Positions 1 through 64,000 of a DNA stretch of 64,000 bases are shown here, piece by piece. The DNA is taken from the IMG/VR virus record IMGVR_UViG_3300048854_000232, positions 96,618 to 160,617 of that record; one strand, written 5' to 3'. A program made the translations under genes and the position numbers. The notes below the pieces were generated by a model. It was not told the origin of the DNA. It ran no database searches and saw nothing but the letters and a program-made list of their open reading frames with translations. Origin of the DNA: a virus. The number at the start of each line of letters is the position of its first letter. Position 1 is the first letter of the stretch.

Positions 1-170
1 GATTTGAAGTGTGGGGCTGGCATTGCTTGCTCATGGGCTGGATCCATGGGACGGGCTGGCTGCTGGTCTTACACAGCGTCAACGGCTTTTTGATGCTCCT
101 GCTGGCGTTCACTGTGATTCTGGTAGCGCTGCTGTGTTGGCTCATTGCCGAACTGAACATCTCGGAATAA
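1..170 (+). CDS. 5'-truncated small membrane protein (…FEVWGWHCLLMGWIHGTGWLLVLHSVNGFLMLLLAFTVILVALLCWLIAELNISE*)
   Basis: Frame 3 is open from the window edge to TAA at 168-170 and is strongly hydrophobic. Not in the ORF track. Confidence 0.55.
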   Translation, partial: FEVWGWHCLLMGWIHGTGWLLVLHSVNGFLMLLLAFTVILVALLCWLIAELNISE

Positions 171-231
171 CGGGCCTTTCGTATGAGGCATTCGACTTTC
201 CTTTAGTGTCCCCTTTACGACGGAGTACCTG

Positions 232-816
232 ATGACCAACCTTTCGCAGTATTTCAAGCAAGCCACGGCTAAGCCGCCGGTGGTCTCCACCGAGTCCGAG
301 CAGACCGGCCGAGTGATTGCCCTGATCGGCGGGTATGGCATGGAGAGCTTCGCCGCTTCCCTGGCCGATGCCGTCCCGGGCAGCACGATCCAGGCCTTCC
401 CCCTGATGGTCGATGAGGTCTCCACCGAAAGCCAGCAGATGGATGTCGCCCAGCAGAAAGCCATGGTCGATGGCATCCAGACCCAGCTGCAGGAGTTCGC
501 AGCGACCCATCCGGCCACAGGCCCCATCCACGTCTACCTGCTGGACGGTAAGGGCCTCGCCGCGGGCGATGAGGGTAGTCAGGCCACCTTGAGTGCGCTG
601 GCGGCTGCGGCGCTCTCGGACCCCACCCACACGGTCGCGGCATTCCTGCCGGAAGACCAGTCGCTGTGCGCGAAGAAGCCGGGCCTGCCCGATGGCACAC
701 CCAAGGCCGTGGAGGATGTGATCCATCGCTTCCTCGACAGCCAGCAGGCGGTCTCGGTCGAAGGCCTCGATGGTCTGGCCGCCTACCTCAACGGGATGGA
801 CAAGACCTCCATCTGA
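232..816 (+). CDS. Hypothetical protein, possibly a divergent nucleoside 2-deoxyribosyltransferase-like fold
   Basis: GGAG RBS and phage-typical codons. The C-terminal pattern (…TVAAFLPED…VEGLDGLAAYLN) resembles NDT-like phage proteins; the family call is by recall only. Confidence 0.6.
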   Translation: MTNLSQYFKQATAKPPVVSTESEQTGRVIALIGGYGMESFAASLADAVPGSTIQAFPLMVDEVSTESQQMDVAQQKAMVDGIQTQLQEFAATHPATGPIHVYLLDGKGLAAGDEGSQATLSALAAAALSDPTHTVAAFLPEDQSLCAKKPGLPDGTPKAVEDVIHRFLDSQQAVSVEGLDGLAAYLNGMDKTSI

Positions 817-860
817 TCCAAGGAGCGTTCCATGAAACACGATTCGGGTATGGGAGACGG

Positions 861-968
861 ATGATGAAGCAGCACATCTGCAAGTTCAAGAAACCCAGTG
901 ATCGATCCACGGGCGAGAAGCACGTGATCACCGACACCACTGCCTTCGACACGGTTGACGGCTTCTGA
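861..968 (+). CDS. Small hypothetical protein (35 aa)
   Basis: GGAG 5 nt upstream of the ATG, typical codon usage, followed by a hairpin. Confidence 0.45.
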   Translation: MMKQHICKFKKPSDRSTGEKHVITDTTAFDTVDGF

Positions 969-1012
969 CATACGCCCCTAGAGCCTTCACGGGCTCTAGG
1001 GGTTTTATGCCG
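968..1012 (+). terminator. Hairpin followed by TTTTATGCCG
   Basis: CCCCTAGAGCC/GGCTCTAGGGG stem, then TTTTATGCCG. Confidence 0.7.
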
Positions 1013-1031
1013 TAAAAGACGATTGAACTGG

Positions 1032-1049
1032 ATTTCACCCACATAACAC
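1032..1049 (+). promoter_or_regulatory. Putative phage early promoter (ATTTCACCCACATAACAC)
   Basis: Matches an 18-nt motif found upstream of 7 operons in this window; the 3' half resembles the phiKZ early element TATATTAC. Confidence 0.55.
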
Positions 1050-1113
1050 TGACATGACGAGGGGTACCATTTACTCCATCGACCCTACTTTCAATCCATA
1101 AGGAATTGCCGCC

Positions 1114-1452
1114 ATGATCAGTCGCGACGTTATCCGTACCTTCGAAGAGATCACCGCTTTGCATAGCCTGGCCAAGCGTGAAGAGTTTCGCTGCATCCGG
1201 CACGACGGCGCACTCCTGGTGGAGTACCCCTACGCCGAGCCCAAGAAAGAGCTGGTCGGGTATGATCCCCTGAATGGCAACCTGGCGATCTACCACGAAT
1301 CGATCACCATCCGTAAGCTCAGCTTCATCTACACCGCCCCTTACGTGTCGCACACCGGCGAGGAGGTTTACCTCGCCGTGGATCCGAACAAAGAACACGA
1401 AATCTACGACGCCCTCCTCCTCTCGTTCAAGGACCCCGAACATGATCACTGA
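1114..1452 (+). CDS. Hypothetical protein
   Basis: AAGGA RBS; first gene of an overlapping operon. Confidence 0.75.
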   Translation: MISRDVIRTFEEITALHSLAKREEFRCIRHDGALLVEYPYAEPKKELVGYDPLNGNLAIYHESITIRKLSFIYTAPYVSHTGEEVYLAVDPNKEHEIYDALLLSFKDPEHDH

Positions 1453-1726
1453 CAGTAAAGACTGGATCTCGGCCCAGGAGATCCTCACTCGCCATAACCG
1501 TGAAGCACAGCAGCTGTTCGGTATTGATGGTCGGGTCAAGTCCGAGCGTCTGACCGAGGGGAAGCACTTCGAGCAGTTGAAGTCGGCCGGTAAGGTGGGC
1601 ATCCTGGTGAAGGTCGGTGCGGATAACCCGCGTCTCTTCCCCAACGCCCCCATGAAGGTCTACACCTACGAGCAGGATGACGAGACCCATCGTTACGCCC
1701 TGCTGGGTTCGGAAGAGCTCGCCTGA
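1442..1726 (+). CDS. Hypothetical protein (start MITDSKD)
   Basis: AAGGA RBS; overlaps both neighbours (TGATG coupling at 1724-1728). Confidence 0.7.
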   Translation: MITDSKDWISAQEILTRHNREAQQLFGIDGRVKSERLTEGKHFEQLKSAGKVGILVKVGADNPRLFPNAPMKVYTYEQDDETHRYALLGSEELA

Positions 1727-2016
1727 TGTCCCGACGGATGGTCTTCCGACCCTACGCCTCCGTCGTGGATTGCATGTCGGCCTCGCCGACCCACAGTCCT
1801 TACCCCATCATCGTCTTAAAGCAAGGCTACACCCGCCACGCCTTGGAAGACCTCCACGACGTCTCGGTCATTGCGGAACTGGGTAATGACCGAGTGGAGA
1901 TCACCGAGATCGACCAGGTGATCACCGCGTACCGCTATATCGCTCGGACCGGGCTCTTCCATCAGGAAGTCGTGCTCGCCGAGGGACCCAAGAACCCATC
2001 AAGGACTCGATCATGA
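1726..2016 (+). CDS. Hypothetical protein
   Basis: Translationally coupled to both neighbours. Confidence 0.7.
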   Translation: MSRRMVFRPYASVVDCMSASPTHSPYPIIVLKQGYTRHALEDLHDVSVIAELGNDRVEITEIDQVITAYRYIARTGLFHQEVVLAEGPKNPSRTRS

Positions 2017-2492
2017 ACATCGCTACACTGTCAACCCGGGTTACGCACTTCATGCGGCAGCTGAACCCGTTCACCCGCCTGGCCTCGGTAGTTGCCCCCG
2101 ACGCGGAGCTCATGGCCGAGGGCCGTCGGGTGTTCCTCTCCCCGCTGACCCAGGCCTCGCTCCTGTTCTGCCTGCTGAAGGGCGATCCTGCTTTTCTACG
2201 CGCCCTGCCCTCCTATGACGACGAGCACCTCATCATCTTCGCCTTCTGCGATCATCGGCTCTGTGCGAACATCTACACCCTGACGACCGATGTCCGCGCC
2301 ACCCCGGCATTCAACCCGGAGTGGGCCAACGAGGGTTACTTCCACTATCGGATGGATGCCAATGGTGTGTGCACCCACCTGATCCGTCCGATCTCCGGTC
2401 GCTTCTACGATCGCTTCGACCCGGTCTTGTCCTATTCCCGCCCGCTGTCGGTCGAGGAAGAGAGTCTGATCGAAACTATGCGTCTTCACTGA
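2013..2492 (+). CDS. Hypothetical protein
   Basis: ATGA overlap, AAGGA RBS, phage codon usage. Confidence 0.75.
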   Translation: MNIATLSTRVTHFMRQLNPFTRLASVVAPDAELMAEGRRVFLSPLTQASLLFCLLKGDPAFLRALPSYDDEHLIIFAFCDHRLCANIYTLTTDVRATPAFNPEWANEGYFHYRMDANGVCTHLIRPISGRFYDRFDPVLSYSRPLSVEEESLIETMRLH

Positions 2493-2518
2493 TCCCTTCC
2501 CTTTTCCGAGAGTCTCCC

Positions 2519-2947
2519 ATGAATAGCTTCAATCCTCGCAAGCATCTGCGTCAGATCGAAAAGCTGATCCTCTCGATCCTGGGTAGGGATTCGGGTCTGA
2601 TCCATCACGTCCGTAAGTGCCAGACCCGTGCGGAGACCCCGGTGGTCGTGCGGGTGGAACTGATCGGCACCAGCCTGGTCATGCGGGTGTTCGCCACCGA
2701 AGCCGGTGAGCATGCTCCGTCGCTGGCTGCGCGGAAGATCGAACCGATGCATTCGGACGGTAAGATGGTTTACTGGCTGGCCATCAATGGGAAGGACGAG
2801 TTCTACGTGGTTGATGCCCCGGAACTCAGCAACCTGCCCATGAAGGCCAACCCGATGTTGACCTGCTTCCATCCCCTGGAAGCCAATCCGTATACCGAAG
2901 ATGCGGAGATCCGTCATGACGAACCCCAGCTGGAAATGGCCCTGTAA
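2519..2947 (+). CDS. Hypothetical protein (start MNSFNPRK)
   Basis: In-frame ATG after the previous stop; ends at a terminator. Confidence 0.7.
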   Translation: MNSFNPRKHLRQIEKLILSILGRDSGLIHHVRKCQTRAETPVVVRVELIGTSLVMRVFATEAGEHAPSLAARKIEPMHSDGKMVYWLAINGKDEFYVVDAPELSNLPMKANPMLTCFHPLEANPYTEDAEIRHDEPQLEMAL

Positions 2948-2986
2948 CGGCATAAAGGAGCTCCCCGCCGGGGAGCTCCTTTATTT
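2948..2986 (+). terminator. CGGCATAA-led hairpin terminator
   Basis: CGGCATAAAGGAGCTCCCC/GGGGAGCTCCTTTAT, then TT. Confidence 0.75.
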
Positions 2987-3068
2987 GCGCTTGTCGACGT
3001 CCACCTTCCCACGGTGTCGACCTCTTTGAGGGCCCCTCTAGCCAGGGTCCTCTTTTTTTTTTTGTGCC

Positions 3069-3869
3069 TTAGTTGTTACCGCCGGTCAGCAGTCGCAGGT
3101 GGCGACGACGAGATTCGGTGTCGTCCAGAATCGCGACCGTGGGCCAGATGTCCTTTAGGTAGGTCTCGTAGTTATCGTTGGCATCGGAGAAGGTCTCCAC
3201 GATTTCCTTGAACTTGCCCAGGTCCATACCGCCGTACAGCTGCCCCTGGCCGATCGGAATGATCAGCTCGTTGTAGATGTAGGCCTTGACCGCGAACTCC
3301 ACCAGCTTGGAGAACTTCGGGATGGTCTGCGGCTTCAGCTTGGTGAAGTCCGGGTCGTAGTCGACCATGCAGCGCAGGTACGCATTGAGCGGGAACTGCA
3401 TGGTGTCGCTCACCAGCACCGTGTTCTCGGCAATGATCTCCACGTAGGCGGTGGAGACGATCGGAATGGGACTGACGGCCGCAATGACGCCGGACATCGC
3501 ATCGAGCATCGGCGAGGCGCCTTCCAGACCCATGTTGGTGGTGCCCATGACCGAACCGTAGCCGACGGTCAGATCCAGCACCTTGGTGATCGAGCGGTTG
3601 CCAGTGAGCTGCTTGGGGATCTTGTAAATGAGGTTGTACAGATCCACGTACTCGGGCGTGATGCTGCCCAGCGGGATGCTGATCATGTTACCGCCGGTCA
3701 GTCCGCAGTCCACACGCACCCGAGGCTCGAAGACCTTCTGGCGGATCAGGGTGTCGAGGTTGACTGGCAGCGGGCGCTGGCCGAACTGGCGAGGCAAAAA
3801 CGCCGCGTTCAGGATATCCAGAGGAATCTTGAACTTTACGTCTGCAATCGCCTTGTTAACGGGATTCAT
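3069..3869 (-). CDS. Conserved phiKZ-like phage protein, probably virion structural
   Basis: 266 aa with strong codon bias, AAGGA RBS, and a minus-strand TATG (late-promoter-like) at ~3902-3905. Confidence 0.75.
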   Translation of the reverse strand: MNPVNKAIADVKFKIPLDILNAAFLPRQFGQRPLPVNLDTLIRQKVFEPRVRVDCGLTGGNMISIPLGSITPEYVDLYNLIYKIPKQLTGNRSITKVLDLTVGYGSVMGTTNMGLEGASPMLDAMSGVIAAVSPIPIVSTAYVEIIAENTVLVSDTMQFPLNAYLRCMVDYDPDFTKLKPQTIPKFSKLVEFAVKAYIYNELIIPIGQGQLYGGMDLGKFKEIVETFSDANDNYETYLKDIWPTVAILDDTESRRRHLRLLTGGNN

Positions 3870-3927
3870 AGAAATTCCTTAACGAAAGCAGTGGAGGGAC
3901 TCATACGTTAGGTCCCGATCCCACGCA

Positions 3928-3945
3928 TTTTCAAACATAAATCAT
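3928..3945 (+). promoter_or_regulatory. Putative early promoter (TTTTCAAACATAAATCAT)
   Basis: Matches the recurring motif; lies upstream of the 4004 operon. Confidence 0.5.
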
Positions 3946-4003
3946 GGTTGGGTAGACTCACCTAAGTCTGCCCTCCATTACTTTTACTCAAGGACTTGCC
4001 ACC

Positions 4004-4522
4004 ATGCACCTGAAGCATTTCGTTGCGCTTACCATGCTGTCTGTGGTGAGCCTGGGCGCTTGCCATCACGTCGAGCCGCCCTCCACCGTCTCGGTCTCTC
4101 CGATCGCCACAGCGACCGCCTCCGACGTGGCCCCGATCTCGATGGACGCCCTGCCCCCGGACAGCGAGGACGTCAAGCTCGCCCTGACCCTGGCCGGACG
4201 CTACAATTCGGACGGCACCCAGCTCTTCGACTACGACACGTTCAACTACACCGTCATGAACGGCGACAAGTCTCGCGATGGCTACCCGATGTACCTGATC
4301 GAGTGCGATCGTGAGACCAGCACCTGCACTGGCGAGGCCGGTCAAGCGTTGGGATCGATCGATGATGTGGCCGCGAAGATCACGGTCATTCGTAACCGCG
4401 ATGTGATCGCCAACGGCTACGCCTGCGATAAGCTCTGCTGGGATCCGGACCACCATGTGGTCGGCGCTCCGTCCAAGGCGATGGCTGCTTGGGTGGCTCG
4501 TCACCCCAGCTACCATCAGTAA
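4004..4522 (+). CDS. Putative lipoprotein
   Basis: Signal peptide with lipobox LGAC, a Pro/Ser/Thr linker, and 4 further Cys. Confidence 0.7.
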   Translation: MHLKHFVALTMLSVVSLGACHHVEPPSTVSVSPIATATASDVAPISMDALPPDSEDVKLALTLAGRYNSDGTQLFDYDTFNYTVMNGDKSRDGYPMYLIECDRETSTCTGEAGQALGSIDDVAAKITVIRNRDVIANGYACDKLCWDPDHHVVGAPSKAMAAWVARHPSYHQ

Positions 4523-4577
4523 TCTTCCCTTCCCCTGCTAGGGGACCACGGTTCCCCTAATTCTCGAAGGATGCTCC

Positions 4578-5291
4578 ATGAACACGCCTAAAGACCCCAC
4601 CGTCCACTTTCCGATCAACTACGGCTGGGTCAATGGCCCTGCGCCGTTCGATCCGGTTGCCGAAACCTACGTGTCCACCCCGGACGATTCGAACCTGCGC
4701 CCGTTCTGCTCGACCGAGGCCCGCGACTTGGTGGCCGAAACCCTGCTGTTCTCTGATGAGCAGTTCCGCCACCTGACCCGTAACGCGGGGAAGGCTGGCT
4801 GGTTGATCTTCCTGACCGTCACCGCGGTCCATGCCCACATCGTGATCCACGACATCGATGGCGAAGAGATCCGCGACGAGCTGGTCGGCATGATCAAAGA
4901 ACCCTCTACCGACGCGTTCAACCAGGCCACCTACAGCTCGTTCGTATACACCCCGCGGGTAGACGACGAATTGGTGCTGTTGCCCAAGGCCTTCGTCGAC
5001 AAGGATGGTTATCTGCTGGTGGGTGATACCTCCACCGGTTACGTCCTAGGCACCCCGCTGGTGACCGCGTGGCGCTGTCTGAAGCCCACGGAGATCGCCA
5101 AGTTCGCACCGGTCTACCGGACGATCGATCGGCTCCAGGCACGCTTGGAGGACGCTCTGGACGATGTCGAATCCATGGACGAAATCCAGCGTATTCTTCA
5201 CGCCGAGGAATGGGACAGTGACACTACCAAAGCGATCTGCGAAGTGATCATCGCTTCCGGCCGCGTGGTCGACGACACCCCGAACGATTAA
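4578..5291 (+). CDS. Hypothetical protein
   Basis: AAGGA RBS, 237 aa, typical codons. Confidence 0.75.
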   Translation: MNTPKDPTVHFPINYGWVNGPAPFDPVAETYVSTPDDSNLRPFCSTEARDLVAETLLFSDEQFRHLTRNAGKAGWLIFLTVTAVHAHIVIHDIDGEEIRDELVGMIKEPSTDAFNQATYSSFVYTPRVDDELVLLPKAFVDKDGYLLVGDTSTGYVLGTPLVTAWRCLKPTEIAKFAPVYRTIDRLQARLEDALDDVESMDEIQRILHAEEWDSDTTKAICEVIIASGRVVDDTPND

Positions 5292-5301
5292 CAGAGGTCC
5301 T

Positions 5302-5523
5302 ATGCAAACTTTCACCGTATGGCTGCTACTCCTGGTCACCAATCGCACCGACGAGGTCGACATTGTCCAGGCCTACCAGACCCAACAAGACTGTCAGCAC
5401 ATCCTGATCGCTGAGCAACACAACCTCCCGCACAACCGGGAGGTCTTCAAGACCCGCCACTACGAATGTGTGGAGGGAACCGTCGAACGCGATACCCAAC
5501 ACCCTTGGAAGGATTCCCCATGA
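5302..5523 (+). CDS. Small secreted/membrane-anchored protein with two Cys
   Basis: GAGG RBS, hydrophobic N-terminus, Y-x-T-x-x-x-C … Y-x-C pattern. Confidence 0.65.
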   Translation: MQTFTVWLLLLVTNRTDEVDIVQAYQTQQDCQHILIAEQHNLPHNREVFKTRHYECVEGTVERDTQHPWKDSP

Positions 5524-5753
5524 AAACCGTCGCTGTGTGGTTGATGCTCTCGTTGTCGCACCCCAACGCTGAGCAGTTGCAGTTCCCGAGCCAGTCCGCC
5601 TGTGAGCATTACGCCCATGAAGTGTACTGGCGTCAGGAGCAAGCCTGGCAGCATGCAGGCAGCGTGAAAGAGGAACGGCCCGTGCAGGCCAAGTGTGTCA
5701 AAACCAACATCCAACTCGAATCGGATGATGCGGCTTCTCGTCGAGGCCATTAA
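5520..5753 (+). CDS. Small secreted protein, paralog of 5302-5523
   Basis: ATGA overlap; MKTVAVWLML…FPSQSACE…AKCVK. Confidence 0.65.
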   Translation: MKTVAVWLMLSLSHPNAEQLQFPSQSACEHYAHEVYWRQEQAWQHAGSVKEERPVQAKCVKTNIQLESDDAASRRGH

Positions 5754-5764
5754 CAAGGACCCAC

Positions 5765-6241
5765 ATGCGCCCGTTCCGTGCTTTGCTCAACCTGCTCCAT
5801 CGTCACCGACTGACCGACCACAAGACCTTCTTGTCGGCACGGCAGTCGGAGGTGCGCTTCGACGGCGACCGCCACCAGTTCATCACTGGCTGGATCAAGT
5901 CTTACCTGGAAGGCGACAAGGTCCTGAACCGGTTCTTGAACCACGACGACCACCACTACAACCTGGACGTGGTGCTCAACATGGTCTCGCACAAAGGCGA
6001 CTTCGCCCTGCGTGCCCATGTGGCCATCTACGAAGAACAGCGCTTCACGCACACGCTCTCGCTGATCGACGTGGACCAGAAGTACTACGCCAAGCTGCAC
6101 AAGGGCGGCCACTTGCGGTACCAGATGGCAGGTGGCCAGGTGCGTCCGTTGTCCAAGCGCACCTCCACGCAAGTCCTCTTCGGTAAGAAGCCCAAGCTGA
6201 TCTACTTGGCCACTTATCCCCTGCCTGCCGAATTCACCTGA
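5765..6241 (+). CDS. Hypothetical protein
   Basis: AAGGA RBS, typical codons. Confidence 0.75.
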   Translation: MRPFRALLNLLHRHRLTDHKTFLSARQSEVRFDGDRHQFITGWIKSYLEGDKVLNRFLNHDDHHYNLDVVLNMVSHKGDFALRAHVAIYEEQRFTHTLSLIDVDQKYYAKLHKGGHLRYQMAGGQVRPLSKRTSTQVLFGKKPKLIYLATYPLPAEFT

Positions 6242-6249
6242 GGTGTTCC

Positions 6250-6807
6250 ATGTGGTATCTGTATTGGTACTGGCTACACCTGAGGGCGTTTTGGTTGTGG
6301 GGAGAGGATGAACGTGTGATGGGTCGGGTGGAATTCACCGACTATCGCTACGAGTACCATCAGGCGGTGGGAAAGGAGGAGCATGAAACGCCGGTGGATT
6401 GGCGGGACATCTTCAGCATGCGGCAGCTACACGACGACCTGTTTTACAACATCCTCCACAGCGAGCTGAACCTCCACGACAATGCCCTGAAGACCCTGTT
6501 GGGTAAGGGCACGTTCGTCCTACGGGTGTTCCGCGAGCAGACCCACCGCTACCCCATCGTTGCGGTTTACCGCCCTGTGCCGCCCTTGACCAAGCCCATC
6601 ACGGGCAAGCGGGCGCCTTGGGGTAACCTCAACATGCAGGCGCAGGAGTTCTTCTACGCCTACAAGAAGGGCATCATTTACCACCTGACCAGTAAACCCC
6701 AGATCCTGTTCGACTGGTTCGAAGAACCGGTGATGGTGTTGCACATGCCCGAGCTGGCCCAGCAGATCTCCCGGCCCACCGAGCCCAGCATCATCACCTT
6801 CGCATAA
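6250..6807 (+). CDS. Hypothetical protein
   Basis: GAGG RBS, typical codons. Confidence 0.75.
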   Translation: MWYLYWYWLHLRAFWLWGEDERVMGRVEFTDYRYEYHQAVGKEEHETPVDWRDIFSMRQLHDDLFYNILHSELNLHDNALKTLLGKGTFVLRVFREQTHRYPIVAVYRPVPPLTKPITGKRAPWGNLNMQAQEFFYAYKKGIIYHLTSKPQILFDWFEEPVMVLHMPELAQQISRPTEPSIITFA

Positions 6808-6834
6808 GTCTCCATTCTCCACAGAGGTAAACCC

Positions 6835-7824
6835 ATGCAGCACGAAGGCACCATTCAGCAACAAGGCAACCTGCGCATCTACGGCTGCGGCGGCTGTGGC
6901 ATCAACATCGCCTCGACCTTCGATCTGTCCCCGGTCAGTCCGGAAGAGGGTCATGCGGTAGCGCACCCAGTCTACATCGACACCAGCCGCTCCAACCTGA
7001 AGACCTCGATGACGGCCGAGTACTTCGCGGTCCTCGAAGGCATCGATGGTTCGGGCAAGATCCGTCGTGAAAACCACGAGGCGATCGGCAAGTCGGTGAA
7101 GAACATCCTCCAGACGCACAAGCCGATGGACTTCAACATCGTGGTGTTCTCCGCCTCCGGTGGGTCGGGTTCGGTGTTCGGTCCGCTGATCATCTCCGAG
7201 CTCCTGGGTCGTGGTCTGCCGGTCGTGGCCATCGTCATCGGCTCGGACGAATCGGCGATCACCGCCGAGAACACGCTGAAGACCCTGAAGTCGCTGGAAG
7301 CGGTGGCCGAGCGGGCTCAGTTGCCGGTCGTGATCCACTACGACCACAACGACCGCGACGTCAAGCGTTCGGCCGTCGACGCTGATGCCAAGCGGGCGAT
7401 CTCCTCCCTGGCTACGCTGGCCTCCCGCCAGAACGCTGAGCTGGATTCGCGCGACATCGCCAACTGGGTGCAGTTCTCCCGGACCACCTCGGTGCGTCCG
7501 CGTCTGGCCTTGCTGGCGGTGTACCGGGATAACGAATCCCTGGCCGATATCTCCCACCCGGTCAGCATCGCCTCGCTCTACAACAGCCCGGACGATCCGA
7601 AGGTCGACAAGGTCCCGGACTACTCCTGCGACGGCTACCCGATCTACCCCTCCCAGCACTTCAAGGTGGAGCACTTCGTCATCACCATCGACGGCGTGCA
7701 GGTGATCGTGGGCAAGCTCAACGCCAAGGTCAGCGAGAACGACACGCTCCGCTCCTCGCGCATCGATCACAATTCGATCGTGAGCGACAAGGACAAGGTC
7801 ACCGAAGACGGCCTGGTCCTGTAA
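6835..7824 (+). CDS. phuZ: Phage tubulin PhuZ
   Basis: G-C-G-G-C-G-I-N-I loop, GSGKIR, tubulin signature SASGGSGS, ELDSRD T7 loop, and the acidic PhuZ-type C-terminal tail EDGLVL. Confidence 0.96.
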   Translation: MQHEGTIQQQGNLRIYGCGGCGINIASTFDLSPVSPEEGHAVAHPVYIDTSRSNLKTSMTAEYFAVLEGIDGSGKIRRENHEAIGKSVKNILQTHKPMDFNIVVFSASGGSGSVFGPLIISELLGRGLPVVAIVIGSDESAITAENTLKTLKSLEAVAERAQLPVVIHYDHNDRDVKRSAVDADAKRAISSLATLASRQNAELDSRDIANWVQFSRTTSVRPRLALLAVYRDNESLADISHPVSIASLYNSPDDPKVDKVPDYSCDGYPIYPSQHFKVEHFVITIDGVQVIVGKLNAKVSENDTLRSSRIDHNSIVSDKDKVTEDGLVL

Positions 7825-7834
7825 CAGTTCGTTG

Positions 7835-7890
7835 CCTCCACCCCACGGATTCCCGGTGACGGGGTCCGTGGGGCATGGAGGGTGTTTTTT
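7835..7890 (+). terminator. Intrinsic terminator after phuZ
   Basis: Long GC stem (CCCCACGGAT/GTCCGTGGGG) followed by T6. Confidence 0.75.
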
Positions 7891-8366
7891 ACGTTGGGGT
7901 GTCACCGACTACCGGCGTGGGAGATTTTTTACATACGGGTGCCCATGATATAGTCACTGGCGCTAAGTCCTCCCGCCTCGGGGTTCACCGGGCTCTTAAA
8001 AGGACTTCCGCTTCGTGGCTCAACCCAAACAACGGATTCGTATCCGTTAGCCCAGATGGGCACCCCGGTCCATCATCTTCGTGGTGTTGGACCCTTATTC
8101 CTGAGCGAGAAACGTACCATGCAAATGAAAATGAACCTTCTCGCTTACTGCATCGGCCAGGCCCTGTACGGGCACCTCCGACGTTAACCATGTTGTGTCC
8201 ACTGTAAAACTCCGCAGGACCGGTCGAAGAACTTACCTCGACCGCTTCCGCAATTAGAGAGCGCGCCTCACGGTGCTGCCCTTGGGTGTAGGAGTGCTGG
8301 ATCCTCTCTGGCTCGCGCCGCCATCCGCGAACAAGACGAGGTTGTGGACGGCCCCTTGTAGAACGT
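7891..8366 (+). ncRNA. Candidate large structured non-coding RNA (~480 nt)
   Basis: No credible ORF. Nested long-range stems 7891-7910/8340-8366, 7913-7921/8312-8320 and 7937-7946/8056-8065, plus at least 6 local hairpins. Most G-U pairs favour the + strand. Confidence 0.6.
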
Positions 8367-8369
8367 AAG

Positions 8370-8402
8370 CGCCCCAGGCCAAAAGCCTGGGGCCTTATGC
8401 CG
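8370..8402 (+). terminator. Hairpin followed by TTATGCCG
   Basis: GCCCCAGGC/GCCTGGGGC stem, then CTTATGCCG. Confidence 0.65.
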
Positions 8403-8458
8403 CCATGGGCTTTCTTTACCTCCCTGCCTTTTGCTATGACCTACCGCGAGGATCCCTC

Positions 8459-8662
8459 ATGCAGTTCTTTGTCTGCGCCTACTGCGATCACATCGATGCG
8501 GTGGAGCTGTGCCCCCATAACGCAACGATTCCGTCCCACGGCGATTGGATGTGCACCTGCTGCGCCGATAAGCCCTGGCACAACCACTTTGCCTACCGGC
8601 CCTATGACGTCGACATCGACTTCATGGTGGTCAATCGCCCCACCGGCTTAGGATTCGGCTAA
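8459..8662 (+). CDS. Small Cys/His-rich (Zn-binding) protein
   Basis: GAGG RBS; CAYC…CTCC…WH. Confidence 0.7.
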   Translation: MQFFVCAYCDHIDAVELCPHNATIPSHGDWMCTCCADKPWHNHFAYRPYDVDIDFMVVNRPTGLGFG

Positions 8663-9153
8663 TGACCCGCCTTGTCGTGCCCTTCCCTCACGACTTCTTC
8701 AACCCGGGCGAGCTGTACAACATGCAGTTCCTGGCCATTCCGCCGGAATGGATGATCGAACTCTCCCTGGCGTTATGGAAGCCAGTGTTTGTCGATAACG
8801 ATCACCCGGGTAAGTATGAAGTCGTGGTGCAGGAGATCCACGAGCTCTATGTCGGAGATAACGTGGTCCGTGCCGAGTACCTGCGGGAATGGTCGGACTA
8901 CTATGTGGACATCATCGACAGGCTGATGAACCACTTCCGGGTTTACTTGGGGCACATGCCTGCTGAGCAAACCCAACGGGAGCTGGACACGGTGGTGGTG
9001 GATAACTTCCTTCCTGGGGCGATCGTGTTACGGCTGGTCTTTGTGGGTGAGGACCACATCAGCTGTTCCACCGCCTGGGTGACCTACCCCAGAGCCTTCA
9101 CGGACGAGGCCCCGACACCTCGGTATGCCCATCACTGGTTGCTGAACCGATAA
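8662..9153 (+). CDS. Hypothetical protein, paralog-array member 1
   Basis: TAATG coupling; N-terminal RLVVP, C-terminal DNFLPGAIVL. Confidence 0.75.
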   Translation: MTRLVVPFPHDFFNPGELYNMQFLAIPPEWMIELSLALWKPVFVDNDHPGKYEVVVQEIHELYVGDNVVRAEYLREWSDYYVDIIDRLMNHFRVYLGHMPAEQTQRELDTVVVDNFLPGAIVLRLVFVGEDHISCSTAWVTYPRAFTDEAPTPRYAHHWLLNR

Positions 9154-9193
9154 CCCTCCGGACCTACCCGGGTCTGGAGGGGGTCTATGCCGT
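9153..9193 (+). terminator. Hairpin followed by CTATGCCG
   Basis: CCCTCCGGACC/GGTCTGGAGGG stem. Confidence 0.6.
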
Positions 9194-9387
9194 AGACCGC
9201 GTAGGAAGCTCTCCAGAAAACACCGAGTAAAACCCTACACCTAGCCCGAATCTATAGGGGAAGTTGCCTGTATCGATTCCTACGAGCTTTCAGCAAGCCC
9301 CTGGGGTGGTAGAGTGAATTCGATCTTAAAAAATCTGACATACTAACTATCCCTATACGGCTGACCGTACGAAGAAGGTATCTCGAC

Positions 9388-9771
9388 ATGTATCGTGCGC
9401 TGTACATTTACGATATTGCCGACCTGCACCTTCAACTGAAGGCGCTGGCCGAAGAGTTGCGGGAATACCATCCGGAACTGAAGAAGGTTTCGGCGTCCCA
9501 GCTGGCGTTACGATGGATTCGGCACCACCTGATCCGGGATCACTTCCTGGTCTTGCTGACTGATCCGGTCGATCTGCTGGTCGATGCCTCGCTCCACAAC
9601 GAATTTCTTATCGCCTACCCGAATCTGTCGAACCGGTTCTACCGGCAAGTCAACGGGTGTCCGCATCGCTATCCCGAAGATCCATGTTTGTTGCGTGTCA
9701 CGGACCGAACCATGGTCTTGGACTACCGCGCGGATCCACTCGACTACAGCGTCTACGCGGCGCAGAGGTAA
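9388..9771 (+). CDS. Hypothetical protein, probable paralog-array member 2
   Basis: AAGG RBS; weak match to the array motifs. Confidence 0.7.
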   Translation: MYRALYIYDIADLHLQLKALAEELREYHPELKKVSASQLALRWIRHHLIRDHFLVLLTDPVDLLVDASLHNEFLIAYPNLSNRFYRQVNGCPHRYPEDPCLLRVTDRTMVLDYRADPLDYSVYAAQR

Positions 9772-9773
9772 TC

Positions 9774-10265
9774 ATGACGGCTTACATCCTCCCCACCAAA
9801 GACGCAGCGCTGAGGTTGCACGACAGCTGCCAGATGGTGGCGGCACGCCGTTCCAATCCCATCGTTACCCATGTCCCGGATCAACAGACCTGTCGGGCCA
9901 TGGTCGCTGACTTCATGGACGTGCTGGTCAATGCCCAGCTTCTGTGGTTGCGTCGGACGGACACCGCCCTGGACGACATCGTGGGTAAGTACTTTCCGCT
10001 GTACGTGGAAATGGAACGGGCCATGGTCCAATCAGGCTACTCACGGCAACGGGCCCAGGAATTCGCCCGGGACTTCTACGACTACGTGATCGATCCGGTG
10101 TTCGAGCAGCTCCAGCAGCTGGTCCACGTGATCATTCCCGAACGTACCTGGGACATTTGGCTGACCAAGCCCCTGGGCGCGGACATCATCTTGGAGAAGG
10201 GCCCCGATTATCGCATCGCGGACTGGACCCGACGCAAAGAGCGTGGAGAATTCCGCGATGAGTAG
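9774..10265 (+). CDS. Hypothetical protein, paralog-array member 3
   Basis: GAGG RBS; MTAYILPTK…PLGADIILE. Confidence 0.8.
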   Translation: MTAYILPTKDAALRLHDSCQMVAARRSNPIVTHVPDQQTCRAMVADFMDVLVNAQLLWLRRTDTALDDIVGKYFPLYVEMERAMVQSGYSRQRAQEFARDFYDYVIDPVFEQLQQLVHVIIPERTWDIWLTKPLGADIILEKGPDYRIADWTRRKERGEFRDE

Positions 10266-10722
10266 AACGGTCGTCGTCTCGAGCGCGGAGTGGATCGGTC
10301 AGATCACAGAAACGCTCAGACCACGGCTCGGGATCGCTGCGGAGGTGGCGGACCACAAACCGATCGTCTGCGCGCTCTTCGATCACCTGCTCCACGGCGC
10401 CCCCTTAACCGGTGGGTCCGATTCCCTGGAAGCCATCTACGAAGCTTACGGCCTCTTTACCGAGGTACGCCAAGCCTTGACCGATGATCTTCTTTTACAG
10501 ATGAGCACGATCCTCCAGCGAGGCTTCGGACTGATCTACCCGGCCCGGCATTACACGTACCACTTTTTCGGGCTGGACAATATTCTTCTACGGGAGACGC
10601 TTCCTTCATGTAGGGCGCCGACCGATGCCGATGACCTCACCCCCGACGCCTGGCAACAGGGTTTGGAGCAGGGCGCCGGCGATTACTACCCCGAAAGACT
10701 ACGACGGAGTATGGGATGCTAG
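10258..10722 (+). CDS. Hypothetical protein, paralog-array member 4
   Basis: GGAG RBS; overlaps the previous gene; MSRTVVVSS…HFFGLDNILL. Confidence 0.75.
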   Translation: MSRTVVVSSAEWIGQITETLRPRLGIAAEVADHKPIVCALFDHLLHGAPLTGGSDSLEAIYEAYGLFTEVRQALTDDLLLQMSTILQRGFGLIYPARHYTYHFFGLDNILLRETLPSCRAPTDADDLTPDAWQQGLEQGAGDYYPERLRRSMGC

Positions 10723-11153
10723 AAGACTCGTATCGTCAGAGATTTGTCCTACCAACCAGACCATGGAGGGATGCGATGTCAGCACGTCTCCGGGCTTTGG
10801 CCATGTGGAACGTGTCTGCCGACTCGATCTTCCGTATCGCGATCCTTCAATGCAGCTTAATCAGCATGCGAGAGATCGAAGCCCATGTGGGGCGTGACTT
10901 GCTTCGACAGCAGCCCGAGCAACTTCGGGGTGAGTTGACTCGAGTGCGTCACATGTACCTTGATGCCATCGGTGAGGCGGCCTCACTTATCATCCCCGAT
11001 ATCGAACGGGCTTGTACCGTTTGTGACCACACACTGCGGTTTGAGCAGTTTGTTGGACAGGATGTTGTGGTAAGTGTTTGCATCTCTCCCTCCTTCGTTG
11101 ACCAGGTGTACCGTGAAATTGAATCTTATCGTCCCACTCAGTGGGGTAGCTGA
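10716..11153 (+). CDS. Hypothetical protein, paralog-array member 5
   Basis: GGAG RBS; RFVLPTR…FEQFVGQDVVV. Confidence 0.75.
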   Translation: MLEDSYRQRFVLPTRPWRDAMSARLRALAMWNVSADSIFRIAILQCSLISMREIEAHVGRDLLRQQPEQLRGELTRVRHMYLDAIGEAASLIIPDIERACTVCDHTLRFEQFVGQDVVVSVCISPSFVDQVYREIESYRPTQWGS

Positions 11154-11511
11154 CCCCGACGGGGCGCGCGAACACTTGGCGGTCGAACACTCGATCGACT
11201 TTACCCACATCCTGGAAGTGGTCTTGGACCACTGGGAAGAACTGGAAGCGTTGGCTCCCGAAGACGCGGTGCAGTATCTGGAGAAGACGCTGAAGAAGCT
11301 ACTGAACCGGAAGATCGAACGGATTGACTACGCCGAGTTCAGCCATGCGGTGCGGTTGTTGTTCGCGGCGGCCATCCAGATGCGTAAAGTGCTCGAACCG
11401 CTCTTGAACCCGGTCATCCGCGAGATCGACCCGCGTTACCGGCCGCTGTTGGCCTTAAAGCGCTACCACATGCGTTGCCCAGTCCTGGAGCTACGCATTG
11501 TTGAGAGGTAA
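11113..11511 (+). CDS. Hypothetical protein, paralog-array member 6 (GTG start)
   Basis: AGGTG RBS before GTG 11113; LIVPLS…KRYHMRCPVLEL. Confidence 0.7.
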   Translation: MKLNLIVPLSGVADPDGAREHLAVEHSIDFTHILEVVLDHWEELEALAPEDAVQYLEKTLKKLLNRKIERIDYAEFSHAVRLLFAAAIQMRKVLEPLLNPVIREIDPRYRPLLALKRYHMRCPVLELRIVER

Positions 11512-11515
11512 TCCG

Positions 11516-11980
11516 ATGAGACGTGAATCGCCAGGCCGCATTGTGCGCTTGGTCTTGCCCACGGGTGATGTGTTCGACGAGTTCGCCCTGGCCGAGCACG
11601 TCCTCGTGACCGCCGGGTCGCAACTGCACTGCAAACGGTATACCTTCAAAGGGATCGCCGAATGCGTGATCCGCCATTGGGCCTCTAGCCAGACTGAGTA
11701 CGCCTTCTTTCAGGTGATGGCTCCCGACGGTTACGCCTCGCCCTTTGATCGTACCTTCCAGCACGTCTACGGCGAGTACGTTAGCGAACGCCGCTTGCAT
11801 GGAATCAGCTACGAGGACACCCGGGCCATCCGTCAGGTCGTCTTGGCCTTTGCCGCCGACTTCTACTGGACGGTTGTACCTACCTTGGACAGACTGGATC
11901 TGTCCGACTACCAGTTGGAGACCTTGGAGATCGATAACTGGTTAGGCAACAACATGGTACTGGAGATCAGTCGGTCATGA
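11516..11980 (+). CDS. Hypothetical protein, paralog-array member 7
   Basis: GAGG RBS; RLVLPTG…IDNWLGNNMVLE. Confidence 0.8.
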   Translation: MRRESPGRIVRLVLPTGDVFDEFALAEHVLVTAGSQLHCKRYTFKGIAECVIRHWASSQTEYAFFQVMAPDGYASPFDRTFQHVYGEYVSERRLHGISYEDTRAIRQVVLAFAADFYWTVVPTLDRLDLSDYQLETLEIDNWLGNNMVLEISRS

Positions 11981-12029
11981 TGATCTCCCGTCCGATTCCC
12001 CTATTCACTACCCACCACCGGAGAATGCC

Positions 12030-12518
12030 ATGCACAAGAACGTAATTCTCCCCACGCGCGAGCTGATGGAAAAGTGGGAGCCGGTCTTCCGGCACACCGT
12101 GGAGCAGGAAGGGATCTCCATGGCAAGCTTGGGCCACTTCGTGGTCTGGACAGTCAGCCAAGGCGAAGGGATCGATGGCAACCCGATGGCCTTTGAAGAG
12201 TTCAACATGGCGCTGGCCGAGTACCTGCATGAGTCCGGCTACAACCCGAAGGCCCCGGAAGGGTCCAACTACGAATGCATGCAGGACCTCATGGAGGAAG
12301 CCTGGTCGAATCTGACCCGGGCCCTCTATGCGATTTATGCCGCGATCTACAGCTACCGAGATCTCTTGGCGGATTACGGTACCGCCCGGATGTACGTCTC
12401 GGGCCTGAACTTCCATTCCTGGCATGGCCGCGACCTGGTGGTGGCAGTGCAGATCAGTCCAGCGCGTGGTGGATGGTCCTACAATGGCATCCCGCAAGCA
12501 CGAACGGGGATCGCATGA
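12030..12518 (+). CDS. Hypothetical protein, paralog-array member 8
   Basis: GGAG RBS; NVILPTR…FHSWHGRDLVV. Confidence 0.8.
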   Translation: MHKNVILPTRELMEKWEPVFRHTVEQEGISMASLGHFVVWTVSQGEGIDGNPMAFEEFNMALAEYLHESGYNPKAPEGSNYECMQDLMEEAWSNLTRALYAIYAAIYSYRDLLADYGTARMYVSGLNFHSWHGRDLVVAVQISPARGGWSYNGIPQARTGIA

Positions 12519-12919
12519 ACGGCCCGTACCCACACCGGATCGTACTCCCGACCCGGCAGGCGTTTCTCCACTACGAGACCCAGATGGCCTCGATGTCGAT
12601 TGTGGAGCAGCACTTAGATGAGTTGGGAGCATTCTTGCTGGAGGCCCTCCAGACCAAGGAATACGCGGTCCAGAACATGGAAGCGCTGATCGAGTACTAC
12701 GGCACCCAGTACGAAGGCGAGGAATGTACCATTGCGATGCGCGCCATTGCCCCGTTGAACCGTGTGGTTTACGAGGCCATCCTCGCGATGGATCTGTGGA
12801 CCGACACCGGGGAACTGCCGTATTCGTTCGAACGTTGGCTTCATCACGACATGGTGATTGTCTACCATTCGCTGGTGCCCGTTAACCAAACCCTGGTCCC
12901 GGCTAACCCCGTGGGCTGA
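12515..12919 (+). CDS. Hypothetical protein, paralog-array member 9
   Basis: ATGA overlap; RIVLPTR…FERWLHHDMVI. Confidence 0.8.
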   Translation: MNGPYPHRIVLPTRQAFLHYETQMASMSIVEQHLDELGAFLLEALQTKEYAVQNMEALIEYYGTQYEGEECTIAMRAIAPLNRVVYEAILAMDLWTDTGELPYSFERWLHHDMVIVYHSLVPVNQTLVPANPVG

Positions 12920-12963
12920 GCTCATCCCTATGAGTTCCTTCCTTACAGTCCACGGGATACGCC

Positions 12964-13377
12964 ATGCTTACCGTTAACGCCTTTCCCATCAACGCCAGCT
13001 GCTCGTTCGAAGTGTACCCCAGTGCGATCCTGGGTGCGTCGTTCAAGGGCGCGAAGATCCTCGACATCCTGAGTGCCGACACGGCGGGTAAGCTGGGCTT
13101 CGATCCGGCTGCCATGCACGCCAGTGTGTACCCGACCCTGCCGGCCGGCACGCCCAACGACTACCGGGCGTACAGCTACGTGCGCTTCCAGCTGGCCTCG
13201 GGCCAGGCCACGATCATCGGCATCCCCTGGATCCGTGATGAGTCGCTGGTGATCAGCACCAACCGCACCGTGCAGTTGACGATCGATGACATCAACGACA
13301 CCCAGCTCAACACCATCCTGCTGGCCTTGTCGGCCAACGGCTTTGCCGCGGTGGATGTCAAATATCCCAATGGTTGA
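12964..13377 (+). CDS. Conserved chimallivirus protein (phiKZ gp49-like by position)
   Basis: Strong codon bias; SFEVYPSAILG…IIGIPWI; lies upstream of the DNA polymerase. Confidence 0.7.
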   Translation: MLTVNAFPINASCSFEVYPSAILGASFKGAKILDILSADTAGKLGFDPAAMHASVYPTLPAGTPNDYRAYSYVRFQLASGQATIIGIPWIRDESLVISTNRTVQLTIDDINDTQLNTILLALSANGFAAVDVKYPNG

Positions 13378-13551
13378 GTAATTTCCTATTCCGCATACAG
13401 AGATTCTATGGAGATTCCCCGGGCGGGTATCACCGACCACGATTGACTCAACTCACTCGTGGGATGTTCTTTGTGCGCGTGTGTGTTTCCGACCTACTAC
13501 TCGATCGCGCTACGTCTGGGTTCTCCCACAAGGCGCATCTGCAGCGATCGA

Positions 13552-13592
13552 CAGGGGAGCTCCGATTGGGGCTCCCCTGCCTTTTTATGCCG
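13552..13592 (+). terminator. Hairpin followed by TTTTTATGCCG
   Basis: CAGGGGAGC/GCTCCCCTG stem. Confidence 0.7.
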
Positions 13593-13619
13593 CCATCCAT
13601 TTTCAGTGAGCTCTTTGCC

Positions 13620-14048
13620 ATGTCCCTTCCTGTCGTTATCCGTACGGTTACCAACCGCCTGAAGTTCTCCAAAGAGCTGTTGCAGGTCCTTCGCAACCAC
13701 CAGGCCATCGCTCACCTGATGCAACATCAGCACGTCGGTCTGTCGATCACCCAGGAGGGCGAGGAGTGGCGACTGCGCGGGTTCGAGGTGCCGGAGAACA
13801 CCACGATTTCCATCATGCCTACCGAGGGTTGGGTGTTGAAGGAGACCCCGCACCACATCGTCCCGGCCGAAGCGCACTACTACTGGCCACAGCAACGGGA
13901 GATTGCCGTGGTGGATCGTTTTATCTTTCCCCGCGGTGTCACCCCGACGTACCTCTTCGATCGGCTCTTTCAGTTTGGTCCGGAGATCCACAACGCGATC
14001 CCGACCCTGATCCCTCTCACACCCCAACCGGAAGCTGCCCATGGATGA
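13620..14048 (+). CDS. Hypothetical protein (start MSLPVVIR)
   Basis: Typical codons begin at 13620; the upstream extension in the track runs through a terminator. Confidence 0.7.
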   Translation: MSLPVVIRTVTNRLKFSKELLQVLRNHQAIAHLMQHQHVGLSITQEGEEWRLRGFEVPENTTISIMPTEGWVLKETPHHIVPAEAHYYWPQQREIAVVDRFIFPRGVTPTYLFDRLFQFGPEIHNAIPTLIPLTPQPEAAHG

Positions 14049-14406
14049 ATCCCTGATTATTGCCTGGGCCTATCGGCATGCTGGGCTGCGCCCAATGACC
14101 CACGCGTTGTCCAGTCAACGGCCCACCGCAGAGAACCTGCACTTCGCTGCCCTGGGAACCAACCCCGCCAGCCTGCAAGTCATGCCGGTAGGTTTCATTG
14201 CCAATGAAGTGCAGGCCGAACGACTCGGCAAGCTCTGGTACATCTGTCGTGGATGGGCCTGGAAGAGCGATTTGATGAAAGGCTGGGCTATCGGTCACAA
14301 ACCGCCGGATCCTAACAGTACCCACTACCGTCGGCACCCGGAAGAGTTCAGCGCTCTGACCATCCGGCCCCTCTTCTCCTTTTCAACGATAAAGGATTTT
14401 CCATGA
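14041..14406 (+). CDS. Hypothetical protein
   Basis: Overlaps both neighbours. Confidence 0.65.
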   Translation: MDESLIIAWAYRHAGLRPMTHALSSQRPTAENLHFAALGTNPASLQVMPVGFIANEVQAERLGKLWYICRGWAWKSDLMKGWAIGHKPPDPNSTHYRRHPEEFSALTIRPLFSFSTIKDFP

Positions 14407-14819
14407 TCATGATCGAATCGACGGTGGGTAAGGTCGATAAGGAATACATCGTCGGTTGGGCGGTTCGGCCCGAAGGGTAGACCAGCGATGGCAAGTGGGT
14501 CCTGAATCCCAATGTCACCGCCTCCAAGACGCCTCTGGCCGCCCTACCCAATCAAATCCCCACCCAGTTGCACTGCTTCGGGAACGGCATGGAATGCATC
14601 GGCCTGACCGACGACGCGCGTGCGGTGGATGCCCGCATCGAGCGGGTGGTTCAGGTGGGTTGGGTGCATTGGTTTGAGAACGAGCCGTCCAAGCGCATCC
14701 TGACCTACGAGCACCCGTTCCACGACGACTCCTTCCTTTATGACTGGGACCGGAAGTTCAACGCGGTGGTGCGCCGACTGTATCTCCTGGCCAAGCCCGG
14801 GAAAGAAACCCCCGAGTAA
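14403..14819 (+). pseudogene. Gene interrupted by an in-frame TAG at 14478-14480 (pseudogene, readthrough or sequence error)
   Basis: AAGGA RBS and ATG at 14403; MIMIESTVGKVDKEYIVGWAVRPEG*TSDGKWVLNP… continues in frame to 14819. Confidence 0.6.
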
Positions 14820-14825
14820 AAGAAC

Positions 14826-14881
14826 GTCATAACAGCCCTCCTACCCTTTGCGGGGTAGGAGGGCGTGTGTCTTCTTTTTTT
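14826..14881 (+). terminator. Hairpin terminator
   Basis: GCCCTCCTACCC/GGGTAGGAGGGC stem plus a T tract. Confidence 0.7.
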
Positions 14882-14928
14882 ACCCTACGACCCTATCCTC
14901 TGCCTATCCAGATAAGGTCATTCTTTCC

Positions 14929-17079
14929 ATGAAACACTTCGTCAATCCGACGGATTCCTATCGACGTCGCATCGATTTGATTCCGACCTACGTGGGCGAT
15001 AGCGCGCTGTACCTGGCGCTGCAGACTGGTCGCCCCGTTGAGGAGTGCCGGGCCTTCGTTGAAAAAGAGATCGGACCCGCCGGTGGTCACCCCCTGCACT
15101 TTCCTTCTACCATGGCACTAGTGAAGAATCGGCACGGCGATCGCGAGATCCGTGAGATGCCGTTCAACCATTACCTGGACGGGGTTTTTGCCGAAGGGCA
15201 GATCCTTTCCCCGACGATGGCCGCCTACACCCACCCGGATGTGGAGGAGTCGATCCTTGCCAAGTACATCTCGGGCAACTTGCAAAAGCGTAAGAAGGCC
15301 AAGCACCAGAAGTTCGTCGCCAAGATGTCAGGTGACAAGGCCTTGGCCTCGATCAAGGAAGGCGAGCAGACCTCGCTTAAGATCAAGAACAACTCCCTGT
15401 CCGGCGCGCATAGCTCACCGTTCACGATCCTCTGGAATAAGTCGTCGCACTCGACGCTGACTTCCACCTGCCGTACGGCTACCTCTTACGGCAACGCGAA
15501 CAACGAGAAGTTCCTCTACGGCAATCGACACTACTGGTCGCCGGATATCGTCAAGAACAACATCGTCTCGATCGTGCGTCACACCGACTACGACAAGCTG
15601 GCGGCAGTGATCGAGAAGTACCAGCTAGCGCTGCCCTCCTACGAGATCGTGATGGCTTCGATCCATCGCTCCACGGATCTGTACTGGCGCTCGCCTAAGC
15701 AGATGGCCGTGATCGAGTCGCTGGTTCGTGCTCTCTCACCAATGCAGCGGGCGGCGTTCCTGTACACCGGGGACTTCTACCAGCTGGCTCAGCTGAATCC
15801 CCAGTTTGTCCGTGGGTTCTTGGAAGAGATGTCGACCAAGGCCACCCAGCCCGAAGAGATTCCCGACCACTGGGTCGATCGAATGGATTCGAACCTGAAG
15901 GCCTTCGTCTCGATCCTCTGCGCTAAGGAGCTGGCCGGTGAATCGATCGACGACACCAAGAAGTCCCGGCCGCACGACTACGCCATGTTTGCCGCGACCA
16001 CCCGGCGGATCATCGAGGCCCACGATAAGTACGAAGATCTCATTCGCACCTTGTGGGTAACCGACAACGTACCCTCGTCGATCTTCAACCTGCCTTCGGT
16101 CATTCGTCGTGGTGCGATCACCTCGGACACCGACTCGACGATCTTCACGGTGCAGTACTGGACCGAGTGGTACGTGGGTAAGCTGGACTTCACCGAGACC
16201 TCGGTCGCTATCGCCAACACAATGGTCTACCTGGCCGCCCAGCTGATCCGGCACATTCTGGCCACGTTCTCCGGTAACATGGGCGTAGCGCGTAAGGACG
16301 TCACCCGTCTGGCCATGAAGAACGAGTACTACTTCCCGATCTTCACCCTGACCTCGCGTGCGAAGCATTACTTCGCGTACATCGCCGCGCAGGAAGGGAA
16401 CGTCTATAAGGAATACGACACCGAGATCAAGGGCGTGGCCTTGCGTAACTCCAATGTCCCGCCGGAGATCATGAAGCAAGCCAAGCAGTTCATGCTGGAC
16501 TGCATGGACACGGTGATCGCGGGTAAGAAGATCTCAGTGGTAGCCACCATGCGCCATGTGGCAGCGATCGAGAACGGCATCCGTGCAGGTGTGGAAGCAG
16601 GCAGGTACAACCACCTGACCAAGGGCCAGATCAAGAACATGGAGTCGTACAAGAACCCGCAGTCGTCGAACTTCTTGTATTACCAGATGTGGGAAGAGGT
16701 CTTTGCGGAGAAGTACGGGCATGCCCCTGAACCGCCGTACGTGGCAATTAAGGTCTCCATCGACGCGGACAATCCGACGAAGCTGAAGAACTGGATCGCC
16801 CGGATGGAAGATCGTTCGGTGGCGGACAAGATGACGGATTGGATCACCCGCAACTCACGCAATGGCGTGACGCAGATGCTCCTGCCTGAACAGGTCTTGG
16901 CCATGACCGGCGTGCCCAAGGAAGCGGTGTGCGGTATCGACATTCGCGGCCTGATCTCCCAGACCATGGAAGCCTTCTACCTGGTTCTGGAATCGTTGGG
17001 CATCTTCATGCGTAACGACAACATCACTCGCTTGGTGTCGGACCAGTATCCGCTGGAGAAACCCGTCGCCGTACTGTAA
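14929..17079 (+). CDS. Split family-B DNA polymerase, motif B/C (fingers-palm-thumb) subunit (phiKZ gp50-like)
   Basis: KIKNNSLSG (motif B), ITSDTDST (motif C), AKHY and EIKGV; position between phuZ and chimallin. Confidence 0.9.
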   Translation: MKHFVNPTDSYRRRIDLIPTYVGDSALYLALQTGRPVEECRAFVEKEIGPAGGHPLHFPSTMALVKNRHGDREIREMPFNHYLDGVFAEGQILSPTMAAYTHPDVEESILAKYISGNLQKRKKAKHQKFVAKMSGDKALASIKEGEQTSLKIKNNSLSGAHSSPFTILWNKSSHSTLTSTCRTATSYGNANNEKFLYGNRHYWSPDIVKNNIVSIVRHTDYDKLAAVIEKYQLALPSYEIVMASIHRSTDLYWRSPKQMAVIESLVRALSPMQRAAFLYTGDFYQLAQLNPQFVRGFLEEMSTKATQPEEIPDHWVDRMDSNLKAFVSILCAKELAGESIDDTKKSRPHDYAMFAATTRRIIEAHDKYEDLIRTLWVTDNVPSSIFNLPSVIRRGAITSDTDSTIFTVQYWTEWYVGKLDFTETSVAIANTMVYLAAQLIRHILATFSGNMGVARKDVTRLAMKNEYYFPIFTLTSRAKHYFAYIAAQEGNVYKEYDTEIKGVALRNSNVPPEIMKQAKQFMLDCMDTVIAGKKISVVATMRHVAAIENGIRAGVEAGRYNHLTKGQIKNMESYKNPQSSNFLYYQMWEEVFAEKYGHAPEPPYVAIKVSIDADNPTKLKNWIARMEDRSVADKMTDWITRNSRNGVTQMLLPEQVLAMTGVPKEAVCGIDIRGLISQTMEAFYLVLESLGIFMRNDNITRLVSDQYPLEKPVAVL

Positions 17080-17088
17080 GGGACTATC

Positions 17089-17430
17089 ATGATCATACCG
17101 CTCGATGGCATCACCGTGATCAATGCAGTGGATGATCGGTCACGGGATCCTCTGTTCAAACCCGTGGGCTATTTCCGGCGGTGTCCGCCCCTCTTTCAGT
17201 GCGTGATCCCGCCGGAGAACTTTCCCGGGACGGTGGAGGAGTACAAGGCTCTCTGTTGGGAGTTCGAGACTGAGTACGGGAAGTACAAGCAGGACTACTC
17301 GTGCGGCAAGGCCATCCGGCTTCCGATGACCGGAATGGAAGCGTTGGATGCCCTGCAGCGTGTGTACGATGCCTGGGTGGTTCCTAAGCTCACCTCCATG
17401 GGATTGGATCCCCTCGATCCTTATCATTGA
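17089..17430 (+). CDS. Hypothetical protein
   Basis: AGGGA RBS; follows the polymerase gene. Confidence 0.65.
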   Translation: MIIPLDGITVINAVDDRSRDPLFKPVGYFRRCPPLFQCVIPPENFPGTVEEYKALCWEFETEYGKYKQDYSCGKAIRLPMTGMEALDALQRVYDAWVVPKLTSMGLDPLDPYH

Positions 17431-17481
17431 CGGCATACACCTGGGCTCCCACACGGGAGCCCAGGCAGGACCGCTTATGTC
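17431..17481. terminator. Bidirectional CGGCATA-hairpin element between convergent genes
   Basis: CCTGGGCTCCC/GGGAGCCCAGG stem. Confidence 0.7.
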
Positions 17482-18566
17482 AGGTAGGGCAAGATGCCCC
17501 GCTCGATGAACACCATCGCCTCGTCGTACATGTCCGGCGGTAACGCCTTCAACGTGCGATTGAGATCGAACTGACGCAGCCACCGTCGAATCGTGTTCAG
17601 ATACGACTGGTTACGTTGGTTATCGGTGGAGAAGTTCAGCTGGACCAAGAACGAGATCAGTGGCAGCCGTGCCATGACGATCGCCCACTGCAACTGTTGG
17701 GAGAAGGCCATCGCTGGCGGCTGGATCAGATCCCGCACCGTCGAACGGCTACTCAACTGAGGCAGGGCATTCAACATCATGTCGAAGTTCCAGCCGTTGG
17801 TCTCTACCGCTTGTAAGTAATGAGTCAGTGTCTTATCCACCTCGGCCGAGTAATCGGTCAGGTAGAACGGATTGGGGTTCTTCACCTTGGGGAGGTCCAG
17901 GTCGAAGAACTTGTGGATCGTCCGGTTGACAATGGCCCAGTCCAGATAGCTGTAGAGCATGTTCGGTAGCGGGAACATGGTCAGGAACTGCATCACCGAG
18001 CGGGGTGCATCGGGATTGGCCCGGCGGTCGTACTCACGCCACATCCGGTACTGGGAAGCCAGCATGGGAATGTTGATTGTGATCACGGCGTAGCCGCCCT
18101 CGACGCTGTGATGCTTGCCATCGGGCAGTGCGAGGTTCAACTCGGTCTTGGGATGGTAGAGCACTTCAATCGGACGCAGTGTGTGCCACTGGTCTTTCAG
18201 GAGGCTGGTGTCGTAGCTGTCGATGGTGGCAATTAGGATCTCGCGGATGTCCGGACCAAAGAACACCCCCGGGTCAAACACGTGGCCCTTGGACAGCGCG
18301 GAGGTCATCTTCAGACTCATCGCCAAGTTCAAGGCCTGGTCGGTCACCTTGTCGTTATAGATGTCGTAAGGCATCGACAGCGGCACGTTGAGCGAACCCA
18401 GTAGTTTGACCAGGAAGTGCGAACCGTTCAAGCCGTGGGGGTTGTTCTCGTGGTAGGTGATAACCTGCTGCACGGACCGTTGCAGGCCCAGCTGTGCATG
18501 GTTAAACTCCGGGAAGAGGATGCTGGCACCCAACGCACGGATCTGAGCCTGAAACAACTGGTACAT
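17475..18566 (-). CDS. Conserved chimallivirus protein divergent from chmA (phiKZ gp52-like by position)
   Basis: 363 aa with GGAG RBS; minus-strand TATG upstream at ~18608-18611; synteny. Confidence 0.8.
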   Translation of the reverse strand: MYQLFQAQIRALGASILFPEFNHAQLGLQRSVQQVITYHENNPHGLNGSHFLVKLLGSLNVPLSMPYDIYNDKVTDQALNLAMSLKMTSALSKGHVFDPGVFFGPDIREILIATIDSYDTSLLKDQWHTLRPIEVLYHPKTELNLALPDGKHHSVEGGYAVITINIPMLASQYRMWREYDRRANPDAPRSVMQFLTMFPLPNMLYSYLDWAIVNRTIHKFFDLDLPKVKNPNPFYLTDYSAEVDKTLTHYLQAVETNGWNFDMMLNALPQLSSRSTVRDLIQPPAMAFSQQLQWAIVMARLPLISFLVQLNFSTDNQRNQSYLNTIRRWLRQFDLNRTLKALPPDMYDEAMVFIERGILPYLT

Positions 18567-18767
18567 ACGGGCTCCCAGGGCACGTGAATGAGGATACAGA
18601 AAGGGGTCATACTATCGACCCACCCCATCCAGAGCGAGGCGTCAGTAAATTCTTACTCGGTTGGGACTATGTTATAGAGACTACACGGTCTCACCGTCCA
18701 GGGCCTAGCCCCGGACACCCCTGGACCTTATACCTAAATTCGGTGAAATGCGTTGGGATTCAAAAGG

Positions 18768-18785
18768 ATTTCAGACGCATATTAC
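18768..18785 (+). promoter_or_regulatory. Putative early promoter of chmA (ATTTCAGACGCATATTAC)
   Basis: Best match to the motif; contains ATATTAC like the phiKZ early promoter. Confidence 0.7.
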
Positions 18786-18857
18786 CTTCTTGACATGGCA
18801 GAATGATTCTGCATGTTCGCGCGAACACAACGTTACAAAAACCTCGAGGACAAAGAC

Positions 18858-20825
18858 ATGACGGTTTCCAAGCCCGGCGATAACGGCAACAACTCCAACG
18901 AATCCCAGAAGGGTAGCACGATGAACGAAGCTTTCGACAGCACCAAGGCCGCCGGCTCGGTTGGCAATGGCGAGCAGGCCCAGGCTGGACGCAGCCAGCG
19001 CACTGCAGGCGCCGCTCCCAACGCCCAGGCTCGCCGCAGCCCGCGCCAGTTCACGGTGATGGACATCAACTCGCAGTTCGGCCGTCCGATCTCGCGTCGT
19101 TCGTCCGGCGAAGCCGTCCAGGCCTTCGAGAAGGCGTTCCGCAAGGAAATCGACGCCTCGATGGGCGACAACTACAAGGACAGCTTCAGCCTCCACGTCC
19201 TGAACAACGCCACGAACCAGACCCTCCTTTCCTCGATCCTCGTCGTCCTGGCTGTCCAGGCCGCCGACGGTACCACCCACGGCCTCGTGTTCAACCTGAT
19301 CGTCGAAGGTTCGGGCAGCCGCCGCGACAACAAGACCATCAACATCAACGGCCAGAACGTTGAGATCGAATGGGTGCCGGGCGACGTCGCCAGCGACAAG
19401 ATCCTCTGGGACAAGATCACCCTCCTGCTGAACGATGCGTTCGGCCGCGAGATGGTCCTGCATTACACCGGCGCGATGGTCCTGCCGACCACGCTCTCCT
19501 CGGAAGACAGCGACCACATCCACCGCATCATGCATGCCACCACCCAGGCCCTGTTCACGGCCATGGAAACCGAAGTCACCGAAGACGAAGTGGCGATCTC
19601 GGTCCGCATGATCGACAACAACGCGCAGATCTCGGCGAACCTCGACTACATGCCGGCGCCGATGACCAACGTGGTCGGCCAGCCGGTCCGTAACGACCTG
19701 CAGATCACGCTCAAGGGCCAGATGGTCGGTACCGCACAGCAGGGTTACGGCGACGTGCCGATCGACCTGACCCGTGCCGCCGGCTTCATCGACCTCACCT
19801 ACGCCGAGAAGCCGACCCCGGTCTTCGGTCAGCCGCCGGTGACCCAGAGCTACTACCCGCGTGTCGTCCTCACCCACCTCGATTCCGAAGTGGATGCGAT
19901 GACGCCCGAGCTGCAGATCCTGGGCCTGTCCACCACCACGCTCCTGGCTCGCCAGATGCAGTGGGGTGCCGCCTTCGCACCGCGTTACGGCCTGAACACC
20001 GTCCGTGACCTGCGCGACATCGGCGCCATCGGCTACGAAGTCAACCTCTCGCCCGACCCGAACGCCAAGCCGGAGCGCCTGGATACCAAGTCGCAGGCCT
20101 TCGGTCTGCCGCAGCTGGCCCAGGTCCTGGGCGTGGCCGTGTTCGACTCGCTGATCTTCTCGCTCGATATCGAAGAGACCGGCGAGATGTCCTGGCTCCA
20201 GCAGGTGTTCCTGGCAGCTTCTCGCGGCAACACCGACGCCTACGCGGCGATCGTCGATGCCACGAACAACCTGACCGACCACCAGTTCGGCCGCATCTGG
20301 CAAGGTGGCGCGATCGTCATCGACGACGAGAATCGTATCCCGCTCGGCTGGTACAAGGGCGAAGACGGCAACCTGCACGACCTGCGTGACATCGACTACC
20401 TCGCCATGCTCAACCTGTACGGCGACAAGGACATGTCCGTGGTTACGGCCTGGTCCGACACGTTCCTCAACAAGGCCATCCCGGAGCCGGTCCGTCTCGA
20501 GCAGCGTCTGCGTATCCTGAAGGGCGTCCTCCTGGGCTCCGACTTCAAGGTCACGGGCTTCGCTCAGCGCGTCAACTTCGCTCCGGAGTTCCTGATTGCT
20601 GTCGCGACCGCCTGCGCTTCGGCCGGTCTCGCCATCCGTCAGACGAACGTCTTCGCCGCCTTCACGGGCCAGGGCGGTCGTGGTGCCTTCGCCGGCAGCC
20701 AGCTCGGTCTGCAGGGTCAGCAGGTGAACGCAATGTTCTCCTACGGCGCCCAGGGTGCGGGTTACGGTGCGTTCCGCGGCTTCAACGCCCCGGCGTACGG
20801 TCGCTTCAGCGGCGGCAACGTCTAA
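18858..20825 (+). CDS. chmA: Chimallin, major phage nuclear shell protein
   Basis: ~655 aa with extreme high-expression codon bias, disordered N-terminus and G/F-rich C-tail; directly upstream of the nvRNAP beta' N-subunit (phiKZ gp54-gp55 synteny); GAGGA RBS. Confidence 0.88.
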   Translation: MTVSKPGDNGNNSNESQKGSTMNEAFDSTKAAGSVGNGEQAQAGRSQRTAGAAPNAQARRSPRQFTVMDINSQFGRPISRRSSGEAVQAFEKAFRKEIDASMGDNYKDSFSLHVLNNATNQTLLSSILVVLAVQAADGTTHGLVFNLIVEGSGSRRDNKTININGQNVEIEWVPGDVASDKILWDKITLLLNDAFGREMVLHYTGAMVLPTTLSSEDSDHIHRIMHATTQALFTAMETEVTEDEVAISVRMIDNNAQISANLDYMPAPMTNVVGQPVRNDLQITLKGQMVGTAQQGYGDVPIDLTRAAGFIDLTYAEKPTPVFGQPPVTQSYYPRVVLTHLDSEVDAMTPELQILGLSTTTLLARQMQWGAAFAPRYGLNTVRDLRDIGAIGYEVNLSPDPNAKPERLDTKSQAFGLPQLAQVLGVAVFDSLIFSLDIEETGEMSWLQQVFLAASRGNTDAYAAIVDATNNLTDHQFGRIWQGGAIVIDDENRIPLGWYKGEDGNLHDLRDIDYLAMLNLYGDKDMSVVTAWSDTFLNKAIPEPVRLEQRLRILKGVLLGSDFKVTGFAQRVNFAPEFLIAVATACASAGLAIRQTNVFAAFTGQGGRGAFAGSQLGLQGQQVNAMFSYGAQGAGYGAFRGFNAPAYGRFSGGNV

Positions 20826-20855
20826 TCTGATCTGCAACGGATCAGTAGTAAGATG

Positions 20856-20893
20856 AGGAGAGAGTAGCCCTTCGGGGCTACTCTTTCTTTTTT
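20856..20893 (+). terminator. Strong intrinsic terminator
   Basis: AGAGTAGCCC-TTCG-GGGCTACTCT followed by a T tract. Confidence 0.85.
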
Positions 20894-20990
20894 GCCCGAG
20901 ACTCAGTAAAACCTTCCATGGCTCCCTGTACGTATGGGTAGGCTCAACGGCCTGGCCGCACACACGCCCAATAACAAAGCGAGACCACCC

Positions 20991-22223
20991 ATGGCCCTTC
21001 ATCTGGAAATCGTCGACTTCGACGAGATGTATCACACCTCCAGCATTGCCCCGACGCTACTCAATGCGTTCAACATCGATTCGGAAGAGGATAAGGAGCG
21101 GCTGAACAAGCAGATCTACACCTCCTACGAAGGCGATTCGCTGGAAGTGCTACCCTCGTGCGAATGCGGCAATCTTCGTGGTGAGTATAACGTCGACATC
21201 CCGTGTCCGATCTGCAATACCCAAGTCATGTCCGTGACCGAGCGGCCTCTGGAAGCCACCTTGTGGATGGCTCCGCCCAAAGGGGTTCTTCGGTTCATCA
21301 ATCCCCAGGTGTGGGCGATCCTGTCCAACGCCTTGACCTACGCCGGTTCGGATCTGCTGGAGTATCTGGTCAACCCCAGTTACCAGCTGCCGCCCAACCA
21401 GCCCAAGGCCGCCAAGAAGCTCCTCACGCTGGATCTGGAGCGGGGGATCAATTACTTCTACACCCATTTCGATCACGTGATGGGCATGCTGTTCCAGAAC
21501 GGCATCATCAACGGAACCCGTCAGGCGCGTGATAACCTGAAGACGTTCCTGAGCATCTACCGTGACCGACTGTTCTGTCAGTGGATGCCGATTCCGTCCA
21601 AGCTGGGTTTCATCACCGAGCAGACCGTCACCGGCACCTACGCCGATCCGACGATCAAGGACGCGATCGATGCCATCCGTACGATCTCGGCCACGGAAAA
21701 CGCCGTGCTGCCGTTGTCGTTGCGGACCCGTCAGTCCCGTGCGATGAAAGCCAACGCGCTGCTGTCCAACTACCACCAGCAATTCGTCGCGGTGTCGTTG
21801 GGCGGTAAGTTCGGCTGGTTCCGTAAGCACGTGTTCGGTTCCCGTTCGCACTTCACCATGCGTGCGGTGATTACCTCGTTGTCGGAGAACCATGACCGTC
21901 GCGAGTGTCACCTGCCGTGGTCGGTGTCGGTGATGGCCTACAAGGTCCATCTGACCAGCAAGTTGATCAAGCGCGGCTTCACACCGGGCGAGGCTAACAA
22001 GCTGCTCAACGAGAACACCCGGAAGTACCACCCGCTGCTGGATGAGTTGTTCCAGGAACTGATTGCCGAGTGCCTGCACATGGGCTTGCCGATCATCTTG
22101 CAACGTAACCCGTCGCTGCAGCGTGGTTCGGCGCAGTTGTTCTACGTGACGAAAATCAAGACCGATCCGAACATCAACACGATCAGCATGTCCACGCTGA
22201 CCCTCAAAGCACCCAACGCGGAT
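20991..22223 (+). CDS. Non-virion RNAP beta' N-terminal subunit (phiKZ gp55-like), exon 1
   Basis: Zn finger CECG…CPIC; RKHVFGSR, RAVI and QRNPSL motifs; ends at …APNAD. Confidence 0.92.
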
Positions 22224-22644
22224 GAACTTCAGTCCCGTCCATCAGTAATGGTGGAATGAAAATTTCCCTAATTGCTGGGAAGTCTCTTGACCCCTACCGC
22301 CACAACGTAACTCGAAAGAGTAGACGTGACCACCAGGCGTAAAAAGCGTAGTAAACTCCCTTAGGACCAATGCGGGTCCTTTGTGAGCGGAGACAATCAG
22401 CAGCCAAGCATCTTAGGTCGCCTCTCAGCGACGATGATGAAGGTTCAACGACTAGCCGTAAGGCGTAGATTCCAAAGTGGAATCGAAATGGGAAAGAGCC
22501 ATCGGAGAAATGCCTACATGCCCCGAGCGTGTAGTTCGATGGTCCAAGATATAGTCTGGTCTCTACGGTGACGTAGAGGAGTGGTGGGTTTCTCCCCTGT
22601 AACCCATACACCGGTTAGGTTAACGCCCTAACTGAACACATACG
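22224..22644 (+). mobile_element. Group I self-splicing intron, 421 nt, no homing endonuclease ORF
   Basis: The 5' exon ends in U and the intron ends in G. Core elements P (AATTGCTGGGAAG), Q (AATCAGCAGCC), R (GTTCAACGACTA) and S (AAGATATAGTCT) occur in order. Removal restores NADFDGD in frame. Confidence 0.93.
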
Positions 22645-22827
22645 TTCGATGGCGATGCTTTGAATGTTTTGATCTTGCTCGATGAGCGCATGCATGAACG
22701 AGCCACCCGCTTGGATCCGAAGCTTGGCGTACTGGACCTGAAGGCCCCGCGCAAGCTGTCGAAGAACATCATCCTCCCGCCACCCGTGGTTGCCACGATC
22801 AGCGGTTGGGTCCACGGCGGTAAGTAA
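22645..22827 (+). CDS. nvRNAP beta' N-terminal subunit, exon 2 (FDGDALNVLILLDERM…VHGGK*)
   Basis: Completes the catalytic DFDGD motif; 60 codons; not in the ORF track. Confidence 0.92.
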   Translation, partial: FDGDALNVLILLDERMHERATRLDPKLGVLDLKAPRKLSKNIILPPPVVATISGWVHGGK

Positions 22828-22888
22828 CGCATAAGCGGCGGACCTACGGGTCCGCCGTGTTTGCACCTTCAGACACTTGGGAAGCCTT

Positions 22889-23287
22889 ATGTTTGATACC
22901 GTGACATATTTCGGATCGAAAGGCCCGCGTTTGCCGCCCGCTATGGGACCGGCGTTGACTCTCCTGGACATGAGCCTGTCCGAAAAACTCTTCCAGATCC
23001 CCGAGTACCAGTTGTTCGACCGCCAGGGTCAGAACGAGGTGTGGGAACTGGTCAATGCCCCGTTCGAAACCTACAAGCGCCTGCTCTACGAGCACCGCGG
23101 CGGGAGCATGTTCTCCACCTGGAACATCTACGCACCAACCCCTGAGCTGACGCGCCTCTACGAGGTGCTCAAGCGTTCGCGCTTCCAGACCGTCAATCCG
23201 TTCATCAAGTTGCGCCAGAAGATCGTCGACGAACTGTATCGCACGGTTCCGATCACCTTCGGCCTGTCCAATGCCACGTTGCATTAA
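22889..23287 (+). CDS. Hypothetical protein (start uncertain)
   Basis: Typical codons, especially after 22970. Confidence 0.6.
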   Translation: MFDTVTYFGSKGPRLPPAMGPALTLLDMSLSEKLFQIPEYQLFDRQGQNEVWELVNAPFETYKRLLYEHRGGSMFSTWNIYAPTPELTRLYEVLKRSRFQTVNPFIKLRQKIVDELYRTVPITFGLSNATLH

Positions 23288-23359
23288 TTCCTGAGCGGAG
23301 AGGCCTTCGGGTCTCTCCGCTTCTTCCCCCAAACTCAATACGTTTCAAGGATCCAGACC

Positions 23360-23716
23360 GTGAAATGGTACATTCTCAACCGCAGCACCCTGAACCTCAT
23401 CGACCTGGGTGTGGATTTGCTCGACGCCAATGGCAGCAATGCCACGGTGCTGTGCGATGCAGCCGAACCCTACATGTACGTGGCCATGATTGACGAGTCC
23501 ACGCGCGAGCGTTGGCTGAACGAGGTGCGTAACAACCAGCACCCCGACGCTTGGTTCTCTCGCGACCACGACATCCTGATCTACGTCGGCAACTACCCCG
23601 ACCACGAACGGGCCGTCGACGGTGCCCGTCAGAAGAACGAGGAGCTGTGCACCCAGAACGATCTGGCAGACAACCTCATGCCGATGTCCACCGTCGCCCA
23701 GTGGTTGGTCGACTAA
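23360..23716 (+). CDS. Hypothetical protein
   Basis: AAGGA RBS and GTG start. Confidence 0.7.
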   Translation: MKWYILNRSTLNLIDLGVDLLDANGSNATVLCDAAEPYMYVAMIDESTRERWLNEVRNNQHPDAWFSRDHDILIYVGNYPDHERAVDGARQKNEELCTQNDLADNLMPMSTVAQWLVD

Positions 23717-23755
23717 GCTTTCCCCATTCCCTTCCATCTTGACAAGGAGTTTCCC

Positions 23756-24241
23756 ATGGCTAGCATCCAACCGTTTCTTTCCACCAGCGTCCGCATGACT
23801 GAGCGTGTCGAGCACGCGATGAGCCGCCGCTTCGGCTTTGGCCTGCGTCTGGCCATCTTCGAAAACCACGACCAGGAAGACTACTTCACCATCGCGTTGG
23901 GTAACGCGGCCTTTCTGGCCGGGATCCAGGACCTCCTGGCCGACGAAGAGCCCGATCCGACCGAGTACGCCGATGCCAAGGCGCTCCTCAACCGTGAATG
24001 GGTCCCGGCCGTCATGGGTGCCCCGACGCTGAAGATCGCGCATCTGATGCTGGCCAAGAAGTTGAACCAGATGACGGAGAAAGGCTTCAACCAGTTGCCG
24101 CACGTCATCGGGGAGGTCATGGAACGCTACTGGACGGACCTGGATGGGAACATTCCGTTGGGTGCTGATCGCCGCCCTGTCCCCGGCACGGGCTGGGCGG
24201 AATACACCGTCGACGACTTCCTCCTCAATCACAATCGATAA
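23756..24241 (+). CDS. Hypothetical protein
   Basis: AAGGAG RBS. Confidence 0.75.
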   Translation: MASIQPFLSTSVRMTERVEHAMSRRFGFGLRLAIFENHDQEDYFTIALGNAAFLAGIQDLLADEEPDPTEYADAKALLNREWVPAVMGAPTLKIAHLMLAKKLNQMTEKGFNQLPHVIGEVMERYWTDLDGNIPLGADRRPVPGTGWAEYTVDDFLLNHNR

Positions 24242-24250
24242 GGATTCCCC

Positions 24251-25012
24251 ATGTCCGAGCACAAAACGCTCCCGCTCTACGGCGCCCGTCTGGCGAACAG
24301 CCTGCGGGCCATTTTGCCCTTCGCCGAGAACGAGGTCGATGGGTTGTACAATGCCGAACGCCGGGATAAGGAAGACCTGGGCGCTTCCACGGCTAGTGCC
24401 GCCCTGGACCTCGCCAGAGGCGCGCTGAGCGCCTTCGAACAGGTCCAGGTGGCAATGGACCGTCTGCAGCGCTATCCCGGCATGAGCCCGGAGGAAGCGG
24501 CCAGGCACTACCTGGAAACTCATGGCACGAACATCCTCCAGGCCATGCAGACGGCTCGGGAACATGCCAAGCACAGCGACATCGAGCACAACGATGCCAG
24601 CTACTGGGATCATGAGCTGAAAGCGCTGGACGAAGCGGTGGCGGTGGTTGAACCGCAGACCCCGGAACAGCGCCTGATCAAGATCCTGATGGACCCGGCG
24701 AACATCTTCGTACGCACCGAGTCGGCTTCCACCGCCAAGGACATCGACTACCTCGACAACACCATCGTCAACCTGCTGGCCTTGGCCGACGACGTCGAGC
24801 AGATCGAGAAGTTCAAGCACCATCTGGAAGCGGGTAAGTTCCGCCATCGCTTGTCGTTCATCTATGCCCTGCTCGAAGACTCCAAGGAGATGGTGGTCTA
24901 CCGGTTGGGCTACGGTGCCACCCTGAAGGAAGCGCTGACGATGTACGAGGATACTCCGCCAGTCAGGACTTCCAAAACTTCCACCCGTCCGACCCAGGAG
25001 CCCGACGCATGA
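24251..25012 (+). CDS. Hypothetical protein
   Basis: AAGGA RBS; helical composition. Confidence 0.75.
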   Translation: MSEHKTLPLYGARLANSLRAILPFAENEVDGLYNAERRDKEDLGASTASAALDLARGALSAFEQVQVAMDRLQRYPGMSPEEAARHYLETHGTNILQAMQTAREHAKHSDIEHNDASYWDHELKALDEAVAVVEPQTPEQRLIKILMDPANIFVRTESASTAKDIDYLDNTIVNLLALADDVEQIEKFKHHLEAGKFRHRLSFIYALLEDSKEMVVYRLGYGATLKEALTMYEDTPPVRTSKTSTRPTQEPDA

Positions 25013-25689
25013 GTGACACTATCAAGTCCTGGAAAGCTGCTCAACCGCAGTTGGAGCGCGCCCTGGAATTGAGTGCCCTGGCTCAGGTAAGCCTCAGCAT
25101 CCACTTCCAAGAGCACGACTATAATTGGACGATAGAGATAAAATCAGCGGCCCCGTCGGAGAATTATTTCACCCGCGATGGCGTGCTAGACTCGCGGTTG
25201 GAATTGGTCCTGGAGCATTTGGAGCGAATCCAGCCGCTCTCGGCTAAATCGCAGGCGGACCAAAGCCGTGAAAGTTTTGAGAACCAGGTCTGCGACATCT
25301 ATCAGCGTGCCTACATACACCACACACTGGGCTGGGATTCCCCGGAAGAATACAAAGAGTTCTGGCGCAACCATACGGACCTAGCCGTTCAGATCTCGAA
25401 CGCTTTCATGCAGGTGAACTTTAACCCCCAAACGGCCGATCTGTTAAAGTTGAAGGTTCAGCAGGTGGGGAATATCGTCGGTGACTTTTACCGGCGAGAA
25501 GCCTTGCGGGTCTGGGGACTCCTTCTGCGAAGTGCCGTAGACCGCGAACCGGTTTTCGCCTTTGGCAGTCTTACCCCAACCGTCAGCTCGCAAGACATGG
25601 ACCCCGAGCTCCACAAGCTTTGGAGTCTGGGAATGACCTCTGAAAGTTTGATTGAGATGCGTAAAGAGGCCCCTCCCGTAATTCCTTAA
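25009..25689 (+). CDS. Hypothetical protein
   Basis: AGGAG RBS and ATGA overlap; codon usage less biased than core genes. Confidence 0.7.
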   Translation: MSDTIKSWKAAQPQLERALELSALAQVSLSIHFQEHDYNWTIEIKSAAPSENYFTRDGVLDSRLELVLEHLERIQPLSAKSQADQSRESFENQVCDIYQRAYIHHTLGWDSPEEYKEFWRNHTDLAVQISNAFMQVNFNPQTADLLKLKVQQVGNIVGDFYRREALRVWGLLLRSAVDREPVFAFGSLTPTVSSQDMDPELHKLWSLGMTSESLIEMRKEAPPVIP

Positions 25690-25694
25690 AAGGG

Positions 25695-25712
25695 ATTTGA
25701 AACCTACACTAT
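25695..25712 (+). promoter_or_regulatory. Putative early promoter (ATTTGAAACCTACACTAT)
   Basis: Matches the recurring motif. Confidence 0.55.
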
Positions 25713-25831
25713 CCAGATGTAGGACCTGGTAGGATGGTGCGTGTCAGCAAAAACCGCGGTGTTTACCGTCAATTTCTACCTCGCACCACCTTTCTATGGT
25801 AGAAGATCTAACGCAGAGGAATCGCACTCTC

Positions 25832-26470
25832 ATGGCACAAATCATCGACGGAGGGAACTTGATGTTTAAGTCCCTCATGTATGGTCGACCTCACCCGGGC
25901 ACCATGCAGTTCATCGAGAACCAAATGGGTTACATGTCCCAGTCGCTCTCGGATGCGGGCCGTCGGTTCGTGGAAGAAGCCCAGAACATGTATGCGCATC
26001 TGGAATCCAGTAACGCCATGCGCGCCATCCGTTCTGTGGGTCGGGCCGTCCGTAGCTTGTGGCAGTTGGACGAAATCCGTGAACTGAATGACATTGGCCA
26101 GCTCCAGCATGCACCGCTCACGATGCAGCGCTGGGTCATGGCTCAACCGCAAATCCGTTCGTTGTTCCACCAGCAGCGTCTTGACGGCTACTCCGATTCG
26201 TACGTGGATCTCGCTCCGGGCCAGATTGGCGAGGAACACTATGACTACCGTCGCGTTATGGACGGTATGGTGGTGGTAGACGAAACGCCGGATGAGTCTG
26301 GCGAGTTCGGCTGGACGGCGACGACGTACTTGGAAGAGCTCCTTCCGGAAGACAGTGATCTGATGCTCGATGAGCAGCAGGACATCCTGGCAACCTGGGG
26401 ACATCTGCTGAGCTCGCTCGAACGCGGAAAAGAAGACCCCACCAGCAAGTACAACGCTGATCTGGGTTAA
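25832..26470 (+). CDS. Conserved chimallivirus protein (phiKZ gp59-like by position)
   Basis: GAGGA RBS; QRWVMAQP…LDGYSD…HYDYRRVMDG…EDPTS pattern typical of this core gene. Confidence 0.7.
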   Translation: MAQIIDGGNLMFKSLMYGRPHPGTMQFIENQMGYMSQSLSDAGRRFVEEAQNMYAHLESSNAMRAIRSVGRAVRSLWQLDEIRELNDIGQLQHAPLTMQRWVMAQPQIRSLFHQQRLDGYSDSYVDLAPGQIGEEHYDYRRVMDGMVVVDETPDESGEFGWTATTYLEELLPEDSDLMLDEQQDILATWGHLLSSLERGKEDPTSKYNADLG

Positions 26471-26551
26471 CCTGGTTGGGAGCCCCTCCGGGGGCTCCCG
26501 CTCTAACCCACCATTCTTTTTGATAGCCTAGTGGGCGGGTGGGAGTACCCA

Positions 26552-26767
26552 ATGAAGAAACAGAAACTTAGCGCTGCCATCCGTCAGGAGTTAGGCACAG
26601 CGCTGGATCGTGTCCAGCAGCATCTGGAAGGCGCCAACGCGACCATCATGGGTGCGGTGGGCGAGTCCATCAAGAACGGCGATCCGGTGCAGTTCACCTG
26701 CACGATCGAGAACGGGGAAGTCACCCTGGCCTGTGGTCCGGTCAAGCACAAATTCAAAGATCGCTAA
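26552..26767 (+). CDS. Small hypothetical protein
   Basis: GGAG RBS. Confidence 0.65.
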   Translation: MKKQKLSAAIRQELGTALDRVQQHLEGANATIMGAVGESIKNGDPVQFTCTIENGEVTLACGPVKHKFKDR

Positions 26768-26777
26768 GGAGCGAGAG

Positions 26778-27185
26778 ATGACCATCCCGGTACCTACACT
26801 CACCGCGTCTGGGTGGGTGACTAGTCTCGCTGAGAAAGCTGATTCGCTCATGGCGTATTACTTCAGTAGCGACTTTTCGCAGTCCAACACTTTCAAGGGC
26901 TACATTACTGCGCTGGCCAAGCAGATCCAGCAGCATGGGAATGACCCGCAAGACCTGGAGCGTTTCGTCACCGACGAGATGCAAACCTACTTCGGTCGGT
27001 ATTTTGATACCGTGACGGTTAATGTAACGACGGACCTTCCTTCACCGACGGATCCCACGCGCCTTAATCTCACCACGAGTGTCATCGTGACAGAGAACGG
27101 TCAGAACTACAGCCTCGGTCGTTTGATCGAAACGCTGAACGGAAAGATCGCTCGGATTACGAAGATCAACAACTCACCGAACTGA
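26778..27185 (+). CDS. Conserved chimallivirus protein (MTIPVPTLTASGWV…)
   Basis: AAGGAG RBS; position in the core block. Confidence 0.75.
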   Translation: MTIPVPTLTASGWVTSLAEKADSLMAYYFSSDFSQSNTFKGYITALAKQIQQHGNDPQDLERFVTDEMQTYFGRYFDTVTVNVTTDLPSPTDPTRLNLTTSVIVTENGQNYSLGRLIETLNGKIARITKINNSPN

Positions 27186-27198
27186 TATAGGGAAGACC

Positions 27199-27897
27199 AT
27201 GCCGAACATCGACCCCCGCCTCCTTGCTGCTCAGCCCGCTCCTACTCGCCCTGCCCTGCGGGCCGTGGGCGTACCGACCCCGGACGTTCCGGTCAATCGG
27301 GAGCTGGACGAAGCCACCAAGAATGCCATGGCGGGCATCATCTCCAAGATCGAACAGCTGCGTCGGGACATCACCTCCACGGTGAGCAGTCGCGAGTACC
27401 AGGGTAAGTTGGTCGAGCAGATCCTCGCCGCCGACTCGTTCAACGAAGTCGTCGAAAGCAAGATGGTTCCGGTGCACCAGCGACTGGATCGCATCGAACA
27501 GCTGCTGGGCGAACTGCTCGGCCAGGGCGAACCGCAGCCAGCCGACGACGTGGCGCGCATCATCGGCTTCCGCATCACCCTGCACAACGAGCAGTCCGAG
27601 GCAGCGTCCTACCAGGCCCTGCGTCACGGTGCCAACCACCCGACCGACCCGGACGGCGTGGAACTGTACGTCGACGACGATGGGCACGGCCACTGGCACA
27701 TACAGCAGATCTCGACCCTGGTCCGCGATGCCCTGCGTGAAGCCTTCGACGCCGTGCAGACCCAGCCCGAGCAGCGCTACTGGTGCGAGATCATCCAGCT
27801 GACCGATCGGCCGGTGAACGAGGCCAGCGTGAAGGTCACTCCAGCAACGCCGCTTCCCACGGTGCGTCCGCACGTGCACAAGTCGTCGAGCTACTAA
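27199..27897 (+). CDS. Hypothetical protein with coiled-coil N-half
   Basis: RBS and typical codons. Confidence 0.75.
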   Translation: MPNIDPRLLAAQPAPTRPALRAVGVPTPDVPVNRELDEATKNAMAGIISKIEQLRRDITSTVSSREYQGKLVEQILAADSFNEVVESKMVPVHQRLDRIEQLLGELLGQGEPQPADDVARIIGFRITLHNEQSEAASYQALRHGANHPTDPDGVELYVDDDGHGHWHIQQISTLVRDALREAFDAVQTQPEQRYWCEIIQLTDRPVNEASVKVTPATPLPTVRPHVHKSSSY

Positions 27898-27987
27898 GAC
27901 CAATCTCCTCCCAGCTCCACCGCCCTAATCCGCACCTGACTGGGCGGTGGGGCGGTGGCATCCTCCCTATTTCCAAGGTATGTATCC

Positions 27988-28566
27988 ATGGCTGCCGACC
28001 TCAACCCGAATTTGCGTCCGCCTATCGACCTGGGCGAGGACGTTGACCGCGCCATGCAGCAGATCCAGGCGCTGACCGAATCGGACATCCCCAAGGTACC
28101 CGAGGCCATCTTTGTTCAGCATGTGCTGCCCGTGGTCACCAACCACACCGGTCCCGTGGACTTCTCCACCTGGATCGATGTGGCCGGCAATGCCCAGCGA
28201 CCGATCGATATCGTCGATTCCGAAGGCAAGGTGCTCTTCCGTGCCCCGCCCCTGCTGCGTCCCTACCCGACCCGGGCAGGTCTGACCGGCAAGGACTCCT
28301 TCGCACAGCTACTGGACACCGCCAAGAAGAAAAGCGAAGTCCACCCGCTGCTGGGGACCAACTTCCTGAATCAGGGTCTCCAGGCCCGGGTGATCGAACT
28401 GGGTCTGGACGAAGAATCGGTCGCCGCCTGGAATCGCATCTTGGTCCACTACGGCTACTTGCCGGTCGGTGGTATCGCTCCGGCACCCGCTGGTCCGACC
28501 AGTGCCTCGCCGGCCGCATCCGGAGATCAGTCGATCTTTGCGGATGACGAAGACGATGAGCTCTAA
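27988..28566 (+). CDS. Conserved hypothetical protein
   Basis: AAGG RBS; VLFRAPPL motif; acidic tail; overlaps the nuclease gene. Confidence 0.75.
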   Translation: MAADLNPNLRPPIDLGEDVDRAMQQIQALTESDIPKVPEAIFVQHVLPVVTNHTGPVDFSTWIDVAGNAQRPIDIVDSEGKVLFRAPPLLRPYPTRAGLTGKDSFAQLLDTAKKKSEVHPLLGTNFLNQGLQARVIELGLDEESVAAWNRILVHYGYLPVGGIAPAPAGPTSASPAASGDQSIFADDEDDEL

Positions 28567-29692
28567 GACCAAGATTCCCGGTAAGCTTGCTCACGCATCG
28601 ATCTCCGATGTGCACATGGGCCATCACACCACGCCGACCGAGCATATCGTCGGTAACCTGCGCAAGGCCTTCCCGGATAACGCCGAGACAGGCAAGCTGG
28701 ACATCATCTGGTTCGGTGGGGACTTCTTCGACCGGTTGATGAACCTGCCCGACGACAACGTGGGTCTGTTGCAGGTCTGGATCGTGGGCTTCTTGCGCAT
28801 GTGCGGTCGCCGCAAGATCAAGGTGCGCATTCTGGAAGGGACTAAGTCCCACGACTGGGCGCAGAACAAGCTTTTCGTGCAGCTGATGGAACAGGCTGCG
28901 ATCGACGTGGACATGAAGTACATCGATACCCTCTCGATCGAGTTTATCGAGGACTTCGAGATCAGTGTGCTCTACGTTCCCGACGATTGGCGGCCGAATC
29001 CGGATGATACCTGGATCGAGATCCTTCAGCTGCTCCAGGCCAACAGCCTGGAGAAAGTCGACTACGCCATCGTGCACGGTTCATTCGATCACCAGTTGCC
29101 CCCGGTGGTTAAAACCCCCAAGCACCTGGGTGAGCGGTTCCTAAGCATCGTCAAGCACTACATCTTCATCGGTCATGTGCATATCGCGTCCCAACGCGAC
29201 CGCATCTTAGCGAACGGCTCGTTCGATCGGATCAGTCACGGCGAAGAAGCGCCTAAAGGCCATTGGCGGGTGACCGTCGGTGGTCCCGACGGGGATGAGC
29301 TCAACTTCGTCGAGAACAAAGGCGCCCAGCTGTACAAGACCATCAACTGTGCGGCCCTGACAGCTGATGAGGCGCTCGAGAAGCTCAAAGTGGTAGCTGA
29401 CTACCCCGCGGGCAGCTTCGTCCGTGTGGAGGCTTCCAGGGGCGATGCGATCCTGTCCAACATGGACAGCTTGCGCAAGTCCTACCCGCACATCAAGTCC
29501 TGGTCGGTGAAGGAAGTCAAAGAAAAGGATGTCCAGGCCAAGCTGTTGACGGACATGCGTTCAAGCTTTACGGAAGTGAACATCACCCGCAGCAACATCG
29601 CAGAGATGGTGATGGCACGTGTCGCCACCCTTACCACAGACCCGCGCCTCCTCGCGCGTTGTCGGGAACGCCTTGAGGAGTACGCGCAATGA
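28556..29692 (+). CDS. SbcD/Mre11-like calcineurin-fold nuclease
   Basis: SDVHMG, GGDFFD, EGTKSHD, IVHG and GHVH metallophosphoesterase motifs. Confidence 0.9.
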   Translation: MSSKTKIPGKLAHASISDVHMGHHTTPTEHIVGNLRKAFPDNAETGKLDIIWFGGDFFDRLMNLPDDNVGLLQVWIVGFLRMCGRRKIKVRILEGTKSHDWAQNKLFVQLMEQAAIDVDMKYIDTLSIEFIEDFEISVLYVPDDWRPNPDDTWIEILQLLQANSLEKVDYAIVHGSFDHQLPPVVKTPKHLGERFLSIVKHYIFIGHVHIASQRDRILANGSFDRISHGEEAPKGHWRVTVGGPDGDELNFVENKGAQLYKTINCAALTADEALEKLKVVADYPAGSFVRVEASRGDAILSNMDSLRKSYPHIKSWSVKEVKEKDVQAKLLTDMRSSFTEVNITRSNIAEMVMARVATLTTDPRLLARCRERLEEYAQ

Positions 29693-30531
29693 ACCATCAA
29701 CTGCAAGGGGTCGATGCCCGGGACAAAGGGCAAATCCCGGTGTCCATGGGTACCGCCCTGGCCATCGAGGCGGCGTTGGGGATCTACCCGGATCGTCCGG
29801 TCTCCCCCGCCCCGATCTTGAAGGTGAAAGAGGTGTGGTTTAACATCCGCACCTTGATCCGCAACCTGTACAACAGTTTGCAGCCGGATTTCCGAGAGGA
29901 CATCCTTGCGCCCACGCTGCATGCAGCGCTGGTGGAGGAACTCGGCATCATCGAGTCGGCCATCGTCAAAGGGGCGCAGGGGTTGGTTCGGGTGATCTAC
30001 TACATGCCCGACTACACCACGCTGCAACGGAAGTACCCCAAGGCGCAGTTGCGTCAACCCAAGACCGATCGCCAGATCGCCTACCAAATGCTCGAGAATA
30101 CCGTGTGTCGGCTGCTCCATGTGGATCCGCCCTCTCACGACTTTCGCGAGTATAGCTTCGCGATCACGGGGAACCACCCCGAAGCGTTCATCGTGACCCA
30201 TCTGCCAGTGGATTTGCTGGCTCGGTACTCCTTCCGGAAGCTCGAGCTACTTGAATCCCACAGCGGCGGCATCAAAGCCTACCCGCAATGGCACACCAAG
30301 CTGACCGGCGGCAAGGAACTGTCGAACTTCCCGTTCAACGCGTTCACCTTGCAGCTGTTCGGGGATAACGGCAACCAATTCGCTCCTTACCTTCCGGGCA
30401 TCCGGAAGCAAGTGGTCGAGTTGGCCCTAGAGGACCGCTGGTCCAGTGTTACCACGGAGGATAAGATCCGTCTGTCCCTGCGTAAGGTCTCCGACGTCTA
30501 CGTTCGGACGAGCTTGCTGGCGATGCTGTAA
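29689..30531 (+). CDS. Conserved chimallivirus protein (phiKZ gp66-like), possible PIN/5' nuclease-like fold
   Basis: GAGGAG RBS and ATGA overlap; NIRTLIRN, THLPVDL, LESHSG and FGD motifs. Confidence 0.7.
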   Translation: MNHQLQGVDARDKGQIPVSMGTALAIEAALGIYPDRPVSPAPILKVKEVWFNIRTLIRNLYNSLQPDFREDILAPTLHAALVEELGIIESAIVKGAQGLVRVIYYMPDYTTLQRKYPKAQLRQPKTDRQIAYQMLENTVCRLLHVDPPSHDFREYSFAITGNHPEAFIVTHLPVDLLARYSFRKLELLESHSGGIKAYPQWHTKLTGGKELSNFPFNAFTLQLFGDNGNQFAPYLPGIRKQVVELALEDRWSSVTTEDKIRLSLRKVSDVYVRTSLLAML

Positions 30532-30605
30532 AAGCTACCTTAAAACCGGTAAAAGTTGACCGTTTTTCGTTATTAACTGAGTAGAATCCTTAAGGGATAA
30601 GATCC

Positions 30606-31349
30606 ATGGCCGATTTCAACCAAGCGAATGCCCGTAAGAAGACGGGTCTTTCGGAATACAACCTGCGCCTCGTTGCCGATCCGATCAACGGCGCTCGCCG
30701 TGGGCCGAACATGGGCTTCGTGGTCGTCAAGAACAACCCGCACATCGAAGTGCGGACCAACATCGAGAACGACAAAGACTACGGTCGCATCATTGCCAAG
30801 CTCGACTCGCCGACGTTCTACGCGATCATCGAAGCGATCAATGAAGCCCCGACCTGGCCCAACGACAAGAAGGTGATGTGGTCGATCAACGCCCACCGCT
30901 TCGTCAACCGCCAGCGCTCCAAGGACCCGATGCTCGACGCCAAGGTCCTGGTCGGTAAGGACAAGGAAGGCGTGGTCTACATGTCGGTGCTGTCCTGGGA
31001 CAAAGAGCGCCCGCTCATCAAGTTCCCGTTCCGTCCGGCCGCGCTGCACTCGGTCGCCCATGGTGACGGCACGCCGCTGACGGCGGCCGAGATCTCGGTA
31101 CTGTACTGCCGTTCGTGGGTGCGGATGCTGAACAACCTGGTCGCACACCTGCTCATCACCGAGTACGTCGAACCGCCTCCGCCGCAACAGCAGCAGGGTG
31201 GTGGTGGTGGCTTCAGTGGTGGCCAGGGTGGCTCCAATGGCGGTGGTGGCTACGGCAACCGCGGCAGCTTCCAGGGTGGTGGTGGTTCCAGCGCCGGTGG
31301 TAGCGCAACCGGTGGTGGTGGCGGTACGGACGACGAGTTCCCGTTCTAA
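30606..31349 (+). CDS. chmC: ChmC-like nucleus-associated RNA/ssDNA-binding protein (phiKZ gp67-like)
   Basis: Lies just upstream of the nvRNAP gp68-like and PicA-like genes; globular N-domain plus a Gly-rich disordered tail. Confidence 0.7.
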   Translation: MADFNQANARKKTGLSEYNLRLVADPINGARRGPNMGFVVVKNNPHIEVRTNIENDKDYGRIIAKLDSPTFYAIIEAINEAPTWPNDKKVMWSINAHRFVNRQRSKDPMLDAKVLVGKDKEGVVYMSVLSWDKERPLIKFPFRPAALHSVAHGDGTPLTAAEISVLYCRSWVRMLNNLVAHLLITEYVEPPPPQQQQGGGGGFSGGQGGSNGGGGYGNRGSFQGGGGSSAGGSATGGGGGTDDEFPF

Positions 31350-31368
31350 GACCACAGCGACAAAGAAA

Positions 31369-31399
31369 GAGCGGGGAGCCACAACGGCTCCCCGCTTTT
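31369..31399 (+). terminator. Intrinsic terminator
   Basis: AGCGGGGAGCC/GGCTCCCCGCT followed by TTT. Confidence 0.75.
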
Positions 31400-31587
31400 G
31401 ACCCAACCAACCAACAGGATTGCCGATGCCAGCCTATACCCAGTCTGTCGTTTATCTGCAACCGACCATTTCCTACTTGACCTGCGGGTCCACCCCACCA
31501 CCTTTCTAGCTCTTACGTCTCCCAGCGCACTTCCGTCAAAAACAGACGGGTGCTTGGGGGAGAGGGGCGTATGTCAGCGAGAAGCCC

Positions 31588-31833
31588 ATGCTCGACTTCA
31601 TCATGTTCGGCCTGATCGCCCTGGCTTGTCAGGTAGGGATCGGGTGTTTGACCTACCGACTAATGCACGCCATCAAGGGCCGGTGGAACGCTAACCACTA
31701 TATCTCTAACACCTGGTTGATTCCCTACCAGATGGCAATGCTGATCGGTTGCTGTACTGGCATGTGGGCGCTGATCCAATTCGGCTTCCTTGCCTTCCAT
31801 CAACTGTTCGTGATAGGTCCCACGTTGTTCTAG
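31588..31833 (+). CDS. Small two-TM membrane protein
   Basis: Two hydrophobic segments. Confidence 0.55.
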   Translation: MLDFIMFGLIALACQVGIGCLTYRLMHAIKGRWNANHYISNTWLIPYQMAMLIGCCTGMWALIQFGFLAFHQLFVIGPTLF

Positions 31834-31852
31834 GGTAAGAAGACCTAAAAAA

Positions 31853-31870
31853 AAGATAGATATACATTAC
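31853..31870 (+). promoter_or_regulatory. Putative early promoter (AAGATAGATATACATTAC)
   Basis: The 3' half TACATTAC matches the motif; upstream of an nvRNAP subunit gene. Confidence 0.5.
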
Positions 31871-31905
31871 CCCCTAGAGACACAAACCCAAAGGAAGACC
31901 CGCCC

Positions 31906-33486
31906 ATGAAAATCGAAGTCACCGAGTACGCTAGTAAAGGACTCGTGGCAGTGGCGACCACGCACGGGAACGAACCCATGCTCGCTTGGGACGCCCGGAA
32001 CTACGATCGCTCCGGCCAGTCCGATGTCGGTGCGTTACCCGATGCGTTGGATCCGGACAAGTACGGCCGCATCTTTGCGGACATCAATGCGTTCTGGGCT
32101 AGCCTGCCCCAGGAACGTCAGGATGCGATCTGGGAGGTCTACAAGCAGATCCACAACGTCTTGATGACCAACTACGATTCGACCTCGATCCTGGGCAAGC
32201 TCCAGGTCCTGGTCAAACAGCTTTACGACTACATGCCCATCGCGGACATCAAGCACTGGATGCTGTTCCACTCCGGCATCCGGGTTCCGGCCACCGTGAA
32301 GTCCGAGTATGGCCCGGATGACTCTCCGGTTCGGACCTATCTGACCGCGGACTACCAGGATCTCATCGCGCTGTCGATTGCGGTGCGTCCGATGGTGCCG
32401 ATCTGGGGTGAGTACATCGGTCGTACCAAGACCGAGTTCGGGACCACGTACAAAGAGCTGTGGGCGATGAAGCTGCTCTACCACACGAACCTGATCGTCT
32501 CCGATCAGATCCGTCGGTTGCAGGCCTACATCGAAGCCTCGATGGATCGTCCTGATCAGCAGGCCTCCAGCTTCGCCGCGATCATGGGTGGTCTGGGGAC
32601 AACCGAACAGCCCGAGTGGTTGCTGGCCACCTCGGTGGTGCGGCGTATCTCGGTGGTGCCGCTGGGTAACTCGCAGGAGGAAGGCGCAAACATCATCGCC
32701 AACGTCCACCAGTACATCACCAACAGCCTGCGTTCGATGGACCGTCGCTTCAAAGGACGGATCACCGAGAAGACCCAGCCCTCGGCCTCGGGCGAAGATC
32801 CGAACAACATTTCCTCCGCGGAGATGTACAAGGTCAAGCAGCAGATCTCCGACGGCGACGTGGTGACGCTTAACGTCTATACGGAAAACGTCTGGGACAT
32901 GGCAGCCAAGGTGGAACCGGACATGCCCCGGGATCTGATCGAGCGCTGCATCGCGGCGGTCCGTGCCCTGGAACCGCTGGCCATCCAGCCGCACCAGGTC
33001 ACTCTCGCGCAGTGGGTGATGACTCCGGCCTTGCCGGAGCAAACCATCCAGCAGTTGACCAAGCCCTCGCTGTTGAGAGTGTTGGCCGTCACCCAAGCCA
33101 CGCTGTGGCACTGGGGTCTCTACGACCTGGCCGCCCTGGTCACCGCAGAGCCGCTGTCGATGGGTTCGGATCTGATGATTGGCGTGCTGGAATCCCGTGG
33201 CCGCATTCCCAAGGAGCTCATGGACACCCTGGTGGTACTCTTCCCCCATGCGTACCATGCACGGGGTAAGAACCAGTCGATCCGTCAAACCAACCCCGCG
33301 TCCCGTTCGGTGGATGCGTTTTGCGAGCTCATCGTTCGCACGGATTGGCGTCTGCACGCTCCTGAACAACTGGTCGCCGCCAGCTCGGCTACCGGCAACA
33401 CTAAGAAACTGATCGTTCCGGCGGACATCCGGGCAATGTTGGCGCGACTTATCATCCGCCTGACCTCGCCACTGCATTACGCTTAA
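31906..33486 (+). CDS. nvRNAP promoter-specificity subunit (phiKZ gp68-like)
   Basis: 526 aa, the size and position expected for gp68 between ChmC and PicA. Confidence 0.75.
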   Translation: MKIEVTEYASKGLVAVATTHGNEPMLAWDARNYDRSGQSDVGALPDALDPDKYGRIFADINAFWASLPQERQDAIWEVYKQIHNVLMTNYDSTSILGKLQVLVKQLYDYMPIADIKHWMLFHSGIRVPATVKSEYGPDDSPVRTYLTADYQDLIALSIAVRPMVPIWGEYIGRTKTEFGTTYKELWAMKLLYHTNLIVSDQIRRLQAYIEASMDRPDQQASSFAAIMGGLGTTEQPEWLLATSVVRRISVVPLGNSQEEGANIIANVHQYITNSLRSMDRRFKGRITEKTQPSASGEDPNNISSAEMYKVKQQISDGDVVTLNVYTENVWDMAAKVEPDMPRDLIERCIAAVRALEPLAIQPHQVTLAQWVMTPALPEQTIQQLTKPSLLRVLAVTQATLWHWGLYDLAALVTAEPLSMGSDLMIGVLESRGRIPKELMDTLVVLFPHAYHARGKNQSIRQTNPASRSVDAFCELIVRTDWRLHAPEQLVAASSATGNTKKLIVPADIRAMLARLIIRLTSPLHYA

Positions 33487-33528
33487 GAACGACACCAACA
33501 CACACGTACCTCGCCCAGGAAGAGAACC

Positions 33529-35007
33529 ATGCATACACCACAAATGCGGATCAAGCGATTGATCTTCGTGGAAACTGGCACCTACAACGATCAGGCTCTG
33601 CGTCCTTACGAGACTCACGTCAACGACCAGACGCTGCGCATGATCCAGGAAGCCACTCACGACGGTCGTCAGTTGCAGCCGACCAACCTGGCCGGCGTGG
33701 CTGGGGCCATTGTTCGGCCCTCCGCTGCGTCGATCGGCACGGTCTCGATCGAGAACGGCTGGGACACCAAACGCTTCCGCTTCCTGATGGAAGTGGAATT
33801 CGCCGACTTCACCGGCGGCGCCACGATCCAGTACATCTCCGGTTCCACCAGTCACGCGGATCTGTCGCACGGTAAGTTCATCGATCCGCGCATGCAGCTG
33901 TACCTGAACAACATCGTCAAAACCCGGCAGGTCGTCGAGATGACGCCGATGGGGCAGATGACGCGTCAGACGGTCTCGGAAGCTTCGCAGATCCTGACCG
34001 GTTCGTACAACCCGCAGATCACCGGCCTGGCCAACTCCCCGCAGACCATGCGTCCCGAAGATGTATTCGGTACGATCGGGCTGTCGGTGTTGGGTGATGC
34101 CGATACCTTCGACCTGCGGTCGTCCTTCGGCGGTGGTGCGAAGAAGTCCTCCCGAAAGAACGGAGCAGCTACCTCGTACCTGTCGCGCGTGATGACCTCG
34201 TACAAGACGGCTACCCAGAAGGCGGAGTACTCCGATCAGCTGCCGCAGATGATGGACGATGCGTCCGGTCAGGTCCGTGAAGGCCTGGTCTCGCAGGATC
34301 CGTTCATGAGCCACCTGATGCGTCACACCGGTTTCGCGCAAGGCACCTCGGTGTCCTATGACGAACTGTGCCAGATGCAGCCGGGTCTGGAACACGATGA
34401 CAGCACGGTCAAGGTGATCCTGAACCGCGTCGTGTTGGCCTCCGGCTGGCAGCCGCATGTCCGTGGGCAGACCGAGCACTGGAGTGGCACCACGCGGGAA
34501 ACGATCTTTGCCACCACGCTCGCTCACGCGGTGCCGGCCATCATGATGGAACTCATGCTGACCGAGATCACCATGTCCATCACCAACCGCACCCAGGACG
34601 GTTCGTTCGTCAGCCAGTTCCTCGCCCCGCCGGATTCCTTTACCGTCGGCGTGGATCTGTCCCCGTCACTCGATCTGCTCCTGCGTCGCATGGAGACTGA
34701 GGTTCTCCGTGATCTGACGATGAACAACCAGATCGACATCCAGCTCGTCCTGCACATCGACGTGCTGGGCGAATCGATCATCGACATCGCCATCATGGGT
34801 GGTCCGCTGATCAAGTACGTCGTTCCTTCGTTCTGTGATGCCCTGATGGCCCCGGTCATCACGAACAACGCGAAGCACCTGCAGATCTTTGCCAATGACA
34901 TCAGTGCCTTGGCCGACAGGATCTCCATGGATTATTCCACGGATAGCGGGCAGCCCTCCTCCAACTTCCAACCGGGTATGTACAATGGACATTCATCAGC
35001 TGTATAA
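33529..35007 (+). CDS. picA: PicA/Imp1-like nuclear protein import factor (phiKZ gp69-like)
   Basis: 492 aa; ETGTY…RPY, GW…RFRF and RPEDVF motifs; synteny. Confidence 0.72.
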   Translation: MHTPQMRIKRLIFVETGTYNDQALRPYETHVNDQTLRMIQEATHDGRQLQPTNLAGVAGAIVRPSAASIGTVSIENGWDTKRFRFLMEVEFADFTGGATIQYISGSTSHADLSHGKFIDPRMQLYLNNIVKTRQVVEMTPMGQMTRQTVSEASQILTGSYNPQITGLANSPQTMRPEDVFGTIGLSVLGDADTFDLRSSFGGGAKKSSRKNGAATSYLSRVMTSYKTATQKAEYSDQLPQMMDDASGQVREGLVSQDPFMSHLMRHTGFAQGTSVSYDELCQMQPGLEHDDSTVKVILNRVVLASGWQPHVRGQTEHWSGTTRETIFATTLAHAVPAIMMELMLTEITMSITNRTQDGSFVSQFLAPPDSFTVGVDLSPSLDLLLRRMETEVLRDLTMNNQIDIQLVLHIDVLGESIIDIAIMGGPLIKYVVPSFCDALMAPVITNNAKHLQIFANDISALADRISMDYSTDSGQPSSNFQPGMYNGHSSAV

Positions 35008-36580
35008 AGCTATCACCAATTCGCTCGGCCTGATCGCCGACGAAAACGGTCTGCTTTCGTTCCCGGGCAAAGATGGGCCGACCCCGGCCCTGGTCGACGG
35101 CGTTCGCCTGGCCCTGCCCACCCCCGAGCGTCTGCGTTCGGGTGCCTGGTCCGATCTGGTCGCCTTCCATCCGCTCTCCGAACACACCCTGCGCGGTGAG
35201 TCGGCGGTGCTGAAGAAGGTCCGGACCGGCGTGATCTTCCGCCTCTCTGCCGTGCTGATCGAGCTGCTCCAGCAGCTGACGGTGCTGGGCGCCGATAGCA
35301 CCCGGCATTCCAAGCTCTCCCCGACCGCTGCCAAGCTGTTGGCCGAGATCAAGGATGTCGATGCCAAGACGGTCAGCGATCTGAAGACGATCATCGAGAA
35401 GAACTTCGAATCCGGCGGTGGCGCCCAGAAGTTCCTGTCGATCTACATGAAGCGCGGGGCTACGCTGAACGGGCAGAAGTACGCTCGTGCGGCTGTGGTG
35501 TCCTTCCCGTTCCTGGACGCCCTGAAGGAAACCACCGATCGGGTGGTCTACGGCGTGCAGCTGCGTAAGAAGGACGTGCAGGCACTGATCAACCTGTTCC
35601 TGTACATCCTGCCCGATGCAGACGACCTGGAAGCCTACTCGGTCGGCTCGCGTTCCACCGACGCACCGTACTTCGATGCGCTGATGGGCACCTTCCACAA
35701 GGTTGGCCATCGTCTCAACGAAGTGATCCGGATCCACAAGAAGCAGCTCGAGAACGAGATGCTGCTGACCACGGAGCTGGATTGGTATCCGGCGCTGAAG
35801 GATCTGTCGGTGTACCGTGACGTGATCCCGCCACTGGCCGGTAACATGGGCGAGCATGGTGGGGACGATGCACCCAACCTACAGCCGATGGATCCGGTTC
35901 GTGCCGTGTCTGCGATGGAACGGCTCGCTGATCCGGCTCCGACCCACAGCACCTCCAAACCGACCTCGGCCTTGGGCGAGCTGCTGCGTCCGGGACAGGA
36001 AAGCAAAAGCGGTGTGTTTAACACCAACCTGACGCTGCAAACCGTCCTGCCTGCCCAGCCGACCGCCCAGGACACCTCGCTGTTCCACAACCCGGCCTAC
36101 GCTCCGCCGCCGGCCCCGGCACCCACGCATCACGGGAAGGTGGTCGAAGATCAGTACCACGTCAAGCACACCGAGCGTGGTCTGGATGTGGCCAGCCTGA
36201 TGGAAGCACGCAACCGGGTGGCGCAGCATGCGTTCGTCCCTTTCGCGGCGCCCGCACCGGCGGCTCCGGCCGGCACGTTCGCGGGTTATCACCGCGGCAT
36301 TCCGATCCAGCAGAACCAGTGGGGCGCTCCGGGTGGCTATGCACCGCCGGGTTACGGTGTTGCACCGGGGATGGGTGGTTACAACCCGGCCCTGCCCGAT
36401 TGGGCTCAGCCGGGCAACGGTCAGGTGATGGGCGGCGGCTATCCGCCGGCCGGTGGCTTCGGCTATGGCGGGTATCCGCCGGCAGCACCGCCGCCGGCGG
36501 GTGGGTTCGGCTTCGGTGGCCCGGCCTTCGGGCAGGGTGTCTATCCGACGATGCACGTTCCACCGGGCGGGTTCCGCTAA
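34985..36580 (+). CDS. Conserved nucleus-associated protein (phiKZ gp70-like) with a long Pro/Gly/Tyr low-complexity tail
   Basis: FHPLSE…GES motif; synteny; disordered C-terminal ~200 aa. Confidence 0.75.
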   Translation: MDIHQLYKAITNSLGLIADENGLLSFPGKDGPTPALVDGVRLALPTPERLRSGAWSDLVAFHPLSEHTLRGESAVLKKVRTGVIFRLSAVLIELLQQLTVLGADSTRHSKLSPTAAKLLAEIKDVDAKTVSDLKTIIEKNFESGGGAQKFLSIYMKRGATLNGQKYARAAVVSFPFLDALKETTDRVVYGVQLRKKDVQALINLFLYILPDADDLEAYSVGSRSTDAPYFDALMGTFHKVGHRLNEVIRIHKKQLENEMLLTTELDWYPALKDLSVYRDVIPPLAGNMGEHGGDDAPNLQPMDPVRAVSAMERLADPAPTHSTSKPTSALGELLRPGQESKSGVFNTNLTLQTVLPAQPTAQDTSLFHNPAYAPPPAPAPTHHGKVVEDQYHVKHTERGLDVASLMEARNRVAQHAFVPFAAPAPAAPAGTFAGYHRGIPIQQNQWGAPGGYAPPGYGVAPGMGGYNPALPDWAQPGNGQVMGGGYPPAGGFGYGGYPPAAPPPAGGFGFGGPAFGQGVYPTMHVPPGGFR

Positions 36581-36602
36581 TCGTGGTGGTAGAGTGAGCT
36601 AA

Positions 36603-36635
36603 CGGCATAAGCGGGGCTCCTTAGGGAGCCCCGCG
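36603..36635. terminator. CGGCATAA-hairpin between convergent genes
   Basis: GCGGGGCTCC/GGAGCCCCGC stem. Confidence 0.7.
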
Positions 36636-36642
36636 ATTCGGA

Positions 36643-37020
36643 TCAGCTTATTTTCTTGGATGCGGTCTGGAATACGGCACGCAGCGTCTCGACCGCCGTG
36701 CTACTCGGAGTGAGCAACAGGATCGGTTCGGGCTCTTCCCCGGACTCCGGTGGATCAGGCATCTTGAAGTCCATCCCGGAGGTATAGCCGTTCATGCGCA
36801 TGACGATGTAGTTGTACGAGACCGGCACACCCTTCAACGCCAGGAGACCTTCGAGGTCACCTTCGAACTTGTAAGCCTCAAAGGGCTGGATCACCACCGG
36901 CGCGGTATAGGGGTGATTGATGAGAAACGGCAAATGCGTTTCGATCATCAGGCGCCACTTCTCGCTGTAGTAGACACTGTCGCCCTCATTGGTCATGAGT
37001 TCGAGAATCGGCATCGTCAT
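36643..37020 (-). CDS. Conserved small protein, possibly LysM/baseplate-wedge-like
   Basis: GAGGG RBS; YKFEGDL.GLL…MRMNG. Confidence 0.7.
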   Translation of the reverse strand: MTMPILELMTNEGDSVYYSEKWRLMIETHLPFLINHPYTAPVVIQPFEAYKFEGDLEGLLALKGVPVSYNYIVMRMNGYTSGMDFKMPDPPESGEEPEPILLLTPSSTAVETLRAVFQTASKKIS

Positions 37021-37041
37021 CGACGTTTCCCTCTTAAGATT

Positions 37042-37059
37042 TTTTCAGACACTTAACAT
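37042..37059 (+). promoter_or_regulatory. Putative early promoter (TTTTCAGACACTTAACAT)
   Basis: Matches the recurring motif; upstream of the nvRNAP beta gene. Confidence 0.55.
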
Positions 37060-37139
37060 TCATAAGTACAACGTTCATAAGATCGGACCGTAAAACAAGA
37101 ACCGACTAACGCCCTAACACACGCAAGGGTACACCCGCC

Positions 37140-39242
37140 ATGAGTCAAAACCTTTCTAACGCCGTCATCAACGAGCTGCGCCCGGATCTTCTGGCCAGCG
37201 CTGCCATGAATCCCTGGGCTGCGTTCGATTCCTCCTCCCGTCAGGTCATGATGGGTTCCCACCTGTCCCAGGCCCTGGTGATTCAAGGAGGTTCCACCCG
37301 TCGGTGTCTCACCGGCGCAGAACGCGAGTTCGCCAAATACACCTTCAAGGTGAAGTTCCCGTGTAATGCCGAAGTGGTCAAGGTCATCGACCGCTATCCG
37401 CGCACGCTGGGCTTCTCCACCATCCGCGAAAACCCCGAATCGATCGTGATCTACGAGGATGCGGAAACCAAGCAGATCGATATCCTGTCGATCCCGCGCT
37501 ATCACTGCCTGCATCAGCACTTCGGCTTCTCGTATTCGTACAAGGCTCCGATGCAGCGACTGGTGCCCGGCGCCACGTTCGCCGAAGGAACCATCCTGGC
37601 CGATTCGCCGGCCGTGGATGATCAGGGCAATTACAAACTCGGGGTGGAGACCGAGGTCGCCTTCATGTCGGTCCCCGGCATCATCGAGGACGGTGTGATC
37701 ATCTCCCGGGCCTATGCGCAGAAGTTGAAGTCCAAGGGCTTCGAGAAGCGCGTCGGCAGCTGGGGCAAGAACCTGTACCCGATCAACCTCTATGGCGGTG
37801 AGAACGAGTACAAGCCATTCCCGGACATCGGCCAGCCGATCCGTGACGATGGCCTGCTCTTCTGCCTACGGGAATACGACGATCTCCTGGCTCCGGTCCA
37901 GATGTCGCCGCGCGCCCTGCGGGAACCGGACTACTACCGCGATCACCTGATCTACGCCGAACCCGGCGCCAAGGTGATTGACGTCCAGGTCCGCCATGCG
38001 GTCACCAACGGCACCCCACCGACCCCGATGGGCATGGAGGCACAAGCGGCCAAGTACTATCAGGCGCAGCTGACCTTCTACGACCAGCTCTTGGAAACCT
38101 ACAAGGACCTGCGCAAGCGTCGAGGTGAAGCACTGAAGATCTCGCCGCACTTCCAGGCCATGCTCCGTGAAGGTCTGGACTACAAGGGCGACTTCGGCAA
38201 GAACCGTCCCAAGCAGATGTACCAGCGCGTCGAACTGGACGACTGGCGCGTGGAGATCACCTTCGAATACGACGTGGTGCCGGATGTGGGCTTTAAGCTC
38301 ACCGACTTCCATGGCGGTAAGGGCGTGGTCTGTCAGGTCTGGGAAACCGAAGACATGCCGGTGGACGCCGAGGGTAATCGCGCCGAGTGCATCATGGACG
38401 GCGATTCGACCATTAAGCGCATGAACATCGGTCGTATGTACGAGCAGTACATCAACGCCACCAGTCGCCATGTGACCAACCATGTTCGGGCCCTGATGTC
38501 GCAGTTGACGGCGGAGTCGATCAACGAGGCCTGGGAGTACCTACTGGGCTATTACAAGATCATCTCCCCGCGGATGTACGATCTGATCACCGGTCCGTCG
38601 TACCAGGAACATCCCCGCCATCACCTGGAGGAGATTGTCCGCGACGGTGTCTACCTGTACATGCCCACCGACAACCCAATCGAAGCGGTGCAAGCCATCG
38701 ACCAGCTCTCCCGCGACTACCCGATCACGATCGCTCCGGTGACCTACCGTGGTCGTTCGGGTAACGTGTCCATCACCGAAGAGAGCATCATCATCGGCAG
38801 CCTGTGGATCATGCTGCTGGAGAAAACCGGTGGTGACTGGTCAGGCGTGGGTTCGGCCAAGCTGCAACACTTCGGCATTCCGGCGAAGATCGCGCGGCAC
38901 GACAAGCACTCCTCACCGGGGCGTGCCCAGCCGGTGCGTATCTTGGGTGAATCCGAGGTGCGTGGTTGGGCGGCGACGATGGGCGGTGACGCGGTGGCTG
39001 AACTGCTGGAGATGTCCAACAACCCTGCGCTGCATAAACACGTGGTGGGTAACATCCTGCGCGCCGAACGTCCGTCCGCGATTCAGACGGTGATCGACCG
39101 CAACGTGATCCCCCGCGGCGGAAGCCGAGCTCTGGTCTACGTCAAGCATGCCCTGGAAACCGCCGGTGCGCGGTTCGTGGACGTCCCGGACGATGAACCA
39201 GCCATCAAGATCTATCCACCCCATCAGGAGATTGCCAAGTGA
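37140..39242 (+). CDS. Non-virion RNAP beta C-terminal subunit (phiKZ gp71/73-like), uninterrupted
   Basis: SSSRQVMMGSHLSQAL, IEDGVIIS, GFKLTDFHGGKGV, KRMNIG and RILGESE motifs. Confidence 0.93.
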   Translation: MSQNLSNAVINELRPDLLASAAMNPWAAFDSSSRQVMMGSHLSQALVIQGGSTRRCLTGAEREFAKYTFKVKFPCNAEVVKVIDRYPRTLGFSTIRENPESIVIYEDAETKQIDILSIPRYHCLHQHFGFSYSYKAPMQRLVPGATFAEGTILADSPAVDDQGNYKLGVETEVAFMSVPGIIEDGVIISRAYAQKLKSKGFEKRVGSWGKNLYPINLYGGENEYKPFPDIGQPIRDDGLLFCLREYDDLLAPVQMSPRALREPDYYRDHLIYAEPGAKVIDVQVRHAVTNGTPPTPMGMEAQAAKYYQAQLTFYDQLLETYKDLRKRRGEALKISPHFQAMLREGLDYKGDFGKNRPKQMYQRVELDDWRVEITFEYDVVPDVGFKLTDFHGGKGVVCQVWETEDMPVDAEGNRAECIMDGDSTIKRMNIGRMYEQYINATSRHVTNHVRALMSQLTAESINEAWEYLLGYYKIISPRMYDLITGPSYQEHPRHHLEEIVRDGVYLYMPTDNPIEAVQAIDQLSRDYPITIAPVTYRGRSGNVSITEESIIIGSLWIMLLEKTGGDWSGVGSAKLQHFGIPAKIARHDKHSSPGRAQPVRILGESEVRGWAATMGGDAVAELLEMSNNPALHKHVVGNILRAERPSAIQTVIDRNVIPRGGSRALVYVKHALETAGARFVDVPDDEPAIKIYPPHQEIAK

Positions 39243-41164
39243 TGATGCACGCGCGTGAATTGGCGATGCTGCCCAAAGCGGAACTGTGGCAGCTATCCGA
39301 TGGTCCGATCAAGGTCGTTTTCGATGACGGGGTGGTGGAGAGTCATGGGCGGGCCACGATCTACTCAACCTACATGTGGGATCTGTACGCGAAGTACCCC
39401 AAGACCCCGGCCCTGATGGAACATCACTTAGGTGACAACCATGTGGGTAGCAATACCCACCTGGATCTCCTGGGCAAAGTGATGTGGGCCTGTTACGATG
39501 CGTACGAGCACGAGGTGCCGGATAAGAAGGACTTCGTCGAGGAGCTGTGCGGGGAGGTCTACGACGCGACCAACCGGCTCTACAACGACATGACCTATCG
39601 GCTGGAATCCAGGGTCCGGACGCTCTCGATCTTGGACTTTGTCCAGGTTGTGTTGCATCCGAAGATCAAGGAAGCCAACGACAACGTCCAGCCCACCCGT
39701 CTGTCGGTGGACAAGTGCTACAAGACCATCAACGATGTGCTGAAGGATCCGCGGGAACTGCGCGGTAATCCGGTGGCCGATGCGGCCAAGAACGGTCTGG
39801 TCGATATGCGGCAGATCCAGCAGTGCGTGGGCCCGCGTGGTGCGGTAACGGATGTGGATTCGAACTACTTCCGTGACCAGGTGCTGCGCGGCTACGTGCA
39901 CGGCCTGATCAGCTTGCAGGATTCGATGATGGAATCCCGCTCGGCCGCCAAGTCGCTGATGTTCACCGAAGAGCCGTTGCAGAAGTCCGAGTACTTCAAC
40001 CGTCAGCTGCAGTTGCTGTGCGGGACGCTCGAGTTCCTGCACATGGGCGATTGCGGTACGAAGGAAACGCTCAAGTGGCGGGTCAAGCCAGGTGATCTGA
40101 AGGCCTTGGCGGGGAAATACTACAACACCCCGTCGGGACTGAAGCGCCTGCGTGAAACCGATCGTCACCTGACCGGCGAGCTGATCGAGATGCGTTCGGT
40201 CTTGGTCTGCCAGCATCCGGATCCGCGTGGGGTCTGCTCGACCTGCTTCGGTGAGATGTCCCTGTCGATTCCGAAGGAAACCTGCCTGGGTCATGTCTCG
40301 GCCACGGCGTTGTGCGAAATGGTCTCCCAGTCGGTGCTCTCGATCAAACACGTCGATAGCTCCTCGGGTGCCGGCGACATCGAACTGACCGAGTACGAAC
40401 AACAGTACTTCCGTGTGGGTACGGACACCAACACCCTGAAGCTGGCCGAACGGCTGGAGAAGGTGCGGGTGGTCCTGACCATCTCGGCCAAGGAAGCCGA
40501 GCACCTCTCGGACATCACCTTCGTCGATGATGTGCGGGCCTTGCCGGTCTCACGGATCTCGGAGCTGAACGATGTGCAGCTGGTCATCACGGGCCAGCGC
40601 GGTGAAGAATCGGTGATCTTACCGGTAGCTAACGGGACCCGTAAGGGTTCGCTGACCCACGATGCTCTGGCGTACATCAAGGAGCATAGCTGGTCGCTGA
40701 CGGCCACGGGCAACTACTCGATCGACCTGTCCAGCTGGGACATGGAATGGCCGCTGTTCGAAATGCCGCTCAAGCATGAAAACATGTTGGATTACATGGC
40801 CACGATCGAGAAGTTCATCAAGGCCACCGAAGGCGGTACCCAGCGGACGTTGAAAGACTGCGTGACGCTGGAACAGGCACTGTTGGAACTCAACACCCTG
40901 GTCGCCTCGGAACTGACCGTGAACATCGCGCACTTGGAGGTGATCCTGAAGTCGGTGACGATTCGCAGCTCCGAGCACCACGACTATCGCATCCCGCACG
41001 CGGGCAATGCTGTGGAGTTTGGCTCGTTCACTAACATCATGGCCAGCCGAAGCTTGGCCGCCACCATGGCCTACCAGGGCCATAAAAAGGTCCTCCTGGA
41101 CCCGGCGGCGTACATCCGCAACCAACGACCGTCCCATCCCCTGGATGCCATGATCCTGGGTTAA
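39239..41164 (+). CDS. Non-virion RNAP beta' C-terminal subunit (phiKZ gp74-like)
   Basis: GPRG, SEYFNR, DCGT, RSVLVC…GVCSTCFG Zn site and QSVLSIKH. Confidence 0.92.
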   Translation: MMMHARELAMLPKAELWQLSDGPIKVVFDDGVVESHGRATIYSTYMWDLYAKYPKTPALMEHHLGDNHVGSNTHLDLLGKVMWACYDAYEHEVPDKKDFVEELCGEVYDATNRLYNDMTYRLESRVRTLSILDFVQVVLHPKIKEANDNVQPTRLSVDKCYKTINDVLKDPRELRGNPVADAAKNGLVDMRQIQQCVGPRGAVTDVDSNYFRDQVLRGYVHGLISLQDSMMESRSAAKSLMFTEEPLQKSEYFNRQLQLLCGTLEFLHMGDCGTKETLKWRVKPGDLKALAGKYYNTPSGLKRLRETDRHLTGELIEMRSVLVCQHPDPRGVCSTCFGEMSLSIPKETCLGHVSATALCEMVSQSVLSIKHVDSSSGAGDIELTEYEQQYFRVGTDTNTLKLAERLEKVRVVLTISAKEAEHLSDITFVDDVRALPVSRISELNDVQLVITGQRGEESVILPVANGTRKGSLTHDALAYIKEHSWSLTATGNYSIDLSSWDMEWPLFEMPLKHENMLDYMATIEKFIKATEGGTQRTLKDCVTLEQALLELNTLVASELTVNIAHLEVILKSVTIRSSEHHDYRIPHAGNAVEFGSFTNIMASRSLAATMAYQGHKKVLLDPAAYIRNQRPSHPLDAMILG

Positions 41165-41243
41165 CGGCACCACGGAGCTGGGAGGCTAACCCCTCCCAGC
41201 TCCTCATACTCGACGCACCTTTTCTTTTCACGGGGTTACGCAT

Positions 41244-42785
41244 ATGTCGATGTCAGACATAAGCCCAGCCATGCGTGTGGACCTCTTCTCACATGGGATG
41301 CGGGTCACTCAGTTCTCTGAACCGGGTAAACGCGCACTGCTCGCTTTCTGCCGCGACCTCGCTCAGTTCGGCTACGTCCGAGTCGCACGAGGCAAGTTCG
41401 AATACCGGATGGTGAAGATCTTCGGGGGTCGCACGTCCGATCACCTGGAGTACTACTTACACCGCAACCAAGAACACGACTTCCGTATCCATCTGTCCAG
41501 CTACGGATTCACCGATAACAACGTGCTGTGGGTCGAACACCCCATGTACGAGCCGGTCAAGTGCGAGTTTCCGATCAAGGACACCCGTACGCCCCGTGAA
41601 GAGCAGATCCCGTACATTCAGTATCTGATCGACCCGGGTAAGATCAAGGTCATCACCATTCAGACCGGACGTGGCAAGACCTTCCTCTCCCTCAAAGCTA
41701 TCGCGGCGATCGGCCAGCGGACCATGATGGTCATCAAGGGGATGTATGTCGATAAGTGGATCTCGGATGTCCGTGAGATGTTCGATATCGCCATCGACGA
41801 CCTCATGGTGGTTCGCGGGTCCGCCCACCTCATGAAGCTGATCGAGCTGGCCCAAAAGGGCGAGCTGACAGCCAAGTACATCATCTGCACCAACAAGACC
41901 ATCTACAACTACATCCAGTCCTACGAGAAATTCAAGGATGAAGACGTAGGCTACGGCGTGCATCCCCTGGCGCTGTACGAAACCCTGGGCGTGGGTGTCC
42001 GGTTGATCGATGAGGTCCATCAGGACTTTCACCTGAACTTCCGTCAAGACATCTACACCCATGTGCCCAAGACCATCTCGCTCTCGGCGACGCTGGACTC
42101 GGACGACAAGAAGCTGAACCAGATGTACGAGGTCATGTTCCCCAGTGGAATCCGCCCGCCGGCTCTGGCGCACAAGAAGTATATTGCGATGCGCGGCTTG
42201 GTCTACGCCTTCAGGCAGCCCAAGCTGATCCGTTACAAGAATGCCATGAAGCAGTACAGCCATGTGATCTTCGAGCAGTCGGTCATGAAGAACCAGCATG
42301 TGCTGAACTCCTACTTGCAGATGGTCTTGCAGATCGTCCGCCACAGCTACATCCGGGTGCGGCAGCCAGGGCAGCGTTGCCTGGTCTACTTTGCCACGGT
42401 AGAGATGTGCGGCATGTTCCAACGCCTGGTCAAGATGTTCCATCCCGAACTGGTGGTCAATCGTTACACGTCCGACGACGAGTATGAAGCCCTGCTCACC
42501 GCCGACATCGCCTGCACGACCCTCCAGTCCGCCGGTACGGCCGTCGACATCCCAGGCCTACGCATCGTCGTCATGACCACCGCGTTGTCCTCTAAGCAGG
42601 CTAACGAGCAGGCCCTGGGCCGCTTGCGCGAGTTGAAGGACTGGCCGGATACCACCCCGGAGTTCTTCTTCCTGATCTGCCGGGACATCGAAAAGCACGG
42701 GCAGTACGCCCAAGCCAAGAGCGAGAAGCTGGGCGATAAGGTGCTCAGCTACAACGTTCATCAGACCCAGTTCCACATCGGGTAA
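41244..42785 (+). CDS. SF2 (DExH) helicase (phiKZ gp75-like)
   Basis: Walker A QTGRGKT, IDEVH, SAT, GTAVDIP and QALGRLR. Confidence 0.92.
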   Translation: MSMSDISPAMRVDLFSHGMRVTQFSEPGKRALLAFCRDLAQFGYVRVARGKFEYRMVKIFGGRTSDHLEYYLHRNQEHDFRIHLSSYGFTDNNVLWVEHPMYEPVKCEFPIKDTRTPREEQIPYIQYLIDPGKIKVITIQTGRGKTFLSLKAIAAIGQRTMMVIKGMYVDKWISDVREMFDIAIDDLMVVRGSAHLMKLIELAQKGELTAKYIICTNKTIYNYIQSYEKFKDEDVGYGVHPLALYETLGVGVRLIDEVHQDFHLNFRQDIYTHVPKTISLSATLDSDDKKLNQMYEVMFPSGIRPPALAHKKYIAMRGLVYAFRQPKLIRYKNAMKQYSHVIFEQSVMKNQHVLNSYLQMVLQIVRHSYIRVRQPGQRCLVYFATVEMCGMFQRLVKMFHPELVVNRYTSDDEYEALLTADIACTTLQSAGTAVDIPGLRIVVMTTALSSKQANEQALGRLRELKDWPDTTPEFFFLICRDIEKHGQYAQAKSEKLGDKVLSYNVHQTQFHIG

Positions 42786-42845
42786 GGTAAATCCCGGGGC
42801 TTCGACGGGCCCCGGGAGGAATCCCGTGCTTAGCTGGCTAATTAC

Positions 42846-43460
42846 ATGGAAGAGGTTTCCCAGGGGATAACGGCCATGCTCAATCGCGAAAGTTTCACCA
42901 ACGACACGTTCAACAACATCATGCTGCAGCCGGAACCGCTGTGGGAGACTTTTGCCAACGAGCACCCGGCGATTGCGGGGACGGTGGACGGTCTGCTGCG
43001 GTTGCCCTACATCCGTTACCACCTGCGCGACCAGCTGTACGTTCCCGAGAAAGACTGGGTCGTGGTTACCCAGCGCACCCTGCTGCTTCTGTACGTGGGC
43101 CTGGGCGCCGAACTGGTCAACAAGCTTTCCCTGCTTTCGGAGACCGCGCGCTTTGACGTCATCTGCGGGGCCATGTGCATGGCCAACGATACCGACGTCG
43201 TCGAGGAGATCGCCAAGTCCGAGGCGGAGATGGCCAAGCTGATTGCCGAGGGCCAAACCCCCGACAAGATCGACATGCAGGTCGCCGTCCTGAGCGCGGT
43301 CTGCGAATGGCTGGCCCACGAGTGTTTCCCGACCGACCCGGTCACGGGTATGACGGCGATCCTCAACACCGTGGCGCTGCCGTACGATGTTTCCACGGCC
43401 GTGATGGATAACTTCGTCGACAACCTCGAAGATGAGTTCTCCCCGGAAATGGATAGTTAA
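42846..43460 (+). CDS. Conserved hypothetical protein
   Basis: Follows the helicase; typical codons. Confidence 0.7.
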   Translation: MEEVSQGITAMLNRESFTNDTFNNIMLQPEPLWETFANEHPAIAGTVDGLLRLPYIRYHLRDQLYVPEKDWVVVTQRTLLLLYVGLGAELVNKLSLLSETARFDVICGAMCMANDTDVVEEIAKSEAEMAKLIAEGQTPDKIDMQVAVLSAVCEWLAHECFPTDPVTGMTAILNTVALPYDVSTAVMDNFVDNLEDEFSPEMDS

Positions 43461-43512
43461 GGCATAGGACGCCTCCTCCGCCCTCCCAAGGGGCGGAGGG
43501 GGTTTTATGCCC
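43461..43512 (+). terminator. GGCATA-hairpin-TTTTATGCC element
   Basis: CCTCCGCCC/GGGCGGAGG stem flanked by inverted GGCATA/TATGCC. Confidence 0.7.
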
Positions 43513-43532
43513 CTAGGGCCTTAGGCAACCGG

Positions 43533-43550
43533 ATTTCAAACCTATAACAC
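43533..43550 (+). promoter_or_regulatory. Putative early promoter (ATTTCAAACCTATAACAC)
   Basis: Matches the recurring motif. Confidence 0.6.
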
Positions 43551-43593
43551 TTGCCTGAGCCATCAACCAACAACACACGTCCAAGGAATGTAC

Positions 43594-44196
43594 ATGAGCA
43601 TTGTGAAGCTTTCTCCCGCCGAAGTGCTGACCTACGTCAGTGGATTTGTTACCGACGCCCCTGGATCCAACAGTGGCGCGATTTACGAGCTGACCCCCAT
43701 GGGTCACAACGAGTACTTCGTCCACATCTATACCCGCGACGGCGGTCTGGCCCCCACCACGGTTGACCCCGTCCAGTACAACCAGATCCAGCGTTACGCG
43801 GCGGCCGATGAAAGTGGTACGTTGCGGCGCTTTGGGTTGCCCTCCTTCGAGCGTCTTTTCCGTATCACCTACCGCTCGCACACCCAGGACTTCGTCATCA
43901 CCAGCCTTGAGTTTGAGGCACGTCACCGGTATGACATCGGGGGCCCGATCCTGGCTCTCCTGCGCTGCGTCAGCGAGGAAGAAGGCGCGGCACTGCTGAA
44001 GGCTGCGCTTGGCTGCAAGGTGGTCGCCGACAAAGCCTACCAGCCGGCGGAGATCCTGGACGTGCTCCACCGCATGCACCTGGCCCGTCATCCCGAGGCG
44101 CTGTCCAACAGTTTCGCCTTCATCGACCTCGATGACACCGAAGCGGTGATGACTTCGGTGGGGCAGTTCCCTTTCGATAAGAGCCAGGAGGCTTAA
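43594..44196 (+). CDS. Hypothetical protein (paralog of 44198-44776)
   Basis: AAGGA RBS; shares motifs with the next gene. Confidence 0.75.
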   Translation: MSIVKLSPAEVLTYVSGFVTDAPGSNSGAIYELTPMGHNEYFVHIYTRDGGLAPTTVDPVQYNQIQRYAAADESGTLRRFGLPSFERLFRITYRSHTQDFVITSLEFEARHRYDIGGPILALLRCVSEEEGAALLKAALGCKVVADKAYQPAEILDVLHRMHLARHPEALSNSFAFIDLDDTEAVMTSVGQFPFDKSQEA

Positions 44197-44197
44197 G

Positions 44198-44776
44198 ATG
44201 ACCGAGACCAATCGCACCCTGCCCAAGCACATCGCCTACGACGTGCTCCAGGCGAAGTCCCGTGCCAGCCACCTGGGCGAGATCATCCGCATCGAGCCGG
44301 TCAACGGCGAGGTCGAGACCTACCTGGTCAAGATCTACGAGGAGCGCTCCTCGGTGCCGCGCTGGCACGGTCCCAAGGCCAACGTACCGGGCGAGAGCTA
44401 CCTGCGCTCGCTGCACGGGCTGTCCTCCACCTCCAACGAGCGGGAGATCGACGAGGGCTTCGAACGGCTAGGTTCCTCCATCGGCATCAAGCCGGAGCAG
44501 CCGACCTTCGTGGCCATGATCTCCTATATCCCGACCACGGGCTATGGCATGCCCGACGGGGTCCGCAAGGTTATCACCGAGCTGGAAAGCCATCGGGCCT
44601 GGCGCCTGTCGGATCTGCTGAAGCTCGTCCCGGCCAACGTGGCGGTGGGCGATATCGTCCCGCTGATCCCGATGTCGGAGACGTTCAGCTTCCGCGAGGC
44701 GCTGATCTTCCTGCACACGGCCAAGATCACCCGTCCTCGTCATCCGGGCGGCACTCACGTCGATCCGAAGGCATAA
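44198..44776 (+). CDS. Hypothetical protein (paralog of 43594-44196)
   Basis: GGAGG RBS. Confidence 0.75.
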   Translation: MTETNRTLPKHIAYDVLQAKSRASHLGEIIRIEPVNGEVETYLVKIYEERSSVPRWHGPKANVPGESYLRSLHGLSSTSNEREIDEGFERLGSSIGIKPEQPTFVAMISYIPTTGYGMPDGVRKVITELESHRAWRLSDLLKLVPANVAVGDIVPLIPMSETFSFREALIFLHTAKITRPRHPGGTHVDPKA

Positions 44777-44840
44777 GCGGCACACGCGCCCCTCCTACCC
44801 CTCTGACGGGTAGGAGGGGCTTTTCTCACTTTCTTTTTTG
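44770..44840. terminator. Hairpin terminator between convergent genes
   Basis: GCCCCTCCTACCC/GGGTAGGAGGGGC stem plus T tracts. Confidence 0.75.
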
Positions 44841-47651
44841 TTAGTCGGGTATGGTCAGGTCAATCTGATTGCAGTAGGTCTTGAGGAAGGCTTCGACCTG
44901 CGCTGTGGTGAACAGCGATTCGTTCGCAGAGACCTCTTCATCGAACGCGTCCGCCGCCGCATCACCGCGTTCCGTGCGGATGAGGTCCGAGACTTCTGCG
45001 ATCATCAGCTGGGCTTGCTCCCCTTCCGCAATCTGGAGATTGGCCTTCTCACTCTTCACCCACTCGTGCAGGGTGGGGATATCGGCGTCACTGCCAGCGG
45101 CCATGATGATGAAGGTCTCTGCCAGATCCGCCAGCTGCTCGCCTTCCAACTGCTTAACGATGGCTTCCACCGCCTGTTGGCGTTGAAGATTCGCGTAGTC
45201 AGCGATTTCCTGCTCCACCGCTTCCGTAGCTGCCTTGATTCCTTCGGGCGAGGTGTCCTCACCGGCAAACATCGCTTCGAAGATCTTGGTGGCCACCCAC
45301 GCCTTGAGTGCGCGGGAGCCAACGGAAGGATCGGCTGCCAGAGCCCGGAAGGCCTCCAGCAAATCTTCTCGGCCCTCATCGCGTAGTTCTTTCTCCAAGG
45401 CCAAGATGGTGTTGTGCCGCTCGTGCTCGACCTTGAGGCGGCGATAGCCCCATTCGTGAACCTCTTGAGCGACCCAGCGACGGATATCGTCTTCCGATAC
45501 GTCCTTTTGCACGTAGGCTTCGAACTCCGCATCCCGATCGTAACAGCCGGAATCCCACAGGTGTTGCCGCTCCAAGGAGATCGTGGTCAGCCGTTGCTTC
45601 TGAAGCTCCGCCAGAGCGCTCTGGCGGTCCTCGGGATCTTCCTTGCGACTAACCCCGGGGTCAGCCATGACTTCCTGCCAGCGGGCTTGCTGCTCGGCCG
45701 CAGCCTGACGCTGCTCCTCGGTCTGTTCCGACAACGGAAAGCTTGTATAACCGCCATCACTGATCTCTTTGGCGAACTCAATGAGTCCGGCCATGGGATC
45801 TTCGACCTTGATCCCGTCCTCGAACTCCTCCTCCGGTTCCGGAGGCGTGCCCGCCAGTTCCGCGGCATCGCCGTGGTTGACTTGATTGGCCAGGGTGACC
45901 AGGTCCTTCAGCCCTTCGGACATTGAGAGCGTCGCAGTAGCGGACAGCGAGGTACCGGGCTGCTTCTCCAGGAAGAGCTGCAGCATCTCATCGAGCGTGG
46001 GCGCCTTGTAAATCGCGCAGCAGATCTCCACCGCGTTGACGTAGCCGCCGGAGAGGTTGATGCCCACCGCACGCTGGACCGTTTCCTCCACCCCCTCGAT
46101 CTTGCACAGCTCCTTAGCCGTGGTCTTCTTGGAGATGTTGGCGATAATCTCAACGTTGGGGTAGGTACCTTCCACGTCCAAGTCGGCCACGTGTGCCCGC
46201 ATCAAGGTTCGGACGTTGGGCAGTTCTTCCAACGCACAGATGCCCTCGTCGGTGACCAGGTAGGACGGCAGGGTGACGATCCAGTCGTTGATCGAGACCA
46301 CGTGCTGGTCCAGATCGTCCATCATCTTGTCCGAAGTCGTCGCCGCCACCAAAGGCGGGTTCTGTTCCAGACAGAAGAAGTGCAGGTCATCGCAGGTCCG
46401 ACGCGGCTGCGACGGGAAGCGATGGTACTCGGAGTGACCGCACAGGACCGAGATCATCTGGCCCAGATCGGTGGTCTTCTCATCGAGCTCTTCGGTGGAG
46501 ATGCAGTCGAACACGTTATAGACGCAGTACTCCAGCTTGTAGTTCTGCTGCATGAACGTGTGCCACTTACCGCCCACGTATTGGCTGGCTGCGTCGAACT
46601 TCAGCTTGCGAATGCCCAAGACCTTCTGCAGGATGTAGTCCAGCGAGTAGCTGGCTTCCTTACCGGCAGCGATACGGATCTTCAGGTAGACGCACATGGC
46701 ATCGAGAATGTAGAAGCTGGCCGGGCACTCGGCAACGTGCCAACGCTCGGCCGGATGCAACGGCAGCACCTTCCCGGACTGAGTGACCTTCTGCGCCGCA
46801 CCTTCGATGTAGCGGAAGTACTTGTACACCTGGGGGCAGGACGGATCGGAGAACACCTCGGCCAGGTTATAGCCTTCGTCTTCCAACACCTTGACCAGCT
46901 TGGGAATATCGAAGTTCATATTCCAAATGGTGAGGATGTCCGGCTTCCACTCGTGCGCGGTTTGGATGAGCTTGTAGGCCGCTTCACCCGGTGTCTTGGC
47001 TGTGACCACTTCAAGCTTGATGCCGCGCTTGGTCTGGTACTCGCCCAGGTACTCGGTGAACTTGGCCTGGAGCTTGTTGATCGGATCATCGATCCCGGCG
47101 AAGTAGGATTCCAAGACCACGATGCGTGCCTTGTCCTTCATCGTCACCGAACCCATGATCATCTTGCCATGGTCCGGGTGGTTGGTCGGCAGGACCATGT
47201 CCGTTTCGATATCGAGCACCGCCACGAGGTTGGTGCCACGGGCATGCAGGTCCGGCCACTTCTTCATGTACTCGTGCTTGATCAGCACCGGGGTAGTCAC
47301 GTCGAAGCCGTAGACGTAGGGGCTCCGGGCCACCATGCGCAGATTGCCAGACAGACCTGGGCGCTCCAAAGCGCGGCCAACGGCCTGCACGAGCTTGATC
47401 TGGGTGCTCGAGGATTTACGGGTACGGGATTCCAGTTCCCATTCTTTTTTGTCCTTATGAACGCGAAGCTCCTTCTTGGTCACCCAAAAAGGACGCTGGT
47501 AATTCTGCACGAAGCGCAGACGCGGCACCTTGGTACCGTCGTCGAAGTGTTCGTATTCCTTCACGACCAGACAGTCGTTCGGGCTGTTGTCGGTCGCGGT
47601 AAAGTACAGAGCGTGCTTGCACTCATGACCGATCTTGGTGGCCGTGGTCAT
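44841..47651 (-). CDS. Split family-B DNA polymerase, 3'-5' exonuclease/motif A subunit (phiKZ gp82-like), with a long acidic C-terminal extension
   Basis: ExoI LDIETD, ExoII WNMNFD, YSLDYI, ExoIII YNVFD and motif A DLDVEGTYP. Confidence 0.88.
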   Translation of the reverse strand: MTTATKIGHECKHALYFTATDNSPNDCLVVKEYEHFDDGTKVPRLRFVQNYQRPFWVTKKELRVHKDKKEWELESRTRKSSSTQIKLVQAVGRALERPGLSGNLRMVARSPYVYGFDVTTPVLIKHEYMKKWPDLHARGTNLVAVLDIETDMVLPTNHPDHGKMIMGSVTMKDKARIVVLESYFAGIDDPINKLQAKFTEYLGEYQTKRGIKLEVVTAKTPGEAAYKLIQTAHEWKPDILTIWNMNFDIPKLVKVLEDEGYNLAEVFSDPSCPQVYKYFRYIEGAAQKVTQSGKVLPLHPAERWHVAECPASFYILDAMCVYLKIRIAAGKEASYSLDYILQKVLGIRKLKFDAASQYVGGKWHTFMQQNYKLEYCVYNVFDCISTEELDEKTTDLGQMISVLCGHSEYHRFPSQPRRTCDDLHFFCLEQNPPLVAATTSDKMMDDLDQHVVSINDWIVTLPSYLVTDEGICALEELPNVRTLMRAHVADLDVEGTYPNVEIIANISKKTTAKELCKIEGVEETVQRAVGINLSGGYVNAVEICCAIYKAPTLDEMLQLFLEKQPGTSLSATATLSMSEGLKDLVTLANQVNHGDAAELAGTPPEPEEEFEDGIKVEDPMAGLIEFAKEISDGGYTSFPLSEQTEEQRQAAAEQQARWQEVMADPGVSRKEDPEDRQSALAELQKQRLTTISLERQHLWDSGCYDRDAEFEAYVQKDVSEDDIRRWVAQEVHEWGYRRLKVEHERHNTILALEKELRDEGREDLLEAFRALAADPSVGSRALKAWVATKIFEAMFAGEDTSPEGIKAATEAVEQEIADYANLQRQQAVEAIVKQLEGEQLADLAETFIIMAAGSDADIPTLHEWVKSEKANLQIAEGEQAQLMIAEVSDLIRTERGDAAADAFDEEVSANESLFTTAQVEAFLKTYCNQIDLTIPD

Positions 47652-47759
47652 TGGAGATAACCTTATTCTGGGGTATGGCTCGGGCTGGGTATATCATCAA
47701 TATGAACCGTACTTTTTCACAACCCTTCCCTTAACTTTGCGCCTTTGGGGTACCAACCC

Positions 47760-49073
47760 ATGAATTACATTGCCGCGCACCTACGACCGTCCATGGAGGC
47801 GATTCGATATCAGGGCAATTCGGGGTTGTTTACCGAACTGACCCTGGCCATTCGCCAGCTCCAGGACAGTGGTGACTTCTCCGTCGAAGCCGTGGACCGG
47901 ATGAAGATCCCGGCCATCATCTACAAGTACACCCGGATCAGCACGACCTTTGCCGTCTCCACCGAGGCCGGCACAGACAACGCGTTCTGTATCTTCCCGG
48001 TGGTCAACGTCAATAGCCCGCTCCTGGCGGACTGGCGTGCCCAACACCCCCAGTGGCTGTCTGGACAGTTCGTGACGCTGGATAAGGTCATGAAGTACTC
48101 TGACACCCTGCGCGGTCAGATTGACCTCAGTACCGGTAAGGTGTCTGGCGTGTTCAGTAAGCTGATTGCCCATGTGGCGATCGGTCCGGGCCTACTCAAC
48201 AAAACATCGTTCCTGGCCCAGGAAACCGCGGCGCTGATCCTGCACGAGGTGGGCCACATGTTCACCTACCTGGAGAAGCTCGCCGGCACGGTGTCGATCA
48301 ATATGGCCATTGCCACGGCCTCTGCGGCGCTGGCTAACCAGAAGGATCCGAAGATCCGCCTGGAGCTGGTCTACGAAGCCCAGCAAGCCCTGCGTATCAA
48401 GCTGGATGACCCTCAGGCCATGGCCGATGTCAAGGAGCCGGAGATCTTCCAGGCCCTGCTGCTCAAATCCACAGTGGACACCTACACCCACTCGGCTGGC
48501 AACGCTGCCACCTACGACCTGCGCTCGTGTGAGTTCTTGTCCGACCAGTTCGCCGCCCGTCATGGCGCTGGTCGTTACCTGGCCATCGGCCTGGACAAGA
48601 TCATGCGCAAGTACCACAAGGACGCCTATCGGGGCAACGCGACCTTCGCCATGGTCGAGGCCACCAAGGCCGCGATGACCGTGTTGTCGCTGCTGTTGCC
48701 GATGACGGCCCTCGCCGGGGCCCTGAACCTCGCTGGCGTGCTGCTCATGCTCTTCGCTGGAGATCCGGAGGCACGGATCTACGATCAGCCCGGCGAGCGT
48801 CTGGGACGCATCAAGAACGATCTGGTGCAGGTGCTCAAAGATACCTCGCTGAAGCCCTCGCTTCGCAAAACCCTGGTGGACGACATCGAAGTGATCGACG
48901 CGCTGCGTGAGCAGTTCAAAGACCACCGCACGTTGTTCAACCACCTGTGGATCGCCCTGACTTCCAAACGTCGAGAGCAGTACTCCCAACTGCGTCTGCA
49001 GCAGCAGCTCGAAGGCCTCATCAACAACGACTTGTTCGTCCAAGCGTCCAAGCTTCAAACCCTCGCCAAGTGA
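47760..49073 (+). CDS. Virion head protein with a zincin-like HExxH motif and a hydrophobic hairpin
   Basis: SME head-protease-type site near the N-terminus; ILHEVGH…CEFLSD; hydrophobic segment ~aa 300-335; TATG upstream at 47701. Confidence 0.75.
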   Translation: MNYIAAHLRPSMEAIRYQGNSGLFTELTLAIRQLQDSGDFSVEAVDRMKIPAIIYKYTRISTTFAVSTEAGTDNAFCIFPVVNVNSPLLADWRAQHPQWLSGQFVTLDKVMKYSDTLRGQIDLSTGKVSGVFSKLIAHVAIGPGLLNKTSFLAQETAALILHEVGHMFTYLEKLAGTVSINMAIATASAALANQKDPKIRLELVYEAQQALRIKLDDPQAMADVKEPEIFQALLLKSTVDTYTHSAGNAATYDLRSCEFLSDQFAARHGAGRYLAIGLDKIMRKYHKDAYRGNATFAMVEATKAAMTVLSLLLPMTALAGALNLAGVLLMLFAGDPEARIYDQPGERLGRIKNDLVQVLKDTSLKPSLRKTLVDDIEVIDALREQFKDHRTLFNHLWIALTSKRREQYSQLRLQQQLEGLINNDLFVQASKLQTLAK

Positions 49074-49089
49074 AGGAACCTGTAAGCCC

Positions 49090-49530
49090 ATGAAAATCGA
49101 TACCCAGTCCCTCCAGGCCGAGCTGACCAGCGCGGGCGTGCCCCTGGCCGAACGCGGCAGCTTCATGAGCATCGGCCTGGCCCGTGCCATCGCCTATCGC
49201 CTGCCGCTGCCTGCCGCGCCGGTCGCTGACCCGCGCGAGTTCTACGTCGAGTCCTGCCAGCCGACCGTCCAGCAGATGGCCGGTGCCGCCAACGAAACCT
49301 GCGTGGTCGACATCGACGCGATCACCGAGCTGACCTACCAGCTGTGGTTCTTCCGCTACCAGGTCTGCCATGTCGGTGGCCGTGACGAATCGGTCGCCCA
49401 GGTCATGGACGGCATGGTGCGCGGTAACGCCAACGTCGCCCCCGCCATCGCCGAAGCCGTGGTCAGCACCGAGAACATGAAGTTCAACGCCCTGGCCGCT
49501 CACGTCATCGGCAAAGCCATCAAGGAGTAA
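49090..49530 (+). CDS. Putative virion protein
   Basis: Strong codon bias; in a structural operon. Confidence 0.75.
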   Translation: MKIDTQSLQAELTSAGVPLAERGSFMSIGLARAIAYRLPLPAAPVADPREFYVESCQPTVQQMAGAANETCVVDIDAITELTYQLWFFRYQVCHVGGRDESVAQVMDGMVRGNANVAPAIAEAVVSTENMKFNALAAHVIGKAIKE

Positions 49531-49533
49531 GCC

Positions 49534-50814
49534 ATGCACTTCCCCAGTTTGGAAGAGCTCGACTTCTCTGCCGAGTCCTTGGCGGTTAGCCAGGTGGGCG
49601 ATGCGCTGAAGGTTCTGGACGACCACTACGACGAGATTGCTCGCGTGGGTGGGATCTCCCGTCCCCAGGCGCAGTCCCTCGTGGCCGAGTGCGGTGCCCA
49701 GTTCGGTAACCGTTACCCGCTCGAGAGCTTCAGCCAGATCCCCAGCACGACGAACCTGTCGGTGGCCATGGAAGGGATCATCGAGGCCGGCGGTAAGCTC
49801 CTCATGGACCTGCTGCGTCGGGCTGCGGCCCTGCTCATGCAGATCATCCGCTGGTGCATCGACCTGGTCAAAGCCCAGACCGCCCGTGCCAAGCAGTTCA
49901 TGCGAGTCCACCACAACCTCGAAGTCGTGCACGGTCAGAACGAAGTGCTGCGGACCTCGGGCGTGATCAAGGGTCCGGACTCCCCGACCAGCTCGACCCC
50001 GAAGGAACTGCTCGAAGCCAGCGAACGCCTGGAGACCGCGACCAAGAACTACGAAGAGACGGCCAACCGCCTGACCTCGGACATTCTGGAACACGGCCCG
50101 ATGGGTCAGATGGTGCGCGAGCTTTCCGTTGCTGTCCTGGGTATCCTGCCCAAGGTCGAGGAGAAGCTGAAGCTGTTCGAGCACGTCCTGACCAGCCCCA
50201 GCCACACCGGTGCCGGCGAAGACCTCGCCCAGTACTCGCAGCTGAAGACCGTCGCTACTCCCATCGACACCGCGGGCCTGGCCCGTTCGGTCGGTCGTTA
50301 CTTCCACGATGACCACAACACCGGTTCGGTCGGCGGCATGCTGAACGCGGTCTACCGTGCGTTGGCTGACATGACCACCGAGGGCGGGGAAGACCGTCCG
50401 GGCATCGACCAGGTCGTCGCGATCGTCTCCGATCCGAAGGGTCAGTTCGCTGCCCCGTTCGTGGTCGTGCCCGATCAGGCGGCCCGTCAGCTGGAAGCGA
50501 TGGAACACCGTCTGCGTCGTCTGCAGTCGATCGAACCCTCCAACCAGGCTACGGACAAGATCCGTGCTGCGTTCCAGGAAGCGATCTCCTCAGTCACCGA
50601 CGACATCCAGGGCCTGCGTTCGTACTTCCTCGCGGTGCGTCTGTGCATCTCGGCCCAGGAACGTCTGCTCCATGACGCCCTCGCCTATGAGACGGCCCTG
50701 TTCGAACTGAACCGCATCCGTGCGTCGCTCAGCAAGAACAGCGAAGCCATCGAAGCGGTGAACAAGGCCATCGATGTGATCTCGTCGCGCGCTCGCCAGT
50801 CCGGCGGCGTGTAA
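49534..50814 (+). CDS. Putative internal head protein
   Basis: AAGGAG RBS; SLE, SAE and AME [S/A/G]-x-E cleavage-type sites in the N-terminal propeptide. Confidence 0.75.
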   Translation: MHFPSLEELDFSAESLAVSQVGDALKVLDDHYDEIARVGGISRPQAQSLVAECGAQFGNRYPLESFSQIPSTTNLSVAMEGIIEAGGKLLMDLLRRAAALLMQIIRWCIDLVKAQTARAKQFMRVHHNLEVVHGQNEVLRTSGVIKGPDSPTSSTPKELLEASERLETATKNYEETANRLTSDILEHGPMGQMVRELSVAVLGILPKVEEKLKLFEHVLTSPSHTGAGEDLAQYSQLKTVATPIDTAGLARSVGRYFHDDHNTGSVGGMLNAVYRALADMTTEGGEDRPGIDQVVAIVSDPKGQFAAPFVVVPDQAARQLEAMEHRLRRLQSIEPSNQATDKIRAAFQEAISSVTDDIQGLRSYFLAVRLCISAQERLLHDALAYETALFELNRIRASLSKNSEAIEAVNKAIDVISSRARQSGGV

Positions 50815-50862
50815 CGGCATAAGCCCTCCTACCCCGCAAAGGGTAGGAGGGCGTTTTATGCG
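50815..50862. terminator. CGGCATAA-hairpin-TTTTATGC bidirectional element
   Basis: GCCCTCCTACCC/GGGTAGGAGGGC stem. Confidence 0.75.
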
Positions 50863-51011
50863 TCAGGGTCCGCAGGCCGCGGTGGCGGTACGGTGATCGA
50901 GCGAATCGCCGGAGGCTTCTCCGGTTTCCGACGCCACACCGGCCAAAGTAACAGGGCCAGTACAATCGCCACCAACAGCACGTAAGCAAGCACTACTTGG
51001 GCGATTAACAT
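50856..51011 (-). CDS. Small single-TM membrane protein (MLIAQVVLAYVLLVAIVLALLLWPVWRRK…PDA, 51 aa)
   Basis: GAGGAG RBS; hydrophobic helix followed by basic residues; below the track's size cut-off. Confidence 0.65.
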   Translation of the reverse strand: MLIAQVVLAYVLLVAIVLALLLWPVWRRKPEKPPAIRSITVPPPRPADPDA

Positions 51012-51025
51012 ACGGGCTCCTCGGG

Positions 51026-51583
51026 TTAGGCCTGGTGGTAGAAGCCGACGATGCGTTGGACTACATTATTGTCGACGATGCCAGCCAGGAGCTGACGCAT
51101 GTCCAGCTGCTTGAGCGAGTACTGACGCGTGGTCGGATCGCAGGTGGTCAGCAGCAGGTGCAGGGTCCGCTCGAAGTTCCGCCGATCGCTGGAGGGACGG
51201 AACTGGTCGGTGAAGCGGTTGACGTAGGCCTCGGAGAACACCCCCTGGCGGTTGTCGTTGACGACCTTCAGCAGACGGCCCCACAGCGCGGTGAACTCGG
51301 CGCCATCCCGGCCCATGACCCACTGCAGGGTCCGCCACAGCTGGATCTGCTGGATCGCACCGTCGGCCGGATCGATGGCCCGGCTCTTGGCCATGTTGGT
51401 CAGGTAGTTGTCCAGCCGCTCCTGCAGGGAGTTCAGGCTCATCTCGACCACGTTGGGCTTGCCGGCATCGGCCAGCGGGGTAGCCGGCAAGGGTTTCAAC
51501 GCCGCGTCGGCGGCGACCTTCTCGATCGCGCTGGTCGGCTTGGCCGCGGCCGGAGCCGGGCTCTTGGTATTAGTGTCGGACAT
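51026..51583 (-). CDS. Conserved protein (phiKZ gp79-like by position)
   Basis: AGGA RBS at MSDTNTK; same operon as the vRNAP beta' fragment. Confidence 0.7.
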   Translation of the reverse strand: MSDTNTKSPAPAAAKPTSAIEKVAADAALKPLPATPLADAGKPNVVEMSLNSLQERLDNYLTNMAKSRAIDPADGAIQQIQLWRTLQWVMGRDGAEFTALWGRLLKVVNDNRQGVFSEAYVNRFTDQFRPSSDRRNFERTLHLLLTTCDPTTRQYSLKQLDMRQLLAGIVDNNVVQRIVGFYHQA

Positions 51584-51938
51584 GGGTAATGTTCCTGGCG
51601 GTGAAGTTGCGAGCGATGCGGGGCTTGTAGCCACCGTTCAGCAGCAGGCCCTGATCCAGAAGCTCGGCCGCCATATCGCACATGGCGTTCTCGGCGTCCT
51701 GGTCAGAGGCAGCATCGAAGATCACGACCTCGATGCGCTCATGCGCTAGAGCCGGGTCCGCATCGTAAAGTTTCTGCAGCTCGGAGTTCGAATGCAGTCC
51801 GGAGTAAAGCTTACGCGGGTGGAACAACGGCATGTCGTCGAGGTTCTTGGACACGCCCACGTAACAACGCCCGGAGGCCTTGTGGGTAACGCAGTAATAG
51901 CCGGTACGCGGTTGGCGACCTTTGGAGAGGGTGGGCAT
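51570..51938 (-). CDS. Short GIY-YIG-like domain protein
   Basis: GYYCVTHKASGRCYVGVS…H.N.ELQ…E…LLN; host-like codon usage. Confidence 0.7.
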   Translation of the reverse strand: MPTLSKGRQPRTGYYCVTHKASGRCYVGVSKNLDDMPLFHPRKLYSGLHSNSELQKLYDADPALAHERIEVVIFDAASDQDAENAMCDMAAELLDQGLLLNGGYKPRIARNFTARNITHVRH

Positions 51939-51992
51939 CGTACGGGATCCGTGAAGGTTAGACAGCACAGCATCCGCAGTGCCCGTCACGAT

Positions 51993-52838
51993 TTACGTCA
52001 CCGCCCGTCGCGCATACGGATCATCGGTCGGTCCCTTACCCCGATCCAAGAAACGATAAGTAGGAAACTTCGCACTACGCACGCGATTGAACACCGTCTT
52101 CGGCGAGATACTGAGCTGCTCCGCAGCCGCCTTAACCCCATCGTACTTGACCCCATCGATCTCAACGGGTTTAGCGTTGGGGTTACCGGCACCCTGGATA
52201 GCTTCTTTGGCGCCAGGTCGAGCCCAGCGTTCCAGACTCTGTTTTGAGACCCGCTGGCTATAAGCCGGTCCATTATCCCGCAGCCATTGCCTCCAACCTT
52301 CCACCTGACGTCGAATCACCTCTGAATGGGCCATGTGATGACTGATGGGAGAACGCGCATTCAGGACGTTATTCAAAAGCTTCTCGGGTGGGTAGATGTC
52401 CATCTCACCCTGCTCCAATTCAAAAGCTTGATCCTTCGTGGGGCAGATCACGGCGCTCCATTTCCAGTTGTCCATAACCGGGTCGTTGTTCCACAGCTCC
52501 TGCAGTTTACGACTCGGGTGTTTGTTGTTGCGCAACTGGGACAAATGTTGCGCTCGTCGATAAACGAAATACCCGGTCATTCCGACGTAAGCGCACCCCG
52601 ATGGTAAGTGCATGAACGTGTAGGCGACCCACTGTACCGTTCGCCGAGTTTTTGTGCGGCGCTCTTCCAAAGCTCGTGGCACCGGCAGCCCATCTGTGTA
52701 ATACCAATCCTTGTATTTGGATTTATTAGAAACCAGGCGACTCCAGACCAAATTTGAATCGATACCCAACACCCGAGCAGCCTCGGACATACTGGGATAG
52801 TCCTTTCCATTAATACGTACTGGGCGCATAGCAGGCAT
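51993..52838 (-). CDS. Free-standing GIY-YIG homing endonuclease with N- and C-terminal NUMOD1/HTH-like repeats
   Basis: VAYTFMHLPSGCAYVGMT…RRAQH…E…N core; PVRINGKDYPSMSEAAR and PVEIDGVKYDGVKAAAE repeats; AT-richer than flanks. Confidence 0.85.
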   Translation of the reverse strand: MPAMRPVRINGKDYPSMSEAARVLGIDSNLVWSRLVSNKSKYKDWYYTDGLPVPRALEERRTKTRRTVQWVAYTFMHLPSGCAYVGMTGYFVYRRAQHLSQLRNNKHPSRKLQELWNNDPVMDNWKWSAVICPTKDQAFELEQGEMDIYPPEKLLNNVLNARSPISHHMAHSEVIRRQVEGWRQWLRDNGPAYSQRVSKQSLERWARPGAKEAIQGAGNPNAKPVEIDGVKYDGVKAAAEQLSISPKTVFNRVRSAKFPTYRFLDRGKGPTDDPYARRAVT

Positions 52839-52887
52839 GACAATGGTACTCCTTTTGGGATTATACCATTGCCATGCATGTATGTTT

Positions 52888-54189
52888 TTACGTTATGCGA
52901 GATTTCAGGTCGTATTTGGCAGTAACCAATGCCTTGCCATGCATACTAGCCATGAACGTCGATAAGAAGATCGAACCCACGTCGGCTGCGTACGTCGAGA
53001 TGGCCGTCGGCGTCTCCGCAATGCGCTTACCCATGCAGGTGGCGCAGAAGTTGATGCCGGGGGTCTTGCAGTAGGCAGGCGAGCGCAGCAGGACTTTCTT
53101 GTCCACGTACTGATTCACGTTCTCCTCGGTCAGTTCCACCAAGCCCGTAGGCGTGATGATCGAGCTGGAGACATAGAACGAGGCCTTGTCCTTTTCGATG
53201 ATCACCGGCAGGCCCATCTTGGTCCCGCAATCCAAGCCCTCGACCACCGTGTTCTGAAAGATACGGTAGTTGAACTTGGTCGCTTCACCACCAAGGGCAG
53301 TCTGGGCACCACGGTTGTACGAGCCGTCACGCAGGGCGTTACCCATCGCAGGGAGGTTATCGATGTCCCAGCCATCGGCCAGGGAGGTCTCGATGAACGG
53401 AGAGTCCGAGCCAAAGCCCGACTCCTTACCTTGGAACAGGAAGAGCTTCTTACGCACCACGTCGAAGGACTTGCTCTTGATGAAGAAGCCTTCGGAGGAG
53501 TCGCCCTTGATCCACGCCTTGTCCATGGCGATGAGCTCGTTACCGATCTTGGCCTGGATGACCGGATCGTGCAGCTGGTCACGGTACTCGTCCAGGAGTT
53601 CCTTCCGACGCACGGCGATGCGCGGGTCGGTGGTCATGGTCTTAGCCGAAGCCGAGGGCACACACAGCTGGGTGTAGCCGGCCAGGGAGAAGATTGCCTC
53701 GTTGTACTTGCGGTACTCATCGACGTAGATAAAACGCGGGTCGCGTTCCTTACCGTCCTTGGGGTTATCGCGCAAGCGCTGCTCGATGATCTTCTCGATG
53801 CGTCCTGGGGAGATCTTCCCTTCCATGTAATCGATCTTGTCGCCGAACGGGTAGACCAGGCACAGCTGGTTCACCAGCAGGTTACCGTAGGTCGTGGTGA
53901 TCGGCGCTTTGATGTTCGGCAGGTCGCCCACACCGACCACCACCTCCTCACGGAAATGGAACGCTGGTTCGTTGGGCAGGCAGCCTTCCAGGTACGTGAC
54001 CACCTCGTCCTGACCGATATAGACGAAAGGCTTACCTTCCTCGTTCCGGTGCAGCGCGAACGCCACGACGCCATCACCGCCGGGCCAGGGCTTGCTGTTA
54101 CGGGTGACGCTGAAGGCCTCGATGACCCAGCGCTTGTAGCGATAGGCGCCGGAAGCCAGCGCCTGGAGAAAGAAGTCGCGCTTATGCAT
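52888..54189 (-). CDS. Virion RNAP beta' middle subunit (phiKZ gp80-like)
   Basis: GSYNRGAQTALGG (bridge helix), DCGT, RSPAYC…FCATCMG and MASMHG (trigger loop). Confidence 0.88.
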   Translation of the reverse strand: MHKRDFFLQALASGAYRYKRWVIEAFSVTRNSKPWPGGDGVVAFALHRNEEGKPFVYIGQDEVVTYLEGCLPNEPAFHFREEVVVGVGDLPNIKAPITTTYGNLLVNQLCLVYPFGDKIDYMEGKISPGRIEKIIEQRLRDNPKDGKERDPRFIYVDEYRKYNEAIFSLAGYTQLCVPSASAKTMTTDPRIAVRRKELLDEYRDQLHDPVIQAKIGNELIAMDKAWIKGDSSEGFFIKSKSFDVVRKKLFLFQGKESGFGSDSPFIETSLADGWDIDNLPAMGNALRDGSYNRGAQTALGGEATKFNYRIFQNTVVEGLDCGTKMGLPVIIEKDKASFYVSSSIITPTGLVELTEENVNQYVDKKVLLRSPAYCKTPGINFCATCMGKRIAETPTAISTYAADVGSIFLSTFMASMHGKALVTAKYDLKSRIT

Positions 54190-55006
54190 AAGGGAAGTCC
54201 TTCAGCGCCTTGTTGATCGCAAGGGTCAGCTGGGTGATCTGGGTCATGTCGCTAAAGAGCAGTTCCGCCTCGTGGCTCAAGGCCGCCGACATGGCTACAT
54301 CTTCCAGGTCCGAGGCGTAAGCCAGGCCCACCAGCTCGATCCCAGCCAGTTCCATGGTCAGCGTGTCCAGGCGATCGCGCCAGGGCTTGACCAGTTCATC
54401 CAGCGGCACGCCCAGGCGTCCACCTTCGGAAAGGTAGATGCTGACCGCACTGGGGACGGTACGTTTTGCCAGGAACTGGGTAACTCTTGACCGGGCACGA
54501 TCAACTTGTGCAGGATCTGCTTCCGGTTGCAACGCCTCTTCCGAATGGATTCCTTCGATCCGATCGAGGAGTTCCGGACGAACTGCCGTCAGCAGCGAAA
54601 GGTACACGTGCGACGGGAACGCACCCATCAGTTCCAGGATATCGGCCAACGCCGCTTCCACACCTTCCGGTGCCTGGCACAGACTGTAGATGGTCTCGTG
54701 GTCGTCGTAGTTCTCGATCAGCGTCAAGCCCGTCAAGATATCGGTCAGCTGGGACAAGGTGGCCTCATGGTCCACCTGCACACCGAACTCACCAATCGTC
54801 TGCATCAATACACCGCCCAAGAGGGTGTCGATCGAATGCAGGAAGATCTCCGTGTCGCCGTTCTCGGCCAACGAGATCTGTTGATCGATCTGCAGGCCGT
54901 GTTCGACCATGCCAACAGACACCAGCGCGTTGCAGGCATCCAGATACACTCTCTTGCGTTCAGGACTCACGATGAGATCCAGATACGCAGCGAAATACTC
55001 GAACAT
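54182..55006 (-). CDS. Conserved hypothetical protein
   Basis: GAGGA RBS; overlaps the vRNAP gene start. Confidence 0.75.
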   Translation of the reverse strand: MFEYFAAYLDLIVSPERKRVYLDACNALVSVGMVEHGLQIDQQISLAENGDTEIFLHSIDTLLGGVLMQTIGEFGVQVDHEATLSQLTDILTGLTLIENYDDHETIYSLCQAPEGVEAALADILELMGAFPSHVYLSLLTAVRPELLDRIEGIHSEEALQPEADPAQVDRARSRVTQFLAKRTVPSAVSIYLSEGGRLGVPLDELVKPWRDRLDTLTMELAGIELVGLAYASDLEDVAMSAALSHEAELLFSDMTQITQLTLAINKALKDFPYA

Positions 55007-55108
55007 AGGTGAGGTCCTCGACCAATCCGTCAATAATTACACTGGCTCTTTTCATATGAAAAGTGTCGTCTTTACCATTTTTCCGACTTTATCACGAGAG
55101 AACCCCAC

Positions 55109-55609
55109 ATGGGCAGCAAGAAACAGCAGCCGCCGCAGCAGACGGCTAACGACAATTCGTGGGAAGTCCTGCGCGAGATGCACCGCGCCCTGGTGTCCTA
55201 CGCCATGATTCCCGGTGGCTTCGTCGCCCGCCTTCGCAACCCCGAAGACCTGGCGAAAATCACCGCAGCCGGCAAGTTCCCGGACCTCATGGCCCAGATG
55301 GAAATTCTGGACCGCGATGTCCAGGAGTTCGCCAAGAACCTCGCCATCCTGCGTGAACGTCACATCACCCGCCGCGGACATGCCTACGATCAGAACGATC
55401 GCATGGTCGCCCTGCAGATCTTCGAGAGCTATCTCGAATGGGGTGCCAAGTACGAGCGCGTGATCGTGCCGATCCTGGCCGACATCATCAGCATCTACCA
55501 GACCGCCGGCCTCAAGGCTCCCGCCGAGAACATCCAGCAGGGTGAGGTCGTCGCCGCCGTCCGTGCCGCGTACGCCAACAACCTTCCACAGCTCGGAGCT
55601 GGATCGTGA
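55109..55609 (+). CDS. Hypothetical protein
   Basis: Divergent operon start; palindromic TTTTCATATGAAAA upstream (TATG on both strands). Confidence 0.75.
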   Translation: MGSKKQQPPQQTANDNSWEVLREMHRALVSYAMIPGGFVARLRNPEDLAKITAAGKFPDLMAQMEILDRDVQEFAKNLAILRERHITRRGHAYDQNDRMVALQIFESYLEWGAKYERVIVPILADIISIYQTAGLKAPAENIQQGEVVAAVRAAYANNLPQLGAGS

Positions 55610-57198
55610 CCGAAGAAACCATTGATCAGGTCCCGACCTCGGGTACCGACGACGTACCGGCCAGCGCCCCGCCGGTAAGCGACGAAGAAGCACCGACCGA
55701 CACCGCCGACGACGGCGACGCTTCCGAGCGTCCCGCCCACGTCTACAGCTCGAACCCGCGCGTCAACCTGACCCGCACTGTGTTCGAGAAGCTCAAGAAG
55801 GGCGAGGAGTTCAACCCCGCCGAGGCCCTGTCGCTGCTGGATGTGGATATCGAGGAGTTCAATGCTCTGGTCGATACCTACCCCAACCAGAACTTCGCCG
55901 CCTCCGAACACGGCCAGCGTTGGTTCAGCATCATCGAGCAGGCGCAGTCCTACCTGCTCCGTTCGCGCGCCCTGGCCGGTTCGCTGGCTCGGGAGAACTC
56001 GCTCTGGCAGCAGGTCATCGCCCATGGTAACGAGAAGCTCGCCGCCGGCAAGCCCAAGTTCGGCGAGAAACACGAAGGCGGCCTGCTGACCGGCGAAGCG
56101 GCGATGATGCGCATGCAGGGCCTGCTCGGTTTGGGTACGGTGGTGCGTATCCCGCTCTACCACTCCGGCCTCTGGCTCTCGATCAAGGCCCCGGGCGACA
56201 ACGCCTTCCTGGAGCTGGAGCAGAAGATCGCCAACGAGAAGCTGACCCTGGGCCGCCAGTCCAACGGTCTCATCTTCTCGAACACCTCCGTCTACACGAC
56301 CATGTACCTGCTCGACTTCATCCTCGATCACGTGTACGAGGCCTCGTTCAAGTACGACGAGGTCGGCAAGCTGAAGTCGATCATCGACATCACGGACATC
56401 CCGACGGTGCTGTGGGGCATGCTCTGCGCCACCTACCCCTCGGGCTACCAGTACCAGAAGTCCTGCGTGGTCGATCCGACCAAGTGCCAGCACATCGTCG
56501 AGGAGCTCCTGAACCTGGGCAAGCTGTCCTGGACCGACGAGCGTCGCCTGTCGACCAAGCAGCGTGTGCACATGGCCCGTCGTGGTGCCAAGTTCACCAC
56601 CCAGGAGCTGGCCGCCTACCGTGCCGAGCACGACTTCGTCGAGTTCAGCGAAGTGGAGCTCTCCCCGCACCTGATCGTGCAGTTCCGTGTGCCGACGATT
56701 GCCGAGTACCAGCAGTCCGGTTACAACTGGATCGAATCGATCGTGCGTCAGGCCGACAAGGTCTTCGCCGGGCACCTGTCCGGTAACGATCGCGACCAGT
56801 ACATCATCCAGCAGGGTCAGGTCACCGCGCTGCGTCAGTACGCGCACTGGGTCGACAAGATCATCATGGTCGATCCCGAAGAAGAGCGTGATGGCGACCA
56901 CCCGTACGGCCCCTCGGCCCGCACGGTCGTGGACCGCAGCACCCTGGAAGACCTGATCGCGCAGATGGCCGGCAACGACGGCGTGTTCAAGAACTTCTTC
57001 GAAGGCGTTGGTCGGTACATCGACAACACGACGATTTCGCTGATCGCACTGCCCAAGTACCGTTGCCCGAAGTGCGGCGGGGAAATGCCCGACGAGGAGC
57101 GTAAGCACCCGCACCTCATTCCCCTGGACATGACCAGCCTTTTTTTTACACTCATCGACCAGCGGATCAGCAAGGTCCTCTCCAAGTCAATCGCGTAA
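55606..57198 (+). CDS. Baseplate-hub assembly / tail chaperone-like protein with CxxC Zn motifs
   Basis: GTGA overlap; SC…KC and CPKC; ends …LDMTSLFFTL on a slippery T8. Confidence 0.7.
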   Translation: MTEETIDQVPTSGTDDVPASAPPVSDEEAPTDTADDGDASERPAHVYSSNPRVNLTRTVFEKLKKGEEFNPAEALSLLDVDIEEFNALVDTYPNQNFAASEHGQRWFSIIEQAQSYLLRSRALAGSLARENSLWQQVIAHGNEKLAAGKPKFGEKHEGGLLTGEAAMMRMQGLLGLGTVVRIPLYHSGLWLSIKAPGDNAFLELEQKIANEKLTLGRQSNGLIFSNTSVYTTMYLLDFILDHVYEASFKYDEVGKLKSIIDITDIPTVLWGMLCATYPSGYQYQKSCVVDPTKCQHIVEELLNLGKLSWTDERRLSTKQRVHMARRGAKFTTQELAAYRAEHDFVEFSEVELSPHLIVQFRVPTIAEYQQSGYNWIESIVRQADKVFAGHLSGNDRDQYIIQQGQVTALRQYAHWVDKIIMVDPEEERDGDHPYGPSARTVVDRSTLEDLIAQMAGNDGVFKNFFEGVGRYIDNTTISLIALPKYRCPKCGGEMPDEERKHPHLIPLDMTSLFFTLIDQRISKVLSKSIA

Positions 57199-57665
57199 AG
57201 CTCAACGACAAAGACAGCGATGGTCACATCGAGTACAAGTCGTTCGGCCACCGCCGCTTCGGTCTGCCCTCACCGGTAGATATCCTGATGAAGCAAGTGG
57301 ATCACCTGGACAGCATCTCTGCGAAGATGCTGCTCCTGGAGAGCTACGAGACCCTGTACGGGATCTTCAATCACGACGCGGTGGCATCCAGTCCAGACCA
57401 GCCGGGGGTTCCTTCCCGGCCCCTGGCCTTGGTGGCGATGCATCCGCAGGAAAACATCCGAGGGTACAGTCGTCTGTACCAGGTTACCGCGAGGTACCTG
57501 ACCAGTGGCATCGGCGATCGATTCCACATGTCCCTGGAAGAATACCTGCGGCTGCCCACGGACTACGCTGAATACCTGCATTTCCTGGCGTCCCAGCAAA
57601 TCGTCAAAGACGGTAAGACCGCGGACACCTTGTTAAAGCAGATGAACGCCACTGGTCGAACCTAA
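57141..57665 (+). CDS. -1 frame extension, probably reached by programmed frameshift; the track ORF 57288-57665 is its 3' part
   Basis: The frame is open from the T8 run to 57665, with coding-like codons (VKLNDKDSDGHIEYKSFGH) upstream of the first ATG. Confidence 0.65.
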   Translation, partial: FFYTHRPADQQGPLQVNRVKLNDKDSDGHIEYKSFGHRRFGLPSPVDILMKQVDHLDSISAKMLLLESYETLYGIFNHDAVASSPDQPGVPSRPLALVAMHPQENIRGYSRLYQVTARYLTSGIGDRFHMSLEEYLRLPTDYAEYLHFLASQQIVKDGKTADTLLKQMNATGRT

Positions 57666-57680
57666 TCGCAAGGAGGTCAC

Positions 57681-58139
57681 GTGATCGTCTATGAAGGTGC
57701 GGGAGATCTCTTCCGCTGTGGTGCGCAGACCTTGGTCTGCACCACGAACGTGATCGGTGCGATGGGGAAAGGAATTGCGAAGACGTTCAAGGAGCGTGTC
57801 CCGGGACTCTACGAGTTCTACCAGACACACTTCCCACCGATTCGACACCAGCCCGAACCGGGCCTGGTGAACAAGCTTCTGCTCTTTGACATGCCATCCG
57901 GACAACGCGTACTACTCTTTCCAACCAAAGAGCAGTGGTGGAATCCCTCCCAACTGGTGTGGATCGAGGACAATCTTCGGACCCTCGCAACACAGTACCA
58001 GACCCTGGGCATCACCTCGCTGGGCTTGCCGCCTTTGGGCTGCGGGAACGGCGGGCGGAACTATGAGAAGGAAGTTCGCCCGATGCTTTACAAATACCTG
58101 GCTGACATCCCTCTGCCAGTGAAGATCCTTCTTGGTTAA
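57681..58139 (+). CDS. Macrodomain (DarG/Appr-1''-p processing-like) ADP-ribosylhydrolase
   Basis: GDLF…LVCTTNVIGAMGKGIA…FPTK…W…PPLGCGNGG. Confidence 0.88.
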   Translation: MIVYEGAGDLFRCGAQTLVCTTNVIGAMGKGIAKTFKERVPGLYEFYQTHFPPIRHQPEPGLVNKLLLFDMPSGQRVLLFPTKEQWWNPSQLVWIEDNLRTLATQYQTLGITSLGLPPLGCGNGGRNYEKEVRPMLYKYLADIPLPVKILLG

Positions 58140-58140
58140 C

Positions 58141-58242
58141 CATACGCTCCCGTGGGTCCCTATGGTGGGGGCCTCACGGGGGTTTATGCCGCATAGAGAG
58201 GAGAGCCCTTGCGGGCTCTCCTCTCTTGCTTCTTTCTTTTTT
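58141..58242. terminator. Tandem hairpins separated by TTATGCCGCATA
   Basis: Two stems; the second, AGAGGAGAGCCC/GGGCTCTCCTCT, is followed by a T tract. Confidence 0.7.
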
Positions 58243-58244
58243 GC

Positions 58245-61154
58245 TTACTGGAGGTGTTGCAAGAACGTGATGCTTACTGAGTCCTCGATTCCGATCGTGC
58301 CGTCGGCCAGAGCCACGGCAATCTTGCGAATCGACAGACGCTGCGAGTCGTCCTTCATGGTCACGGCTGCCTGCGGTGTGTCGCCACCCAGGCCCGTTAC
58401 CTCGAAGCCAACGACATCACTGCTGACCACCGCACCCAAGGCCTGGGTAATGGCATTCGTAGTGACCGTCGCATTCTGCAGCTGGTCGTTGATCGCACTG
58501 ATCGCCGAGTCCGTGAGCTTGGCGCGTAGGTCCGCATCGCGATAAGCCGTCCCCGAGAGGTAGTAGGTCACCGAGAAGCTTTGCTGCGCCGACATCGTGG
58601 TTTCCGAATCCTCACCCACCAGGACATTGACCGTACCCAGCGTCTCCTTCGGGAAGAAGTACAGACTCGTCTGCTCCAGGAGGAACTGCGAGACGTTGGC
58701 GATGTCATCGACCAACCACCCAGCCACTTGCACGGGCAGAGCCAGCTTGTAGGCCAGAGCCTGCGACTCGGTAGCGAACCAGTACACGCCATCCAGCATG
58801 AACAGGTCGACCTGACGCTGCATCTGCCGGGAGGAGACCACGATCGGGTTACCTTCCGCATCGGTGACCACATCACCCTTCCGGTACTTGAAGGTTGGCT
58901 GACCGTTGGTGTCCAGGACCGGATCCCCGGCGCGATGCAAGTAGGTGAAGGCAATCCCACCGTGACCATCGTCCGTGACAATCGGCAGACCCGACTGCGG
59001 ATCACGGGCAATGACATCGACCGTGTACAGGTTGGGCACGTCTGCGGTGTAGCGCTGGTAGTCGATCGAGGAGGCCACCGAACGCGAGGCCGTCCACAGC
59101 CCTTCGAGCGAATCGCCCAAGTGCAGCTTCAGGGTCTCACGGGCCACGCCGACCGCATCTTCCGGCAGGAGCACCTTACCCATGTCCACGTCGATCTGCG
59201 AGGACTGCAGACCCACCGTGCTACCGATGCCCGTAGCAACGTACATGACGTCGAAGTTGGACAGCAGAGCGGTGGCGTGTGGACGGGTGGGATCGGTGTA
59301 CATCTGGAACGAGGTCAGGACGATGTTATCCAGTTCGTCGATGTCGTAGTTGGTGTCCAGGGTGAACTGGTAGACCCGCTCACCGGCCTGGGTGTGGCCA
59401 ATCAGCGTACCGTTCTGGTAAGCGCGGTCCTGTTCATTGACCGGCACGAACGAAAGCTGGCAGTACACCGCCGAATCCGCTAGCGCCTTCCAGGCATCGG
59501 AGGACTTGGTCGTCAGGATCAACGTGTAACCGGTGAGGGTACGAGCGATCACGTAGGAGTCGGTACCGACCTCCAGGCCCGTGGTGTCGTTCTCATCGAC
59601 GAAGACCTTCGAATCGATCGAGGGGTTGTCCAGGAAGTACGCACGCAGGTCGAAGGTGTCGTTGTTCATGTCCAGCACGTAGTGATACGGCGAGAACATG
59701 TAACTGGCCTGGTTGATCGTGCGCGCCCGGGCATCCACTGCCATGGCCATCAGGTTGGTGATGACCTGATCACTCACCGGGGTGGTGACGCCGTTGATGT
59801 TCTGGTAGAGCATCGCCGGCAGCAGGGTGATCCGGTTGCCGTTGTCCCGTACCTGGTTGTAGGTGGCCAGTTCGGTCATCGACGCCTGGAGGGTTTCGAT
59901 CGAGCAGGCCGCACCGGCAATGGACGAGCCATCGGTCGGCGCCGGTAGCTGACGGGTCGCCAGGAACTGACGGTTGGTGATGTTATCCACATCGGCCACC
60001 GCAGCGTAGCCCAGGTCCGCCAGACGCGTGGTCAGCTGGACGTTGGTGATCGGCACCGACGGGGCGCCCATCGCGTTGGTCATGACCTGCTCACGCAGGG
60101 CATCGAAGGTCACGCCCAGGGAACCACCGGAGACCACGAAGTCGGAGTAGACCAGGGATTCCTGGAACGCCGTCAGCGGAGCCACGTAAGCGCTGGAGGC
60201 CGTCCCATCCAGGTCGATCCACTTGGCGCTGAAGTTATCGATGATGTAGTTGGACAGGATCATGTCCAACGGGCCCTTGGTCGTGTAGATGTCGATACGC
60301 AGTTCGCTGTTGACCAGCTGGTTGGTCAGGTAGGTCTGAGGGACCGACACATTCAGCTGACCGTCCAGGACCTTCAGTACCGCCGTGGGCTTGGTCGCAT
60401 CGAAGACCTGCTCGGTGTGCGTGGTCAGCATCTCGATCCACGAACCATCCGCCGCCGCGTAGTAGACCCGGGCGTAGTAGAAGCTGTCCGTGAAGTCGTA
60501 GGTCTTGTTGAAGACCGAGGCCAGGTTCAGCGTACCGTAGTTGGACTTGATCGCGAACTGACCCACCGGGATCTGGATGGCGACGAAATCGCTGCCGCCC
60601 ACGTTGCGGATCTCCCAGTCCACGATGTTGGTCTGCAGGGTCTGCAACGGCGAGAGCTTGCTCGTGTCGTAGACGATCTGCAAGCCGCCGTGGGCCATGA
60701 CCTTAACGTCGATCGGGTACTGCATGGTGAAGGAGACGCCCGCCACCGTGAACTCGGTGTTGCGCGGGATGGTGACCTTGGCAATCTCGCCCACGCCGGT
60801 GGGCACCACGCGCCGGTACAGCTCGGCCTTGTTCAGCCAGATCCAGAACGAGGTCCGGGCCGGGGTGGCGAAGATGTTGAGATAATCGGTGTCGGACATG
60901 TGCCGGTACAGATCATCGTAGTTCAGCGCCATCGACGCGTACTGCTTGCGCGTGTTCACCTCGTTCTGGACCATGGCCGAGGAGGTCATCACCGCTGCCG
61001 CATCCAGAAGGAAGACGAACGGGTTGGACGGATCCACGACCTGGTAGGCGCCGCTGGAGATTGCGTCAAGCTTTTGGTAGATCGCCCGCTGGATAGCCGT
61101 AGGGTTGGCCCGCACGCGGTTGATGATGGTCTGCAGATCAGTCACATCAGACAT
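58245..61154 (-). CDS. Large virion structural protein, probably baseplate (phiKZ gp87-like)
   Basis: 969 aa; DPSNPFVFLL N-terminal motif; synteny. Confidence 0.75.
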   Translation of the reverse strand: MSDVTDLQTIINRVRANPTAIQRAIYQKLDAISSGAYQVVDPSNPFVFLLDAAAVMTSSAMVQNEVNTRKQYASMALNYDDLYRHMSDTDYLNIFATPARTSFWIWLNKAELYRRVVPTGVGEIAKVTIPRNTEFTVAGVSFTMQYPIDVKVMAHGGLQIVYDTSKLSPLQTLQTNIVDWEIRNVGGSDFVAIQIPVGQFAIKSNYGTLNLASVFNKTYDFTDSFYYARVYYAAADGSWIEMLTTHTEQVFDATKPTAVLKVLDGQLNVSVPQTYLTNQLVNSELRIDIYTTKGPLDMILSNYIIDNFSAKWIDLDGTASSAYVAPLTAFQESLVYSDFVVSGGSLGVTFDALREQVMTNAMGAPSVPITNVQLTTRLADLGYAAVADVDNITNRQFLATRQLPAPTDGSSIAGAACSIETLQASMTELATYNQVRDNGNRITLLPAMLYQNINGVTTPVSDQVITNLMAMAVDARARTINQASYMFSPYHYVLDMNNDTFDLRAYFLDNPSIDSKVFVDENDTTGLEVGTDSYVIARTLTGYTLILTTKSSDAWKALADSAVYCQLSFVPVNEQDRAYQNGTLIGHTQAGERVYQFTLDTNYDIDELDNIVLTSFQMYTDPTRPHATALLSNFDVMYVATGIGSTVGLQSSQIDVDMGKVLLPEDAVGVARETLKLHLGDSLEGLWTASRSVASSIDYQRYTADVPNLYTVDVIARDPQSGLPIVTDDGHGGIAFTYLHRAGDPVLDTNGQPTFKYRKGDVVTDAEGNPIVVSSRQMQRQVDLFMLDGVYWFATESQALAYKLALPVQVAGWLVDDIANVSQFLLEQTSLYFFPKETLGTVNVLVGEDSETTMSAQQSFSVTYYLSGTAYRDADLRAKLTDSAISAINDQLQNATVTTNAITQALGAVVSSDVVGFEVTGLGGDTPQAAVTMKDDSQRLSIRKIAVALADGTIGIEDSVSITFLQHLQ

Positions 61155-61163
61155 AGGAAGTCC

Positions 61164-62222
61164 TTACGGGGTCGAGGTAGTCGCAGCGGCTTTGAGCGCT
61201 GAGGTAATCGCGTTGTAATCGTCCGGTTTCACCCACCACTGGAGCTCGTTCTGGTTCTTCGGATCGATATACGGATACCCGTAGTAGTTGAAGGTGGCCA
61301 GTTCGGTTTGGCTCAGCTTCACATACCCCGAGGCGGCTCGCCGCGCGTTACTCATGTTGGGGTTGAACAGGCCCACGATATCGTTGAACTCACGGATCAG
61401 GATCGAGTCCTGGTATTCCGCACCGACACAGTGGAAAGGAATCTGGATCTGCTGGGCGTTGTCCTGGTTGAACGGGGTGTCCGAGGAGAAGTTCATGGCC
61501 GCACCCAACGAGGAGGAGGTCGGGAAGGCAATGGTGGAGGCAATCTTCTGCACGTACTGACGGGACGGGTCCAACACCAGCCGGTAGATCCGGGTGTTGT
61601 AGTCGATCTCGTTCTCCAGGATGCTCTGCGGGTAGGGCATCATCGTGCCTTCGTACACCCGCGCAGCATACCGGATCCAGGAGTTGAACAGCAATGTTAT
61701 AGGGTCGCCTGCCGTGTTACGGAAGCTGGCCTGGAGATCAAAACTGCCGTAGTTCTTGGCCACGTCGTCGATCATGCTCCACGTTTCTTTATACGTGCCA
61801 GCCTTGGAATCGAAGTACCCCACGACGGGGTCAGGCCAACCGTTGAGCGAAAGCAGGCGGTTGGTCAGGATCGCAATGAAGGGACTGTTCGTGTCCACGA
61901 TAGGGGAGGTGATCCCACTTTCAAACGCACCCTGCGGGTCCAGCATCGCTCGGACGGCGCGCTGAAAGGTGGGGCGTTCTGCATTCTCGTTGACCACGGC
62001 CAGATTGAACAGCACCCGGTCCATCATGAGGTTATCATGTGCCAGGTTGAGGTTCGGTCGGGTAAAGAAGGTCAGGCCGGTTGCGTCCGTATTGTACGAA
62101 CTTGCGTTACCAGCACCGCCTCGGTGATTGATTCCAAAGGTAGCGTCCGCGGTAGCCTCAGAAAGGCTGCCGTAGCCACTTTGCCGTGTTAGCAAATCAA
62201 TTTCGTCTTTTAGGGACGCCAT
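61164..62222 (-). CDS. Virion structural protein (phiKZ gp88-like)
   Basis: FFTRPNLNL and IDYNTRIYRLVLD motifs; synteny. Confidence 0.75.
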   Translation of the reverse strand: MASLKDEIDLLTRQSGYGSLSEATADATFGINHRGGAGNASSYNTDATGLTFFTRPNLNLAHDNLMMDRVLFNLAVVNENAERPTFQRAVRAMLDPQGAFESGITSPIVDTNSPFIAILTNRLLSLNGWPDPVVGYFDSKAGTYKETWSMIDDVAKNYGSFDLQASFRNTAGDPITLLFNSWIRYAARVYEGTMMPYPQSILENEIDYNTRIYRLVLDPSRQYVQKIASTIAFPTSSSLGAAMNFSSDTPFNQDNAQQIQIPFHCVGAEYQDSILIREFNDIVGLFNPNMSNARRAASGYVKLSQTELATFNYYGYPYIDPKNQNELQWWVKPDDYNAITSALKAAATTSTP

Positions 62223-62253
62223 ACAAAACTTCTCCGCCTAGGGAAACAAGAAA

Positions 62254-63612
62254 ATGAGTCTGACAGTCGTAGCCGCCGGGGCCGCGAGCGCGCTCGCAGT
62301 GGCCAAACCTGCACTGCAGTTTGTGATGTCCCTCGCAAGCCGCGTGTTCCGCAATACCAAAGCCGATTCGCTGATTCGGTTCACCAAAGCCACCCGCGTC
62401 GAACCGATCGTCATGATCGATCAGCGCATTGCGCACCTGCCGTACACGCATGACGTGATGCAGGCGCTGTCCTCGATCTTTATCGGCTATTACCTGCAGG
62501 CCATCGCGCTGGCTGTGAACGTCGGCAAGATCAATGTGATCAAGCTGCTGGACACCCTCAACCCCACCCGTGACGTCGTCGACGCGGCGGCAGCCAAGAT
62601 CGTCGACGTGATCAACACGCCGTCGATGAATTCGTTCGAGTCTTATGAGCACTCCCTGCCCCGTCCGGGCCAGGTGATCAGCCTGGAAGCCCAGGTCTTC
62701 AATCCGAAGCCGCAGCAGCACGACAATGCGTTCGGTCCGAAGCCTGCGACCAAGGCCGACATCGGCAAGGTCATGGCTCAGGGCGGCAACGTCGGTGCCA
62801 CGCTCGGTAACTCGGTCAAGCACGGTCAGCTGGGTAGCCAGATCAATTCGAACATGGGCGGCGGCCTCGACCAGAGCAAGCTGATCCACCTGAATCCGGA
62901 TGTCTCGGAGATCAACCAGGGCGTGTCGCAGAAGAACGACCTGTTCGCCAAGGACACGATCAAGTCGCTGGGCGAGGCGGTCAACCTCTCGGTCGGCAAG
63001 CTGATCGAAGTCAACGTGTCCGAAGGTGACCACTCCGCGACGTTCCCGATCTCGGTCCGACTGATCGCCACGATCGTCGGCTCCAATATCCTGGCTCATA
63101 TTCTTGGCGACGGCTCACGTGACACCAGCGCGAAGGAGCGTTATCACTCCTGGCGTGCGGGTCAGCTGGAGTTCTGGCGCGACCTGGTCCTGTGTCAGGA
63201 TCTGATCGACGAGCACAAGAAGACGCTGGCCCTGGACACCACCGGTACCTACGATGCGATCCTGAAGCGCCGCAGTGGCAACATGGCAGCGGCGACCCTC
63301 ACGGGCGCTCCGTCGGTGGCTACCGCTTCGAACCTGCTGGTCCTGTCCAAGCAGACCGCCCGGGAACTCGAGCTGTCGATTCGCGGCAAGCTGTCGGACT
63401 ACCACACCCGTGAAAAGGTGCTGAAGTCCACGTACATCATGCTGATGGTGGTGATCGATGCCGAGTGGGAACAGGTGACGATCTATCACCGTGGCATTTC
63501 TCTGCCGACCCAGCTGTCGATCAAGGAAATGAAAACCGCGAACAAGGGCACCGGTCCGGACGTGGGTGAAATCCTGAAGGCGTACCAATTGGGCATGAAC
63601 CCGACCATCTAA
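62254..63612 (+). CDS. Inner head protein (phiKZ gp89-like)
   Basis: TRVEPIVMID, NLSVGKL and DLVLCQDLI motifs; internal SFE/SLE cleavage-type sites. Confidence 0.75.
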   Translation: MSLTVVAAGAASALAVAKPALQFVMSLASRVFRNTKADSLIRFTKATRVEPIVMIDQRIAHLPYTHDVMQALSSIFIGYYLQAIALAVNVGKINVIKLLDTLNPTRDVVDAAAAKIVDVINTPSMNSFESYEHSLPRPGQVISLEAQVFNPKPQQHDNAFGPKPATKADIGKVMAQGGNVGATLGNSVKHGQLGSQINSNMGGGLDQSKLIHLNPDVSEINQGVSQKNDLFAKDTIKSLGEAVNLSVGKLIEVNVSEGDHSATFPISVRLIATIVGSNILAHILGDGSRDTSAKERYHSWRAGQLEFWRDLVLCQDLIDEHKKTLALDTTGTYDAILKRRSGNMAAATLTGAPSVATASNLLVLSKQTARELELSIRGKLSDYHTREKVLKSTYIMLMVVIDAEWEQVTIYHRGISLPTQLSIKEMKTANKGTGPDVGEILKAYQLGMNPTI

Positions 63613-63658
63613 GGTCGGGTCTCTCAACAGAATCTCACTACTACCGGACTGAACGACA

Positions 63659-64000
63659 ATGAAAATCCTGCAATACTTCATGTCGCTGCTCCCGTTCTTC
63701 GAGCGCAGCCGCATCTCCGAAGACGTCGACCAGCTGCGAAGCGAACTCCACGACACCCTCCTGCCCGAGTACAAGAAGGCTGCCGCCCTGATGGCTGGTA
63801 AGCAGTTCGTGTCGGCTCCGGCACGTCTGTTCAACGATCTGTTCGCCATGGAACTGCCCGCCTACAAGCGGTTCGGCTTCATCGGTGGCCTGGGCAAGTT
63901 CTTCGAAACCCTGCCGAGCAAGCTCGACGTCATCCAGAGCCTGGTCGATACGGGCTTTGCCAAGGACGTGACCAAGGATGCGATGTCCTATCGTCAGGCC
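63659..64000 (+). CDS. Virion head protein (phiKZ gp90-like), 3'-truncated by the window
   Basis: ATG at 63659, MKILQYFMSLLPFFERSRI…, open to the window end. Confidence 0.7.
   Translation, partial: MKILQYFMSLLPFFERSRISEDVDQLRSELHDTLLPEYKKAAALMAGKQFVSAPARLFNDLFAMELPAYKRFGFIGGLGKFFETLPSKLDVIQSLVDTGFAKDVTKDAMSYRQA

Follow-up and report, generated by a model that had tools for sequence, protein, structure and literature searches.

A candidate structured non-coding RNA behind the phuZ gene of a chimallivirus

The phuZ locus and its gap

The DNA analysed, hereafter the window, is a 64,000-nt stretch of a 294,599-nt virus record, and the sequencing runs that contain its DNA are soil metagenomes; one of them, X1, may be where this DNA comes from and does not count as independent. 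It encodes a PhuZ tubulin (PHROG tubulin PhuZ, E 5e-95), a nuclear shell protein (PHROG, E 4e-92) and a DNA polymerase of the phiKZ-like phages, which together indicate a nucleus-forming chimallivirus; carrying both the nuclear shell and PhuZ, the phage is a member of the Chimalliviridae. The nearest named PhuZ proteins are those of the Xanthomonas phages RTH11 and LucasX (48%), and the two closest relatives of all are the Logan proteins P0002 and P0003, which are 71% and 68% identical. The features considered here are listed below, X3 being the single relative with which the region could be compared and X4 a sequencing run.

6835-7824, + strand: phuZ tubulin gene, 329 aa
7835-7889, + strand: strong hairpin with U-tract, likely phuZ terminator
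7880-7914, + strand: 35-nt block absent from X3 (X3 joint 7879-7915; direct repeat D2)
7937-8065, + strand: domain 1, a predicted three-way junction closed by GGGUGCCCAU/AUGGGCACCC
8067-8147, + strand: two predicted hairpins, 8067-8093 and 8102-8147, with variable loops
8119-8187, + strand: 22-codon ORF inside the element
8148-8361, + strand: domain 2, predicted multibranch, little changed in X3
8202-8352, unstranded: identical 151-nt contig of soil metatranscriptome run X4, depth 5.6
8364-8403, + strand: hairpin followed by TATGCCG, likely terminator
8459-8662, + strand: CxxC...CxxC-WH zinc-finger-like ORF, about 67 aa
18813-20825: nuclear shell protein gene

The phuZ gene ends with its stop at 7824, and no credible gene follows until the zinc-finger-like ORF, which starts at 8459. 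The intervening gap (7825-8458), which had been described as devoid of a credible ORF, is real, its ORFs either scoring as non-coding or being frameshifted in X3. A 110-aa ORF at 7875-8207 scored -36.6 on the phage codon model, is frameshifted in X3 and yielded no match in a homologue search. The best-scoring ORF of the gap, at 8119-8187, has a coding score no better than that of shuffles (P 0.12-0.15) and a weak Shine-Dalgarno (SD) sequence that is buried in a hairpin. It is open in X3, where the listed changes comprise three non-synonymous (Q to H, M to L, L to I) and no synonymous ones, and it is probably untranslated.

The stated absence of tRNA and tmRNA hallmarks was borne out by ARAGORN, which returned 0 genes in the 64-kb window, and no Rfam family, including RNase P, tmRNA, riboswitches and small ribozymes, reached its gathering score in the gap; the best sub-threshold match, over 7837-7932, had an E-value of 1.2 and 19 bits against a gathering score of 105. 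Several look-alikes were discarded: a tmRNA tag reading 'ANENE' at 8121 is mutated in X3, as is an anti-SD motif at 8174-80, which was also rejected by inspection against known motifs, and the same kind of inspection ruled out a Csr-type GGA-loop sponge as well as sequences resembling RNase P and the hammerhead.

The zinc-finger-like ORF adjoins phuZ in most of the relatives that possess it. A regular expression matched it in 44 of 144 other phuZ loci, which form a redundant set, and in 40 of these 44 it begins at most 140 nt from the phuZ stop, so that the approximately 570 extra bases found here represent a lineage-specific insert. This ORF is linked to phuZ in many chimalliviruses, belongs to no PHROG family and is unannotated in RTH11.

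No sigma-70 promoter was found within 6500-10000, nor does the element have an upstream match to the phage's recurrent TTTCAAA or ATTCTATG motifs. Elsewhere in the genome, the upstream motif TTTCAAAC-C-TATA(G/A)(T/C)AC is the likely early promoter of the phage (examples at 43534 in the window and at 73991, 94735 and 111603 counted from its start), and the recurrent upstream motif ATTCTATG is its likely late promoter. The genome also holds three Rfam-confirmed group I introns, one at 22214-22578 of the window and two at about 62570-62900 and 66415-66720 of G000:C1.

Fold, conservation and transcription of the element

X3 is a contig of 1,081 nt which covers 7692-7879 and 7915-8807 and skips 7880-7914. 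The first-pass annotation had proposed a closed structure of about 480 nt at 7891-8366, bounded by two terminator-like hairpins and with ends that pair with each other. Both flanking hairpins exist, one at 7835-7881 with a U-tract and the other at 8364-8399. The helices of the upstream one have pair probabilities of 0.96-1.0, and the X3 contig covers it to 7879; the downstream one belongs to a class that recurs in the intergenic DNA of the genome, and its loop and base are altered in X3. In phiKZ, a conserved terminator motif is given at 61 sites in the portions of PMC10914365 used here.

The closed ends were not sustained. The outer helix (7891-95/8362-66) has a pair probability of 0.33-0.46 and the second one (7913-21/8312-20) of 0.03-0.31, and X3 lacks 7880-7914 and is altered at 8363, 8366 and 8367. 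The aligned part of X3 does include 7915-21, which make up 7 of the 9 bases in the 5' strand of the second helix. The missing block contains the proposed 5' closing strand and one of the two copies of TTTTTTAC. The whole structure model as first drawn lies 4.7 kcal/mol above the optimum. The element was redrawn as 7937-8362 plus the terminator at 8364-8403, replacing 7891-8366.

The inner helices fared better, since pair probabilities of 0.93-0.99 were obtained for the 7937/8056 helix and for five of the six that had been named:

7937-46/8056-65: GGGTGCCCAT/ATGGGCACCC, P 0.93-0.98 in three of four folds
7965-71/8001-07: AAGTCCT/AGGACTT
8031-48: hairpin AACGGAT-TCGT-ATCCGTT
8067-72/8088-93: GGTCCA/TGGACC
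8102-11/8138-47: TGAGCGAGAA/TTCTCGCTTA
8221-27/8238-44: CGGTCGA/TCGACCG

In the remaining fold, that of 7934-8410, a pairing with 8404-10 (P 0.51) outcompetes the 7937/8056 helix. The sixth named helix, AGAGAG/CTCTCT (8256-61/8304-09), is present in the letters but has a pair probability of 0.28 when 7891-8366 is folded and of 0.007 when 7934-8366 is folded. The loop that had been read as CUUCG is a UUCGU pentaloop rather than a cUUCGg tetraloop, and is mutated in X3. A loop at 7982-86 is complementary to another at 8229-33, so that tertiary contacts are possible, and domain 2 has alternative folds within 2-4 kcal/mol.

Compared with shuffled sequence, the whole length folds with z-scores that are unremarkable for this genome. 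For the region as first delimited (7891-8366) the z-score is -2.17 on the + strand, where 3 of 100 shuffles were as good, and -2.57 on the - strand, whereas 7934-8366 reached -2.98, with 0 of 100 shuffles as good. When the element and 35 genome windows of its length were scored under a shared scheme, 5 of the windows attained the z-score of the element (-2.64), so that the whole-length value alone is not decisive; the ensemble diversity of the element (37) is below that of all 35 windows (minimum 40). The signal is concentrated in the 5' half (7937-8147), which includes no terminator and has a z-score of -5.0 (0/100 shuffles), with -4.2 for domain 1 (0/100 shuffles) and -4.2 for the two hairpins that follow it. 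The 3' half (8148-8361) folds like its shuffles (z -0.7, 26/100). A separate observation calls for caution on z-scores: in phiKZ, the 578-nt gap between PHIKZ042 and PHIKZ043 (L166:11763-12342), unannotated in RefSeq, has a z-score of -2.56 over 531 nt and by eye looks like an uncalled protein gene.

Over 7915-8420, X3 differs at 28 letters, 24 of which are listed individually, and by four single-base indels. Within 7937-8362 there are 19 listed substitutions, that is, 19-23 of 426 nt differ (4.5-5.4%). For phuZ, the divergence measured over two phuZ contigs is 69/648 (10.6%; Fisher P 0.0025 against the element in the worst case), and all flanks together diverge by 9.4%, again more than the element (P 0.007). 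In phuZ, 8 of the 11 listed changes in 7709-7788 fall at third positions. Since the element is non-coding and yet diverges at half the rate of phuZ, its bases are likely to be under selection.

The placement of the changes points in the same direction. Eight of the 19 listed substitutions are at unpaired positions and 11 at paired ones, and of the latter seven keep the pair and four break it. On the + strand, seven pair-keeping changes compare with 4.0 expected under random placement (P 0.03-0.04), whereas the minus strand has two against 2.9 expected and no excess; the four pair-breaking changes compare with 6.4-6.8 expected at random (P 0.10-0.14). Five of the kept pairs reflect one-sided G-U swaps (8011, 8103, 8111, 8243 and 8274), and the other two changes form a single compensatory pair, 8224/8241, from U-A to G-C, which is thus counted twice among the seven. 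The breaks are at 8006 and 8007 in domain 1, at 8072 in a terminal pair and at 8190 in a weak helix. Domain 1 has three listed substitutions (8006, 8007 and 8011) and two 1-nt indels, and the breaks at 8006-07, which face a deletion at 7964, could be compensated by unlisted letters. This covariation signal comes from one relative only; it is modest and suggests RNA pairing on the + strand, this strand being favoured because the changes are G-U-tolerant.

With respect to transcription, run X4, which was found with words from 6800-9200, contributes the 151-nt contig at 8202-8352, the only RNA-run contig over 6000-10000. Being one read length long and unstranded, it gives a weak hint only, and the absence of RNA cover elsewhere proves nothing about transcription. 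A transcript start at G7937 is suggested by the parallel with the regions behind phuZ in L035/L037 and in the phage RAY, where TATG precedes the 5' strand of a helix; the element has TACG where the tail RNAs of these relatives have TATG before the 5' G that opens the closing helix. TATG is presumably the late promoter in these phages.

Homologue searches and the regions behind other phuZ genes

Homologues of the element had been expected after phuZ in related chimalliviruses, but apart from X3 none was found by BLAST, nhmmer, motif scans or covariance models; the relatives have either the zinc-finger-like ORF close behind phuZ or folded tails without detectable similarity to the element. No homologue was obtained by blastn against phage and plasmid records and the phage's own genome, by blastn and nhmmer over 165 loci, or by nhmmer over 265 loci plus the genome, and three gapped motif scans of IMG/VR returned 62 loci, all of them chance matches. 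The covariance models R1/R2 found no homologue in 91 of 161 other phuZ loci, nor in 8 and 9 loci with filters off, and over 50 whole records they gave two weak matches in RP12 (E 0.12 and 0.32) and nothing in phiKZ; these models derive from a single sequence, present in the window and identically in the copy L005, and consequently have low sensitivity. Pairwise alignment against 19 other tail regions gave a best z of 2.2, and two more regions were likewise without similarity.

At 80% identity the PhuZ loci form 67 clades, or 68 with L334. Folded tails, with a z-score of -3.1 or lower and at most 1.5 kb behind phuZ, occur in at least 9 of the 68 (L024/L025/L034, L035/L037, L048/L051, L013/L015/L096, L014, L019, L088, L094 and L334), a count which is not a blind test, since the regions were picked by eye and simple terminators also give very low z-scores; some of the regions include terminators or small ORFs. 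The tails of L038 (+0.3) and L110 (+0.8) are not folded, and that of L073 is borderline (-1.7, -3.0). Several of these tails (L035/L037; L024/L025/L034; L014/L019/L088/L094) resemble the element in occupying the same site, in their length (290-600 nt), in having no Rfam family and in ending at a terminator hairpin. They differ from it in sequence and structure, with no detectable similarity, and many of them start at TAT(T/A)(G/A)TATG, a motif that is absent from the element.

Some of these regions merit description in their own right. Immediately behind phuZ, L035:4017-4525 and L037:4000-4545 appear to encode an RNA of about 510 nt that folds into a closed structure and begins at TATAGTATG. 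Comparison of these two phages gave 14 two-sided changes among 103 predicted pairs, and neither an Rfam match nor another homologue turned up. In L024 (3949-4535), L025, L026 and L034 (3946-4555), PhuZ is at least 80% alike, and the tails, of 290-600 nt, are strongly divergent, share a 3' module and seem to contain small ORFs. Non-coding units of about 60-150 nt, beginning at TATG, follow phuZ in L061/L062 (Erwinia phage RAY-like, 3975-4050), L064 and L068, the RAY-like unit having complementary ends.

Explanations for the element

Taken together, the sequence comparisons indicate that a real, selected RNA structure is probably present on the + strand at 7937-8362. Of the original proposal of a novel large phage non-coding RNA, a selected non-coding structure on the + strand is supported by the conservation in X3 and the placement of its changes, while the boundaries and closing helices are not; its ribozyme option found no support in Rfam or in a profile of the introns of the genome. 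The chances are about even that the element is an independent non-coding RNA which works in trans via protein binding, a function arrived at by elimination, since the analysis turned up neither a ribozyme motif nor an antisense target, a repeat array or a credible ORF. It is likely to constitute a new orphan phage RNA family, no catalogued family matching it.

Several other explanations were weighed. It is unlikely that the element is a folded mRNA for the 22-aa peptide of 8119-8187, in which the 8102-8147 hairpin would control translation, and thus both coding and structured: the ORF is open in X3 with mild changes and is the best-scoring one in the gap, and small ORFs occur in other folded phuZ tails (L013/L015, L024/L034, L048), but its coding score does not exceed that of shuffles, its SD is weak, all three listed changes are non-synonymous whereas in phuZ 8 of 11 fall at third positions, and it accounts for just 69 of about 430 conserved bases. 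A cis-acting leader of the riboswitch or attenuator kind for the zinc-finger and paralog operon, in which domain 2 would be the sensor and 8364-8403 a conditional terminator, is quite unlikely. Such a role would suit the position of domain 2 beside the terminator, its closely spaced alternative folds and the complementarity of 8299-8306 to the zinc-finger SD region (8448-55), and phiKZ is described, in the part of PMC10914365 consulted, as yielding many short 5'UTR-derived RNAs by premature termination. However, the hairpin at 8364-8403 is typical of a class found throughout the genome, the would-be switching bases 8363-67 are altered in X3, the SD complementarity is mostly a 6-nt palindrome, and the zinc-finger-like ORF does without such a leader in 40 of 44 other loci. 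A non-functional spacer or decayed insert, whose folding reflects chance and terminators, would agree with the genome windows that match the whole-length z-score, with the failure to find a homologue past one close relative and with a covariation P of about 0.04; it is very improbable given a divergence half that of phuZ in non-coding DNA and the z-score of the terminator-free 5' half.

The length of the element and its location beside the spindle gene would also suit a DNA-level element or a replication-primer RNA, such as an origin of the ColE1 RNA II type or a centromere-like site. This has very little probability: no iteron array was found, gene orientation explains why the GC-skew slope changes near 100 kb, the coding strand having a negative third-position skew everywhere, and the G-U-tolerant, strand-specific changes indicate pairing of RNA and not of DNA. 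The least probable explanation, to be entertained with great reserve, is a group I intron core in derived or circularly permuted form, for instance a trans-acting ribozyme remnant. As in group I introns (RF00028), an exact 9-mer of the S element and an R-like 10-mer stand in the right order and spacing; the S element GATATAGTC occurs four times in the genome, in the three Rfam-confirmed introns and at 7947, the R-like TCACCGACTA (7902-11) lies 45 nt upstream of it, and pairings resembling P3 (7917-23/8245-51) and P4 (8255-61/8304-10) can be traced by eye. However, the R-like motif is deleted in X3 and its pattern has nine matches in the genome, three of them in introns, and an S/R pairing is opposed by the predicted pairing of 7952-57 to 8015-20 (P 0.94). 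Moreover, a motif scan found no P or Q motif, there is no P8 helix or interrupted gene, the G-binding-site rule fails by inspection, a profile HMM of the three introns misses the element at E 20, and Rfam has no match at E 10.

Under the preferred explanation, a protein-binding non-coding RNA acting in trans, 7937-8362 would be a phage non-coding RNA gene read from the + strand, with a transcript that would start near G7937 and end at the 8364-8403 hairpin. In the fold predicted for this transcript, a stable 5' part is followed by a 3' domain of higher conservation, possibly with tertiary contacts, and the folded product would bind protein in trans as a decoy or scaffold. Folded RNAs recur at this site among chimalliviruses, and the element is probably accessory cargo there.

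At best, by analogy, the element would work in the manner of GOLLD and ROOL, two ornate orphan RNAs of phages. As far as 10.1101/2024.12.08.627333 was drawn upon, GOLLD, ROOL and OLE are described there as large ornate non-coding RNAs with poorly understood functions, the first two being carried by phages and prophages. The element resembles the three as a large, multi-helix, orphan candidate non-coding RNA, but it is smaller, at about 430 nt against the 659 nt (ROOL) and more than 800 nt (many GOLLD) cited in those portions of 10.1101/2024.12.08.627333, and matches no Rfam family. GOLLD and ROOL lie near tRNA islands, whereas the window has 0 tRNA genes; they are known for abundance, pseudoknots and cages or RNA-only multimers, whereas the element is known here from sequence data and a predicted fold. 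The phiKZ non-coding RNAs 5'UTR-p40 and 3'UTR-PHIKZ298 are likewise structured and bounded by terminator hairpins, in the passages of 10.1101/2020.12.06.403469 and PMC10914365 that concern them, which give them about 100-200 nt and two stem-loops, less than the element. In phiKZ itself, only a 54-nt gap follows phuZ, and the models of the element match nothing.

A wider hypothesis, which is rather unlikely, holds that the end of the phuZ operon is an exchangeable 'RNA slot' in which unrelated large folded RNAs are swapped from clade to clade and share a late-infection role. If so, these RNAs might be decoys for host RNA-sensing defence proteins or RNA parts of the nucleus or spindle machinery, and the element would count as one of these plug-ins and as a new RNA class. 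Taken by itself, the element carries limited weight, because its distribution is narrow (one relative) and nothing hints at its function; together with the recurrent folded RNAs at the site, it suggests an unexplored layer of chimallivirus RNA genes working with or across the phage nucleus. Large structured phage RNAs are poorly understood in general, and the phiKZ non-coding RNAs receive one sentence in the covered part of a 2026 jumbo-phage review (PMC13282480). The literature passages surveyed contain no account of the element or of phuZ-tail RNAs, and a term search of the text of a genomic-language-model preprint (10.64898/2026.10.21.760802) returned neither PhuZ nor chimallivirus; related motifs may be listed in the supplementary tables of that preprint or in those of PMC10690425, which cover 10,006 viral candidate RNAs.

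A distinct group of long, covarying stems with an AG/AA internal loop was also noted at L014:4488-4553, L019:3465-3543, L088:4566-4654, L094:4573-4657 and L101:3974-4052, at RTH11 OQ790161.1:99051-99130 (L336) and G019:163752-163829 (L339), and more weakly at L008:4327-4385. A model of this group (R3) had no match in the window or in the genome of this phage (G000), and the motif is absent from the + strand of the element. Among L014, L019, L088 and L094, 13 of 21 pairs are changed on both sides. These stems sit inside ORF-poor regions of 400-600 nt without an Rfam match, and this RNA group of chimalliviruses is apparently undescribed. In some phages the group follows phuZ and the zinc-finger-like ORF; in the cultured phage RTH11 it lies within an unannotated gap of 850 nt, and in G019 behind a tRNA cluster.
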